From Candidatus Hermodarchaeota archaeon (lineage in GTDB: Archaea > Asgardarchaeota > Thorarchaeia > Thorarchaeales > Thorarchaeaceae), in contig JBHLLF010000020.1 of assembly GCA_048885865.1 (NCBI GenBank), forward strand, positions 1-50,865: a stretch of DNA of 50,865 nt. The letters run 5' to 3'. The notes beneath the pieces were generated by a model. The model was not told the DNA's origin and did not search any database. It was given only the letters and a program-made list of their open reading frames with translations. Position 1 is the stretch's first letter; the number at the start of each line of letters is the position of its first letter. The position numbers were made by a program, and so were the translations under genes. Positions 1 through 50,865 of this stretch are shown piece by piece.

Positions 1-76
1 GCTCGTTTTGTTGCACGATTTGCTGAATTAGTCGAGTCTGTTTTCGGACTTGATATCATGTGAATGATACCGTTTT

Positions 77-101
77 GCTATCTCGAAAGCCTAATAAGCA
101 G
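77..101 (+). repeat. Direct repeat copy 1 (GCTATCTCGAAAGCCTAATAAGCAG)
   Basis: Identical 25-mer at 77, 2064 and 3466; 22/23 match at 1569. Confidence 0.95.
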
Positions 102-301
102 GAACCTGCGAACTAGTCTTTGCATAAAGGCGAATTTGAATAAAATCATTATTCCTGTTTCCATAGTGATACTATTACGTATTCGATTCAAGGATGCCTT
201 TTGTTGAGAATTTATGGAATCAATTAAGAATTGGGATCTTCACAAATCTAGAGCATCTTCTGGGATAAACTTCAATAACAGAATTAGTATATATTGTCAT
301 A

Positions 302-1399
302 GTGAATTCGGTGTGGCGTGTAACATCAGTTGCAATTCTACTAGTAATTGTTTCAATACCCTTTCTTGCATATACCACCATTAATCGATTAACTCTTGAC
401 GCCGCTATTGCTACTACAGATCATCCGCCAATAGTCATTTCGGATGACTCAAATTTCACTGAACAAGGGTGGCCTGGGGATGGCTCTGTCGCACATCCCT
501 TCATCATTGAGAATATACGGATTTTTACAAACACCTCTTGTATCTCAATTAGCAATACTACTGTTTATTTCACCATTAGAAACTGTCAGCTGGAGTCCTA
601 TTGGTTTGAAAGCACAGCACTTGGCTACAATGCTATCGAACTCATAAATGTCGAAAACGGTATCATCGAGGACTGTGATATTGATGGGAATGCAGCGTGT
701 GTCCTTTTGGTCGAGTGCGAGAATACTAACATGACTGGCAACGATGTACGGTCACAACAAAGTCAAGGCATCTACGCAATTCGTGTTGATAATTGTGCGT
801 TTTCTAGTAATGTGATGTTGAACTCAGGAATTGATATGATAGACGCAACGAACACAAGTATTGTAGACAATCAAATTACAGACTCTCAATCGACTGGTAT
901 GCATCTCAGTAATGCATCCAATTTAAGAATCATTTCAAACTCAATTCACTCAAGCAATAGTCATGGAATGCACCTGGATGAAATATCACAGATTGAGGTG
1001 CTACAAAACAATATTGCTGATTCTGGTGCCTATGGCATAACTGCTTTTGCGATGAACTGTAAATTCATTGGAAACATCCTTTCTGACAACTCAGGGTATG
1101 GGATTGATTTGGAAGGATCTGGAAATGTGCTTTATGAGAATTACTTTCTAAGAAACGGAGTGTCCAATGCACGCGATCGAGGAACAAATAACACTTGGGA
1201 TGACTCAAATCAATTAGGCAACTATTGGGATGATTATTTCGGATTTGGCACATACTTGATTGATGGTTCATCAGGACACGAAGACAGATTTCCGAGGACA
1301 TATCCAGGAATCATACCTCTTCTATATCCTATACTCATAGCATTGATTGTAGGGGCGGCAATACTTGGCTTGTTTTTATTTAGAATGAGGAGAACTTGA
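302..1399 (+). CDS. Secreted/membrane-anchored NosD-like right-handed beta-helix protein
   Basis: N-terminal signal/TM; GWPGDGS..PFIIEN motif; Asn-rich beta-helix repeats; N.WD....GNYWDDY...D.FP motif; C-terminal TM plus basic tail. Confidence 0.85.
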   Translation: MNSVWRVTSVAILLVIVSIPFLAYTTINRLTLDAAIATTDHPPIVISDDSNFTEQGWPGDGSVAHPFIIENIRIFTNTSCISISNTTVYFTIRNCQLESYWFESTALGYNAIELINVENGIIEDCDIDGNAACVLLVECENTNMTGNDVRSQQSQGIYAIRVDNCAFSSNVMLNSGIDMIDATNTSIVDNQITDSQSTGMHLSNASNLRIISNSIHSSNSHGMHLDEISQIEVLQNNIADSGAYGITAFAMNCKFIGNILSDNSGYGIDLEGSGNVLYENYFLRNGVSNARDRGTNNTWDDSNQLGNYWDDYFGFGTYLIDGSSGHEDRFPRTYPGIIPLLYPILIALIVGAAILGLFLFRMRRT

Positions 1400-1568
1400 A
1401 CCGTTAATGAGCAAGAAATTCAGAATCAAGAATGAATGTGATGTGACTCATTCACAGACATGCAATGCTATCCTCAAGCACAGGTTGTAGTGCTCGTTCT
1501 GGAGGTATTACAGGAAAACAAACGACCTCGGTCAAAGCCAGTCACTCCTATATAATACGCAAGTCATT

Positions 1569-1591
1569 GCCATCTCGAAAGCCTAATAAGC
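1569..1591 (+). repeat. Direct repeat copy 2 (GCCATCTCGAAAGCCTAATAAGC)
   Basis: One mismatch to the other copies over 23 bp. Confidence 0.9.
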
Positions 1592-1787
1592 GAACTCCTG
1601 CCATTTAATATATACTTAAACGCACATCTAAATAAAATCTTCAATTCCAAACCTCCTTCCATAGCGAGCCCTTGATTGGCTAGATCCAAAGATGTGCAAA
1701 GAACCAAGGTCAAAGGGAAATCAATTGGACTCTCTGGATCAACTCACTAAAGGAGTAACTTGTCAACAATATATGGGAAAAGGCTCA

Positions 1788-2003
1788 ATGAGCAGAGTGC
1801 CCAAATGGGCATATCTTATGAGTGCGGTTCTAATTGTGATAGCCTTTCCACTTGCTTGGGCCATTGTAGATGTTTTCCTACGCATGCTTCCTCAAGGATT
1901 GGACATTCAAGGACACCTGTTGTTTGTCATATTACCTTTAGGTATACTTAGTCTACTAATAGTGGTGATAATGGCAATACTACTGACGAGGAAACGGGAG
2001 TAG
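1788..2003 (+). CDS. Small two-TM membrane protein (hypothetical)
   Basis: Two hydrophobic helices and a basic C-terminus. The upstream part of the track ORF (from 1692) overlaps the repeat-associated leader, so a start at 1773 or 1788 is more likely. Confidence 0.6.
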   Translation: MSRVPKWAYLMSAVLIVIAFPLAWAIVDVFLRMLPQGLDIQGHLLFVILPLGILSLLIVVIMAILLTRKRE

Positions 2004-2063
2004 TCACTACATCATGACCAGAGATTTGCGTTTCTTGAGAGGAGAATATGCATGCTGTTTACC

Positions 2064-2088
2064 GCTATCTCGAAAGCCTAATAAGCAG
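2064..2088 (+). repeat. Direct repeat copy 3
   Basis: Identical to copy 1; near-identity continues about 50 nt downstream and similarity about 90 nt. Confidence 0.95.
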
Positions 2089-2284
2089 GAACCTGCGAAC
2101 TAGTCTTTGCTTAAAGGCGAATTTGAACAAAATCGTCATTGCTATCTCCACAGTATTTGTAGTGATGTGGACGAGGATGAATAAACGATTATTCATTGAA
2201 ACCGACCCGATATGCTAGCAGCCTTTTCGAGGCAACTCCCTTTTTCTGAGAAACTCTGCATGCATGGATGCAGTCTTTTCATAG

Positions 2285-2758
2285 TCAGTCGCTAGTCAAG
2301 TCACGACGTATCCGTTCATAAGTCTCAATCAGAAGGGGATTCAGCTTCTTGGCTCTTTCCAAATATTCACGTGCTTTGTCTATCTCTCCCAACCTTCTCA
2401 TCACACCACTCAGAGCAAACCATGATGCAGCATCATTTGGCTGCATCTTCAGAGCCCTCTCATACACATCTGCTGCTTTCCTGTCTTGCCCAAGCATCGA
2501 ATAGACTACACCCAAATTCGTCCAAATGCCCTGCAAATGAGGACCAAGTTCAGATGCCCTTACTAAAGCCTCTTCTGCCTCCTTTGGGCGTTTTGTTGAT
2601 ATTAGTAAAGTTCCAAGATAGAACCACGCTTCAGGTGACTTTGGTTCTATGCTGATCAGATACCTTAGCTTACGCTCAGCTTCGAAGAATTTCCCATCCT
2701 TTAGCAGCTGAGGTATTTGATTGAGTAGATGCGTTATTGACGGTTCATTCTTGTCCAT
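2285..2758 (-). CDS. TPR-repeat protein
   Basis: Repeated 34-aa units (EAWFYLG..., IWTNLGVVY..., SWFALSGV..., A...P). Confidence 0.85.
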   Translation of the reverse strand: MDKNEPSITHLLNQIPQLLKDGKFFEAERKLRYLISIEPKSPEAWFYLGTLLISTKRPKEAEEALVRASELGPHLQGIWTNLGVVYSMLGQDRKAADVYERALKMQPNDAASWFALSGVMRRLGEIDKAREYLERAKKLNPLLIETYERIRRDLTSD

Positions 2759-3110
2759 ATTTCAGCCACGTTTATGATTCTAAGGAATCACCACATATGA
2801 AAGTTTTCGCCTTAGAGTTTCACTTTCACTAGCCTTGAGCTGAAACCATATTTAATACACACACTTGATAGTTTGATACGTTTTCAAATGACCCAGTATT
2901 ACTTTAGACGCATATCTGAACAAAATCTTCAATTCGAAACCTTCTTCGGTACTAAACCTTTGGCTGGCCAAATGCATAAGTACGAAAACAGTGAAGGTCA
3001 CAAGGAAAAGAGTTGAACTCAATGCATAGACCACCAAAATGGGCTCAAGTGTTATTACGAACCAGTCCTACTATCCAATATCAAAGAGAGTTTCTGGATG
3101 GTTTCCGAAG

Positions 3111-3452
3111 ATGGGCTCCGAGTCGCAATTTCGATTATTAAGAAGGGAAATAACACAAAAACGGGTGAGGATCAGTGCGGTTCTCGTGTTTCTAATTGTC
3201 TATGTTCTATGGATGTCGACTGCTGCAAAATTCCTTCACGAATACCTAATGAATGGCGTCTGGTGGAGCAGCGCACCTCCAGGGTCCTTGTTCCCAATCC
3301 CATGCGGCCCTGGTCACTTAACGATGCTAGTGATAGCCAATCCCGTTGACACCTTCATCTTTCGCGCACTCTTCCAGTCCGGTTTATGGCTGGTGTTCAT
3401 CATTCTGTCAATGCTATATATTCTGTCCCCGTACACTATCTCAATGGTATAG
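3111..3452 (+). CDS. Small membrane protein (hypothetical)
   Basis: Two hydrophobic segments with a Pro/Gly loop; start 3111 or 3039 uncertain. Confidence 0.55.
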   Translation: MGSESQFRLLRREITQKRVRISAVLVFLIVYVLWMSTAAKFLHEYLMNGVWWSSAPPGSLFPIPCGPGHLTMLVIANPVDTFIFRALFQSGLWLVFIILSMLYILSPYTISMV

Positions 3453-3465
3453 ACGGCAAACCACT

Positions 3466-3490
3466 GCTATCTCGAAAGCCTAATAAGCAG
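3466..3490 (+). promoter_or_regulatory. Direct repeat copy 4, containing the probable BRE/TATA (CGAAAG-CC-TAATAA) of rpl13e
   Basis: TAATAA at 3481-3486 preceded by a purine-rich BRE-like CGAAAG, about 30 nt upstream of RBS GGTGA (3515-3519). Confidence 0.7.
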
Positions 3491-3519
3491 TCCTCAGGCT
3501 GGCGTGCCGAATTTGGTGA

Positions 3520-3984
3520 TTGTCCTTGACCTTTGAAATAGCAGCAGAACCCCTCGTTAAGTCGCCCGGTAAGGCAGTTCCACGACGCGGACGAGGCTTC
3601 AGTATTGATGAAACAAAGAAGGCTGGACTGGCGATTGAAGAGGCACGCCGAATGGGGCTCATAATAGATGTCAGACGGAAGACGACCCATGAAGAAAACG
3701 TGGAATCTCTAAAGCAGTATATCAAGGACCTAGATGAACTTGTGGCTGAGATGGCCAAGATTGATGTAGCTAAGCCAAAACGGACAAAGAAGGATGACAA
3801 GGCGGTAGAAGAGCTGTCATCATTGCGAGCGGTCCAAAAGGATGAGGCACAGAAGCTAGTAGAGGCTGGCATAAAGTCATTATCCGATTTGGCATATTGT
3901 GAGATTGATCAAGTGGCTAAGAAAACGGGCCTTGATGAAAATCGAATCACAGCCATGGTGAAGGCTGCCTTAAAGAAGATCTGA
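3520..3984 (+). CDS. rpl13e: Ribosomal protein L13e with C-terminal helix-hairpin-helix-like domain
   Basis: P.VK...R.GRGFS..E...AGL....AR..G..ID.RRKT...ENV..L signature. Confidence 0.9.
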
Positions 3985-3999
3985 TATTGCATCAGTTCA

Positions 4000-5118
4000 T
4001 TGATGGAGGCGATAGAGCTGGAGTACAACCGGCTCATCAAAGCTTTGGAAAAGCCAATTGATGTGGGACGACCGGTAATTCTGCCAGACTTCTATGTTGA
4101 TCATTTTGTTATTGCAGGACAATTTGAAGAGTTCATTGATGGTCTGACAGCATTGGCGAAGCAAGGTGGAGGAAATCTATTAGGCAACAAGCAGTTCCTT
4201 CGTCGAGGAGGTAACTCTGTAAACACGGCATCAGCTCTTCTCATGCTTGGTCTGGATCCTGTACTTATCATCACGACAGATGATTATGGCTCAGCGATAC
4301 TTCCGACACTCGTTAGTCCCGACCTCGATCTCAGTCATGTTCACACTGACGGCAGATTATCTTCTACAGTATCAATTGAGCTTGAACATGAGGGTAGACG
4401 AGTGAATCTAATGGTGAGTGATAGTGGCTCTGCTGCAGAGTTCTCATTCTCAGACCTCACCGAGAGGGATTTGTCAGCAATCCAAGCAAGTAATCTAGTC
4501 GCTCTACTTAACTTGAACCATAATCCCGATGCACCTGAACTTGCACATGACCTCTTTGAGATGGTCGGAACCTCATCCAAAGCCATCAGATTCATGGATG
4601 TTGGTGACCCATCAGGTAATTTGGATATAGTGGAACCGCTAGCAAGAAACATCTTGGCTGAGGGCTTGGTTGACATTGTGAGTCTGAATGAGAATGAAGC
4701 TCGTTGGTTTGCATGGGCTATCAGCGGAAAGAACAGCCGTTGGGATCACCTGTCTTCAGACCCAGAACACTGGCTATCCGCTGCCAAATTGGTATCAACA
4801 GAAACAGGAACGAGGATTGAACTGCATACTCAACATTTCACTGCCTCAATCTTGGAAGACAAACTCACTGTGGTACCTACATTTGACGTGGTAAGTCGGA
4901 TTGTGTGTGGGGCCGGAGATGCATGGAATGCTGGGGATATCTATGGCACACTTCAGAAACTGGAGGACTTGGACCGACTATCACTTGCCAATGCAGTTGC
5001 AACACTATACGTTTCCTCTGTGGACGCCTCTCACCCCACTCGTGAGGAAACAATAGCTTTTCTCCGTTCCAAACCTAGCTTTGAGTCTCTCGGCGAAAGA
5101 CTTGTTAACCGTGTTTGA
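4000..5118 (+). CDS. PfkB/ribokinase-family kinase
   Basis: GGNSVNTA, NENEA and GAGDAWNAG motifs. Confidence 0.85.
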   Translation: MMEAIELEYNRLIKALEKPIDVGRPVILPDFYVDHFVIAGQFEEFIDGLTALAKQGGGNLLGNKQFLRRGGNSVNTASALLMLGLDPVLIITTDDYGSAILPTLVSPDLDLSHVHTDGRLSSTVSIELEHEGRRVNLMVSDSGSAAEFSFSDLTERDLSAIQASNLVALLNLNHNPDAPELAHDLFEMVGTSSKAIRFMDVGDPSGNLDIVEPLARNILAEGLVDIVSLNENEARWFAWAISGKNSRWDHLSSDPEHWLSAAKLVSTETGTRIELHTQHFTASILEDKLTVVPTFDVVSRIVCGAGDAWNAGDIYGTLQKLEDLDRLSLANAVATLYVSSVDASHPTREETIAFLRSKPSFESLGERLVNRV

Positions 5119-5160
5119 TACAATCGAGCAACTACAAATGGAAAATAGGTGTACGTCTTC

Positions 5161-6138
5161 TTGGAATTAGAGCGTGTTTTGACAAAACTCAAATTCGATG
5201 ACACTGTCAGCGGATACGCTCTAATCACGAACAATGGTCAGCCATTTCTTTCTTTTTCTCTTCCTGATGAGGTTCTTCCGCAAATACAAGGTGCTCTGCG
5301 GATTCATTCAGACTCTTTGAAGATGATGAATGTCATGACAGGAGAAGGCACAGTCGTCTTGTCTAGAGTAGATGTGAACTGGGTACTTGCAGTGCTCTTC
5401 CTGCCAGACTTGCAGCTTGGAGTGGCTCTTCAGAAGGCAACGGAAGTAATCAACTTGATGAAAAGTGTCATTCTACCTCCACCGCCTACCCCTGTTCCGC
5501 AACCAGAGCCGCCTCTCCGAGTTCAAGTAGAGGAGTCCGCGAGAACTATGGCTGCAGAAACTGTCATCGAACCAGCTCTGCCTGAAACAGAGCTGGAGCC
5601 AGTAGCTGAAATTGAACCTGAACCTGCTATAGCAGAACCGGAAGTGGAGATTAGACATGGTTGTGTTGTCTTTCGTGGAGAGAAGTATAATGAAACTATG
5701 ACTCTTGAATCCGATCTCAACAAAGAAATCAAAGCCAGATTTGCGAATATTGGAATCGATATCCTGCTGATGGCTGACGAGAAACGGACAATCTTCAAGA
5801 TTGCTGAGAGTCTTGGCCGTGGAGTCGAAGAAGCGCTTGGAGTAATTCGCTGGTGTGTACCCAGAAAGATAGTTCGGGTGGAGTGTCCTGATGCCCAAGA
5901 AACTGGTGCCGTTGAGATTATTGAGCTACCAATCTTTGAGGGCGAATTAAAGAAAGCAAAGAAAGAACATCGAGATCTTCTATCTCTATGCGATGGAAAT
6001 CGCTCTCTTCAGGAAATTTCCCAAGAACTAGGTATTCCATACTTCCAGGCTCTGCAAAGCATACTTCCCTATCGGGGCAAAACGCTACGTTTCATACGCA
6101 AAAGCAAGAAGATGGACACCGAACCAGAGGTGTCATAA
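5161..6138 (+). CDS. Roadblock/profilin-like N-domain + Pro/Glu linker + tandem winged-helix protein (paralog of 8078-9070)
   Basis: GYALITNNGQP-type N-domain; LCDG.RSL.EIS..LG wHTH; clear similarity to 8078-9070; RBS AGGTG before TTG 5161. Confidence 0.7.
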   Translation: MELERVLTKLKFDDTVSGYALITNNGQPFLSFSLPDEVLPQIQGALRIHSDSLKMMNVMTGEGTVVLSRVDVNWVLAVLFLPDLQLGVALQKATEVINLMKSVILPPPPTPVPQPEPPLRVQVEESARTMAAETVIEPALPETELEPVAEIEPEPAIAEPEVEIRHGCVVFRGEKYNETMTLESDLNKEIKARFANIGIDILLMADEKRTIFKIAESLGRGVEEALGVIRWCVPRKIVRVECPDAQETGAVEIIELPIFEGELKKAKKEHRDLLSLCDGNRSLQEISQELGIPYFQALQSILPYRGKTLRFIRKSKKMDTEPEVS

Positions 6139-6140
6139 TA

Positions 6141-6656
6141 ATGGGAATCAAAGGCAAGATTGCTTGGTCATTCATGACCGATAAGGTCTCTAAGGTTCTA
6201 TTCCAAGCGAGTTATCGAGAGATGATGAATCTACTTATGGCGAGTAGCGAGAGTGTGGAAGAAATCAATCGCAAGATGAAGCAGATTGGGTTCAAGGTGG
6301 GTGAAACTCTGTTAATGGACTATGCCGATAGAATTCGCCAACACGCAGGCCAGTTTCACGAGTTCGCCAACACTCTTGGATTGGCATATAAGGTCAATTC
6401 CGGCCAAGAGTTCACAGACATTTGGATCAGTGATGACAAGAACACTATAAAGTTCACAGATGCTGATTGTCCAATATGTGCCGGAGTTGAGGTCAGCGAT
6501 ATGCCTGGTCTACAATACTGCAATATTGTTTCCGGAGTATTTGACGCTGTCATGGAGCTTAGAGGATTCAAAGCTGATAGCTTCCAAGAATCTTGTAAGG
6601 CACTCGGTGATGATGCTTGTACCTGGACTCTGAGGAAATATCCACAAAATTACTGA
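6141..6656 (+). CDS. V4R / TRAPP-Bet3-like domain protein
   Basis: IGFKVGE helix; CPIC...YC...SGVF...ESCKALGDDAC V4R pattern; RBS GAGGTG. Confidence 0.8.
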   Translation: MGIKGKIAWSFMTDKVSKVLFQASYREMMNLLMASSESVEEINRKMKQIGFKVGETLLMDYADRIRQHAGQFHEFANTLGLAYKVNSGQEFTDIWISDDKNTIKFTDADCPICAGVEVSDMPGLQYCNIVSGVFDAVMELRGFKADSFQESCKALGDDACTWTLRKYPQNY

Positions 6657-6754
6657 TTGCGAGACGAATCTAGGCAATTTCACTGTACCGTCGGACATAT
6701 GTATATAAAAGCACGAATCAAGAAGAGCATAGTAGACATATCGGAGGACCGCGC

Positions 6755-7270
6755 TTGGGTCAGCTTCTTGGCACGTTTACGGGTTTAATCACTGCCTTTG
6801 CAATCGCCTTCGTCATATTGACGTTCGGAGGAGTCATGCCTGAAGATCTCATTTCATCGACTATCGTGGCCGACTTCCTGTCTCACACCGATTTGGAGAT
6901 GCGGCTTGCTGTGGTTGGCACAGTTCTCTACCCTGCCACTGTAGGATTCACAGGTCTTGGGGCTATTCTAATGACCGGAGCTCAAGGCGGCACAGTCTTG
7001 ATGGCTCTCGCCTGGGGCACTGGCGGTCTGGTAGCAGGTCTCTTTGCTCGTGACATTCTCTCAGGGATTCTTGCAGCTCTGTTCGCTGTAGTAACTGGAG
7101 CGTTTCTCACATGGCTACTTGTCTTCGTGATCCAAACTACTGACTTCATGGCTCTCTTCGGCTATGCCTCTATGGTCATCCTTGAAGCAGTTCTTTATGG
7201 ATCAATCTACCCCGCGATAGCCGCTGTGGTTGGTGGCATCCTTGGCGGAGGCATCACTAGAGAACGATAG
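6755..7270 (+). CDS. Gly-rich multi-pass membrane protein
   Basis: 4-5 hydrophobic helices with GxxxG motifs. Confidence 0.75.
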   Translation: MGQLLGTFTGLITAFAIAFVILTFGGVMPEDLISSTIVADFLSHTDLEMRLAVVGTVLYPATVGFTGLGAILMTGAQGGTVLMALAWGTGGLVAGLFARDILSGILAALFAVVTGAFLTWLLVFVIQTTDFMALFGYASMVILEAVLYGSIYPAIAAVVGGILGGGITRER

Positions 7271-7852
7271 CTATGCTTTTCCGTCACTTCTGGGTTCATT
7301 TGAGAGGATTCTACCACATTCAGAGCACACCATTGGTTTTGACTTGAACACCGTTCCGCATTGGCATCTGGTTTCTATTCTTTCTGGCAACGGTAATTCC
7401 CTTTCTCGAGAGACCAATCGAATGATTCTACTTACTGGGTATCCTGGCAAGATTGTGATACTAGACGTCAATATCGTGGATGTGAATAGGATGAGAAGGC
7501 TCCAGTTGCGATTTGGATCACTCCAAAAAGCAGGATTCAAAAGGAGAATCGAGGTCAATGCCCAAATGCTGACCCACACACCTGTCCAGATTGCAGTTCT
7601 AACTGAATTCCATCCTGACTTCGAGAATGGAGCTATAATAAAACCCATGATCAGCCATACAGCAAGATACGATACGAGAGTAAAGGGGTCTGAAAGAAGG
7701 GTGTAAGTGTGACTCAAGTATTGACTACCTGCAAGAAGCACCCACAGAAATATCAGTTCCTGCGGATAGGCTGGCTGGCTCAGATTCAAAATGAACGCTA
7801 GTAGCCATGAACCAATGATTGCTGCCAGCAGTCCGCCCAACATATTTCTCAT
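7271..7852 (-). CDS. Multi-pass membrane protein with C-terminal Zn ribbon
   Basis: Several TM helices, then CQCG...CSECG. Confidence 0.75.
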   Translation of the reverse strand: MRNMLGGLLAAIIGSWLLAFILNLSQPAYPQELIFLWVLLAGSQYLSHTYTLLSDPFTLVSYLAVWLIMGFIIAPFSKSGWNSVRTAIWTGVWVSIWALTSILLLNPAFWSDPNRNWSLLILFTSTILTSSITILPGYPVSRIIRLVSRERELPLPERIETRCQCGTVFKSKPMVCSECGRILSNEPRSDGKA

Positions 7853-8077
7853 GATGTGGCCTCTTGATATCCTCGAGTCGTGCTTTGGCGTATAAATGAA
7901 ACTCTTAACGGTTTCCTAGATTCGGATTCAATTAGCTGTATTATCTCAGAGTTATGGGAATCTTTGAGTTGTCTACGATTTCTCTCTTTGTGAAACCACA
8001 ATGCTTTTCAGACCACCGCCGATGGAAACCAGCAGAGGCAAGCCTAGGTTGGTCTAAAACGGCATAGAGGTGCAAAT

Positions 8078-9070
8078 ATGAGCAGCGATTTGGAAAGAGC
8101 CCTCGCAAAACTGAGGTTCGATGAACAGGTACTCGGCTATTCGCTGATGACGAAAGCCGGTAGGCCATTTGTGAGCTTCTCTTTTCCATCAGAACTATTC
8201 CCTAGAGTCAGGGATAGCATCAATCTGTATAAGACCGATTTGCGTCTCATGACAATCGACACGGACCGAGGTCTGGTAGTCCTCTCTCCCGTTGATTTGA
8301 ATTGGATACTGACTGTTCTTTATGTCACGGAGTTGCAGCTTGGCCTTGCTATTGCTAAGACTAAGAATGTTCTAAGATTATTGGAGGGTATTGAGCTTCC
8401 ACCGCCGCCTGATGAATTTGAGGAATCAGCAGAATCCAACCTGAAAGTACTTGAAAGCATAGCAATGCAAGCGGCATCAACATCAACTGAGGCTAGCGAG
8501 CCTGAGTTTGTTGTGCCGGAGCCTGAGGATCTGATTGAGACCAAGCCCGAAGTCGGTGTAGAAGAAGAGGCCAAACCTCCAGAAGCATTCAATGTACAGC
8601 CCACGACAATTCCGAAGCGTGGTCCAAGTTACGGAGATGCCCTCAATCTAGATTCAGATCTGCATAATGAAATGAAGCAGGTGCATGGGAACTTCGGCTT
8701 TGATGTACTCATGTTAGTGGATGGTACTGTTACAGTTGCGGGAATTGCTGATTCAATGTTTCAGCCAAATGAAAGAGTTGCTGAACTTATCAAATGGGCT
8801 GCATCAAAGGGTATGGTGGAGGCTCCGTTGTGTGATGAAGAAACCGTAGCTGTTTCTGAGGACACGATGGGTCGATTCGTTAAGTGTCCCAAGTTTATTG
8901 GAGACTTGTCAAAGGCCAAAGACGAGGATCTTGAGATATTAAGACTCTGTGATGGCAGTAGGACTACTGATGAAATCGCAGAAATATTAGGCATTGAAAA
9001 TGCCAAAGTGATTCAAACAATCGCTCGCAACAAGAAGTTTGGTATCAACATGATTGGCAAGACTGTCTAG
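8078..9070 (+). CDS. Roadblock/profilin-like N-domain + linker + tandem winged-helix protein (paralog of 5161-6138)
   Basis: LERALAKLRFDEQV vs LERVLTKLKFDDTV; LPPPP linker; LVDG and LCDG wHTH repeats. Confidence 0.75.
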   Translation: MSSDLERALAKLRFDEQVLGYSLMTKAGRPFVSFSFPSELFPRVRDSINLYKTDLRLMTIDTDRGLVVLSPVDLNWILTVLYVTELQLGLAIAKTKNVLRLLEGIELPPPPDEFEESAESNLKVLESIAMQAASTSTEASEPEFVVPEPEDLIETKPEVGVEEEAKPPEAFNVQPTTIPKRGPSYGDALNLDSDLHNEMKQVHGNFGFDVLMLVDGTVTVAGIADSMFQPNERVAELIKWAASKGMVEAPLCDEETVAVSEDTMGRFVKCPKFIGDLSKAKDEDLEILRLCDGSRTTDEIAEILGIENAKVIQTIARNKKFGINMIGKTV

Positions 9071-9094
9071 ACAACTTGAGTGAGGTCCACATAG

Positions 9095-9568
9095 ATGGCA
9101 AAAGTCGAAAATCCATTATTCGTAAGTCTTTATGCTCAGTGGGTTGAAAGAGTCCTATCAGAAACCAGCAACATAGATGAGGCTAATCAACGGCTTCGCG
9201 ACATGGGAAGGGAGATGGGGTCTCATCTTTACCTTACAACTGAGATCGCATCAAAGACAAAAGATACAGTGATGACCCGTGAGGATGTTGCGAAGCTCAT
9301 AGATGGCATCTACAGGTTGCTTTTTGATCGGAAGCCCACTGATGTGGACATGAAATCCGCACGGGGCTCTATAAGAGTCGCTGATAGGGATTGCATTTGG
9401 TGCCAAGAAATCACGCTAGAGGGAATGAGAGGATTTGGTTATTGCGAGGCGTTCAGCGGCATTCTAGAGGTAATCCTAGAGTTCAAGGGTGTTGATGCCA
9501 AGGTCTTCCAAGAGCTATGCAAAGCCACTGGAGCTGATAATTGCACCTGGAACATACGTCTTGTCTAG
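9095..9568 (+). CDS. V4R / TRAPP-Bet3-like domain protein
   Basis: LRDMGREMG; CIWC...YCEAFSGILE...ELCKATGADNC. Confidence 0.8.
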   Translation: MAKVENPLFVSLYAQWVERVLSETSNIDEANQRLRDMGREMGSHLYLTTEIASKTKDTVMTREDVAKLIDGIYRLLFDRKPTDVDMKSARGSIRVADRDCIWCQEITLEGMRGFGYCEAFSGILEVILEFKGVDAKVFQELCKATGADNCTWNIRLV

Positions 9569-9628
9569 TAAGCCGTAGCAAAGCACTTAACACCGCCCTT
9601 GCGTTTCTCCACCTTCGGAGACTCTACA

Positions 9629-10177
9629 ATGTCCAAACGAGATCCTGTTATTCCTTGGTGGCAAAGCCGAGTCAAAGAGAAAGACTTGATGAGAGCGTTC
9701 TTCGCTAAGACATGGAATAAGCTCGGAAATCGCATAGAGGTAATGTTCCCTGATCGTGTCAGAGATCTCTATTACAGCGCTGGACGACTGGCTGGTCTGG
9801 AGGCGCAGCGTGAGTATTTCAAAGTTGCAAATCAAAAGCCTCCAGGCGATTTCAAGGGAATTGTTGAGTTTCTCAAAATGGCTCTTAAGACACTGATTGT
9901 GCCATTTGGCGACGTTGAGATTGAGAACCTGTACAAGCTGTTCCTTGACGAGGAGGCGATTGTTCGAATTCAAGACAATCCCTATGCATCTGGGTATGAG
10001 GCGGAAGAACCATCATGCTACTTCCTCAGAGGATTCATAGAAGCCGTGATGGAGTACCTGACTGACTACAACAGAATGGGGCATGAAAAGCTAATCATTG
10101 TGGAAGACACATGCATGTCTGCCAAGGGTGATGCCTGCAGGTTCAAAATAACCCTCACCTATCCTGCACGTGGATAA
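9629..10177 (+). CDS. V4R domain protein
   Basis: LYYSAGRLAG; PFG; PSCYFLRGFIEA...EDTCMSAKGDACRF. Confidence 0.8.
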   Translation: MSKRDPVIPWWQSRVKEKDLMRAFFAKTWNKLGNRIEVMFPDRVRDLYYSAGRLAGLEAQREYFKVANQKPPGDFKGIVEFLKMALKTLIVPFGDVEIENLYKLFLDEEAIVRIQDNPYASGYEAEEPSCYFLRGFIEAVMEYLTDYNRMGHEKLIIVEDTCMSAKGDACRFKITLTYPARG

Positions 10178-10259
10178 GTTCAAAAATAGTACGTTCCTTA
10201 ATCATTCCAATCGCTTAATTGATATAGATAGACACTTTATTCCAGGCGGAAGATTGACA

Positions 10260-11057
10260 ATGGGCTCAAAGACTTTAAGGAACTTCATAGTAGGACTGTC
10301 CTTCCTTCTCCTTGCGACAAGTCTGACTGGCTTAGTTCTCTCTGGATTTGGCCCAACTAGCACTCAAGTCATTGCTCAGGAGGTTTCTGATTCCTCTGCA
10401 GTGCCAGTTATGGACATTCAAGCCAGCGTGCAATGGTTGCACAATACTTCAACTGTTGATTTCTTTATGAGTTCGTTGTTGTCTGAAATTGGTACCTCAG
10501 TCGTTCCAATTGATTATCTATCCAGCTCATTATTGCCGGGATCCTTCGTCTTGGCATTAGGTACTATCTCCCTTGAAAGAAGAGACCAAGAACGGTTAGA
10601 GAAACTACGTGATCGTGTTATTGATGAAATCTCTACATATCCCGGTATTCACCTTAGAGAACTACACAGAAGCATTGGGTGTGCAATGGGAGCTCTTCAA
10701 TACCATCTAAACAATCTTGAGAATGAAGGCATGATAGTTTCAGTTAGGAATGGCAATTCCAGGCATTTGTTCCTCAAAGACTATTCCTCAGAGAATCATG
10801 TGTTGCGATTGACTGCATTCTCTAGGAATCCAACCATTCATTCCATCTTGATAGAATGTGCTAGCAACGGAAGAATTACCCAAGCAGAACTGAGTAGAAC
10901 CCTCTCGGTTGACAAGAGCCTCGTTAGTTATTATGTTAGTGGACTTGTTGATGCAGATATCCTCAGAACTATTCGTGTCTTTGGACGGGAGAAACCCCTC
11001 ATCCTCAGTGATTGGGCTCGCAATTCGATAGACTCTCTAGGCCTACTAGTACAGTAG
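10260..11057 (+). CDS. Membrane-anchored tandem winged-helix transcriptional regulator
   Basis: N-terminal TM; R..I...I..YPGIHLREL...GALQYHL..LE wHTH; second wHTH (TQAELSR.L...SLVSYY). Confidence 0.75.
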   Translation: MGSKTLRNFIVGLSFLLLATSLTGLVLSGFGPTSTQVIAQEVSDSSAVPVMDIQASVQWLHNTSTVDFFMSSLLSEIGTSVVPIDYLSSSLLPGSFVLALGTISLERRDQERLEKLRDRVIDEISTYPGIHLRELHRSIGCAMGALQYHLNNLENEGMIVSVRNGNSRHLFLKDYSSENHVLRLTAFSRNPTIHSILIECASNGRITQAELSRTLSVDKSLVSYYVSGLVDADILRTIRVFGREKPLILSDWARNSIDSLGLLVQ

Positions 11058-11156
11058 TTGAAGTACCTCTAGATTTATCTTTCAACCAGAGCTGACTTGA
11101 GATGAGGTCAGAATGATCTCGCATAGTATCAGATTGGCACAGGAGAGGCCTTACAT

Positions 11157-11906
11157 ATGTCAGATGATGATGCCTGGGTAGCAGATGAAACCTACGACAC
11201 AGTTGAAACCGTAAGCAGCGACGGAGTCAAGTTTGCAGTGCGGCTCCTAGATGTATCGAGAAGATACTCATTGGGGCGACGAGAAATCACCGCTCTCAAC
11301 AGGGTCACACTCGAAGTTGGGATGGGGGATTTTGTAGCAATTACAGGAGCATCAGGATCAGGCAAGACGACTCTCCTCAACATCATCGGTGCGATAGACT
11401 ATGCAACAGAGGGTCGAGTCTTTGTTATGGATGTTCCAATAGGTGATTATGATGAGTCATTCAGGGCAACTTTTCGCCTCTCGAATACTGGCTTCATATT
11501 TCAGAGCTATAATCTGATTTCGACCCTCACTGCACTCGAGAATGTCATGTTCCCAATGCAATTGACTGACAAGAGTCTGGAGGAGATTCAAAATGACTCA
11601 CTTAAACTGCTCGAGAGAGTATGGCTTGAAGAAAGGACTGATCATCTTCCATGGCAATTAAGCTCGGGTGAACAGCAGAGGGTCGCAATTGCCAGAGCTA
11701 TGGCGAATGACCCTCCAATAATCTTAGCTGACGAACCAACAGCTAATCTGGACACAGAGAGTGCAAAGATGGTACGTGACCTTCTGCAAATATTGCATCA
11801 GTCTGGTAAGGCGGTGGTTGTGATGACGCATGACAATGCTATCGTCAGAACGAAAGGAGCTCGTCATCTCACTATGAACAATGGAGTGCTGTCCTTTAAT
11901 GTCTGA
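11157..11906 (+). CDS. ABC transporter ATP-binding protein (LolD/MacB type)
   Basis: GASGSGKT, LSSGEQQRVAIARA, LADEPT, TH motifs. Confidence 0.92.
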   Translation: MSDDDAWVADETYDTVETVSSDGVKFAVRLLDVSRRYSLGRREITALNRVTLEVGMGDFVAITGASGSGKTTLLNIIGAIDYATEGRVFVMDVPIGDYDESFRATFRLSNTGFIFQSYNLISTLTALENVMFPMQLTDKSLEEIQNDSLKLLERVWLEERTDHLPWQLSSGEQQRVAIARAMANDPPIILADEPTANLDTESAKMVRDLLQILHQSGKAVVVMTHDNAIVRTKGARHLTMNNGVLSFNV

Positions 11907-13752
11907 GCAAGACTATGCATCAAGGGACCTGAAACGACGCCCCTTCAGGACTACTCTTGTCTTTGCATCTTTGACAACAGTAGTTGCCACAACTACATTC
12001 CTTCTTCTTTTTGGCAATGCTTTGCTTGACGTGACCTCCATTATCACTTCAGGAGGGACCACTGGTGCGTTTGCAATCTTCTTCGAAACCTTCATCTGGG
12101 CGACGCTGTTGCTGGCTCTATCACTTGGTGTCGTTGTAGTATCCAGCACAATTTCTCTGGAAGTTGTCACACGACGCAAGGACATCGGGCTCATGAAATC
12201 AATTGGTACGCTGATGGACACTATTTTCGATCACTTCATGGCTCAGGCCTTGATTCTTCTTGGAACCAGTGTGATAGTTGGTATTGCTGTAGGCGCAATA
12301 CTTTACATTCTTGGTTTGGCGTGGCTTGCATCACTTATCCCAACTCTCAGCTTCTCTTTGGACTTCCCATGGCTCCAAGTCCTCGCATATGCAGCAATCT
12401 ATCTTATCATCGGTTTCTTTGCTGCACAGAAGCCAATCTATGATACCGTCCATGAATCACCAATAGCCGCACTGAATCCTGAGATTGGGTCTAAGGTCCG
12501 AAGAGCGGGCTATCTTGACACCTTTGGATTGCCTTTTCGGATAGCTACTAAGGCTACAGGGCGTAGAATTGGAGGCTCTGGTCGTACATTGCTCAGTCTA
12601 TTTCTGAGTATATCATTGGCATCTATGCTATGGATTGGCGGCGGTGTAGTAGAATCAACTACTGATGCATATATCATTAGATCAATGGGTTCGGATGTTG
12701 TAGCTATTGGAGATCCTGCCTTATTGGACCAATACTTTGGTGCATATTCTCTCACTGGAGGCGAACTGTTGGACGAGTCGTTTGACTACATGGATAGTTC
12801 CTTCATGATTCCCTCAAATCTCATTGGAAATGTGACCGAGCTGCCGGGTGTCGTAACGGTGGACACACGGTTGTTATCATATGCAAACATCCGTGAGGGC
12901 CCTGGCATCATATGGAATCCCACTTTCGAGCAGTATGAAAGCATTGGCCAAGGGCGTCAAGGCACCGCATTGATTGTAGGTCTTCATTGGGAATCCACGG
13001 TGTCAAACTGGTTCTTCGATGGTCAGGAAGTCAGTTCAGACCTAGATGTATGGATTGGTGGTCAGATTGCCGCAACAATGTATGATGACCCTCTTGTGCA
13101 AAAGCTGGAAGTCAGTGGCTCGTCGTTCAATGTCAGTGCCGTTGCCTTTGATATTCTGAATGGTGGAGAAGTAGCTTTTATGGACTTGGAACTGATGAAG
13201 GCCCTTTTTGGTGCCTCAGGGGCAAATCTCGTCTTGGTTCAACTTGAAAGATATGATTCTACAACAATCGCTCAGATTGAGAGTCTTGTGCATGATTATG
13301 GATTTGAAATCTACCTTCAACAAGCCCTCCTAGAAGAAAACCTAGAAACGATTGGTGCATTCTGGTTGTTGCTTCAACCACTCCCAGTAATGGCATTGCT
13401 GAGCGCATTTCTGAGTCTGATGAATTACCTGCTTGTTTCCGTATTTGGCAGGCTGCGTGACTACATTATAATGAAATCAATTGGCGCAAAACCGTCATTT
13501 ATCGTTAGAGTCATGATTGCTGAGGGCACTGATATTGGAATGAAGTCAGGGATTCCAGCAGTGTTTGTAGCGACCCTCTTCAGCATATACTTCCTGATTC
13601 CTGAAGCAGCGGTTCCCTCTCTACTCTATCTACCAATCGCTATGGTCACAACACTTGTTGCTCTTCTGATAGTCGTAGTGCTGGCTGCAGTCCCAGTATA
13701 CATCCTGTTCCAGAGTAAATCAGAACTTCGTGTCACTGAGTTCTCTGTCTAG
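11899..13752 (+). CDS. ABC transporter permease (FtsX/MacB-like, duplicated)
   Basis: Two R..DIG.MKSIG-type FtsX motifs, multiple TMs, large extracellular loop. Confidence 0.85.
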   Translation: MSEQDYASRDLKRRPFRTTLVFASLTTVVATTTFLLLFGNALLDVTSIITSGGTTGAFAIFFETFIWATLLLALSLGVVVVSSTISLEVVTRRKDIGLMKSIGTLMDTIFDHFMAQALILLGTSVIVGIAVGAILYILGLAWLASLIPTLSFSLDFPWLQVLAYAAIYLIIGFFAAQKPIYDTVHESPIAALNPEIGSKVRRAGYLDTFGLPFRIATKATGRRIGGSGRTLLSLFLSISLASMLWIGGGVVESTTDAYIIRSMGSDVVAIGDPALLDQYFGAYSLTGGELLDESFDYMDSSFMIPSNLIGNVTELPGVVTVDTRLLSYANIREGPGIIWNPTFEQYESIGQGRQGTALIVGLHWESTVSNWFFDGQEVSSDLDVWIGGQIAATMYDDPLVQKLEVSGSSFNVSAVAFDILNGGEVAFMDLELMKALFGASGANLVLVQLERYDSTTIAQIESLVHDYGFEIYLQQALLEENLETIGAFWLLLQPLPVMALLSAFLSLMNYLLVSVFGRLRDYIIMKSIGAKPSFIVRVMIAEGTDIGMKSGIPAVFVATLFSIYFLIPEAAVPSLLYLPIAMVTTLVALLIVVVLAAVPVYILFQSKSELRVTEFSV

Positions 13753-13800
13753 AGCAATCTTCTTTAGCACAGGCCCGAGGGTGAAGGTGGTGACAGTCAG

Positions 13801-15468
13801 GTGTCCAATGATGATCCAGATGAGGAATACAGCATTCACTGGATAAGTGATGTAGTCGACACTGTTCTAGAGCGCGAAGTTGAAGAGTACTTGGTTTCTA
13901 CCGGGAAGAGCATAAGTGGTAGCATTCCCATTAGCTTCGTCCGCGAGCTCATAATAGCTGATGTCATCAAGCGAAAACTCATAGAAGCTGGAAAGAAGGC
14001 TAGGACTCTCTTTGTGGCCGATGACTATGATCCTGTGCGCTCATTTCCCGCAAGTGTGTCACTCCCTCTTGAAGATTGGCTAGGAATACCATATTCTCAG
14101 GTTCCTGATGAGTTCGGTTGTTGTGAGAGTTTCGCTGCTCATGCAGCCAATGAGTTCATAGAAACATTTCCACAATTCGGCGTTAATCCAGAAGTGATAT
14201 GGCAAAGTAAACTATACGAAACTCCGGAAATGCTGGAAGCCATTAGGTTGTGCTTGAAGAACACGGAAACCATTCGCGAGATACTCATCGAATATGTAGC
14301 CAGTGATTTCAATGATGAACAAAAAGCAGACTATGTCGAATCTATGAAGAATTGGTATCCTGCCTCAGTGTTCTGCCCCTCCTGTGGACGCATTCAGGCA
14401 GGTGCGAAGGGGGAAATAGTTGTTAATAGAATCACAGACTATAATCCTGCTACTGACAAGGCATCCTTTTCTTGTCCCTCGTGCGGTCACAGTGATGAAG
14501 TGCCTCTTGATGGACTTCGAGTAAAGCTCTCTTGGCGAATTGATTGGCCAGCTAAATGGTACGTGCTAAACGTTACATGTGAGCCTGCTGGAAAAGACCA
14601 CTCTGTAAAAGGTGGTTCCTTCGACACTGGTCTAGAGATATCTCGACGAGTCTTTGGTTGGGAGGGCCCTGTAAAAGTTCCTTTTGAGTGGGTGCGAATT
14701 GGTGGACGCGATATGTCAACATCTGAAGGGATTGTATTCAGTCCAAAAGTCTGGTTATCAATCGCGCCTCCTGAGCTTTATCGATATATCGTGCTACGAC
14801 CACCTCTTGAGAGAGCAATTGACTTGCAGCCTGAACGAATTCCTGACTTGGTGGATGAGTTTGATAGATTAGAGAGAGCTTACTATGGTCTTGAGGAAAC
14901 TACTGAAGAGCGAGCCGAATACATTCAGCTATTGTACCCTCTGTGTCTTGCTGGGGATGTTCCAGGGAAATATATTCCAAAACTACCATTCAAATTCGCA
15001 GTCATAACCTCACAGATGGAGGATATTCTTGGGTCTACGACTATTCTCGAGCGATGCGAGCAAGTACTCAAGAAGCAGTATGGACTCGATACTGTGCCTC
15101 CTGAAGCAAAAGGGCTCATTCCAATCAGACTGCATCAAGCAAAGACTTGGGCCCATGAGTATGGAACTGAACGTGACAAGGTTGAGGTTTCAGAATCGGT
15201 GCCTAAGGAAATTAGCGATACTATTACTGAGAATGACCGCGAATTTCTCCGGAAGTTTTCCGAGGTCTTGAAAGGCGAGCCTCTTGACGATGAGGAAATG
15301 CAGAGCAAGGTCTTTGAGACCGCTCGTTCAGTGGGCCTAAAAGACAAGAGAGCATTTGTCGTCCTCTATAGGGTTCTGATATCCCGAAAGTCAGGTCCAA
15401 GATTGGGCGGCTTCTTGAACTTGCTTGGTAATGAGTGGGTTCTCAATCGCATTACGAGTGTACTTTAA
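13801..15468 (+). CDS. lysS: Class I lysyl-tRNA synthetase (signature motifs atypical)
   Basis: HW, DDYDP, KLSWRIDWPAKW, EPAGKDH and SGPRLG motifs; HIGH region reads PISF and KMSKS region reads DMSTSEG. Confidence 0.85.
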   Translation: MSNDDPDEEYSIHWISDVVDTVLEREVEEYLVSTGKSISGSIPISFVRELIIADVIKRKLIEAGKKARTLFVADDYDPVRSFPASVSLPLEDWLGIPYSQVPDEFGCCESFAAHAANEFIETFPQFGVNPEVIWQSKLYETPEMLEAIRLCLKNTETIREILIEYVASDFNDEQKADYVESMKNWYPASVFCPSCGRIQAGAKGEIVVNRITDYNPATDKASFSCPSCGHSDEVPLDGLRVKLSWRIDWPAKWYVLNVTCEPAGKDHSVKGGSFDTGLEISRRVFGWEGPVKVPFEWVRIGGRDMSTSEGIVFSPKVWLSIAPPELYRYIVLRPPLERAIDLQPERIPDLVDEFDRLERAYYGLEETTEERAEYIQLLYPLCLAGDVPGKYIPKLPFKFAVITSQMEDILGSTTILERCEQVLKKQYGLDTVPPEAKGLIPIRLHQAKTWAHEYGTERDKVEVSESVPKEISDTITENDREFLRKFSEVLKGEPLDDEEMQSKVFETARSVGLKDKRAFVVLYRVLISRKSGPRLGGFLNLLGNEWVLNRITSVL

Positions 15469-15542
15469 GCACTCCACAACACGTTTATTAACGCAAGTCA
15501 AGTCGGCGAAGCCCGACCCCAAATCCTGGAAATGTGAAGCTC

Positions 15543-16262
15543 ATGCTTGGAAAATTGAGAGAGAGATATCAGAAAGTCATGATGCCGGTGGGAAGACTAT
15601 TAGCTAGGACTGGAATTACTCCTAATGTGATAACTGGACTCACCGTGCTAGTTGCTCTGGTAAGTGCATACTTTTTCTTCTTGGGTGATCTCATAGGAGG
15701 CTTTCTTCTCATGGTCCTCACTGTCATTATGGATATGCTTGATGGAGCAGTAGCCCGTGCGGCAAATCTGATGACTAAGTTCGGGGCAACATTCGATCAT
15801 ACTCTTGACAGATATGCTGAATTTCTCTTCATCCTAGGATTGATGATGGGGCCCACAGTCATGACACCAGTCGCCTGGTGGATAATAACACCAAATGAGA
15901 GCTATCTCCCATGGTTCTGGGGCGTGTTCTCATTATTCGGAATGATCATGGCGAGCTTTTCGAGAGCCAAAGCCGAGTCGGTCGGAGGAATGGAGAGCTG
16001 CTCGGTCGGAATAGCAGAGAGACAGGAGAAGCTAATCCTGACTTTCGCAGGGATACTCCTTCTGGCTCTACCTTCCACAAATATCTGGCTTGAATTCTTG
16101 GCCTTTCTACCTGCTGGTGTTATGGATCTGTTTGTCACAGCTGGAATAACGAACATCCTTACATTGTGTGTTGTAATCGTTGGAATATTATCACACATTA
16201 CTGTAGTTCAGCGGCTGGCATATGCACGGAAAGTCATCCTACAAATGGAAGGTGAAGACTGA
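15543..16262 (+). CDS. CDP-alcohol phosphatidyltransferase (archaetidylinositol-phosphate synthase-like)
   Basis: TPN.IT; DMLDGAVARA...FGA.FD..LDR motif. Confidence 0.88.
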   Translation: MLGKLRERYQKVMMPVGRLLARTGITPNVITGLTVLVALVSAYFFFLGDLIGGFLLMVLTVIMDMLDGAVARAANLMTKFGATFDHTLDRYAEFLFILGLMMGPTVMTPVAWWIITPNESYLPWFWGVFSLFGMIMASFSRAKAESVGGMESCSVGIAERQEKLILTFAGILLLALPSTNIWLEFLAFLPAGVMDLFVTAGITNILTLCVVIVGILSHITVVQRLAYARKVILQMEGED

Positions 16263-16266
16263 TCCA

Positions 16267-17157
16267 ATGTATGACATTGTCGTGATTGGAAATCCGGCTT
16301 ATTACGAGGGCAAATCCATAAGACTCGCAAGTGGAGCTGTATATGCCGCAGTCGTGGCAGCGAAGCTGGGCGTAGGGAATGTTGCATTGGTCGGAACTGT
16401 TGGTAGTGAGCTACGTAGTGAGGCAACAGACGTCCTAGACAAGCACGAAATCGAGTTCTTCTTGACCGACTCTGCTGAAACCAGTAGATTTCAAGTCGCT
16501 CTAGACCTAGAAGGAAGCAAATTCGCGAACTTGGTCGGAACAAAGAGCGAAATAGGAATTCGCGATATTCCGGATGAATTCCTCCATGCAAAGATGATTC
16601 TGCTAAGCCCCGTGCTTCGTGAGATTCACGTTGAATTTATTGAGTGGCTCCATGAATCTTCAGATTCAGTCATTCTTCTCGACCCCCGATTTAGGAGAGT
16701 TAACGAAGACAATCGAGTCCGGCTCATGGGGAATCATCGCGTAGCAGAGGAAATACTGGACCTCATTGATGTTGTGAAGCCAAATCGCTTAGAGTCCAAG
16801 ATATTGACTGGTGAAGATGATCCTTTTCTGGCTGCTGAGATGCTGGTTGAATCTGGGTCGGAATTAGGAATAGTCACGCTTTCGGATGAAGGTAGCATTG
16901 TATTCGATGGGATGGATTTCTACCGGATTCCTGCATACAAGATTAATACAGCGAATGGTACTGGTGCAGGTGATTCATATCTGTCTGCTTTTGCCGCAAA
17001 GATGCTAGAAGAGCGTTCAATTGCTGAATGCGGAGCCTTTGCCTCAGCTGTTGCTAGTATTGTTGTTGAGTCCTCACGGGGTACAGATTTCAGACTTGAT
17101 AGCGAAGTTGTTCAACGAAGAACCATGCAACTGCTTGAGGAAACCACTATTCGCTAA
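16267..17157 (+). CDS. PfkB-family carbohydrate kinase
   Basis: KPNRLE and GTGAGDSY motifs. Confidence 0.85.
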   Translation: MYDIVVIGNPAYYEGKSIRLASGAVYAAVVAAKLGVGNVALVGTVGSELRSEATDVLDKHEIEFFLTDSAETSRFQVALDLEGSKFANLVGTKSEIGIRDIPDEFLHAKMILLSPVLREIHVEFIEWLHESSDSVILLDPRFRRVNEDNRVRLMGNHRVAEEILDLIDVVKPNRLESKILTGEDDPFLAAEMLVESGSELGIVTLSDEGSIVFDGMDFYRIPAYKINTANGTGAGDSYLSAFAAKMLEERSIAECGAFASAVASIVVESSRGTDFRLDSEVVQRRTMQLLEETTIR

Positions 17158-17508
17158 TTATTCGGTGATATCAAATACCCTTGATATCGTTGAAGAGAGG
17201 AAATCTCTGGCCAGCTTCATTGCTTCACTGCCTCTCTCTGTTATCTCGTAGTATTTTCTTGTTGATTCACTGGACGCTTGGCTCTTTATGAGACCGTCTC
17301 TCTGCAAACGATATATGATTGCATAGCCGCTTACTGTAGCAGGCGAAAATCCGAATCTCTTTGTTACGAGCTCCTTTATCTCATACCCGTAGTGGGGTCT
17401 TTCCTGGAGCAGTCTAAGAATGTATATCCAGAGCATCTCCTTGGTCAGTTTGTTCACTAGTCTTTCTACGGCTCTGGATTGCTTTTTGGACGTTTCACCT
17501 GACATCAT
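17158..17508 (-). CDS. PadR-family transcriptional regulator
   Basis: IL.LL..RPHYGYEI...RKYYEITERG. Confidence 0.88.
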   Translation of the reverse strand: MMSGETSKKQSRAVERLVNKLTKEMLWIYILRLLQERPHYGYEIKELVTKRFGFSPATVSGYAIIYRLQRDGLIKSQASSESTRKYYEITERGSEAMKLARDFLSSTISRVFDITE

Positions 17509-18097
17509 GAATCATCTCTTCATACATGGAAATTATCGCTGCAATGCAATGACTCGTAAGGTAGCTAGTTGTTCCTAGAGAGAGTCGATAAATGCTGTGG
17601 TCTTCAAAGACCTTCAGCGCTTCGGAATCAAATCCTCTATAGCCCCCAATAATGAAGCTGTTCTGCGCATTGAACAAGGAAGTCTTTTCTTGAGCCAATG
17701 ATTCTCCATCCTCATCTAGCACCCACAGGTGATCTTCCCCGCCGGCCAAGATTTCCGTGATAATGTCTTTCAAGGTCCTATTCTCAACACCTATGAACGG
17801 AGGGGGGTTTCCGTTCAATGCATCCTTGACTGCACCTGCCCACCAAACCTCACCTCTTGGCATCTCTGCGTTTGGGCTTTTGATTCGAAGACAAGAGGTC
17901 CTGTCATTAAGGGCGATAATCTCCAGACTAGATTTATCAAGGGTTGTTGGTCCCCAGTCGAAACAAGCGGCTAGAGAGCGGCATAGAACATCTATTCTCT
18001 TTCCTGATCCTGGTAGGTCTTTTAAATGGAAATTTCCAGCTTCAAAGATTTCTGGGATATACAAAATGAATCTCAGATGGGTTACTTGTTCCATCAT
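17495..18097 (-). CDS. trmY: tRNA (pseudouridine54-N1)-methyltransferase, SPOUT family
   Basis: F.LKDLPGSGKRIDVLCR; LDEDG; FIIG..RG; LSLG..SY.TSHCI. Confidence 0.8.
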   Translation of the reverse strand: MMEQVTHLRFILYIPEIFEAGNFHLKDLPGSGKRIDVLCRSLAACFDWGPTTLDKSSLEIIALNDRTSCLRIKSPNAEMPRGEVWWAGAVKDALNGNPPPFIGVENRTLKDIITEILAGGEDHLWVLDEDGESLAQEKTSLFNAQNSFIIGGYRGFDSEALKVFEDHSIYRLSLGTTSYLTSHCIAAIISMYEEMIHDVR

Positions 18098-18172
18098 TTG
18101 GAGAACCAGCTATTATGATGGGTCCTTTGATATTCGCGAGGCAATAATATCTGACATGTTGTGTTTGATCTA

Positions 18173-18460
18173 TTAGCGGCGGTCAGGTTTTGTTTTCCGC
18201 TCAGTTGCTTGTCGAATCTGGACCTTTCCAGAGTGCACTGCGCAGCTAACGCAGTAGTATGATGTGGTCTTGCGAGTCTGAATGAAACTCCCCTGTTGGC
18301 GGAGTTCACGTGCAAGCTGTGGATCAACAGCCGAAACCCGCTTTGTATATCTCTTGGCCTTGTCAGCTGGGACCATTCGTCCGCACTTTGAGCACTGGAC
18401 TGTCTTGGACTTTCCTGCGCTGCCCTTGCTTCTGCCACCGGATTTTCTCTTTTTACCCAA
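18173..18460 (-). CDS. rps26e: Ribosomal protein S26e
   Basis: KKRKSGGRSKG; VQCSKCGR.VP.DKA; YCVSCAVH. Confidence 0.95.
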   Translation of the reverse strand: MGKKRKSGGRSKGSAGKSKTVQCSKCGRMVPADKAKRYTKRVSAVDPQLARELRQQGSFIQTRKTTSYYCVSCAVHSGKVQIRQATERKTKPDRR

Positions 18461-18563
18461 ATATACTCACCATTGCTGGTTCTGAAATCGCCCAAGTTGC
18501 TTGGCCTTAAAACGTTGTGCATGGAACGATTCAGAAGTACCGCAAATTAGCTACACACTTTCA

Positions 18564-19649
18564 TCAGAAATAGGGCGAAACCGTTTCTAGGACCTTCTCG
18601 ATAATCTCCTCATTGGATTCTATCAACATCTTGTGCATCTCACGATCGATCTGATCATCGAGTTGAGGGAGTTTCTTGTTTTGTAGCCCTTCCAGACTCG
18701 CTCTTATGCTTGAACCAAGCACAAATGGATTGTATCCTCCCTCAAGAATCCAAAATGAGCCTCTAATTCCCAGCTTAGCCACCGTCTTCTCTACGAGGTT
18801 TCCGATAAGCCAGTATGTTCTCGAATCAACATCCATGTTTCCTACGGGATCCGCATAATGGGCATCGAATCCAGCAGAAACTGCTATGATGTCAGGTTTG
18901 AAGCTTTCTAAAGCCGGAGTTACAATCTGCTTCAATGCTGACTCGTATGATATGTTAGGGCTCGTTCCAACAAGGGGAATGTTGATGTTCTTTCCTTTCC
19001 CCTCACCATGCCCAATCTCGTCAAAGTGTCCTACGCCAAAATTCTCATAGTCATACTCATGCATAGAGATATACTGCATATTCGAATCTGCATAGAATAT
19101 CTCTGCCGTCCCATTTCCAAAGTGATTGTCTATATCAAGAATCGTGATTCGATTCACATCATCTCTTGCCATAACAGTCTTCGCAGCAACGGCAATATTG
19201 TTGAAATAACACAGACCCATCGACGTTGAAGTCGATGCATGATGCCCGGGCGGCCTTACTAGTGTGAAGGCATGTCTGGTGTTTCCTTCTGCTACTAGCT
19301 TTGCAGATTCAATTGCACCGCCGAGTGCATGCAGCGCTGAGCGAAGCAAGTCTGGACTTGCATATGATGATTCACCAAGATATCCACTTCCCAAATCAGA
19401 CATTATCTCAACAGTATGAACAAGGTATGGCGAATGAACCAGCAGTGCATCATCAAGCTTTGCTCGACTTGCCTTGGACACTTTCATCCCTTTAAGCACG
19501 CCATTCTCTTCAAGGTACTTGTAAGCCATCTGAATTCTAAGTGGAGTTTCAAATGCTTCGATATTTGGCTTGGGGAATGGTTGGGCATGTGCGTCAGATA
19601 GAGGTTGATGAATGAAGGCCATACTATTAGTCGTCAATTGCAACTCCAC
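18564..19649 (-). CDS. Histone deacetylase-family (Zn-dependent) deacetylase
   Basis: RPPGHHA, DIDNHFGNGT, SAGFDAH, LEGGY all intact. Confidence 0.92.
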   Translation of the reverse strand: MELQLTTNSMAFIHQPLSDAHAQPFPKPNIEAFETPLRIQMAYKYLEENGVLKGMKVSKASRAKLDDALLVHSPYLVHTVEIMSDLGSGYLGESSYASPDLLRSALHALGGAIESAKLVAEGNTRHAFTLVRPPGHHASTSTSMGLCYFNNIAVAAKTVMARDDVNRITILDIDNHFGNGTAEIFYADSNMQYISMHEYDYENFGVGHFDEIGHGEGKGKNINIPLVGTSPNISYESALKQIVTPALESFKPDIIAVSAGFDAHYADPVGNMDVDSRTYWLIGNLVEKTVAKLGIRGSFWILEGGYNPFVLGSSIRASLEGLQNKKLPQLDDQIDREMHKMLIESNEEIIEKVLETVSPYF

Positions 19650-19682
19650 TCCTCAGAAAGAATAAGGCCTCCTTAAACACTT

Positions 19683-21128
19683 TCACTTCAATGAGGGGAA
19701 GTCGGGCTCAGCGAGAAGTACCCAGTCTATCATGATATTCAGCAGCCTGGAAGAGGTTTCGCTTTTACTTGTCAATGCAAGGCCACTGATAGAAACATCC
19801 TCTATAAGTGAAGCAATAAGATCCTCAGCAGAGGTCCACCTACGAGCCTCTTCTATCCAAAGATATCCATCTCTTTCGATGGCATCTGGATGCGCCTGAC
19901 GAAAGCTGTCCGAGGCATTTTTCAGTGACAGTGGCGGACCCTTTCTTTCGTATTTCTCCGATATCACAGGTTTTTCCATTATGAACCCGACAGCGTATGA
20001 TGACCCCTCAAAGTATACCTCGGTGAGTATTTCGCCGAATCGAGGCTCTCCTGTATTCTCTCTAGACAATTCATTAGCTGCTTTTCTTGCAAAGCTATGA
20101 ATCTTATCTCTCAAAATCGTATAGTGAACTGAGCCATCTGATTTGAATTCGTGAACAGAACTATGCTTTTCAAACCATTTTGGCACAGCAACGGTCGGTA
20201 TTGGTTTTTCCAAGAGTAGCTCAAGAACTTTGCTAGAATTCCCCTTCTCGGCTGCAGAAATTAAGCGGGCTGATAGAACCTTCAACAGCCGAAAAGATCT
20301 TTGGTCAAAACTTGATGCGACATTCCTACCTGGATCCGTGGGATCCATAATGAAGATTTTGTCATCTCTAAAAGCTGGCATCTCTCCTAAATCATTTAGA
20401 CTCCTATGGAATGGATCCACAGGAATAATATCGAGCTCAAGAATCGCTCTGATAGCTTCATCAATTCCACCCTTCAAAATGACTAAGAGCTCTAACGCAT
20501 AGCCTGTGAATCCCATTTGTCCAACCGCACACCTATCAGCGTAGGCATGACAAGCGCGAACAAATGATTTCAGAATCCTGACATCATCTCTAAGCAATCC
20601 TATATTATTGAAGACATATTCCGAGTGATGGATAGTCCTGTCCATCGCTGTGATTGGGCCAGTTCTCTCTAAATCCCTCTGAGGAATGAAGAAGCACGAC
20701 ACTATATCAACCTCGAATCCCATCATCTCGAGGGACAAGTACGGATGCTGGGAGTATGTCTTTTGAAGTGAATTGAATTTGATTCCGGAAAGGGCGGGTT
20801 TGAACCAGTTTTCCACCATATTGTCCATGAGGTTGTCAATAGCCTCTCTCCTCCTCTTGGAATCTTGACTTAGTTCCTCTGGGTAATCGTCTTGTGAGAG
20901 AATCACAAAGAGATCTATATCCGAAGCTCCCCTGAGCTGAGTCTGTTTTTTCCCTGTTGAGCCCTGAGGTTCAATTGAATGATATGGATAGCCATTATCA
21001 ATCGCATAGCATTCAAGTGCACCCTTGAGGCTTTCAATTACTGTGATTTGTTTCTCGATTTCCTCATCAGTAGGCATAATCTCTGACAGAACTGCAGACG
21101 CAATTGCATTGGAGATTATTGAGCCCAA
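19683..21128 (-). CDS. cca: Archaeal (class I) CCA-adding enzyme
   Basis: GS....T.LRG.SDIDLF; YSQHPY; TAMDRT.HH; GFTGYALELL; DPTDP.RNVAS. Confidence 0.9.
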   Translation of the reverse strand: MGSIISNAIASAVLSEIMPTDEEIEKQITVIESLKGALECYAIDNGYPYHSIEPQGSTGKKQTQLRGASDIDLFVILSQDDYPEELSQDSKRRREAIDNLMDNMVENWFKPALSGIKFNSLQKTYSQHPYLSLEMMGFEVDIVSCFFIPQRDLERTGPITAMDRTIHHSEYVFNNIGLLRDDVRILKSFVRACHAYADRCAVGQMGFTGYALELLVILKGGIDEAIRAILELDIIPVDPFHRSLNDLGEMPAFRDDKIFIMDPTDPGRNVASSFDQRSFRLLKVLSARLISAAEKGNSSKVLELLLEKPIPTVAVPKWFEKHSSVHEFKSDGSVHYTILRDKIHSFARKAANELSRENTGEPRFGEILTEVYFEGSSYAVGFIMEKPVISEKYERKGPPLSLKNASDSFRQAHPDAIERDGYLWIEEARRWTSAEDLIASLIEDVSISGLALTSKSETSSRLLNIMIDWVLLAEPDFPSLK

Positions 21129-21252
21129 GTTTACGACCTACCCGCCTAAGAGGTAGCGAGTGCTTTGAATGTTCGCCTCGTCTCCCCCTAGGTTTAAAGC
21201 CGAGCTCGTTGAATTAACTGCTGTCCAAACAACTCAATGTGAGGAATTCCCA

Positions 21253-21744
21253 GTGGCTTCCATGATTCCAATAGTGATTAGCATTCTTCGCTGCAAAGGG
21301 GGGTATCTCTTCCTGAAGCGTACAAATTACCCGTATGAGAACCTATGGAGCTTGGTGGGTGGCAAGGTAGGAATTGGAGAGCATATACTTGAAGCAGCAA
21401 AACGAGAGGTTCTAGAAGAAACTGGTACGGCTTCTCTCACGAATTATGAGTATAGAGGGATTGTTTCGGAAAGATTGGTCCAAAGAGATGGAGCGCTTGT
21501 GAATCACTTCTTGATATTTGTTGGTCATGGAGAGATTAGCAACTACAGCGAATCTCATAGAGAAGGTGAACTGGCGCTTTTTACTTTGGATGAGATCAGC
21601 GCGCGTCAATCCGAATTCCTACCCTCTGATCGATTCATGTTTGACTGTTTTAGGAAGGCAAATGACGCTCCTTACGTATACGAAGCTGAGCTAGAACATG
21701 ATCAGGGAGTATACAAACTCAACTACTATAGGAAGGCTGTATAG
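21253..21744 (+). CDS. NUDIX hydrolase
   Basis: GGKVGIGE...AAKREVLEETG Nudix box. Confidence 0.88.
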   Translation: MASMIPIVISILRCKGGYLFLKRTNYPYENLWSLVGGKVGIGEHILEAAKREVLEETGTASLTNYEYRGIVSERLVQRDGALVNHFLIFVGHGEISNYSESHREGELALFTLDEISARQSEFLPSDRFMFDCFRKANDAPYVYEAELEHDQGVYKLNYYRKAV

Positions 21745-22751
21745 TGCAAACTGGCGAAATAGAAGTAGTGCCCCTAGCCGCTGAAAGTCTAGGAGTGCGG
21801 TCTTTTTGCACATTAGTGAAGACTCCCGATATACACATAGTGCTTGATCCCTCCGCCGCCCTAGCAATGCGAGAGCGTTTGGAGCCGCATCCAATAGAGT
21901 ATCAAACACTCATCAAGACCCTTGAACGAATCTTTGTGGAGTCAAGGAAAGCCGATGTTCTCTCAATATCTCATTATCATTATGATCATGTTCGCCCAGG
22001 ATTTACGGATTTCCGTTACAACTTGAGTTCGCGTGAGGAACTCCAAAGAATGTTTGATGGAAAGGTGATTCTTGCAAAAGACAATAGGGACAATATCAAT
22101 CCCTCTCAGCGACGCAGAGGATTCTACTTCGAAAAGGATATTCAACCAATCTCCGAGAAGATACATTGGAGCGATGGTGAAACTTTCGAATTTGGAGCAA
22201 CAAAAGTCGTCTGTTCAAAACCACTGTCACATGGCCCTTCTAATACGAAATTAGGATATGTAGTCGCAACTTCAATAGAACATGAAGGCCATTCGGTGCT
22301 GTTTGCCCCTGACCTTCAAGGTCCTGCAGTTCAAGATGATTTGGAGTATATCTTGTCAATCTCTCCAGACATACTGTTAGTTGGTGGGCCTCCTATTTAT
22401 TTGAGAAGATTCGAGGAGCAGGACAGACAATCTGCATTTCAATCAATGACAAGACTTGCCACTAAGCTTCCATTGGTTGTAGTTGACCATCACCTCATGA
22501 GATCAACGGAGTGGCTCAATTGGCTGCGTCCCATCAAAGCGGCAGCAGAAAGCGTAGGCAACCGAATTGTGAGTGTTGCCGAGTCGCTTGAAATAGAGAA
22601 TCGGTGTCTGGAATCAATGAGGGCTTTTCTTTACTCTGAATATCCACCATCATCTGATTTCATCCACTGGACTGAATCTACCGATGATTACAAGAAGAAC
22701 AACCTTCCGCCGCTAAATGACACTGCTCTAGATACGGTGAGGACATCATAG
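21744..22751 (+). CDS. Metallo-beta-lactamase-fold hydrolase (UPF0282-like)
   Basis: PLAAESLGVRS; ISHYHYDH; HG; DLQGP; DHHLMR. Confidence 0.85.
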   Translation: MQTGEIEVVPLAAESLGVRSFCTLVKTPDIHIVLDPSAALAMRERLEPHPIEYQTLIKTLERIFVESRKADVLSISHYHYDHVRPGFTDFRYNLSSREELQRMFDGKVILAKDNRDNINPSQRRRGFYFEKDIQPISEKIHWSDGETFEFGATKVVCSKPLSHGPSNTKLGYVVATSIEHEGHSVLFAPDLQGPAVQDDLEYILSISPDILLVGGPPIYLRRFEEQDRQSAFQSMTRLATKLPLVVVDHHLMRSTEWLNWLRPIKAAAESVGNRIVSVAESLEIENRCLESMRAFLYSEYPPSSDFIHWTESTDDYKKNNLPPLNDTALDTVRTS

Positions 22752-22915
22752 ACATCTTTTAGGGCATCTACGGCATGAAGAATTGCGAATCATGCGAGGA
22801 ACCAATGGACAAAATTGTCGCAGGGAGACAACATTGATGTGTGGACTTAATCGATGAGGCAACCGTCACCTAGGCGGTCTTTTTGTCCTGTAGGAAATCC
22901 ACTAAGCTACGGTGA

Positions 22916-23476
22916 ATGCCATTGAACCTGAACCAAAATGATGCAGAAGCCTCAGACAACACCACTCGCGAGCTGCTTGACCGTTTCAAGAGCGCCGTGA
23001 GTGAGGCCGATGAGCTTCTGGCTAATGAGCAGCATCAGCAGGCCATGGCATTATACTATGAAGCGAGTCAGTCTGCAGATGAGATGTCTGAACGTTTCCT
23101 TACCCTTCTGGTCAGGACCGCACCGAATAACGACTATCGCACACTTCTGATTGAGGTCATTAGCTGGCGCCTGAGGTATATTACCGCACAGTATGACTAT
23201 CATCTTGCTGTTGCTCAGACTCTCAGTGGCTTGCCCCGACAAGAGTGGATTGCTAGACTCGAAACTCTATTGGTCCTATCTCAGACTTGGGTCGATAAGC
23301 TACTGCCATTTCTTAAAGAGGTCCATGAGCCAGGCTTGAGAGGAAGGATTGAGGATGTTCTCTCGGATTGGGTGTCTGGTATCCGCAGCCTGATTGACAA
23401 ACTTATGAATTGGGGCATGGCCAGTGCGCAAGCATCGAGAGTGCTTGAATGGGCTATGGACAATGGTCTGGAGTGA
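22916..23476 (+). CDS. All-helical hypothetical protein
   Basis: 186-aa ORF with amphipathic helical pattern. Confidence 0.7.
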   Translation: MPLNLNQNDAEASDNTTRELLDRFKSAVSEADELLANEQHQQAMALYYEASQSADEMSERFLTLLVRTAPNNDYRTLLIEVISWRLRYITAQYDYHLAVAQTLSGLPRQEWIARLETLLVLSQTWVDKLLPFLKEVHEPGLRGRIEDVLSDWVSGIRSLIDKLMNWGMASAQASRVLEWAMDNGLE

Positions 23477-23493
23477 AAAACAGATTTGGACAG

Positions 23494-23715
23494 TCAATCC
23501 TCATCTTTTGATTTGCCTTCTATATAGGCGGCTGCAACCTCAGTGTCTGCGAGTTGCAGATGACTATCAACATAACAGACCAAATTGTGGTCATCGTGTT
23601 TGACGACTATAGCCACCGGAAAGCGTGTGACTTTCTTGAGTGCCTGGTCTGGAACTTTCCAAGAAATTGTCTTCTTACAGACGGGGCACTGCAACCACTT
23701 TAGGCCTTCAGCCAT
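23494..23715 (-). CDS. Small putative Zn-binding protein
   Basis: CPVC...H..H...YVD pattern; RBS AGGTGG upstream. Confidence 0.7.
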   Translation of the reverse strand: MAEGLKWLQCPVCKKTISWKVPDQALKKVTRFPVAIVVKHDDHNLVCYVDSHLQLADTEVAAAYIEGKSKDED

Positions 23716-23865
23716 CTAAACCACCTTTGCAATAGGAGCCGGCGATTGAGAATCTGCAATCGTACTAAAAACGTTTGCTGCTCCCTCAGTTAGTGAAGCC
23801 AGCGAATGCAGCTTCAATCATGCTATGATTCGAATATCAATGTTAATCGGATGTTGCAGTAACGC

Positions 23866-24741
23866 TCACTCCCCCAAATCGAGGTCCCATGCACCAGGGT
23901 CATCTAGGTCCCTGCTCATGATTGGGCCTTTTCTTTCTGCGAGTGCAGAGACATCGTATCTATCAGTATCTACAACAAGCTCCCTCGAGTCGGCATCATA
24001 GTATGCAGGAATCAGTCCTTCCTGAATGCCCTTCCTCACCAATTTTGCTAGTTTCGCTTCTTTCATGCCAGTACTTTCAACCAGACTTGTCATTGTAACA
24101 GCTGCCTCTGATTCCAATGATGTGCGAATGAAACCAGTAAGAATCAGGTAGAGGTATTGATGCGCCTTGCGGACAGTATTCCTGTCAACCGCTGTTTGCA
24201 GAACTTCTTCGATATAGAGGTCTGCATCTCCGAAGTGATATTCGCTCAACATCAATGCAAAGATGATCAGCTCTCTAATCTGGCCCTTCGTAGTTTCAGC
24301 AGCTGCATGTATAAGCTGCTTTGCTAGTTCAATATCGCCACCGGTTATAGCGCATAATGACCCCTCCACAAAATACGATGGGTCCTTTTCGTTTTCAGCA
24401 GCTAGGATGTATGCTTCCGATGCTATCTGGCAGTCAATCTCAAATTTGTCATGATGACCCTCTTTAATCCACGAATACCCTCCTTCAATCATGACATTAG
24501 CTGCCCTTGAATACCTGTGGGCTAGCATTGCGTGCTCGTATGCACGTTCGAAGCAATTGGCAGCTCGAGCAAAAGACTCCCAACGTCTCCAACATTCTGC
24601 GGCTGAAGCAAAGAGATCCGTCGCCTCCTCATTTAGACCCTCTGCAGCTTTCTTTTCAGCGAGTTCCTCTTGCTTGCTACAGTCGGCCTTTTGCATATTG
24701 GTGTGCTCCAAAAAGATGTACAAACCTGGCTGATTATGCAT
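23866..24741 (-). CDS. SNAP/TPR-like helical-repeat protein with C-terminal PCI-like winged helix
   Basis: AA.C...A-type helical repeats; C-terminal LVRKGIQEGLIPAYYD....LVV. Confidence 0.65.
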   Translation of the reverse strand: MHNQPGLYIFLEHTNMQKADCSKQEELAEKKAAEGLNEEATDLFASAAECWRRWESFARAANCFERAYEHAMLAHRYSRAANVMIEGGYSWIKEGHHDKFEIDCQIASEAYILAAENEKDPSYFVEGSLCAITGGDIELAKQLIHAAAETTKGQIRELIIFALMLSEYHFGDADLYIEEVLQTAVDRNTVRKAHQYLYLILTGFIRTSLESEAAVTMTSLVESTGMKEAKLAKLVRKGIQEGLIPAYYDADSRELVVDTDRYDVSALAERKGPIMSRDLDDPGAWDLDLGE

Positions 24742-24787
24742 CTTAAGCTTTGGTTCAGCCAGGTCAAGGCACTACAATCTGTGAAGA

Positions 24788-25471
24788 CTACCTTATAGCT
24801 CCATCCTTCATGCGAAGAACGCGTTTAGCGTACTTGGTCAGGTCCTCATTATGTGTGACCAAGACGACTGTCATATTCTTTTCTCTGGCAAGATTCGCGA
24901 TATCCTTCATGATGCTGTCGCCTATCTTGCTGTCTAGATTTCCGGTGGGTTCATCACAGAATAGAATTGGAGGCCTGTTTACTAGAGCCCTCGCAATTGC
25001 CACGCGCTGTTGTTCGCCGCCGCTCATCTGACGCGGAAAGTGATCCCTTCTCTCGAGCATGTCAACATCTCGGAGAACTTCCAGAGCCATCTTCTCTTGG
25101 GTTTCTTTTGTCAGCTCTTCATTTGGCCAGAGGACTGATTCAACATTCTCATATGCGGTGAGATCCTCGATGAGAAGGAAGGCCTGAAAGACGAACCCTA
25201 TCTTTTGAGCCCTCACCTTAGGGAGATCCCTCTCACTAATTAGAGTGACATCAACAGCATCTAGAAGGACTCTTCCTGTTGTCGGTTGTTCAAGACCTGC
25301 CATAACATGAAGCAATGTTGATTTTCCGCAGCCTGACGGTCCGACAACAGCTATGAATTCACCTTGTTGGATCTCAAGATTGATGTCCTTTAGCGCAGCA
25401 ACAGTGTTTTTTCCCTTGCCAAACTCCTTGTTTACATCTTCGAGTTGGATTATTGCATTTGCCATATTCAT
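24788..25471 (-). CDS. ABC transporter ATP-binding protein (LolD type)
   Basis: GPSGCGKST, MSGGEQQRVAIARA, CDEPTGNLD. Confidence 0.92.
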   Translation of the reverse strand: MNMANAIIQLEDVNKEFGKGKNTVAALKDINLEIQQGEFIAVVGPSGCGKSTLLHVMAGLEQPTTGRVLLDAVDVTLISERDLPKVRAQKIGFVFQAFLLIEDLTAYENVESVLWPNEELTKETQEKMALEVLRDVDMLERRDHFPRQMSGGEQQRVAIARALVNRPPILFCDEPTGNLDSKIGDSIMKDIANLAREKNMTVVLVTHNEDLTKYAKRVLRMKDGAIR

Positions 25472-25989
25472 TCCTCCCTCAGTGCTCTCATTGGTGCAAT
25501 CATCATGGCTCTACGTTGCGCCAGGTATAAGCCCGGTAGCTGCAATACCACAATAACAAATAGAGTAACCATGAGGTCCCCAAGGGGAACTGCGAGCAAT
25601 GCCTGCAGACCATCGAGAAAACCTGTGTCAAACAATGGCTCGAAGTAAGCCACTAAACCCAGCAGTTCGACACTTATTTGAAACACCAATAGAAATGCCG
25701 AGAGTGATACAAGAACCACTTCTCCAACCATGATTAGGAATATGTCATTATTATTCCATGAAACACATTTGAGAATCGCGATATCCTTCGCCCTAGACTG
25801 TGCAATCAGGACTGCATATAATGTTGCCAACACAAATGCGGCAAAGAGCCAAAGGAGTTGATCTACTCCCGAGGCCAGTCCGCGTGACACCATTACAATA
25901 AGAAACGCATAGATTACAATGAAAGTAAACACACGTCTCTTGGCGCGGAAAGCGAATTTTATACTCTTGAAAAGAACTCTGAGATTCAA
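25468..25989 (-). CDS. Minimal FtsX-like ABC permease
   Basis: R.KDIAILKCVSW motif, 4 TMs, P.RALREE end; overlaps the ATPase start. Confidence 0.78.
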   Translation of the reverse strand: MNLRVLFKSIKFAFRAKRRVFTFIVIYAFLIVMVSRGLASGVDQLLWLFAAFVLATLYAVLIAQSRAKDIAILKCVSWNNNDIFLIMVGEVVLVSLSAFLLVFQISVELLGLVAYFEPLFDTGFLDGLQALLAVPLGDLMVTLFVIVVLQLPGLYLAQRRAMMIAPMRALREE

Positions 25990-26071
25990 TGGCGTGAAAC
26001 CTCCGACTGTACGCCCTGTGTGATTTGATTCACAGATTTATACTAATTTGTGTTTTGTGGGGGAATAGAAC

Positions 26072-26257
26072 TCATCCGGACTCGGTGTCATCGTCCCTCA
26101 AGAGGGGTCCTCCATCTCTTGGCCACAGCTCGCGACGCAATAGGTCACGGATTGCAACTCTGATTGCCTCGCTCCTGGAGGGATACATGCCAATCTCAAC
26201 CAGCTTGTCCAATCCGTCCGCATAAATCTCACTCATCTTGACAGTAATTAGCCGCAT
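26072..26257 (-). CDS. Ribbon-helix-helix regulator (CopG/CdrS-like)
   Basis: ITVKM...LD.LV..G.YPSRSEAIR.AIRDLL. Confidence 0.85.
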   Translation of the reverse strand: MRLITVKMSEIYADGLDKLVEIGMYPSRSEAIRVAIRDLLRRELWPRDGGPLLRDDDTESG

Positions 26258-26489
26258 GCTGCGTTGTCCTCCCGACAGGTACGACCCCGGTAATACCTGT
26301 TATAATCTCTTCCAGACTAAGACTAGAAAAAATGAATAGGGCGCCAACCTATTTTGATATGAGAATGGGTTTGGCACTCCATTAAATGCCATAAAAGGCT
26401 AAATATGGTCAAAGCCCAGCTCTCACTGATTCACGGATTGTGCACTGCTGAGATATGCACTAGTATGATCGATCTCGCGAGGGACCAAC

Positions 26490-27026
26490 TTGACTAAAGC
26501 TGCAGAATTTGATTTCATGCGCAAGGTTGTCATGATTGGAGCTGGTGGCAGTGGCAAGACCGCACTCGTAAATCGTTTTCTAACGCAGAAATTCTCCGAG
26601 CAGTATATCGTAACCATTGGTTCGCAGTTTGCAGTGAAGACCGTGGCTGTTCCAGATAACAACGGCAACTCTGTTGTAGTCAAACTTTTGGTGTGGGACT
26701 TGGCTGGACAGCAGCGATTCGATTTCATACGTGGAAGCTACTATAGAGGGTCGAAAGGAGCACTGCTTGTTTTTGACACAACAAGAAAGAGTACTTACAT
26801 TGAGCTTCCCAAATGGATTGAGGAAACGGAAAATGCCTTGGGTGAAAGGATTCCCATAATCCTCCTTGCCAACAAGGTTGATCTTGCAAACGAACGCATA
26901 ATCACAACTGAGATGGGCATGCAATTTGCTGAAGAACACAATCTGGTCGCCTACCTAGAAACCAGCGCATTGACTGGTCAAAACGTGGAAGAAGCATTCA
27001 GTCTGCTCGCTAAATCGAGTATTTAG
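26490..27026 (+). CDS. Rab-like small GTPase
   Basis: GAGGSGKT, TIG, WDLAGQQRF, YYRG, NKVD, ETSA; no C-terminal prenylation Cys. Confidence 0.93.
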   Translation: MTKAAEFDFMRKVVMIGAGGSGKTALVNRFLTQKFSEQYIVTIGSQFAVKTVAVPDNNGNSVVVKLLVWDLAGQQRFDFIRGSYYRGSKGALLVFDTTRKSTYIELPKWIEETENALGERIPIILLANKVDLANERIITTEMGMQFAEEHNLVAYLETSALTGQNVEEAFSLLAKSSI

Positions 27027-27121
27027 CAGGTTTATCGTCTCTCGTGCATGGACCGAAACTACTATACCCAATTCAAATCCCGGGAGCCTCATTCTACAGG
27101 AACTATTCTGAAGTGAGTTCA

Positions 27122-28264
27122 ATGGCAGGAAAAAAGCTTGATGTCAAACTCCTAGAAGCCTTATGCAATTCGTTCGGGCCAAGTGGCCATGAGCATGAGG
27201 CACAGAAGATTGCTAGGGATTACGGGGCCAAGTACGCCGATGAGGTTCTTTATGACCGAATGGGTTCGGTTGTCTTCCGTAGAGGGGACAAAGGCCCCAA
27301 AATCATGTTGGCTGGGCACGTTGACGAAATTGGCTTTGTGATAACAGAGATTGATAAGAATGGATTTCTCCGTTTTCATCAACTAGGAGGTTGGTGGGAT
27401 CAAACTCTACTCACACAAGAGGTCATAATCAAACCTTCCCAAGGAGACAAGAAAATCACCGGTGTCATAGGAGCTCCTCCGCCTCATGTTTTGGGTCCTG
27501 AAGAACGTTCCAAGGTGGTAACCAAGGAGAAGATGTTCATTGACATCGGCTGCAACTCACCCAAAGAGGTGAAGGAACTAGGAATTAGAGTTGGTGATCC
27601 AGGTGTGCCAAATTCCATTTTCAGGATAATGGAACGAAAGCGGAGGGTGAAGAAGAGCGAAGACGACAAAGATGCAGATGAAGAAGGAAGAGAAGTCACT
27701 CTAGCGGTGGCAAAAGCATTCGATGATCGGATTGGAGTCTTTATAGCGCTGGAGGTTTTAAGAAGACTCTCTGAGGAGGACATCTCGCATCCAAACATTG
27801 TCTATGCAGTATCCACGACTCAAGAGGAGGTTGGACTGAGAGGAGCAAGAACAGCTGCCCAGATGCTTCTACCAGATATCGGATTTGCGCTTGATGTCGA
27901 TATTTCTGGTGATGTGCCTGGAGTCAAGGGTCTTGTTCAGAAGATGGGCAAAGGCGTGGCAATTTCCGCCGGAGATGGATCAATGATACCAAATCCGAAA
28001 TTCCGTCAGTTCGTCTTGAATATTGCAGAGGAGAGAGGTGTCAGACATCAACCAGCATTTCTGAAGTCTGGAGGAACTGATGCCGGAATTATCCATATTA
28101 CAGGAATGGGTGCCCCCTCGCTATTCATCGGAATTCCAACGAGACATATTCATTCTCATCATGGAATGCTTGATTTATCAGATGTCGAGAATGCTGTGGA
28201 GCTTCTTGTCGAAGTGATAAAGAGACTCGATGAGAAGACTGTCAAGAGCTTTACTGAACTCTAG
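27122..28264 (+). CDS. M42 (TET-type) metallo-aminopeptidase
   Basis: GPSGHE, GHVDEIG, KAFDDR, QEEVGLRGA, GGTDAG, HIHSH. Confidence 0.92.
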   Translation: MAGKKLDVKLLEALCNSFGPSGHEHEAQKIARDYGAKYADEVLYDRMGSVVFRRGDKGPKIMLAGHVDEIGFVITEIDKNGFLRFHQLGGWWDQTLLTQEVIIKPSQGDKKITGVIGAPPPHVLGPEERSKVVTKEKMFIDIGCNSPKEVKELGIRVGDPGVPNSIFRIMERKRRVKKSEDDKDADEEGREVTLAVAKAFDDRIGVFIALEVLRRLSEEDISHPNIVYAVSTTQEEVGLRGARTAAQMLLPDIGFALDVDISGDVPGVKGLVQKMGKGVAISAGDGSMIPNPKFRQFVLNIAEERGVRHQPAFLKSGGTDAGIIHITGMGAPSLFIGIPTRHIHSHHGMLDLSDVENAVELLVEVIKRLDEKTVKSFTEL

Positions 28265-28278
28265 TTCTTGGAAGAGCT

Positions 28279-28310
28279 ATCTGGTCCAGTACGTATAAGC
28301 TGGACCAGAT
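28279..28310. terminator. Hairpin between convergent genes (putative bidirectional terminator)
   Basis: ATCTGGTCCAG / CTGGACCAGAT perfect 11-bp inverted repeat. Confidence 0.6.
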
Positions 28311-28331
28311 GGATTCCATCATCTATTTATT

Positions 28332-29420
28332 CTATCTCTCGCGCTTTCCTTCGATGAACTCATCGACGCGCTTTCTTGCTTCAAAATCATCTATCTGGTA
28401 TCTTGGATGTTTGAAGCTATAGGAGCTGATGCTTGAGAGTTCGCCGCCGACTCCACGATCCAGAGCTATCTTGACAGCTCTGGCAACATCGATTATTACT
28501 CCTGCTGAGTTTGGCGAATCTTGCACAGAAAGCTTCAGGTCAAGGTCTATTGGCAGGTCGCCAAAAGCCTTGGAGCGCATACTGATGTAGCATACCTTGT
28601 TGTCCTCAAGGAACGGGACATAGTCACTGGGCCCAATCTTTGTAGGTAGTTCATACTCAACACAACTTGTGACTGCCTCGGTCTTACTGATTCTCTTGGA
28701 TTGAAGTCTGTTCTCGACCTGCATATTCTCAAAGTCTGTGTTTCCGCCTATGTTTAGCTGGTACGTGTTTTGGAGGATTAAACCCCTCTTGTCAAAGAGT
28801 TGAGCTAGGACACGGTGCAGAATAGTGGCGCCAAGCTGGCTCTTAATATCATCTCCTGCAGCAGGAATTCCTTTCTTTTCAAAGGCTTGAGCGTGGGGGC
28901 TATTCGGATCAGAAACGATGAATTCAGGAAATGCATTCACAAAACCGACTTCCGCTTCAATCGCCGCATCTGCGTAGATTCTCGCAGCTTCTGCACTGCC
29001 GACAGGAAGATATGAAACTAACATATCTGCTTTGGACCTTCTAAGCTCCTCAGCAACATCGACAGATTCCATCTCGTTCTCGTCATAAGCGAAGAACGAT
29101 TCTCTCATATGTGGCGCTACTCCATCAGAAATCGGTCCTGGCAGGACTTTCACACCCGTCTTTGGGACATCACGATAGAAGGGCACACAGCAGTTTGGCT
29201 CTTCCCATATTGCGTCTGCGATGTCCTTTCCGATTTTTCTCCTATTTGCTTCAAAAGCTGCCACGAACTTCAAATCTTTGGGGAAGTATCCTCCGAAATC
29301 AACATGCATCAGGCCTGGTACTTCATCTTCGGCCTTTGCGTCTTTGTAATAATGCACTCCCTGGATCAATGCAGATGCGCAGTTTCCAAGTCCTGCAATG
29401 GCAATGCGAACGTCTCCCAT
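28332..29420 (-). CDS. ino1: Myo-inositol-1-phosphate synthase
   Basis: GLGNCASALIQG; SYLPVGS; GDDIKSQLGAT; YQLNIGGNTDF; DSPNSAG. Confidence 0.93.
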   Translation of the reverse strand: MGDVRIAIAGLGNCASALIQGVHYYKDAKAEDEVPGLMHVDFGGYFPKDLKFVAAFEANRRKIGKDIADAIWEEPNCCVPFYRDVPKTGVKVLPGPISDGVAPHMRESFFAYDENEMESVDVAEELRRSKADMLVSYLPVGSAEAARIYADAAIEAEVGFVNAFPEFIVSDPNSPHAQAFEKKGIPAAGDDIKSQLGATILHRVLAQLFDKRGLILQNTYQLNIGGNTDFENMQVENRLQSKRISKTEAVTSCVEYELPTKIGPSDYVPFLEDNKVCYISMRSKAFGDLPIDLDLKLSVQDSPNSAGVIIDVARAVKIALDRGVGGELSSISSYSFKHPRYQIDDFEARKRVDEFIEGKRER

Positions 29421-29486
29421 GAGATTACACCTTTCTCCTAGGTATTCTATAGTCATAGAATAGTTTCACTTTTTAAAACTTACGAG

Positions 29487-30314
29487 CTAGTCCTTTTCTT
29501 CTGCTTTTACCTCATCATCGTCCTTAGGCGGTACATAGTCTGTGTAGAGCAATTTCTTTGCAGTTACAACCGTCTTCGGTCCTATTCCGGGCAATTTGGT
29601 CCATTCGTCGGTTCTAGTGACCACCTCAAAGGGGGATCCAAATTTCTCTAGCAGACTACGTGCCCGAACTACATTGATTCCAGGGAATCCCGCGACGAAG
29701 AACTCCTGTTCATCTTCGACCGAGTCTAGTCCTTTTCGAGTTCTGATTACTGGAAGTCTTTTTCCCTTTCCTTTCTCGCTCTCAGTCTGTTCTGTAATAA
29801 TGCCAAATAGTAGGCCTGCTGAATGCGACGCGTTAAACCCAGAGATTATCTGAATTCCTCTCTCCCTGACGCTTTCAATTAGGGCATCCAGAGAACTTGG
29901 GTGAATATAGCTCGCCCTTTCCATGGTGATGACATATGGTTTACCCTTTGTCTGCTTCGTTTTGAATGGTACATACACACAGCCCTTCAAGGGGTCTCGT
30001 CGAATTGCTAGAATATTCTCAATCAGAAGATATGGCTTGTCGTACTCTAGCAGCGCATCCATTTGCTTTGTAAATCGGGGCACTCCAGCTGCACTGCCTT
30101 TTAGGGTGTTGACAAGATCAGACACTGTCTTTCTTTCTATTGCAATTCCCTCAGGTCCCAAAACGTCTCCAATAGGTATCTTCTCCACAGTGTAGGAAAT
30201 CTCTTCCTTGTCAAGCATGCTCATAAGCTGTTTGACAGCATTTGTTCGCTTTCCGCCTGTTTCGTGGACATCAATCACAACTTCAGGGACATTCCCAAAC
30301 AGGTCCATCTGCAT
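29487..30314 (-). CDS. Short XPF/ERCC4-family nuclease with tandem HhH
   Basis: D.HE; GD...ERKT..D; PGI...RA..LL..FGS; LPGIGPKT. Confidence 0.85.
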   Translation of the reverse strand: MQMDLFGNVPEVVIDVHETGGKRTNAVKQLMSMLDKEEISYTVEKIPIGDVLGPEGIAIERKTVSDLVNTLKGSAAGVPRFTKQMDALLEYDKPYLLIENILAIRRDPLKGCVYVPFKTKQTKGKPYVITMERASYIHPSSLDALIESVRERGIQIISGFNASHSAGLLFGIITEQTESEKGKGKRLPVIRTRKGLDSVEDEQEFFVAGFPGINVVRARSLLEKFGSPFEVVTRTDEWTKLPGIGPKTVVTAKKLLYTDYVPPKDDDEVKAEEKD

Positions 30315-30325
30315 ATTGATTCCTC

Positions 30326-30973
30326 TCAGAAAAGTGTCATAACAGCCGCCATTGAGACTTCGCGTGCAAGATTGGGATCATCTGCTGACCCAATGATGAT
30401 GACATCATTTTCTTCAGGTCTTAAGCTCTCAAGAATTAGAAGAGTTTCTCTCTCATATTCGATGAGTGTGTGAAAGTCATCAGGTGGCATGACGATGGAG
30501 CCGTTTCTCATAATCAGAGTAGTAGCTCCTGCACTATCATACCCTCCTCCTTGAATGATAGCTTCATCTCTCTGCCGGATCCCGTCCTTCACATCATCTC
30601 CTTTGTTTCTAACGAGATTTGCGTATGCATTCTTATACATGACAAGAGCTGATGCATCAAGGAATAGGCCTATAGGAACTTCCCTAGCGATTTCATCAAA
30701 CAACTCCTGTCCTCTATCAGTCAACCTCTGCCCCTGCTTTCCCTCTGGAGATATATACCCATATTCTGTTAGACGTTTCAAAAGAGTTCGCGCACTTCCT
30801 TCTCCCACGGAAAGATTCTGACAGAGTTCATATCTCCCGAGTGGTTGTCCACGTCCAATCATCACCAAAGCAACTGCTGCATGATGAGGTCCAAATGCGG
30901 GAGCCACTCTGCCATCTGCTGCTCCTACAAGTTGAATGAATTTCTCTTTCCAAGACACGCCAGGCCGCTCCAA
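30326..30973 (-). CDS. wHTH protein (DUF4443/DUF2111-like)
   Basis: LGRYEL...L.VGEGSARTLLKRL; G..QRDEAI..G..GATT. Confidence 0.75.
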   Translation of the reverse strand: MERPGVSWKEKFIQLVGAADGRVAPAFGPHHAAVALVMIGRGQPLGRYELCQNLSVGEGSARTLLKRLTEYGYISPEGKQGQRLTDRGQELFDEIAREVPIGLFLDASALVMYKNAYANLVRNKGDDVKDGIRQRDEAIIQGGGYDSAGATTLIMRNGSIVMPPDDFHTLIEYERETLLILESLRPEENDVIIIGSADDPNLAREVSMAAVMTLF

Positions 30974-30996
30974 ATTCTTCTATCCAGGCTCACTTT

Positions 30997-31596
30997 TTAC
31001 TCTTCGCTCAGCCCCGAAATTTCTGCTTCAGTATTCCATATTAGTGACGAAAATTGACTCCGGACAATAAAGTCCAGCCGGGGAGTCACAGCTCCAAAGA
31101 TTATGGCATTTGATGCTACATGAACAGCCATGAAAGGCAATCCTGATACAATAGCAAGCCAATAGGGAATGCCAAATGCCCATGAATATCCAAGATTAGT
31201 GAGCATATCAAAGAAGAACGTCAGGAATGCCCCTGTAAAGCCAAGTAGCCAAATCTCTCTAATTGAGTGCTTGCTACCACTTCTGTTTCTCCCCATGAGT
31301 GCACCAGCGGCTGTTATATACACCCAGCCAATTACTTGTGTTATCCAGATTTGAGGAATGAGCCCTCCCCAAGGATTAATGGATCCAAAAATAACCGCCA
31401 TTAGCACTGCACATAAGGCACCAGTCTGAAATCCAAATAGATACGCGGTCACAAAGAGAATCCCTGACCCGAGTTCTACATTGGGTATAGCAACAAAGAC
31501 ATAGTTTCCCACCAGCGCGAGCGCAGTCATGATTGCAGTTATGGCGACCTGGCGGCTTCGTGTTATCGAAACCTGCCGATTGATCTCCAACTGCAA
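30997..31596 (-). CDS. ECF transporter S component (CbrT-like, possibly cobalamin)
   Basis: AIMTAL...IPNVE; multiple TMs; HVASN; adjacent to a DUF4430-like gene. Confidence 0.78.
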   Translation of the reverse strand: MQLEINRQVSITRSRQVAITAIMTALALVGNYVFVAIPNVELGSGILFVTAYLFGFQTGALCAVLMAVIFGSINPWGGLIPQIWITQVIGWVYITAAGALMGRNRSGSKHSIREIWLLGFTGAFLTFFFDMLTNLGYSWAFGIPYWLAIVSGLPFMAVHVASNAIIFGAVTPRLDFIVRSQFSSLIWNTEAEISGLSEE

Positions 31597-31613
31597 TTCT
31601 ACACAACTCCAAT

Positions 31614-32369
31614 CTATTTTCTGGTTCTAATAGCAACGGCAATCATAATTAGGACCACTCCAGCGATCGCTACTGCCACCCAGAGCAAAACTGGGTCTTC
31701 TGTGGGTATATGAATTCCTTCAAGCTCAAGAATCAGAGTATAGGGAGTCCCAAACGAGTAACTGGTGTTAGCTTTTACAAGAACTCCCGTTTCAGTATCA
31801 TAGGCAAGAGAGGTCATTTGCGGTTCGCCAAAGCCCGTAGGATCCTGTTCATACTCAAAGACGATACAATCATACAGTACTCCATTGGACTCCACCGGTT
31901 CAAAAGATGACACCAGTGTGCCATTAAGATAGTTGCCCGCAACTCTCTCAGCAGCAGCGAATGCCGTTTGGTTCAGACTCTCAAAGTTGCTATCTCCAAT
32001 TTTCACTACTAGGCCTGGATGCCAGGGAGTGAGACCCCACACGCCCAGAGTTAGATCCTTGGCTATGTCTGTGTCATTTGCTGTCAAGGTCACATTACCA
32101 AGTTCCAATTGCCCTTCTACGTCTCCATTGATACCGGTTATATTGAATGTCATCTGACTACCTTCCTGAGCCAGCCAATTCCCTGTCCCTGAGAACCACA
32201 GGGAAAACGCCACTTCAGGAGCTTCTATCACATTCCAAGTGATTCTAGTGGGGACAGAATCCCTTGGCACGAGATTTGGACTATAATCAGTTGGGGCTCC
32301 TGCAGCTGGCGCAATGAAGAAGAGCACAATAAGAACGAATGGAATGGCATGTTTCTTCATATATGTCAT
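31614..32369 (-). CDS. Secreted protein with C-terminal membrane anchor
   Basis: Signal peptide; YD..TGVLV beta-rich motif; C-terminal TM plus RTRK. Confidence 0.75.
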   Translation of the reverse strand: MTYMKKHAIPFVLIVLFFIAPAAGAPTDYSPNLVPRDSVPTRITWNVIEAPEVAFSLWFSGTGNWLAQEGSQMTFNITGINGDVEGQLELGNVTLTANDTDIAKDLTLGVWGLTPWHPGLVVKIGDSNFESLNQTAFAAAERVAGNYLNGTLVSSFEPVESNGVLYDCIVFEYEQDPTGFGEPQMTSLAYDTETGVLVKANTSYSFGTPYTLILELEGIHIPTEDPVLLWVAVAIAGVVLIMIAVAIRTRK

Positions 32370-32887
32370 CAGTTCCTTCTTCTCATTAGGTAGAGGGCTA
32401 CCAAGAAACCTATTCCCAAAGATCCAAGTCCAGCGGACGCAACAGCGAGTGGTGCATACTGTTCAAAGCCATCGGCCGGTGTGGTTGATGGAGGTTCCAC
32501 TTGGGAATCTGTGAATCGCCAGACTATCGTATCATTGTCCTGAACTTCGTAGAAGTTAGCTGCAACTGAAGAGAATTCACCATTGACCCAGAACTGCCAC
32601 CAGAGTCCTGTTTCTTCCTTGCTTGACACTCCATTGATGGAATATACAAAGGCAAGATCGCCGGTCCAGTCCACCCCAACTATTGCCACGGATTCGGTGA
32701 TATTAAGAACAGTTGGTCCTTCAACCTCGGTATATGTTGATGTGGTCCCATTACCATAGTCGATGTGCAGTGACACGCCACTAGCATTTGATCTAAGATT
32801 GTGCGAGATGGCTACACTGTGGCTTGAAGCGTCAACTGGAATCACAATTAATGCAATTACAAGCATCAATATTCTCAGACGGTTCAA
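32369..32887 (-). CDS. DUF4430 / transcobalamin-like beta-grasp domain protein, membrane anchored
   Basis: IDYGNG; FVYSINGV...WQFWVNG....A..Y.V.D.D.I.W motif. Confidence 0.8.
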   Translation of the reverse strand: MNRLRILMLVIALIVIPVDASSHSVAISHNLRSNASGVSLHIDYGNGTTSTYTEVEGPTVLNITESVAIVGVDWTGDLAFVYSINGVSSKEETGLWWQFWVNGEFSSVAANFYEVQDNDTIVWRFTDSQVEPPSTTPADGFEQYAPLAVASAGLGSLGIGFLVALYLMRRRN

Positions 32888-32901
32888 GCTTACTCAATCC
32901 C

Positions 32902-32923
32902 TAGGATAGGTTAACCTATCCTA
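32902..32923. promoter_or_regulatory. Perfect 22-bp palindrome, probable operator of the DUF4430-ECF operon
   Basis: TAGGATAGGTTAACCTATCCTA lies between a minus-strand TTTATTA box (32935-32941) and the start codon. Confidence 0.7.
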
Positions 32924-32972
32924 CGATGATTATGTAATAAACATTGCTGATTTACTCTAGATCCGAACGGGG

Positions 32973-33148
32973 TCGAGGACACTCGGAATAGCGAATCGGG
33001 GGCATGAGAACTCTGCAAGGGGACCTTGGCCCCCCTATAAAGGGGACCCAAAGAACGAACGAACGCGGTTGGACGCAAGTCGCTATCGCAGTTTGTTACA
33101 TGGGAGGGGGATGCCCTACCGATTTCTCACCTCGAGTGTCCACGTCGA
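32973..33148. ncRNA. Putative structured ncRNA (unknown family)
   Basis: Nested helices 32977-32985/33133-33141, 32993-32999/33119-33125, 33000-33005/33111-33116; internal hairpins incl. GAC-GCAA-GTC; GC-rich intergenic. Confidence 0.55.
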
Positions 33149-33228
33149 GAAAATACCTTGAGATCCCCTTTGGTCCTCACATGAATACTGATTCACGTTC
33201 CTAATAAACATTGTATGGCGATAGGAAG

Positions 33229-33246
33229 CTACTCACATGTGAGTAG
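33229..33246. promoter_or_regulatory. Perfect 18-bp palindrome CTACTCACATGTGAGTAG
   Basis: Self-complementary; lies between the putative ncRNA and tmk. Confidence 0.55.
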
Positions 33247-33310
33247 AATGTGTTGTCTGGATATATTACGTCACCGAAGCATCTAATACTGTAATGAGCC
33301 CGGGACTCTA

Positions 33311-33973
33311 ATGCATGACGTAGGAGAAATCTCAGCTGTGAAAGGTATGCTTTTTGTCTTGGAGGGTGTAGATGGTGCTGGAAAGACAGCTGTATGTGAC
33401 CGATTAGTTGATGTAATGATCGACGAGGGCTATGACGTAAAAAGGCTAAGAGAGCCAACAGACGAGAGCGATTGGGGTCAAGAGATTCGTGCTCGTTCCG
33501 TCAAGGGTGAACTCACCCCAGAAGAAGAGCTGGAGTTGTTTATTCGGGACAGAGAATGGCATGTCCAAAATCGTATTCTACCGGCTCTAGAATCAGGGAA
33601 GATTATCCTCATGGACAGGTATTTCTTTGCAACAGGAGCCTATCAGTCCGCAAGCACTGGGTTGCATTGGAAGGACATCTTGAAGCGGAATCGAGAGGAG
33701 ATATCAGCTCCAGAACCGGACATCGTGTTCATACTTGATGTCCCAATTGAAATGGGTTTGAAAAGAGTCAGTGAACGAAAGGGCCGGCTCAATGTACAGT
33801 TTGAGCAATATGACCGCTTGGTCAGGGTTCGAAAGGCATACCTTGAGATGACCGAGGAGGACATAGGCAATTTGGTGTTCATTGACGCAACAAGATCAAT
33901 AGAGCTCGTGACAGCCGAGGTACATTATCATATCACGGACTACATCCAGAAGCAGAAAAATGGTGAAAGTTGA
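33311..33973 (+). CDS. tmk: Thymidylate kinase
   Basis: EGVDGAGKT, REPT, MDRY...AYQ, PD. Confidence 0.93.
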   Translation: MHDVGEISAVKGMLFVLEGVDGAGKTAVCDRLVDVMIDEGYDVKRLREPTDESDWGQEIRARSVKGELTPEEELELFIRDREWHVQNRILPALESGKIILMDRYFFATGAYQSASTGLHWKDILKRNREEISAPEPDIVFILDVPIEMGLKRVSERKGRLNVQFEQYDRLVRVRKAYLEMTEEDIGNLVFIDATRSIELVTAEVHYHITDYIQKQKNGES

Positions 33974-34108
33974 GTTCCAAATGGCTCCAAAAGGGGGCCC
34001 CAAAGAGTTATGCGGAGCATCTAGTGACAAGCTTTTTTAGGCACTCACCGCTGAACGTCTCAGACTAGCTCCTATAGACCAGTCTATACAGGGACCGGAG
34101 ATAGAAAA

Positions 34109-35248
34109 ATGCCCGTTGCCATGCTCTTGATCGACTGGGACAGCAAAATCGGCGCAGTGCTGAAGGCCAAGGTTCCAGCCGACTTCGCGGACTATTACCG
34201 AGAAGACTTGAACACCGAGATCATGAGGATATTTACCTCGCACGCTATGGGTGACGCCACAGCTGGTTTCTCATCCCTCAGTGTTCGCATTGGAGGAGAA
34301 GAGTATAATGTTGCCTCCTATTATACTGGGATTGTAAGAGAGGAGGAGCAATACTGTATCAGTTTGCTTCTAACCCCCTCTGAGGATCCGAAGATCTATG
34401 AGGCTGCAATCACTTCAATTGTATCGCCGCTAACGAATGCTGTCGTGGCGATGACCGATGCAGAGCTCAAGACGGAGCTCGACAATACATACAGGCGAAT
34501 TATACGACTCGCCGGCATGACTGATGAATCCAGACTTGCCCGTCTCTTTTCGGATGAGATTTCACGCGCGGTCTTTCCAAAACTTTGGAAGGGAGGCATC
34601 TCCAAAGAGGACCTTGAGGAATGGCTCAAGATGGTCACGGGTCTACCTAGTGTGTCAGTCGATTCAATTATCGCTCCATTTGAAGAGCTAGGTCTCGTAA
34701 AGAGTGAATGGGTCGATGAAATCGGTCGAACCTGTGTATTCATGATAAAGGATCTTGAGGTGTTTCGTGCTCCACCATTGCTCTCAATGGAATCTGCAGG
34801 ATCTGTGCTTGATCCTGAGCTCACTGCGGAATACAAGTCAGAAGTGCTTGAGTTCCTTACAGAATGGCAGAAGACACCGGAGGATACAGTATCCGTGGCA
34901 TCTATTCTTGCAGATCCAGACTGCTATGACACTCTAAATGAGCTCAGACGTAGACCCGTAAACATCTCGGAGCTCGAAGCCACCTTGGGCATTCCTCCGA
35001 AGGAACTAAAGCAGGCCATTCAGACATTGAAGAAGTATAGAGTAGTTTCAGAACGAAGAAGAAAGGGAGCATCTGGAGAATATGACAAATGGCTGTTCCT
35101 TCTCAATGATATTCGTGTGAGGCTCTTCTTCCCTGAATACTTCCTCCAGACATTGGTCACTGAGCTGGAGAAGACTCCTGATGATACAAAGGCGATGGAG
35201 ATGGTTCATCACCACCTTCGACTTCTGAGGGATAACTTTCCACGGTAG
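34109..35248 (+). CDS. Longin/uDENN-like domain + winged-helix protein (NPRL2/3-like architecture)
   Basis: N-terminal L..WD.KIG..L...P beta-hairpin typical of longin/uDENN folds; C-terminal wHTH-like segments. Confidence 0.6.
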   Translation: MPVAMLLIDWDSKIGAVLKAKVPADFADYYREDLNTEIMRIFTSHAMGDATAGFSSLSVRIGGEEYNVASYYTGIVREEEQYCISLLLTPSEDPKIYEAAITSIVSPLTNAVVAMTDAELKTELDNTYRRIIRLAGMTDESRLARLFSDEISRAVFPKLWKGGISKEDLEEWLKMVTGLPSVSVDSIIAPFEELGLVKSEWVDEIGRTCVFMIKDLEVFRAPPLLSMESAGSVLDPELTAEYKSEVLEFLTEWQKTPEDTVSVASILADPDCYDTLNELRRRPVNISELEATLGIPPKELKQAIQTLKKYRVVSERRRKGASGEYDKWLFLLNDIRVRLFFPEYFLQTLVTELEKTPDDTKAMEMVHHHLRLLRDNFPR

Positions 35249-35364
35249 ATGGAGGCTCCTAATCCGTTTCGTACCTTATAACCGACAGTATATGCTGTTT
35301 TACTAAAGGAGCCCTTTTTTGGGGCCACTAACCGTCTATGAACCGTCTTTTCGTTATTTCGGAA

Positions 35365-35740
35365 ACCAGAAAGCTTCTTATGTTGCATCATCAAAGTGTC
35401 GATTGGTCTGCACTCTATGGTGTAGGCTGCCTTTGTCGCGGAACGCACGACTTCCCCGTCAAAAGAACTCGCATTCACAACACACGGTCCCTTACGAGTT
35501 CTAGCATTGGACTCTTGGAGCCTGCGCTTCAAGAGGATGAATCCCCTTGCAAACAATACTTGCGCAAAGAGAATTTTCGCGTGCGTTCGGCCTGAAGGCC
35601 CGACGGATGCGGAGGATCGCCTAGCGAGCCTCTGCGTCCCAACATAATCTATTTGCTTCTGCCACGTTAGAATCCTGTATAAGCCGATGCAATCCCCAAT
35701 ACGAAGGGTTGACCGTGAATGCTTTAAAATAGCATTCAAA
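35365..35740 (+). ncRNA. Putative large structured RNA / leader (unknown family)
   Basis: At least six 8-11 bp helices; G-U wobbles consistently favour the + strand; long-range loop pairing 35471-35489 with 35711-35722. Confidence 0.6.
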
Positions 35741-35796
35741 CCTAGACTTAGTACCGGAAATATATCGTGATTTGCCAATTAGATGGTGAAACCTAG

Positions 35797-37548
35797 TTGA
35801 TCATCAAGACCTACCTGATACGCATATCCACAAGCCAGATTCTTGCAAGTTCAAAGTACTGGCCAATCGATGTTCCAGAAGGCGAAATTCGTGAGTTTCT
35901 AGGGACAAGAAGTGAGATTCAGGAATCTTCCCCTGATAGTTTCACCGAGCTACCACTTGTAATTGATGACAACAAGTACATGGCGATTGAAGTAGTCGAG
36001 GACCTCTTGCTGGTCTACGTGACAGATGCGCAAGAGGATGAACGAGCAATTGCGGACAAGCTGCGAGATGGAGCGACAGCTATCAAGAGTCGCATCCTTC
36101 AGTCTGGCCTACAGACTATGGTAAACGAATACCAATTTGTAATTGAATCATCAATAATTACCAAACTCAAGATAGCATTGGTCGGTGAGGGCGGTGTCGG
36201 GAAAACAACCACTCTACATCTGCTTCTAGGAGACACACCACCAACCCAGTATGTGCCAACAATCGCTCTGAACCTGGAAACAGTGGAGAATATCCGCTTT
36301 GGGAATTATTCTCTGGTTCTATGGGATTTCGCAGGTCAGGAACGCTTCAGAAAACTATGGCGTTTCTACTTCCACGGCGCCGATGTGATTTTCTTGGTCT
36401 GTGACTCATCTCTACGTAATGTCATCATCAGCAAAGATATTCTCAAACTGATTAGAAGGGATGCTCCCAAAGTGCCTCTGTTTGCAATCGCGAACAAACA
36501 GGACAAGCCCAATGTGATGAAACCTGAAGTTGTACAGAAAATCCTCGGAGTTCCTACCTATCCAATGGTTGCTATAGATAAGGGTAGACGCGATGAGATG
36601 CTACGGATTCTCATGAATGCTGCTGCAACATATGTTGGCGTAGCCCTACCTGACCTACCAGCGAGACAGCTTCTTAGATTTACAGACGAAGCAACTGAGG
36701 ATGCCATTGCAGAAGTGGAAGCAAGGGCTGCGCGTTTGCAGGAAGAGGATGAGGACTACGAGGAAGTTGAGGTAATTGAGGAGATTCTGGTCGACGAAGA
36801 TGGTCACGTAATAGAGGATGGAGAGGATTACGAGATAATCGAAGAAGTTGTTGAGGAGATTGATGAAGTACCATCACAGGAGGTTGAACCTGCAGAAACC
36901 GAGCCAATTGAAGCCCCACAAGATGAAGGTGCTGAAGAGGGCGAACCAGGGGCAGAAGAGATAGCCGAAGTTGAACCTGTAGAAGCGGAGCCTCTGAAAG
37001 TCCTTGAACTGGAGGAAACTGATGAAGTCACAACTGAAGTGGTTGAGGAAGAAGAGATTCCTGAAGAGGCAGGTGAGCCGCCCGAGGAAGAAATCGAAAT
37101 CGTGGAAATTGAGGGTGAACCAATCTCGGAAACAGCTAATCAGGTGGACATTGAATTTGTTGCTGATGCGCCATCTAAAGAGGAAGTCGCTGTTCCTCAG
37201 GACAATGGGCGCCAAATGGCCATCGATCTTATCTTTGACGCTTTGGAGGCTGACGAACTAATCAGTGCTGAGATTGAGAAGGTATCAAAAGAAGAGCTTG
37301 ATACTGCGTTAGAAGCCTTCTCTCACGATGAAGTTCTTCCTCCCGAAGGCGAAGAAGGAGAAATCGAAAAGGACCTTGACGAGGACTCGAAGAGGGAATT
37401 GGCCATGTTTCTGGGGGTTTCTGAACCTTCAAGGCGAGATGATGACGATGAATCTGATGAAATGGATTCAGTGGATCTGGATGCCATCCATGAGATTGAT
37501 GCGATTCTAGGTATCACCACAGATGATGAGTCCGATGAATCTGATTAA
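35797..37548 (+). CDS. Longin-like domain + Arf-like small GTPase + long acidic disordered tail
   Basis: GEGGVGKT, PTI, WDFAGQERFR.LW..Y, NKQD; Glu/Asp-rich C-terminal half; RBS GGTGA. Confidence 0.85.
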   Translation: MIIKTYLIRISTSQILASSKYWPIDVPEGEIREFLGTRSEIQESSPDSFTELPLVIDDNKYMAIEVVEDLLLVYVTDAQEDERAIADKLRDGATAIKSRILQSGLQTMVNEYQFVIESSIITKLKIALVGEGGVGKTTTLHLLLGDTPPTQYVPTIALNLETVENIRFGNYSLVLWDFAGQERFRKLWRFYFHGADVIFLVCDSSLRNVIISKDILKLIRRDAPKVPLFAIANKQDKPNVMKPEVVQKILGVPTYPMVAIDKGRRDEMLRILMNAAATYVGVALPDLPARQLLRFTDEATEDAIAEVEARAARLQEEDEDYEEVEVIEEILVDEDGHVIEDGEDYEIIEEVVEEIDEVPSQEVEPAETEPIEAPQDEGAEEGEPGAEEIAEVEPVEAEPLKVLELEETDEVTTEVVEEEEIPEEAGEPPEEEIEIVEIEGEPISETANQVDIEFVADAPSKEEVAVPQDNGRQMAIDLIFDALEADELISAEIEKVSKEELDTALEAFSHDEVLPPEGEEGEIEKDLDEDSKRELAMFLGVSEPSRRDDDDESDEMDSVDLDAIHEIDAILGITTDDESDESD

Positions 37549-37654
37549 TAGCGCCTACTGTCCAATCAATACGACTATCGCAAGACTCAACTGCTACTGT
37601 ATATCCATCTTGTAATGCATTCCATTCACTATGGTCACTGCGAGGTAGTAGTAT

Positions 37655-38014
37655 TTGAAATTGAATGAAGTCGAGATAGGAAAGAATGTATCTGACCTAA
37701 TTGTGAGGGTAGTTTCAGTTGCGCCTCCCCGCATTGTTCGAGCCCGAGGAGGCCGCAAGACACAGCTCACTGAGGTCCTTGTAGCTGACCATACAGGAAC
37801 TACTATTCTAAGTCTATGGGGCTTTGGTCAAGGCGCCGCGCTTTCTGCCGGATTAGTCATCAAAATTACTGACGGCTGGGCTAAGGAGTGGCAGGGCAAA
37901 ATGCAGCTCTCACTTGGGCACTCCGGACGGTTTGAAATCATAGAAGATGACGAGTCCCTTCCATCCATTTCAGAACTAAGAAAAAGGACGCCGACTGATG
38001 AGATAAGCGAATAG
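37655..38014 (+). CDS. Single OB-fold ssDNA-binding protein (SSB/RPA-like)
   Basis: VADHTG...LSLWG...G.VIKI.DG...EWQG..QLSLG. Confidence 0.85.
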   Translation: MKLNEVEIGKNVSDLIVRVVSVAPPRIVRARGGRKTQLTEVLVADHTGTTILSLWGFGQGAALSAGLVIKITDGWAKEWQGKMQLSLGHSGRFEIIEDDESLPSISELRKRTPTDEISE

Positions 38015-38045
38015 GTCGCAATTGTGTACTGTGGTGAAGTCAAAG

Positions 38046-38534
38046 ATGACCTTGGCATATCTATCTGGTCCGATAATCCATACTGAAGATAGGCGCGATG
38101 ATTTCTATAGAGTTGTCATTGACCTGCTCGAAGAGAAAGGCGTTGAGGTCTTTGCCCCTCAATTCTACCCTCCTGCAAATGCAGAAGAAATCTATGAACG
38201 CGATGTTCGCAATGTGCGTGCCTGCGATCTTCTTGTCGCAGAAGTTTCAAGTCCTTCACATGGTGTTGGAATGGAGATTATGTTAGCAATCGAGCTATCA
38301 AAGCCAATCCTTCTGTTCTTTGACTCCACATCTGGCCGTCTATCAAAAATGGTTGAAGGGGCACCAGGGAAGGCACTCTTCAATTATCTAGATATCGATG
38401 ACGTGACTCAAGTGCTGGGCAGAATTGACTATGCTAACCTCATTGTTGATGATTGTCCCATTTGCGATTCTCAGGTCGTTGAAGTATCCAAGGATCAACT
38501 TCGCTGTGTTTCGTGCAACTCAATGACAACCTGA
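38046..38534 (+). CDS. Nucleoside 2-deoxyribosyltransferase / DNPH1-like N-glycosidase with C-terminal Zn ribbon
   Basis: YLSGPI; D.LVAEVS.PSHGVGMEI; CPIC...CVSC. Confidence 0.8.
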   Translation: MTLAYLSGPIIHTEDRRDDFYRVVIDLLEEKGVEVFAPQFYPPANAEEIYERDVRNVRACDLLVAEVSSPSHGVGMEIMLAIELSKPILLFFDSTSGRLSKMVEGAPGKALFNYLDIDDVTQVLGRIDYANLIVDDCPICDSQVVEVSKDQLRCVSCNSMTT

Positions 38535-38547
38535 GAGTGATTTTGAG

Positions 38548-39534
38548 ATGATTGAGCAGCCAAGGATTGAGTCAGGCATCAATTCACGCACTGTTCTGCT
38601 CCTGATTCTTGCTGTTTCAATGGTTTCGAGCGCAAGCATACTAATTAGATTCACCAATCCAATTCTCTCCCCTCCCTTGGTAATCGTCTTCTGGAGAACA
38701 CTCTATGGCTCAATAATCATGGCAGGTGTCGGAGCAGTCAGAGGGGACCTCAAAGCGTTTCGGGGATCGAAACTCAAGACAACTTGGTTTTGGTTGGCCG
38801 CCATCGGCATTGTTCTTTCTTTTCACTTCTCCACTTGGTTTACATCTCTGTTCATGACTACCGTTGCCGCAAGTGTAGTCCTTGTGAACGCCTCACCAAT
38901 TTTCACAGCTATCTTTTCCACGCTAGTTCTCGGTGAATCGCTGAGAAGGAAATCATGGGCAGGAGTTCTGGTGGCAGTGGGAGGTGCAATCCTTCTTGCT
39001 TGGAATGACCTTATATCCGAAGGATTTGGCGCACTTGCTGGCGATGCTCTTGCATTGCTTAGTGCTTTCTTTCTAGCAGTTTACTTCATAGGTGGACGGA
39101 GATATGCTGAGGGCTTGCCCATTACCGTGTACACCTCGGTCGTTTATCTTAGCGCGGCAATTACCACACTGCCTCTTTGCATGGCAATGGGGCTAAATGT
39201 TCTTGTCTTTGACCCACGTGAAGTCATCATATTTCTGGCACTTGCTATCTTTCCCACCGCGCTAGGACATTCCGTAAACAATTACCTGCTCACTTTGGTG
39301 CCCGCCTACGTGGTGTCATCTGCTGTGCTAGGCGAGCCGATTGGTGCTACACTACTCGCAGTGATTTTTCTTGGCGAAATTCCAACCGCGCTCACTATGA
39401 TTGGCTTTGGTGTGATTCTAATTGGAATCGCACTAGTCCTAGTGGATATTGCCTCAAAGGAACGCAGTAACGATTTAGCCCTTGATGACGCCAATCGGAC
39501 GAAGTCTCACAGCCTTGGTAGCGATTCCGACTGA
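38548..39534 (+). CDS. DMT/EamA-family transporter
   Basis: About 10 TMs; SPIFTA...LGE; EPIGA.L...FLGE. Confidence 0.88.
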   Translation: MIEQPRIESGINSRTVLLLILAVSMVSSASILIRFTNPILSPPLVIVFWRTLYGSIIMAGVGAVRGDLKAFRGSKLKTTWFWLAAIGIVLSFHFSTWFTSLFMTTVAASVVLVNASPIFTAIFSTLVLGESLRRKSWAGVLVAVGGAILLAWNDLISEGFGALAGDALALLSAFFLAVYFIGGRRYAEGLPITVYTSVVYLSAAITTLPLCMAMGLNVLVFDPREVIIFLALAIFPTALGHSVNNYLLTLVPAYVVSSAVLGEPIGATLLAVIFLGEIPTALTMIGFGVILIGIALVLVDIASKERSNDLALDDANRTKSHSLGSDSD

Positions 39535-40920
39535 GTCAGAAACCCTTACAACTTCATCTACATCTTTGTAGGCGCCTGGAGCTTCTTCTGCAATCACTAT
39601 TCCCTTTGCAGCTTTCACGATGATGCCTTCTTGTGCAAGACTGCTTTGAATCTCCTTCCCATAGAATTGCTTCTTGGCTCGACTTCTACTCATAAAACGG
39701 CCTGCTCCATGGGCGGTTGAGCCAAATGTCAGCTCCATGCCCTTTGGGTTCCCCACAAGGATATAGGATGCAGTTCCCATTGTGCCTGGAATCAAGACGG
39801 GCTGTCCTATGCTCTTATATTCGGATGGAGTTTCTGGATGCTCTGCAGGGAATGCACGAGTTGCGCCTTTTCGATGCACAACAACCTTTCTTCTCTGCCC
39901 TTCAATATCATGCTCCTCTACCTTTCCCATGTTATGAGCAACGTCATAAATCAGCCTCATATCCATGTCTTCTGCTGACTGTCCCATGATCTTCGTGAAA
40001 ACTTCACGTGTCCAGTGCATCATGGTTTGCCTATTGGCCCATGCAAAGTTGGCAGCTGCACTCATTGCACCGAGGTACGCTTGTCCCTCCGGAGATGTTG
40101 TAGGCGCACTGCAGAGCTCTCTGTCTGGGACTTGTATGTTGTATTTCACCATGGCCTGCGTCATAGTCTTGATGTAATCACTGCATACCTGATGACCCAG
40201 TCCCCTTGAGCCGCTATGGATCATGACTGTTACTTGTCCCTTCCTGGTGATGCCCATGGCTTTTGCAGCGGGCTCATCATAAATCTCATCGACGAGTTGT
40301 ATCTCGAGGAAGTGATTTCCTGAGCCAAGAGTTCCTACCTGGCTCATCCCCCTCTTCTTTGCATGCTGTGAAACCTTTGACGCATCCGCGATATCGAGAT
40401 TTCCTCCAGCCTCGATATGGTCTAGGTCTTCATCCCACCCATACCCCTCCTCGACCGCCCATGCTGCGCCGCTGTTAAGGACCTCATCAACACCGCTCAT
40501 TCCTGCGAGCTGGATTTTACCGCTTCTTCCTACTCCAGTTGGCACATCACGAAAGAGCGTTTCTATAAGGGACCCAAGCTTTGGCCTGACATCTCCTTCG
40601 TCCAGATTTGTTGTTAACACACGAACGCCACAATTGATATCATAGCCTACTCCACCAGGTGATATCACTCCATTCTCATAGTCCATGGCAGCCACTCCGC
40701 CAATTGGAAATCCATACCCTTGATGGCCATCCGGAAGAATAGTGCTGTGAGAATATATACCTGGCAAGCACGCTACGTTTGCCCCCTGCTCGAATGTCTT
40801 GTCTTGCTTCATCTTCTGGACAAGAGAACTAGAAGCATAGATTTTGACAGGTACAGTCATGCATGATTTTGTATCTTGAGGAATCTCGAACAGGTTCTCA
40901 GACAGCTTTTTGATATTCAC
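39475..40920 (-). CDS. rtcB: RNA-splicing ligase RtcB
   Basis: PDGHQGYGFPIGG, GYDINCG, GSGNHFLE, HSGSRG, HRKGAT, HGAGR, EEAP.AYK. Confidence 0.96.
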   Translation of the reverse strand: MNIKKLSENLFEIPQDTKSCMTVPVKIYASSSLVQKMKQDKTFEQGANVACLPGIYSHSTILPDGHQGYGFPIGGVAAMDYENGVISPGGVGYDINCGVRVLTTNLDEGDVRPKLGSLIETLFRDVPTGVGRSGKIQLAGMSGVDEVLNSGAAWAVEEGYGWDEDLDHIEAGGNLDIADASKVSQHAKKRGMSQVGTLGSGNHFLEIQLVDEIYDEPAAKAMGITRKGQVTVMIHSGSRGLGHQVCSDYIKTMTQAMVKYNIQVPDRELCSAPTTSPEGQAYLGAMSAAANFAWANRQTMMHWTREVFTKIMGQSAEDMDMRLIYDVAHNMGKVEEHDIEGQRRKVVVHRKGATRAFPAEHPETPSEYKSIGQPVLIPGTMGTASYILVGNPKGMELTFGSTAHGAGRFMSRSRAKKQFYGKEIQSSLAQEGIIVKAAKGIVIAEEAPGAYKDVDEVVRVSDSVGIATKAVRLRPIGVIKG

Positions 40921-41062
40921 GACCTCTCACTCCTGTTTGACAAGACAGGTTTCTGGATGTTGCTATAAGCATTGTGAAGCAGCCCACAAGACATTTTATT
41001 ACTGGGGCATCCACTAAGCACTTTGGGCCTATGGCCACAAATAATTGGAGGCGATGTACCAA

Positions 41063-42097
41063 GTGCATAAGGAGCGACTGACTGCAATGGTTACTTCCCA
41101 TGGATGAAGCTGCAAAGTCAAGCAAGACGATCTAGACCATCTTCTAGAGAAGACTGGCATTCTGTCGCTAGGTACTTCGTGCGCGAGTGAGGTTGGCGAT
41201 GATGCTGTGGTTCGCGTCCTCAACGACCAGGTGGCTATAGTCGAAAATGTCGATGTCTTTACACCTATTCATGATGACCCGCACATACAGGGAGAGATTG
41301 TGGCCTGCAATGCCACCAATGACGTCTTCGCGATGGGAGCAACTCAACTCATATCCCTTCAAGCCTTTATTGGCTATCCCGAAGAGATGAATGTGGATAT
41401 TGTTGTCGGAGTTCTCAAAGGGATGGATGATTTCATGAAGCGCCACAATAGTAGTGTAACTGGTGGCCAGACAATAACGAACCCCATTCCTGTCTTTGGA
41501 GGTATATGTCTTGGCACTGCTCAACCACACGAAATAATCTACTCTCATGGAGCCAAACCTGGCAACAAAATAGTCTTGACAAAACCTCTTGGCATCCAAT
41601 CTGCAATGAGGTCATACAGAGATCTGCAGGATGAGAAACGTGATGTTCTTCTTGCTGAGTTCAATGAGCAAGAACTCCACAAGATACAGGAAACTGCAGT
41701 GAATATCATGACATTCAGTAATCTTGAGGTTGCTGAAGCTATGAAGGAGGTTGGAGCTCAGGCGGCAACAGATGTTACAGGTTTTGGCCTCTTAGGTCAT
41801 GCTGGCACTGTCGCTACTAGAAGCGGTGTAGATGTTCAGATAAATCAGGTTCCTGTCATACCGGGAAGTCTTGATTTGGCTGCTTTCTTTGGTCACAAAC
41901 TCAGAGAGGGATTAGCTGCTGAAACAGCTGGAGGGATGCTAGTTTTCCTCCGCCCCGAAACCGTAGACGAGTTCTGTGAGATTCTTAGAGGAAAAGGGCT
42001 GCCTTGCTGGACCATTGGCGAATCAGCAAAGCCCAAGGGAGCGCCCGAGGCCAGACTGGCCGAGGATGTAGAGTTCATTGAGACCGAGTTCCCATGA
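41063..42097 (+). CDS. selD: Selenophosphate synthetase, selenoprotein (in-frame UGA at 41105-41107)
   Basis: RBS GGAGG, then GTG 41063: MHKERLTAMVTSHG-U-SCK..., in frame with GDDA, DVF.P, NATNDVFAMG, TKPLG, TDVTGFGLLGH, ETAGGML. Confidence 0.92.
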
Positions 42098-42137
42098 CAG
42101 CTTTCGTAAACCATTGTTGGGCTGAAAGCGGAGGACT
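42087..42137 (+). promoter_or_regulatory. Candidate eukaryote-type SECIS overlapping the selD stop codon
   Basis: ATGA(42094)-N11-AA-N20-GA spacing; GCTTTC/GAAAGC helix; CCA-TTGT-TGG apical mini-stem; AGTTC/GGACT lower helix. Confidence 0.45.
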
Positions 42138-42293
42138 GCTGCTGCAAGCAGCCGGTCTCCATTTACCGTTCAATTCTCCAAGTGTGGACGATAAGGAGCG
42201 AATTATAACACACTAAGTAGAAGACGGCAAACCATTTAACACTCAGAGTTTTACTCAGGAATCAACCCTCTGTAAGAACACAGGTGCAGTTCC

Positions 42294-42995
42294 ATGAAGA
42301 TTATCGTCACAGGGCCATACGAATCTGGAAAGAGCCTTATTGTGAATCACATTACTGATGGCCAATGCATAAATATCGAACGTCGAGGCACCACAATTGC
42401 CATGGACCATGGCATTACCAACGTAGGGGGGCTTAGTGTGTTCCTGTTCGGAACACCAGGCCTTCTTCGATTCAGAACCATAAGGAAAATCCTGAGTGAG
42501 GGCGCAGATGGAATAATCTTTGCTGTTGACTCAGCTGATCCAGAGTCCGACGCGAGAGCCAAGTTGTTCTTCAGAGAGATTGCATTCTTTCTCCCGGGAG
42601 TCCCCTGCGTTGTAGCTGCAAACAAGCAGGACTTGCCTGATGCCAGGCCAGTGGACCAACTTCGCAATAACATGACTTTCTTAGCTGGTCAAGCGGTGAT
42701 TCCTTGTTCCGCGAAGACTGGCGAAAACGTTGACAGGCTTCTAAGAACACTTCTGTTCCTCACTATGATGCAATGGAGTAGTGTATTCTCTAAATTCGCA
42801 GAGTATAGCGGGTCAAAGAATGGCCTCGCGAAACTGATGAAGGGACTCAATGTCGAAAGGGAGCAGGCAGTCGGCTATCTTCGGAGGTTTGAACTTAGAA
42901 AGCTCCTTGAGGTGCAGGTTGGCGACGAGCAATTTGAGGTCAAGGATGCTGTGAGAGCTCTTCTAGAGAATCCCAACTTGATAATGGCTCGTTAG
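42294..42995 (+). CDS. MglA-like small GTPase with C-terminal wHTH-like extension
   Basis: GPYESGKS, TTIAMDHG, FGTPG..RF, NKQD, CSAK. Confidence 0.85.
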   Translation: MKIIVTGPYESGKSLIVNHITDGQCINIERRGTTIAMDHGITNVGGLSVFLFGTPGLLRFRTIRKILSEGADGIIFAVDSADPESDARAKLFFREIAFFLPGVPCVVAANKQDLPDARPVDQLRNNMTFLAGQAVIPCSAKTGENVDRLLRTLLFLTMMQWSSVFSKFAEYSGSKNGLAKLMKGLNVEREQAVGYLRRFELRKLLEVQVGDEQFEVKDAVRALLENPNLIMAR

Positions 42996-43927
42996 TGATA
43001 CGCAGAAAGGCTCAAAAGAGAGAGAGTCCGCCACTTTCTTCAAGTGAAGGTGAGTCCCTGTTGAGCGATGAAGATACTGGACTAGATGATTTCGACCCAG
43101 CTGAGCTGTTGGAACAAGCAAATGCAGCCCTTGAAGCTGGAGCTAAAGATGATGCAGCGAAGATATTCAACGCAGTCGGAAACATCTACATGTCAGTAGC
43201 TGAATATGAAGAAGCGCTCAACTGTTTCAAGGACTCATTGGATATCTACACCGGATTGAAGGATGAAGCTGGTATCAGTGATGCCTTATACAACCTCGGA
43301 GTGGCACAAATCAATCTTGAGCAATGGGAGGAAGCCTCCAAATCGTGTGAGAAGGCAATAAAGCTCTTCCAAAAAACATCCAACGATGACGGTGCTGCTG
43401 ATGCCACCTATGCATTAGCCCTCGCAAAGCATGGTCTTGGTGATTTCGATCAAGCTCTGTCATTGTTCAAGAAAGCTCAGAAAGCCTACAAAACAGTTGA
43501 CAATCAACAGGGTGTGGCTAGTACTATTATGGACGTTGGGAACGCCTACGCGGATAAGGAAGATTGGGTGTCAGCTGATAAGGAGTTCAAAAAGGCTCTC
43601 AAAATCTATCGTGAAATTGACGACAAGGCAGGAATTGCAGATGCACTCTCTCTATTGGGAGACATTGCAGAGATGGACGGGAATCAGAGGAAGTCCGCGG
43701 AGCACTTCACTGAGGCAGCACAGAACTACATGGACGCAGAGATTTTCGATATCGCAAGAGAAGTCGTGGAGCGCGCTGAGCAGAAGCTCTGGGACATACC
43801 CAAGTCCACAAGACGTAGGTTGAGAAGAGTGATTGATGATATAATCGATGCATTGCCTGAAGAAGAAGAGGAACCAGAAGACTCAGATGACGACTTTGAT
43901 GAGGAACTTCTGGATTTCGTCGAGTAG
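42995..43927 (+). CDS. TPR-repeat protein with acidic termini
   Basis: About 40-aa TPR units (A..L..LG..Y...A...F..A..I). Confidence 0.88.
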   Translation: MIRRKAQKRESPPLSSSEGESLLSDEDTGLDDFDPAELLEQANAALEAGAKDDAAKIFNAVGNIYMSVAEYEEALNCFKDSLDIYTGLKDEAGISDALYNLGVAQINLEQWEEASKSCEKAIKLFQKTSNDDGAADATYALALAKHGLGDFDQALSLFKKAQKAYKTVDNQQGVASTIMDVGNAYADKEDWVSADKEFKKALKIYREIDDKAGIADALSLLGDIAEMDGNQRKSAEHFTEAAQNYMDAEIFDIAREVVERAEQKLWDIPKSTRRRLRRVIDDIIDALPEEEEEPEDSDDDFDEELLDFVE

Positions 43928-44045
43928 CACTATTTTGCTTGTCTTATTGCAATTATCATCTGGCATTTCTCAAAAGCAACCACATGAAAAAACACTATAT
44001 GCTACATTCTGATGTATTTTGCATTCAGAGATAGGAGTGCCTACC

Positions 44046-47000
44046 TTGAAGGCTGGAATGCTAAAGCCAATGGCAGTTTTGGTGTTGATTTTGTTCATGG
44101 TACCTCTCTTCGTGCCAATTGTAACACCACCTAGCACACTGTATAGCACTGAGACCCGTACTCCGCTGCAGGAATCATTGTTAAGCAGTATGCCAAATGA
44201 AACCATTCCAATGAGGAGAGCGACTTTTGTTGGACGGGATTCCTCCTCTTATTTTGACGAGTTCGCATATATGGCTGGCATTCCGAATAGCGTCTTTTTA
44301 TCCGGAGGAAATCAATACGTATCTCCCCTCATCATGGCCTCAGGTTCTCAGTCTGAAGAATGGTTTGTAAGTGATTGGGCTGAATATATTGAACCAGATG
44401 GGGGTGCTAGCCAGATAATTGGTGTCGGAGATCTGTCCAACTCTCTTGTGGATAGCATTCAGGACATGACTGGAGTGCAGGTATATCCTCGAATTACAGG
44501 GCTTGACTCTGCAGAGGTTGCAGCACAACTTGCAGCAATGGATTGGACTACAAGCAATATTGCGGTCTTCGCCTTGGCTAAGGACAGTTTTCCAGCACCC
44601 TCAGTGACATCTGGAGAAGCAAGCTTCACATTTCAGGACGCAGCCTTGTCTACTTACACCTCGAGTGAATCTGTGAACTATGGGTCCATTGAAAACATAA
44701 CATTCACTCCTCCATCATCTGCAGTTTGGATGGAAGGAACATTCGATTGGTCCGGCAGTGACTTGCATACGCATCAACTTCGGGATCCCAGCGGTGCAAT
44801 AGTAGACTACTCAGTTTATAGTCAGGTGTACTTCGAGCGAAATCCGTCATATGTTGCAACCTTAGTTCCCTTGAAGTTCTGGTATCCAAAGACCCAGGAT
44901 GGGACTTGGACCATGGCTGTTGAGCGCTTATCAACCGGAATCACCGACCTAAGCTGTGAGGTGAAGTATCATCCAGGTTTTACTCAAACAGTACCTGTTC
45001 CATCGGATGCTCAATGGCTCAATGCCACAATAACTTGGGATAACACTGCAACAGATCTCAATCTGGCACTTGTTGGTCCGAATGGTAGGTTGGTCCAGTG
45101 GGCTCCTGCAGGCAGCATTTTGGCTGGTCTCAGCAGCGAAACAGTGGAAATTCCATACCCCACAGCTGGGGACTGGACAATTATGATATCCTGGATTGAT
45201 GCCACTGAAGAGGAGAATAATGTTGATCTATCCTGGGTTGTTTCAACATTGCCCTCTGGTTTACAGGCACATCTCGAATCCGCAGCTAATGGAGCTGTTC
45301 TTGCATCGTTGATGAATGCGCCTCTACTCTACGTGACAGAGGACTCAGTTCCAGAGGCCACACTTAATGCAGTACAGAGGCTAGGTGTCAATGTCAGCTT
45401 TCTGGTCGATCCTGCGAACATTCATACCACAGCCCTCGAAACTGAACTCGATGCCTTCTCCTTCTTGACTTCTTTAGAGAGCTATTCTCTTATGACACAA
45501 TGGATTCAGATGCTTTCTGAGGAAAGCGACATCATATTGACCGTGCCCCTTGGAAATGGGAATGAGGTATTTGCACCTGCTGCATATTCAGCAGCATTTC
45601 ATGGAGCACCAATACTCTCGCTTTGTGGAGATGACAATTACCTGACAACAAGAGCCGAGGAGACCTGGGCGCCATATCTGGTTGGCCCCGATATTGACAT
45701 CTACATCACAACTAGATGGACTACGAGAAATGAAAATGGCTGGTATGATGAGCGAATTCCAAACACCTACTCAATGAGGCAATCTGTGAATGATTTTGAA
45801 GACTTTCTCATTGATCGCGGTGCATACAATGCAACTGGTCCGCAATCAGTCGTAATTGTATCTTCACCAGAGCTCATCAAAGTCAGTTTCGACAGATCGT
45901 TGCAGAGTCATTTTCAGGCTGGACGCATACCAACCGGAGACCCCGCACTTGCCTCCGTCCTGATTAACAGGGCTGCCCATCATAGATTTCTGTTTCTGAC
46001 ATCTGATTCAGCCGAGGATGCGATGCTAACATTCTATGCCTATACAGATGGATCGCCCTTTGTAGATAATTTTCTCAATGGATACGAGATTTGGCAGATT
46101 GAAGATAGCACATCGGCTCTTCAGAACGCTGATTTCAATGTAGTCACTCATGTTGGCGCTAATGAAGTCTTTGCCACTGTGGACACCCAGCTTGCTCTAT
46201 GGTCTATGAGCACTCATGGTACCCTATCCCAAGGCCCTCGAGACCCTCCCGCGCGGCCGAGTGGTCCAGGACTGTTCTCTTTGAGGGATCAGGATGCCAA
46301 CTGGGGATTTGAAGTCAGTGAATCAACACGCGAGAGTCCTTCGGACGTTGACCATCTGGTGAACCCAGTTGCTTATGAAGCTGAATTCGGGCATCATGTG
46401 ATGAGAACAACTGATGATTTGGAGGCTGCAATAGGCAACATTGGTTCTCCAATCGTCATCTTGACAGCCTGTCTCCTAGGTGGGACAAGGCTTCCTATCA
46501 TGCTAATGGAGCATGGGGCTGTGGGAGTGATTGCTTCTCCCCGTACAGTGTATTTCCAGCCAGCTGGTACTCTATCAATTCAGATAACTGAGTCTCTATG
46601 TAGTGGCAACGCAACAGGTTCCGCCCTCAGTGATGCCCTAGTTAGGGTTTCACACGACTATTCTGACCCGTTGATTGGTCGTGAGCCTCGTGACTATGGA
46701 AACCAGCAAGTGCTCTTTGGCGATCCAGAAGTACATCTCTACTCTCCGACAAGTTCGCCGCGAATCTCTTCTGTTGACCCAAGCTCTATTTCACTTGACG
46801 GGCATCAGCCGGGGCGGGGAGTTCCCGCTTTAGCTGCTTTTGGCACAACTGACTACCTGCCTCAAACTCTGGATGACCTTTCAATAGATCATGACTTCTA
46901 TGATGATTCAAATCTCACAGACTCTCAGTGGCTCCTATCTCTAAGATTCACTGTTTTGGTTGAACCAGGTTCGCTTCCATCTCTATCCACTGACTTGGCC

Positions 47001-47900
47001 TCTATGAGTCAAATTCTAGAGAGATATGTCGAGGAGGGTGGCACCCTTGTCATCATGGGTGTTTCTGGTGATCTGAGCTGGCTGCCTTGGGTACTATCAA
47101 CTGGCACAAGTTCAGGTTCAACAATTGTGATAGAAGACACGACTCATCCACTTATGTCAATGCCAAATGTATTGGCATCAGCAATTGACTATCAGAATCA
47201 TTTCACTTCCTTCCCAGAGAACATGACAATTCTGGCCACAGATGGCACAAATCCTGTAATTATTGCAGGAGTAGTAGGTTCAGGAAAGCTTGCGGTGACT
47301 ACAACGCATCCCGCAGGGACTGCTCGCAACCAGTCAGTTGAAAATGCTGCATTGTGGAGTAGCATGCCATCGTTGGTCCTTCATGATGCAAGTCTAAATC
47401 AGCTTATCATTTGGGAGGGTGATAGAGTCATTATAACTCTGGAAATCACGACTCGCAGCGGTGTTGGTATTGGACAAGTTAGCTTGCAGTCATGGTTGAA
47501 CTCGACTGAGATCACGGTCGTTGCATCAGCAGAATCTGGTCTGTATACAATAACACTGACTGAAGATTGGACACGAGGTCGTGTTGGTACGTACAGTTTG
47601 TATTTGACTGGTACAAAAGCCGGATATGACTCACTCACAGTTGTCCTACTTAGTTTCATGACTATCCGTCCCTTCCCGTGGGAGCCACTGCTATTGGTTG
47701 GAGGAGTGTTTGCTGCAATTGTTGGAGCCTCAATCTATACTAGGCGAAGACGTGGTGATAGAGTACCCAAGAAGACGAAGCGCATGAGCAAGGAGGAGCG
47801 TCAACGTGAGAAGGAGGATCGTCGTCGTCAGAAGGCAGAGCGCGAACGGCGCAAGAAGGAGGATGCCAAGGTCGATCCCAAGGAGTTCTTTGGAGTCTAA
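44046..47900 (+). CDS. Large multidomain cell-surface protein (CW_binding_2-like repeats, PPC-like sandwiches, C25/clan CD peptidase-like domain, C-terminal TM)
   Basis: Signal peptide; RITG.D..E.A and LA...NAPLLYV motifs; THG...AC..G...GAV..I...LFGDP; TM plus Arg/Lys/Glu tail. Confidence 0.7.
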   Translation: MKAGMLKPMAVLVLILFMVPLFVPIVTPPSTLYSTETRTPLQESLLSSMPNETIPMRRATFVGRDSSSYFDEFAYMAGIPNSVFLSGGNQYVSPLIMASGSQSEEWFVSDWAEYIEPDGGASQIIGVGDLSNSLVDSIQDMTGVQVYPRITGLDSAEVAAQLAAMDWTTSNIAVFALAKDSFPAPSVTSGEASFTFQDAALSTYTSSESVNYGSIENITFTPPSSAVWMEGTFDWSGSDLHTHQLRDPSGAIVDYSVYSQVYFERNPSYVATLVPLKFWYPKTQDGTWTMAVERLSTGITDLSCEVKYHPGFTQTVPVPSDAQWLNATITWDNTATDLNLALVGPNGRLVQWAPAGSILAGLSSETVEIPYPTAGDWTIMISWIDATEEENNVDLSWVVSTLPSGLQAHLESAANGAVLASLMNAPLLYVTEDSVPEATLNAVQRLGVNVSFLVDPANIHTTALETELDAFSFLTSLESYSLMTQWIQMLSEESDIILTVPLGNGNEVFAPAAYSAAFHGAPILSLCGDDNYLTTRAEETWAPYLVGPDIDIYITTRWTTRNENGWYDERIPNTYSMRQSVNDFEDFLIDRGAYNATGPQSVVIVSSPELIKVSFDRSLQSHFQAGRIPTGDPALASVLINRAAHHRFLFLTSDSAEDAMLTFYAYTDGSPFVDNFLNGYEIWQIEDSTSALQNADFNVVTHVGANEVFATVDTQLALWSMSTHGTLSQGPRDPPARPSGPGLFSLRDQDANWGFEVSESTRESPSDVDHLVNPVAYEAEFGHHVMRTTDDLEAAIGNIGSPIVILTACLLGGTRLPIMLMEHGAVGVIASPRTVYFQPAGTLSIQITESLCSGNATGSALSDALVRVSHDYSDPLIGREPRDYGNQQVLFGDPEVHLYSPTSSPRISSVDPSSISLDGHQPGRGVPALAAFGTTDYLPQTLDDLSIDHDFYDDSNLTDSQWLLSLRFTVLVEPGSLPSLSTDLASMSQILERYVEEGGTLVIMGVSGDLSWLPWVLSTGTSSGSTIVIEDTTHPLMSMPNVLASAIDYQNHFTSFPENMTILATDGTNPVIIAGVVGSGKLAVTTTHPAGTARNQSVENAALWSSMPSLVLHDASLNQLIIWEGDRVIITLEITTRSGVGIGQVSLQSWLNSTEITVVASAESGLYTITLTEDWTRGRVGTYSLYLTGTKAGYDSLTVVLLSFMTIRPFPWEPLLLVGGVFAAIVGASIYTRRRRGDRVPKKTKRMSKEERQREKEDRRRQKAERERRKKEDAKVDPKEFFGV

Positions 47901-48000
47901 AAATGCGCAAAAATACTCGTATGTTGTGACTCTGTTACAGCAAGGTTTTATAGCATCGCCAATCGACCTATCTCCGTTAGGACCGCTCAGAGGCCTCAGT

Positions 48001-48363
48001 ATGTCCAGCCGTGTAGATACCATCAATAAGATTATTCGCGACTTTGAGACAGTGCCTGGGGTAGAAGGTGCTGCTCTAGTTTCTCTCGATGGACTTCCCA
48101 TTTCATCAGCATTGCCCGAGAGTGAGCAAGAAATGGTTGCAGCCATCAGCGCCGCGATACTCTCCTTGGGAGAGAAGGCAACGAATGAACTAGATAGAGG
48201 TAGTCTTATGGAAATCTATGTGAAAGGTGACAAAGGCTACACGCTTATGACTTCAGTTGGTGACGATGCGCTCATTCTGGTTCTGGCAAGACCTGATGCT
48301 CAGCTGGGTCTCATATTCGTAGATATGCGAAGAATGGCTGACAAATTAATAGAGATTCTATGA
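48001..48363 (+). CDS. Roadblock/LC7 (MglB-like) protein
   Basis: VEGAALVS.DGLPISS; VAAISAAILSLGE...EL.RG; LGLIF.DM. Confidence 0.9.
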   Translation: MSSRVDTINKIIRDFETVPGVEGAALVSLDGLPISSALPESEQEMVAAISAAILSLGEKATNELDRGSLMEIYVKGDKGYTLMTSVGDDALILVLARPDAQLGLIFVDMRRMADKLIEIL

Positions 48364-48399
48364 ATGCAACGCCAAATGCAACGAATAGTGGCCTTCTGC

Positions 48400-49638
48400 T
48401 CATTTCATTCTCTGGATCATAACGTCAACTATCTCTCTAGCCACATCTCTCTTCGAAGATAGTGGAACTTTCTTTACAACTCCCTCAGAGCCAACAATTA
48501 ACACTTCGTTTGTGTCAGTTCCAAAAGCAACTCCTTCTCGATGAGCATCATTAGCCACTACCAGATCGCAGATTCCTGCGTCAATCTTTGCCTTGGCTCG
48601 TTTCTCTAGCTCTTTATCGGACACTTCAGACTCTACCTTAAACCCAACAATGTACATCTTCTTGTATTTGTCCCGTACCACTTCGATGATTTTTGGAGTT
48701 GGTCTGAGTTTGACCAAGAGCTCGCTTTTGCCTGACGCCATCTTGCTCTCCTCCCTCTCAAGTGGGACATAATCAAGAACCGCCGCTGCAGAAATAAAGG
48801 CGCTAGTCTTCGTCTTCTTTAGAGAGTTCATTACGGCTTCCAACATTTCAGCTGTAGTTTCTACATTGACAACATCTACCCCAGTCGGCGATTCTGCTGC
48901 CGTAGGACCGGTAACTAGGTCTGCAGTACCGCCCCTGAAGACTATCTCTCGCGCTAATTCAATCCCCATCCTTCCACTTGAGGGATTTGTGATGAATCTG
49001 ACTCTATCTATCCATCCCCTCGTTGGTCCCGCTGTAACAATGAAGTGTCTACCCGCAAGATCTTGCGGGCTGAGCATTGAGATGACTCGTTCAATAATTG
49101 CCTCAGGTGAGGGAATCTTTGCTTTCGCTTCCTCCATCCTAGATTCCATCACCTTTACTCCCATTCTCCTAAGCTTTTCCATGTTTTCAAGAACACCCGG
49201 GTGATCATACATAGAGCGATGCATTGCAGGTACAATTAGAAGAGGGATTCCTGCACCAATCGCAGAAGTAGCAGTAGTAGTCACTGGAGTGTCATCTATA
49301 CCGTTAGCAATCTTGCCGATAGTGTTTGCAGTCGCAGGTGCGATTAGATATAGGTCTACATGCTTGTCATGTTTGCCAGCAAGATCAACATGTTCAATTT
49401 GCCCCGTGAGTTCGACAACTACCGGATTTCCCGTCGCCCATTCGAGTAAGTGAGGATGTATTATCTTGTGGGCCATTGGACTCATTAATGGATACACCTC
49501 TGCACCATGCCGCATCAAAAGCCTCGAAATGGTCACACACTCAACTGCCGCTACGCTACCAGTGACACCTAATGCAATCTTCTTGCCTTTCAGCATCTGA
49601 CTCAAGCTTCCGATGATGAGTTTGGATGTGTGTGTCAT
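48400..49638 (-). CDS. coaBC: Bifunctional phosphopantothenoylcysteine decarboxylase/ligase
   Basis: GVTGSVAA, APATANTIGK.A.GI.D, PAMH, TAGPT...D.VRFITN.SSG.MG, VGFK.E, VAND. Confidence 0.95.
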   Translation of the reverse strand: MTHTSKLIIGSLSQMLKGKKIALGVTGSVAAVECVTISRLLMRHGAEVYPLMSPMAHKIIHPHLLEWATGNPVVVELTGQIEHVDLAGKHDKHVDLYLIAPATANTIGKIANGIDDTPVTTTATSAIGAGIPLLIVPAMHRSMYDHPGVLENMEKLRRMGVKVMESRMEEAKAKIPSPEAIIERVISMLSPQDLAGRHFIVTAGPTRGWIDRVRFITNPSSGRMGIELAREIVFRGGTADLVTGPTAAESPTGVDVVNVETTAEMLEAVMNSLKKTKTSAFISAAAVLDYVPLEREESKMASGKSELLVKLRPTPKIIEVVRDKYKKMYIVGFKVESEVSDKELEKRAKAKIDAGICDLVVANDAHREGVAFGTDTNEVLIVGSEGVVKKVPLSSKRDVAREIVDVMIQRMK

Positions 49639-49915
49639 CAGAATCGCCCATGCTACACCAATGAACACATGTTGATAAACTGAACGACCTCCCTTCTCCT
49701 ACAATCTATCACACCAAGCTTCTTAGGAAGAGGGACACCATTTCTTTAATACCATCTGACCTGAGGTGGGTAAAGAATATATGAGTCGACTTGAATGTGC
49801 GGGAGTGCCAAAACAGGGCAGATGCGGCAATCAAGCCATGTTGGGCACGTATCTTGCGCAAGACCGACAACAACCTGAAAATGACTAGAACAAATCTTCC
49901 AATATTACGGGCGGT

Positions 49916-50764
49916 GTGAATACTTTGGCTAACTCTTCTCACGATCCTGACATCTTCAGTGAGTTCATTCCTGAGAAGAGGGCTAGATTTCAGGCCTATG
50001 ACAAGGTGCACTCATCTTTCGGAACTCCGAGTCAATCATTGTTTGTGCTTGACAATGACAATGAGGTTGATATCTTTCAGCGTGACTTTAACGAATTTTT
50101 GACCTATCGAGGGCATAAGGATCCAAATTCAAACGAATTGCCTTATCATGTGGTTCGTATTGGCTACGATGGCGATATGCTTGATGACATGTTTCGCCTC
50201 GTTGTTTCTGAAGCCTCCGAAAAGTTCGAACCAGCTAAATTGGATGTCAGTATGCTATTCTCAAAGCAGGCGATATTCCAACATCTGTACAATATAATCA
50301 CTCAAGACAAGTTCATTCTCTTTCACATCACAGAATTTCCTCTTGCCTACTACTTTGAAACCGCAGTAGTAGTAGATGTTGAGGAACTCTCTGATGTGAT
50401 GGATCCTGCAGTGCATGATGAAACAATCACTCGCTATCTGAATGATCTTCGTGAACAGGGCACCGAGGAGCATCGTAAGACGTATAGCTTCTTCTACAGA
50501 ATCAGCACTTCGTTGCTCATGGAGTTGTCAAACGTGTTTCTTGTTGTGCCAACTGCTGGTATGCATCAACATATGGTTGTCACTAGCTGGAGAACTCAGA
50601 CGCTTCTTCTTGGCTTTAGTCCCCTCACATGGTCCTCAGGAAGCTTTCAGGTTTTCGACCTCAGCGGGCGAGACATAGATGCTAGATGGGGGTTTCCTGC
50701 ACCACAGAATACGGACCCTCGAATCAAGCAGTATACCAGTCTAGTTCCTCTCGGGAAGGAGTAG
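49916..50764 (+). CDS. Hypothetical protein
   Basis: 282-aa ORF with globular composition; no motif recognised. Confidence 0.7.
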   Translation: MNTLANSSHDPDIFSEFIPEKRARFQAYDKVHSSFGTPSQSLFVLDNDNEVDIFQRDFNEFLTYRGHKDPNSNELPYHVVRIGYDGDMLDDMFRLVVSEASEKFEPAKLDVSMLFSKQAIFQHLYNIITQDKFILFHITEFPLAYYFETAVVVDVEELSDVMDPAVHDETITRYLNDLREQGTEEHRKTYSFFYRISTSLLMELSNVFLVVPTAGMHQHMVVTSWRTQTLLLGFSPLTWSSGSFQVFDLSGRDIDARWGFPAPQNTDPRIKQYTSLVPLGKE

Positions 50765-50865
50765 GCCAGAAGGGACTATGTATAGTTTAATACGTATATG
50801 TATATACGCCAGATACATTGTATATGGTTGAATATATTAGGCGCAAAAACAGGCGATGGAGTGAC

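Follow-up and report, generated by a model that had tools for sequence, protein, structure and literature searches.

The rpl13e core promoter as the probable joint of a gene-cassette array in Thorarchaeota

The window analysed here is a stretch of 50,865 nucleotides at the start of contig JBHLLF010000020.1. Upstream of its ribosomal protein gene rpl13e, a 23-mer (GCTATCTCGAAAGCCTAATAAGC) occurs four times, always on the plus strand, at positions 77–99, 1569–1591 (with one mismatch), 2064–2086 and 3466–3488. The successive copies are 1492, 495 and 1402 nt apart. No such repeat was expected by chance (0 in 100 shuffles, against n=4), which bears out the direct repeat and the three units described in the original prediction. 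A search of the whole 3.58-Mb assembly at up to two mismatches retrieved no further copies; because only these four exist, the 23-mer is not a genome-wide promoter motif. Semi-conserved sequence reaches about 20 nt upstream of the 23-mer. The array is AT-richer, as had been claimed, with a GC content of 41.2% compared to 46.3% for the genome, and belongs to the lowest 0.12% of 3.4-kb windows. The window's first base is also that of the contig, so that the array is truncated distally. A genome-wide scan of the assembly (G000) for short repeats with kilobase spacing showed no second array of this kind; the other hits have several 18-mers in register and are probably paralogous genes or repeated domains. 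A scan of viral contigs with the 18-mer core gave 0 matches, and an Rfam scan of positions 1–6000 gave nothing above threshold (a SNORD14 match at 2769–2880, E 0.3, was sub-threshold). A full-text search of the literature found no description of such an array.

At the distal end, positions 1–63 on the plus strand encode the last 20 codons and the stop codon of a 2-oxoacid dehydrogenase acyltransferase-like gene (fam39) that is cut by the contig start. They are homologous to the 3′ end of a 265-aa gene in G008, G015, G010, L070 and L052; the G008 copy matches Pfam 2-oxoacid_dh (7.5e-20), and in relatives fam39 is a cassette in its own right. Repeat copy 1 (77–99), with the BRE/TATA-like sequence CGAAAG-CCTAATAA, is followed by a type A leader (100–181, plus strand; nhmmer leader profile, E 3.8e-12), which is 91% identical to 2087–2154 and 92–96% identical to its counterparts in G015 and G009. 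The first cassette gene (302–1399, plus strand) encodes a right-handed beta-helix, NosD-like protein (Pfam Beta_helix 3e-22, NosD 2.2e-18) with hydrophobic segments at the N- and C-terminal ends; its nucleotide identity is 99.6% to G010 and 95% to G015. The cassette ends in a ‘-31’ box (TATAATACGCAAG..., 1551–1568, plus strand), a semi-conserved flank found ahead of the core in most copies. Behind copy 2 (1569–1591), a type B leader containing a second TATA-like box (TCTAAATAAAA) extends over 1592–1679 on the plus strand (nhmmer E 2.7e-13, and alignment). It is followed by the second cassette gene (1692–2003, plus strand), which encodes a 103-aa membrane protein of the fam4 family with no Pfam match and with 47–62% amino acid identity to array genes of G016, G013, G015, G010, G014, G008, G012, G007 and L062.

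Copy 3 (2064–2086) leads into a second type A leader (2087–2166, plus strand; nhmmer E 7e-13), which is 96% identical to that of G009 although the backbone identity is only about 64–65%. No co-oriented gene lies directly behind it. Instead, the gene of a TPR protein (2285–2758; Pfam TPR_2 4.3e-24) is found on the minus strand, inside an 825-nt segment (2084–2908) in place of which the dominant metagenome variant has 32 nt of leader. In metagenome contigs, the corresponding joint from 2083 to 2909 has a depth of 25–29, compared to 4.9 for the form in the window. An orphan type B leader without a core follows (2880–2967, plus strand; nhmmer E 8.1e-10), with a 13-codon remnant of a fam4-like start behind it (2975–3016); the stretches 1616–1739 and 2904–3027 form a direct repeat at 70%. 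The last cassette gene (3039–3452, plus strand) encodes a 137-aa membrane protein, again with no Pfam match. It is unique to the window's array among the arrays compared, and one paralog with 44% amino acid identity over 108 residues is found on contig C55. Copy 4 (3466–3488) is the native BRE/TATA region of rpl13e (3526–3984, plus strand; Pfam Ribosomal_L13e 3e-12), whose product is an L13e protein with a helix-hairpin-helix-like C-terminal extension. The start codon is TTG (3526); relatives have ATG and start with ATGAGCTTCGA at the aligned position. The claim that the units hold unrelated accessory genes for beta-helix, small membrane and TPR proteins is confirmed.

In 25 of the 36 other family genomes searched, representing eight genera, a nearly identical core precedes the rpl13e start codon by about 50 nt, and in Thorarchaeota rpl13e usually has a single copy of it. 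CGAAAG and CCTAATAA are invariant at this position in the eight genera, and the repeats of the window are identical with this family-wide upstream element. A purine-rich BRE lies next to an A/T-rich TATA box, the position is conserved, and there is room for a transcription start site 23–25 nt downstream. The tRNA promoters of the window's genome resemble the core as well (tRNA-His has GGGAAACCTAATAAGCC). Judged by its sequence, the 23-mer is the rpl13e core promoter, comprising BRE and TATA plus eight upstream bases, and the reading of the last copy as the BRE/TATA of rpl13e holds in all eight genera. Alignments also showed a GCCGA(A/G) box to be conserved some 20 nt past the core, and a Shine-Dalgarno-like GGTG box to lie ahead of the ATG. 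A BRE/TATA-like copy precedes each cassette, and these copies may serve as promoters for the co-oriented cassette genes. In at least two cassettes the gene has the opposite orientation; these are the TPR gene in the window and a 2-TM gene in L093.

The extra copies are followed by a cassette leader of about 85 nt, and the leader profile matches only the locus upstream of rpl13e. It had been claimed that copies 1–3 continue into a shared leader and copy 4 into host sequence. This is true for copies 1 and 3, whereas the leader of copy 2 has diverged (63% compared to 91%); copy 4, unlike copies 1–3, does continue into the rpl13e 5′ region. The leaders also contain a second TATA-like box, and three similar boxes lie about 31 nt apart: TA(A/G)AC(G)GCAA, TAATAAGCGG and TTAAA(C/G)GCA. 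A small ORF in the leaders (frame YLESLISRNL...) was rejected as a candidate; only copies 1 and 3 have it open, and in copies 2 and 4 it is closed or lacks a start. No conserved RNA structure beyond a 3-bp stem was found with alifold in the rpl13e 5′ region or the leaders, so that the repeat is a DNA-level element. Type A leaders were also checked for an inverted core copy, with a result no better than in shuffles.

Next to the variable region, the backbone of the locus consists of genes for an aminotransferase, a GlnA-like protein and a DUF72 protein on one side and of rpl13e and PfkB on the other. Extra copies of the core, in the same direction, occur between the DUF72 gene and rpl13e in the window's genus and sporadically in other genera. 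Each of them is followed by a leader and usually one accessory gene, mostly for a membrane or surface protein. Three genomes (G011, G003 and G004) have a single core and no repeat-bounded cassette. The original prediction had proposed comparing related Thorarchaeia for variable cassette number and content, and we found both content and order to vary between species and also between strains of the same sediments. The window has fam39, beta-helix, fam4, TPR plus orf3039 and rpl13e, while fam39 directly precedes rpl13e in G008 and the beta-helix cassette does so in G010. G015, with 94% backbone identity, has one extra small cassette and other last cassettes. The order can also be swapped, with fam87 before fam39 in G008 and fam39 before fam87 in L070. 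Since content and order differ between relatives, the locus does not represent a fixed gene order. The rpl13e-proximal copy is always complete, and a core with its flank of about 20 nt is found at the 3′ end of each cassette.

To G010, the beta-helix cassette is 99.6% identical over 1395 nt and 100% identical over 114 nt, whereas the adjacent backbone is 84.8–87.9% identical. This switch in identity falls at the 23-mer, indicating that the cassette was transferred. Likewise, fam39 has a nucleotide identity of 83–90% across genera whose rpl13e genes are 62–68% identical. The type A leader shared with G009, far more similar than the backbone, points to transfer as well. Junctions were checked in Logan contigs of four runs from three studies. 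A joint from 1571 to 3469 fuses the beta-helix cassette to a divergent rpl13e in X4 and X5, and a joint from 93 to 1567 represents a form without this cassette. The same cassette was found with three different left and three different right neighbours, joined each time at the core, and further different neighbours of the same cassettes were present in independent assemblies from three studies. In addition, we found an empty and an occupied site, which belong to another genus than the window's. The empty site (L059) consists of a gene, the core and rpl13e; the occupied site (L084 and L093) consists of the same gene (96%), the core, a 462-nt cassette, a second core and rpl13e (90%). Horizontal cassette exchange and this empty/occupied pair are comparative data beyond what had been predicted.

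The breakpoints at the repeat and the empty/occupied pair support the predicted insertion at the core. The site-specific part of that claim fared less well: the search for a tyrosine or serine recombinase in G000 and G010 was negative, and some breakpoints lie outside the core, at 1732/3022 (about 165 nt behind a core) and at the 2084–2908 replacement. The circular cassette junctions proposed at the outset were not seen either, at least in the simple form (a core between a cassette's own two ends) and in the contigs examined, which drop rare forms. One joint that goes back from 1637 to 75 (X2, depth 5.9) was rejected as a circle; it reads as another strain's gene-less unit, composed of a core, 46 nt of B leader, a core and an A leader.

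Taken together, we propose that the 23-mer is the rpl13e core promoter turned joint of a gene-cassette array that is exchanged between Thorarchaeota species and genera, and we estimate the probability of this reading at roughly 0.6. A cassette would consist of a leader of about 85 nt, usually one accessory gene, and a flank of about 20 nt with a promoter copy. Recombination inside the promoter copy, which two cases place within CTAATAAG, would let cassettes enter, leave and change place. Since a copy of the promoter region comes with the 3′ end of each cassette, rpl13e would keep an intact promoter at all times, which would follow the same logic as that of tRNA-targeting integrative elements restoring their target gene. 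The outcome would be an AT-rich island between the DUF72 gene and rpl13e that turns over fast, consists largely of genes for membrane and surface proteins, and is passed among Thorarchaeota species and even across genera. The cassettes would presumably pass through a circular or otherwise free intermediate. As for the enzyme, we favour host homologous recombination acting on the identical tract of 23–45 bp, with a chance a little short of even, and rank below it an unlinked or unrecognised site-specific recombinase, for which the chance would be about that of one in three.

The latter leads to the strongest alternative, in which the array would be a true site-specific system, analogous to an integron, whose unlinked or unrecognised recombinase acts on the core and the boxes at −31 and +31 with strand exchange within the TATA segment. 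Several observations are in its favour. The three boxes are similar and about 31 nt apart, with the +31 box found behind cassette copies only; L052 keeps its type A leader (4/70 changed) while its core has decayed; the module is also kept where the cassette gene lies on the opposite strand (TPR and L093); and all copies have a single orientation. Moreover, variant bases in the empty/occupied pair, and in G012 compared to G004, G005 and G007, narrow the crossover to the part of the core from position 15 to its last base. In these two cases it is confined to CTAATAAG, but n is only 2, and we calculate that crossovers spread uniformly over the core would yield the observed interval about 12% of the time. 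Against such a system, a search for tyrosine and serine recombinases (PF00589, PF00239) was negative both in G000, the full assembly of the window, and in G010, whereas the cassette-free G011 has two. As the assemblies G000 and G010 are 87–88% complete, absence is not proven. There is no integrase at the border of the array, which is flanked by DUF72, GlnA-like and aminotransferase genes distally and by rpl13e and PfkB proximally. The DUF72 protein was considered as a hidden recombinase and rejected, being a conserved backbone member in cassette-free genomes too. We found no inverted-repeat architecture at the core and no attC-like single-stranded DNA hairpin on either strand of the core and leader modules (z-scores of −0.5 to +0.7 compared to shuffles). 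Finally, copies 1, 3 and 4 have a derived T in common that is absent from the closest relative G015, indicating concerted change between copies and pointing to homology-driven conversion. We consider a true site-specific system unlikely. Somewhat less doubtful, though still tentative, is the broader idea of an undescribed gene-capture system of Thorarchaeota, whose site would be the TATA region of a ribosomal protein promoter with boxes about 31 nt apart. In it, either an unrecognised recombinase or general recombination on a tract of about 25 bp would let single-gene cassettes for surface and membrane proteins circulate between genera with a copy of a strong promoter.

The island could also have grown in place: a promoter-leader-gene unit would have been duplicated in tandem, and its copies would have diverged, been lost differentially and undergone ordinary exchange through flanking homology. 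The repeats would then be mere retained promoters that have no role as joints or in mobility. The homology of all leader types fits this view, as do the fam4 genes, a paralog family with several members per array, the decayed cores and leaders of distal units, the breakpoints partly outside the core and the negative recombinase search (PF00589/PF00239) in G000 and G010. However, the same module fronts unrelated genes (NosD-like, 2-oxoacid_dh-like, TPR and several membrane families) and the order in G008 and L070 is reversed. Identity switches from 99.6–100% to about 85–88% exactly at the core, one cassette has three left and three right neighbours and is always core-joined, and there is the empty/occupied pair. 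Growth in place, both as the origin of the island and as a view of the repeats, appears improbable to us. An assembly or binning artefact, in which repeats had been collapsed or different strains' contigs fused at the 23-mer, is highly improbable: all genomes are metagenome bins, the window begins at a contig end, several relatives' arrays are broken at or near repeats and G010 C87 is a scaffold with a 100-N gap, but the junction in C87 is itself in gap-free sequence and is found again in X4 and X5, the 23-nt identity is shorter than the 77-nt overlap at that gap and than the Logan word length (which we take to be about 31), the window's contig passes through all four copies, independent assemblies from the three studies (four runs) recover the same and alternative junctions, and arrays are present in JGI contigs and in over 10 MAGs that were assembled independently.

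Little is understood of how genes move among Asgard archaea. The rpl13e array would be a cassette platform built on a host promoter, suggesting that integron parts are not required for a cassette array to arise. At this concrete locus, sediment metagenomes can be used to track how strains gain and lose genes for surface proteins. The locus also points to a natural landing pad, with a promoter supplied, that could serve genetic work when cultures of Thorarchaeota become available. A dedicated enzyme, if there is one, would form a new recombinase-site pair; if host recombination suffices, a conserved island of about 25 bp in diverged genomes can channel horizontal exchange.

How does the array compare with known systems? 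In line with the original prediction, it is neither a CRISPR nor a classical integron, judging by the spacing of its repeats and by the negative searches for an IntI and an attC hairpin. CRISPR arrays have a regular period of about 60–75 nt with short spacers, whereas the rpl13e array has units of 1492, 495 and 1402 nt with protein genes. IS elements and MITEs are recognised by a transposase, or by terminal inverted repeats together with a short target-site duplication; the rpl13e units are not bounded in this way, but by direct repeats of 23–45 nt that are identical to the host promoter, and inverted repeats were not found at their borders.

Elements without an integrase are known to accrete in tandem at a single att site, as CIMEs do beside ICEs in streptococci, and nested partial-tRNA repeats are found in genomic islands such as those of Prochlorococcus. 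As in these, every unit lies between direct repeats of the target and brings along a copy of it, which leaves the host gene intact, and units without an integrase of their own pile up in tandem. In contrast, the target in the rpl13e array is a BRE/TATA promoter rather than a tRNA or a gene's 3′ end, its units are of 0.4–1.5 kb with one gene while typical islands are far larger, and the viral contig scan identified no cognate integrase-bearing element.

Integrons, with IntI, attI and attC, include sedentary chromosomal integrons, CALINs and archaeal integrons, which were of the classical IntI/attC type among the reports found (Ghaly et al. 2022, PMC9668308). The rpl13e array differs from them in that no IntI or other tyrosine recombinase was found in the 87%-complete assembly and its site is not an attC, having neither R/L boxes nor a folded hairpin. 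As no recombinase and no attC-like hairpin were found, we do not regard it as an integron. Furthermore, each rpl13e cassette carries a copy of the host core promoter, which may act in place of the one Pc on which integron cassettes depend, and the anchor is an essential-type ribosomal protein gene rather than attI. Nevertheless, both have small, mostly single-gene and mostly co-oriented cassettes with one repeated site, both are joined at this site and differ in content and order among close relatives, and in both cases cassettes are exchanged horizontally while the array is anchored at one fixed chromosomal point.

The 23-mer GCTATCTCGAAAGCCTAATAAGC occurs four times in the window, always on the plus strand, at 77, 1569 (with one mismatch), 2064 and 3466 as originally noted, and none is expected from shuffled sequences. 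Even with two mismatches allowed, the whole assembly of this genome (G000; 117 contigs, 3.58 Mb, 87% complete) holds only these four copies, which removes the concern that the repeat is a motif dispersed genome-wide. The units encode a NosD-like beta-helix protein (302-1399), a 103-aa membrane protein (fam4; 1692-2003), a TPR protein (2285-2758, minus strand) and a 137-aa membrane protein (orf3039; 3039-3452), and behind copy 4 comes rpl13e (Pfam L13e, 3e-12). The AT-richness noted for the units was borne out: GC content is 41.2% in the array versus 46.3% in the genome, a value among the lowest 0.12% for windows of 3.4 kb. The observation of repeats and cassettes is solid. The window starts at the first base of contig C20 and spans 50,865 bases, so the distal end of the array is cut off; the distal part of the locus in G000 lies on contigs C116 and C92 and holds no recombinase.

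Among 60 related genomes searched, the motif was present in 25 of the 36 that belong to the window's family (eight genera) and in no genome of other families. In all examined cases, one copy precedes the start of rpl13e by about 50 nt. In the aligned upstream regions of relatives, an invariant TGCCATCTCGAAAGCCTAATAAGC is followed by roughly 10 variable nt, then by a box of moderate conservation with GCCGA(A/G) at its end, some 20 nt behind the 23-mer (core), and finally by a GGTG Shine-Dalgarno-like box and ATGAGCTTCGA. Upstream of tRNA genes in G000 we found the same box type, with GAAA(R) ahead of YYTAATA or TTTAAA, for instance GGGAAACCTAATAAGCC for tRNA-His. The conserved position and the likeness to the boxes before tRNA genes identify the 23-mer as the BRE/TATA region of rpl13e with eight additional conserved bases, in line with the role foreseen for copy 4. 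No consensus RNA fold was found for the rpl13e upstream region, and an Rfam scan of the repeat region returned nothing. Cassette genes are mostly co-oriented with the core copies, which may serve as their promoters; a second TATA-like box lies within the leaders described below. According to the alignment, rpl13e starts with TTG at 3526. At 3520-3530, G000 and its closest relative G015 have TTG where other relatives have ATG (TCCTTGACCTTTGAA versus TCTATGAGCTTCGAA), meaning that the start codon of this ribosomal protein gene has changed. L13e also carries a helix-hairpin-helix-like C-terminal extension (3800-3984), conserved across the family, with weak Pfam matches to HHH_5, AF1548-like_C and DUF4332 (E about 1e-3).

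Each extra core copy is followed by a leader of about 85 nt, of mutually alignable types A to D, and a leader profile matches this locus only. In the window it finds leaders with a core at 100-181, 1592-1679 and 2087-2166 and an orphan leader without core at 2880-2967. In relatives it matches at each extra core copy and, weakly, at decayed leaders before more distal genes. About 20 nt 5′ of the core are semi-conserved. Similar boxes are spaced by about 31 nt (TA(A/G)AC(G)GCAA, TAATAAGCGG and TTAAA(C/G)GCA), of which the third is restricted to cassette copies, behind the core. At 1616-1739 and 2904-3027, the conserved module of the B-type units reaches about 165 nt behind the core and includes the first 14 or so codons of a fam4-type gene. 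Its end is where gene bodies are exchanged: the window and G015 part at 1732, and the four metagenome runs all diverge past 3022.

The window's genus has one to five core copies, in one direction and in the same interval, within a backbone of aminotransferase, GlnA-like, DUF72, a variable region of 0.4-7 kb, rpl13e, PfkB kinase and wHTH protein genes. Upstream of rpl13e, cassette content and order differ among related Thorarchaeia, as had been anticipated for cassette number and content. G011, G003 and G004 have one core only and lack repeat-bounded cassettes. In G008, fam39 (2-oxoacid dehydrogenase acyltransferase-like) precedes rpl13e, in G010 the beta-helix cassette is the last one before rpl13e, and the window's order is fam39, beta-helix, fam4, TPR plus orf3039, rpl13e. 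G015, with 94% backbone identity, has an extra 387-nt unit and differs in the last two cassettes. The order is even reversed between G008 (fam87, fam39, rpl13e) and L070 from another genus (fam39, fam87, rpl13e). Three different neighbours occur on each side of the beta-helix cassette, with every joint at the core, and fam39 has at least six different right neighbours, also joined at the core. Other genera have one more cassette gene, for a soluble protein of about 97 aa (MLT.WYP.PKTKEV...), which follows a type A leader in L052 (3215-3510) and in L059 (about 250-560) immediately precedes the rpl13e core. In G007, contig C375 (L043, 1-4434) has a core copy together with a fam4 gene and a C-type unit (87% to that of G015). 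They adjoin genes that lie on C38 in G000 and not rpl13e, whose locus in G007 is contiguous on another contig. These pieces represent a second site or else a mixture of strains in the bin.

The beta-helix cassette matches its G010 counterpart at 99.6% over 1395 nt and at 100% over 114 nt, whereas the adjoining rpl13e backbone is only 84.8-87.9% identical, and identity changes at the core. The G010 contig contains a 100-N scaffold gap, but this junction lies in continuous sequence and is also present in Logan contigs from two studies (runs X4 and X5). The gap itself (L040, G010:C87, about 1396-1495 in rpl13e orientation) has a duplicated overlap of 77 nt on its two sides, and the two overlapping contigs could be merged. 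Between genera, fam39 shows 83-90% nucleotide identity with rpl13e at 62-68%, and G009 has a type A leader that shares 96% identity with that of the window versus about 64-65% for the backbone. Metagenome contigs from the same sediments hold alternative arrays, and the beta-helix cassette is missing from one of them (joint 93->1567). In another form the 23-mer of copy 3 runs directly into a complete B-type leader, with 2084-2908 (A leader plus TPR) replaced by 32 nt, at a depth of 25-29 versus 4.9 for the window's form. The cassettes thus behave as discrete, exchangeable units.

An empty site is found in another genus, where L059 reads gene, core, rpl13e. The occupied counterpart, L084+L093, has the same gene (96%), core, a 462-nt cassette, a second core and rpl13e (90%). 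Variant bases in this pair place the crossover right of position 15 in the 24-mer, and a comparison of G012 with G004, G005 and G007 shows the last core base going with the right-hand side. Combined, these two cases would give CTAATAAG as the crossover interval.

We propose that a cassette with a promoter-region copy at its 3′ end recombines inside that copy; two cores and an intact rpl13e promoter would result, as seen. The original prediction of site-specific insertion at the core is partly supported: the joints and the empty/occupied pair fit it, the missing recombinase and some off-core breakpoints do not. A dedicated site-specific system is a less favoured but live alternative, given the phased boxes, a type A leader strongly conserved even with a decayed core (L052), and a module kept with a gene on the opposite strand (the window's TPR gene; the 2-TM gene of L093). 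However, neither G000 nor the carrier G010 has a PF00589 or PF00239 match, while the cassette-free G011 has two integrases. The array borders harbour no recombinase and no ssDNA hairpin fold of the modules was found, in line with the lack of a recombinase and of attC-type hairpins noted originally for the window; viral contigs contain no core. A derived T (GCTATC) is common to copies 1, 3 and 4 and absent from all five copies of G015, a sign of conversion between copies. The off-core breakpoints at 1732 and 3022 occupy homologous positions within the first codons of fam4-type genes, about 165 nt behind a core, and the 2084-2908 replacement is a further case outside the core. Because of these negatives, the derived T and the off-core breakpoints, we consider host homologous recombination acting on a short tract of identity more likely.

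Clustered 18-mers repeated at kb spacing on C14, C5, C7 and C42 are unlike the short isolated repeats of the array; since several are in register, they resemble paralogous genes in tandem or repeated domains. We found no description of this array in the literature on classical archaeal integrons and Asgard mobile elements. The array works similarly to an integron array or to tandem accretion at an att site. It lacks the defining features of an integron, with no IntI and no attC.

Follow-up and report, generated by a model that had tools for sequence, protein, structure and literature searches.

Several base-pairing small RNAs (sRNAs) of Firmicutes, among them LhrC, RsaE, RNAIII, SprD, and FsrA, share a UCCC motif, and LhrC carries three redundant C-rich pairing sites (PMC4132741). 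In the archaeon Methanosarcina mazei, sRNA162 uses a single-stranded region to mask the ribosome-binding site of a neighbouring operon, being at the same time a cis-antisense RNA that overlaps its target (PMC4152357). The predicted RNA described here lies on the forward strand of a window of 50,865 nt (the whole stretch of DNA that was analysed, from a Candidatus Hermodarchaeota archaeon), within a 548-nt gap between the gene for a 379-aa protein (34109 to 35248) and that for a 583-aa Arf-like GTPase (35797 to 37548). Like the UCCC-motif sRNAs, it has redundant C-rich motifs in loops or single strands that are complementary to a G-rich site 5' of a start codon. It differs from them in being archaeal and in having no sequence or Rfam relation to them; its box matches a specific site beside the Shine-Dalgarno sequence (SD) rather than the SD itself; and it has a larger multibranch scaffold, extra invariant motifs, and one conserved partner, with a pairing that is predicted from sequence. 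Like sRNA162, it is an archaeal RNA proposed to act on the ribosome-binding region of a neighbour, but it lies downstream on the same strand without overlapping that gene, carries short repeated boxes, and is conserved family-wide. In being single-copy, structured, putatively promoter-driven, and within the range of 200 to 350 nt, it recalls archaeal signal recognition particle (SRP) RNA (RF01857) and RNase P RNA (RF00373), yet neither model matches it, the RNase P RNA gene of this genome is elsewhere, and relatives also have an SRP RNA at another locus. Like OLE, an orphan large structured RNA of bacteria, it is highly conserved in sequence and structure; unlike OLE, it is smaller, Thorarchaeota-restricted, and without Rfam similarity. 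The proposed mode is like that of the UCCC-motif sRNAs or sRNA162, yet the RNA is a member of neither. Literature searches turned up no report of a regulatory RNA from Thorarchaeota or any other Asgard archaea, and no paper on this GGUCCC-box RNA.

Comparison with known RNA classes

Searches against Rfam 15 returned no relevant match for this region up to an E value of 10, none up to an E value of 1 in ten homologous loci, and none in the window. The genome's archaeal RNase P RNA was located elsewhere (C4:63429-63766, 162.6 bits), and that identity was rejected. No SRP RNA was found in this genome's assembly, from which it is probably missing as an unassembled gene; a divergent SRP RNA was rejected because relatives encode SRP RNA at one locus and this element at another (e.g., on C58 and C6 of genome G015). 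ARAGORN detected no tRNA or tmRNA here. A guide for rRNA (H/ACA, C/D, or U3-like) was discarded, there being no GGGACC common to two 16S and three 23S Thorarchaeota sequences. Separately, the 16S rRNA match at one locus (L094, G024:C2:589938-592348) measured 2,411 nt versus about 1,540 nt in G034, a difference of about 870 nt that implies an insertion, which might be an intron. Known ribozyme models gave no match in the Rfam search, and likenesses to U6, group II domain V, RNase P CR-V, a group I P element, and K-turns were dismissed for want of model support and of consistent pairing by eye. A riboswitch or 5' leader class was also rejected, since the element is not consistently 5' of a co-oriented gene and the alternative pairing is not conserved. 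An earlier sequence-only reading of the locus had seen no RNase P, SRP, or group I/II identity and had proposed an undescribed structured RNA on the forward strand. The Rfam comparison that it called for bore out the first statement, and the second agrees with that comparison and with the family-wide conservation and covariation reported below; nothing in the analysis supports its suggestion of a ribozyme.

Distribution of the RNA

A DNA search matched 14 of 16 genomes of the same genus. Homologous loci were collected with the upstream gene as the anchor, the spacer being fetched from all genera; a covariance model scored 75 of the 76 loci, and three further genomes were added later, so that every one of the 16 genera in the Thorarchaeota family has the RNA. 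The model also matched 24 of 26 family genomes in a phylum-wide sample, with a single copy in each. No credible copy was present in 124 other Asgard genomes, in which two weak partial matches both lacked the motifs. Weak model matches in G136, G056, and contig C218 of G031 were rejected as coding-like sequence in which the motifs are missing. In a genome of the sister family (G037), the gene pair is kept with a spacer of 126 nt, and both the RNA and the leader box of the upstream gene are absent. Among the viral and bacterial pattern matches listed, none was scored by the model. A decayed copy with eroded boxes and promoter, below detection by the model, was seen at positions 100 to 420 of locus L062 (G027, a genome that is 98% complete). 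The element is very probably a genuine RNA gene, absent from catalogues, whose folded product is restricted to one Thorarchaeota family.

Extent, strand, and conserved fold

The predicted gene spans 35405 to 35643 on the forward strand (about 240 nt), and the covariance model matches its conserved core at 35438 to 35643 with 140 bits. The sequence-only reading had drawn a structured RNA of about 370 nt. Its region, 35365 to 35740, does outdo all shuffles in folding (z = -4.03) but is too wide for the RNA; 35404 to 35645 folds better than every shuffle, with z = -4.91. Homology to distant genomes of the same genus in the DNA search stops at about 35642 to 35643, and the 5' end is placed near 35405 from the spacing to a TATA-like motif. 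Paired columns contain 225 G-U versus 35 A-C cells, which fixes the forward strand, as had been read from G-U pairs before.

In the covariance-model alignment of 75 sequences, 90.5% of cells pair and two-sided change is seen in 29 of 30 pairs, figures that are somewhat inflated because the alignment was fitted to the model; slid controls of the same alignment paired at only 31 to 47%. The conserved fold consists of a long closing stem round a multiloop, followed by a terminal hairpin. The closing stem (35429 to 35599, formed by 35429-35433/35595-35599 and 35441-35449/35580-35588) shows two-sided change in 10 of its 10 modelled pairs, which head an independent mutual-information list. Within the multiloop, the alignment and the mutual-information analysis mark two single-stranded motifs, the near-invariant CCCCGUC (35454 to 35460) and the conserved CUUGCGCA (35559 to 35566). 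The multiloop also holds a conserved helix (35464 to 35502, pairing 35464-35471 with 35495-35502) in which 95% of cells are paired and seven of eight pairs covary, and whose loop exposes a near-invariant GGUCCC box (box 1, ACGGUCCC, 35484 to 35491). The position of box 2 (35504 to 35514) reads UUGGUCCC in most genera and the degenerate UUGGACUC in this genus. All 12 modelled pairs covary in the terminal hairpin, which begins GGAUGCGG (35605 to 35639).

Two further hairpins differ among lineages: an optional 5' hairpin at 35405 to 35428, which some lineages have and others do not, and one within the multiloop at 35512 to 35535, variable in the alignment across genera. The six helices originally proposed are all present here at their given coordinates but are not all conserved across the family. 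Those at 35441-35449/35580-35588 and 35464-35471/35495-35502 and the hairpin at 35605 to 35639 are family-conserved and covarying, whereas the hairpins at 35406 to 35427 and 35512 to 35535 are lineage-variable, and the helix 35378-35385/35640-35647 reaches at least 7 bp in 5 of about 60 genomes and overlaps the TATA-like motif. Several g5 genomes (loci L066, L069, L070, L087, and L092) carry the same insert, about 19 nt long, behind CCCCGUC, and a hairpin insert carrying a third box was observed in genera g8 (L048), g3, and g9.

Putative promoters, neighbours, and independence from the GTPase gene

A putative BRE/TATA-like promoter, GAAAG-CTTCTTAT, lies at 35369 to 35382 on the forward strand. 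It is found 24 to 71 nt before the core in nearly all genera and resembles elements about 30 nt 5' of this genome's tRNA genes, such as that for tRNA-Val; taking it as the promoter puts the RNA start near 35405. (A tRNA-Sec gene at G000:C4:15723-15813 has a promoter-like motif of its own, and many tRNAs of this genome contain introns.) Upstream, a T6 tract at 35315 to 35320 in this genus is a likely terminator of the preceding gene; tracts of T5 or longer occur in 14 of 15 g1 genomes and are patchy elsewhere. These features suggest that the RNA may be its own transcription unit. The RNA is always 3' of the upstream gene on the same strand, and the sole conserved partner found for it is the leader of that gene. 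Both facts would suit a 3'-UTR element, in which the upstream mRNA reads through and the structure pairs back with its own 5' leader in a closed loop. Against this stand the conserved promoter-like motif immediately 5' of the RNA, the T tract that separates the two in g1, and four genomes (G068, G109, G025, and G073) in which 0.8 to 1.3 kb, including a whole gene in two of them, intervene while the box persists. We regard the 3'-UTR reading as quite unlikely.

Downstream, the Arf-like GTPase (N-terminal domain plus acidic tail; Pfam Arf, E = 8.7e-21) has a putative BRE/TATA-like motif of its own at 35711 to 35729; genus g3 has a comparable motif about as far from the gene, the shared form being ACCGTGAA..TTTAA. 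In g5 and g7 (L035 to L040 and L066 to L091), a conserved ACACA-AGATTAT / TTAATCT-type motif lies 40 to 90 nt 3' of the RNA, before the GTPase gene, of which it is probably a promoter or operator. The sequence-only reading had offered as one possibility a riboswitch-like leader of the GTPase gene, with a long-range pseudoknot or switch. The RNA is indeed co-oriented with that gene in most genomes, and the complementarity of the box 1 loop to 35711-35722 exists here as 7 + 5 bp. The partner, however, is not conserved; it is present in six genomes of one subclade only, has uncompensated mismatches at L003 and L005, and coincides with the GTPase gene's putative BRE/TATA-like motif. The competing pair TTGCATC (35383)/GATGCAA (35686) likewise exists without being conserved. 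An internal CCGU/ACGG pseudoknot suggested by RNAalifold was rejected, as it shows no two-sided change and is absent from the mutual-information list, and mutual-information analysis of the family alignment revealed no conserved pseudoknot. Moreover, the next gene after the RNA is convergent in genomes of six genera (g4, g5 [G079], g6, g9, g10, and g12), at a distance of only a few bases from the RNA end in g12, and the RNA and the GTPase gene are at least 1.1 kb apart where this is so; it follows that the RNA does not serve as a leader of the GTPase gene. Together with the lack of an Rfam match, this makes a GTPase leader, pseudoknot switch, or ribozyme highly improbable, and a regulatory link is likely to the upstream gene and not to the downstream GTPase gene. 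In g4, g6, g10, and g12 (L058, L059, L050 to L052, L060, L061, and L089), the gene lying convergently between the RNA and the GTPase gene encodes 300 to 360 aa, in L060 a GNAT acetyltransferase, which suggests either an ancestral arrangement or repeated insertion.

The upstream gene and its leader box

The proposed target encodes a longin plus winged-helix (longin-wHTH) protein with an NPRL2/NPRL3-like layout, 82 to 100% identical across the family. Its structure, predicted from a deep alignment (pLDDT 93), matches a Lokiarchaeota longin (8yqg, Z = 12.8), the GATOR1 complex (8fw5_B, Z = 12.2, rmsd 2.7 over 125), and a chain of the SEA complex (Z = 10.9) in its N-terminal longin, and has a structural match for the C-terminal winged helix (Z = 9.4). 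The shared fold of the modelled protein does not by itself demonstrate function. Paralogues occur across Asgard archaea, without the RNA where inspected.

The gene has a promoter-like motif at 34024 to 34040, with 67 to 85 nt from TATA to start in most genomes. The leader (34056 to 34108) is near-constant in length over L127 to L186, with about 100 nt from TATA to start in g12; it often holds a CUCC-like stretch that could base-pair with the SD, in folds that are weak and not uniform. At L175 (G031), ATT rather than ATG, a possible non-canonical start, stands at the start position behind GGAGG. The candidate target box, AGGGACCG, occupies 34090 to 34097 (site 34090 to 34101, forward strand), with the box proper at 34091 to 34097, and abuts the SD-like GGAGA at 34097 to 34101. 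It can form 8 bp with 35485 to 35492 in box 1, so that a conserved unpaired box of the RNA is complementary to a conserved site at the ribosome-binding region. GGGAC was present in 60 of 74 leaders, representing 12 of 16 genera. In this genome, the 7-mer GGGACCG occurs in 2 of 2,563 leaders and any 8-mer complement of the box 1 loop in 19 of 2,563. The leaders of four control genes (GTPase, tmk, and two others) had no such conserved box. AGUCCC boxes were confined to g5 and g8, where the leaders read GGGACU with one GGGACA exception and up to 11 contiguous pairs extend into the SD. G031 and G027 have lost the leader box, and their RNA boxes are degenerate. Whole-region duplexes favoured cognate genus pairs over permuted ones (P = 0.003 to 0.007) in what was one of several tests run, scoring long duplexes irrespective of each RNA's own fold; the downstream-leader control (P = 0.81) and shuffled controls displayed no cognate preference.

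The box also stands near both predicted start sites and the upstream protein carries winged-helix domains, as would be expected if GGGACC/GGTCCC were a DNA operator at both loci, for instance for that protein, while the RNA did an unrelated job. That the boxes sit on one strand at variable spacing, in loops closed by covarying helices, argues against an operator, and NPRL2-type wHTH domains are not known to bind DNA; we consider the operator very unlikely.

Tests of the pairing and the protein-binding alternative

Other tests favoured the pairing less. Box-anchored covariation was not significant (P = 0.09 and P = 0.30 to 0.38), and when the box 1 loop was ranked by energy against leaders, the leader of the upstream gene came only 54th of 2,552. 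CCCCGUC had no partner in that leader (rank 1,391 of 2,552), nor had CUUGCGCA, and the pairing model assigns no role to these two motifs or to the near-invariant sequence within the helix. The box complement was not enriched near starts genome-wide, and no second conserved target was found among the gene leaders compared. For two additional candidate targets, as for the tmk leader, conservation stops at a subclade, and they were rejected; so were a two-site model of box 2 with an upstream CCA site, which did no better than shuffles (P = 0.6), and a partner for the leader box within its own coding region, where synonymous sites vary freely.

Perfect RNA boxes are retained although the leader box is gone in g4 (three genomes), g13, and g12 (G103 and G104). 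This retention, the repetition of the boxes at unpaired positions, the near-invariant sequence within a helix, three unexplained motifs, and the missing genome-wide enrichment near starts would all suit a protein-binding scaffold or sponge of CsrB- or 6S-like logic, in which boxes and invariant motifs are protein or tertiary contacts and the similarity to the leader is secondary. A sponge, however, should copy its target motif in the same sense, whereas the leader has the complement, and the conserved box of the adjacent gene would be left unexplained; protein binding is possible but doubtful.

Proposed mode of action

Since the GGUCCC boxes have their match in a conserved site next to the ribosome-binding site of the NPRL2-like gene, the RNA may most plausibly regulate this adjacent longin-wHTH gene through base pairing in trans. 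The seed is short and the model accounts for one motif only, for which reason we give it an even chance. In this model, the RNA would be an independently transcribed, structured molecule of about 200 to 260 nt. Its closing stem holds a multiloop with two or three GGUCCC boxes in unpaired positions, of which one lies in the loop of a hairpin and the other one or two lie in the junction. One such box would pair over 6 to 11 bp with GGGAC(C/U) directly 5' of the SD in the roughly 50-nt leader of the longin-wHTH mRNA, and this pairing would alter translation of that mRNA. Repression by occlusion of the ribosome footprint appears more likely, and activation by opening of an anti-SD helix is possible. 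It is conceivable, though in our view unlikely, that exposure of the GGUCCC boxes is gated by a protein or small molecule bound to the invariant core of the multiloop; the RNA would then represent a class of Asgard ribonucleoproteins or sensor RNAs that is new. Such gating would amount to RNA-level control of an NPRL2-like regulator/Arf-like GTPase module, a prokaryotic relative of eukaryotic nutrient-signalling machinery.

Because the RNA was found in one family only, it says little about the eukaryotic ancestor. As a new RNA family it is well supported, and it comes with a concrete candidate target, a highly conserved eukaryotic-signature gene whose longin has its best matches among longins of the GATOR1/SEA type and of Asgard archaea. 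Pairing, if real, would mean that a eukaryote-like GTPase module is under post-transcriptional control in an Asgard lineage.
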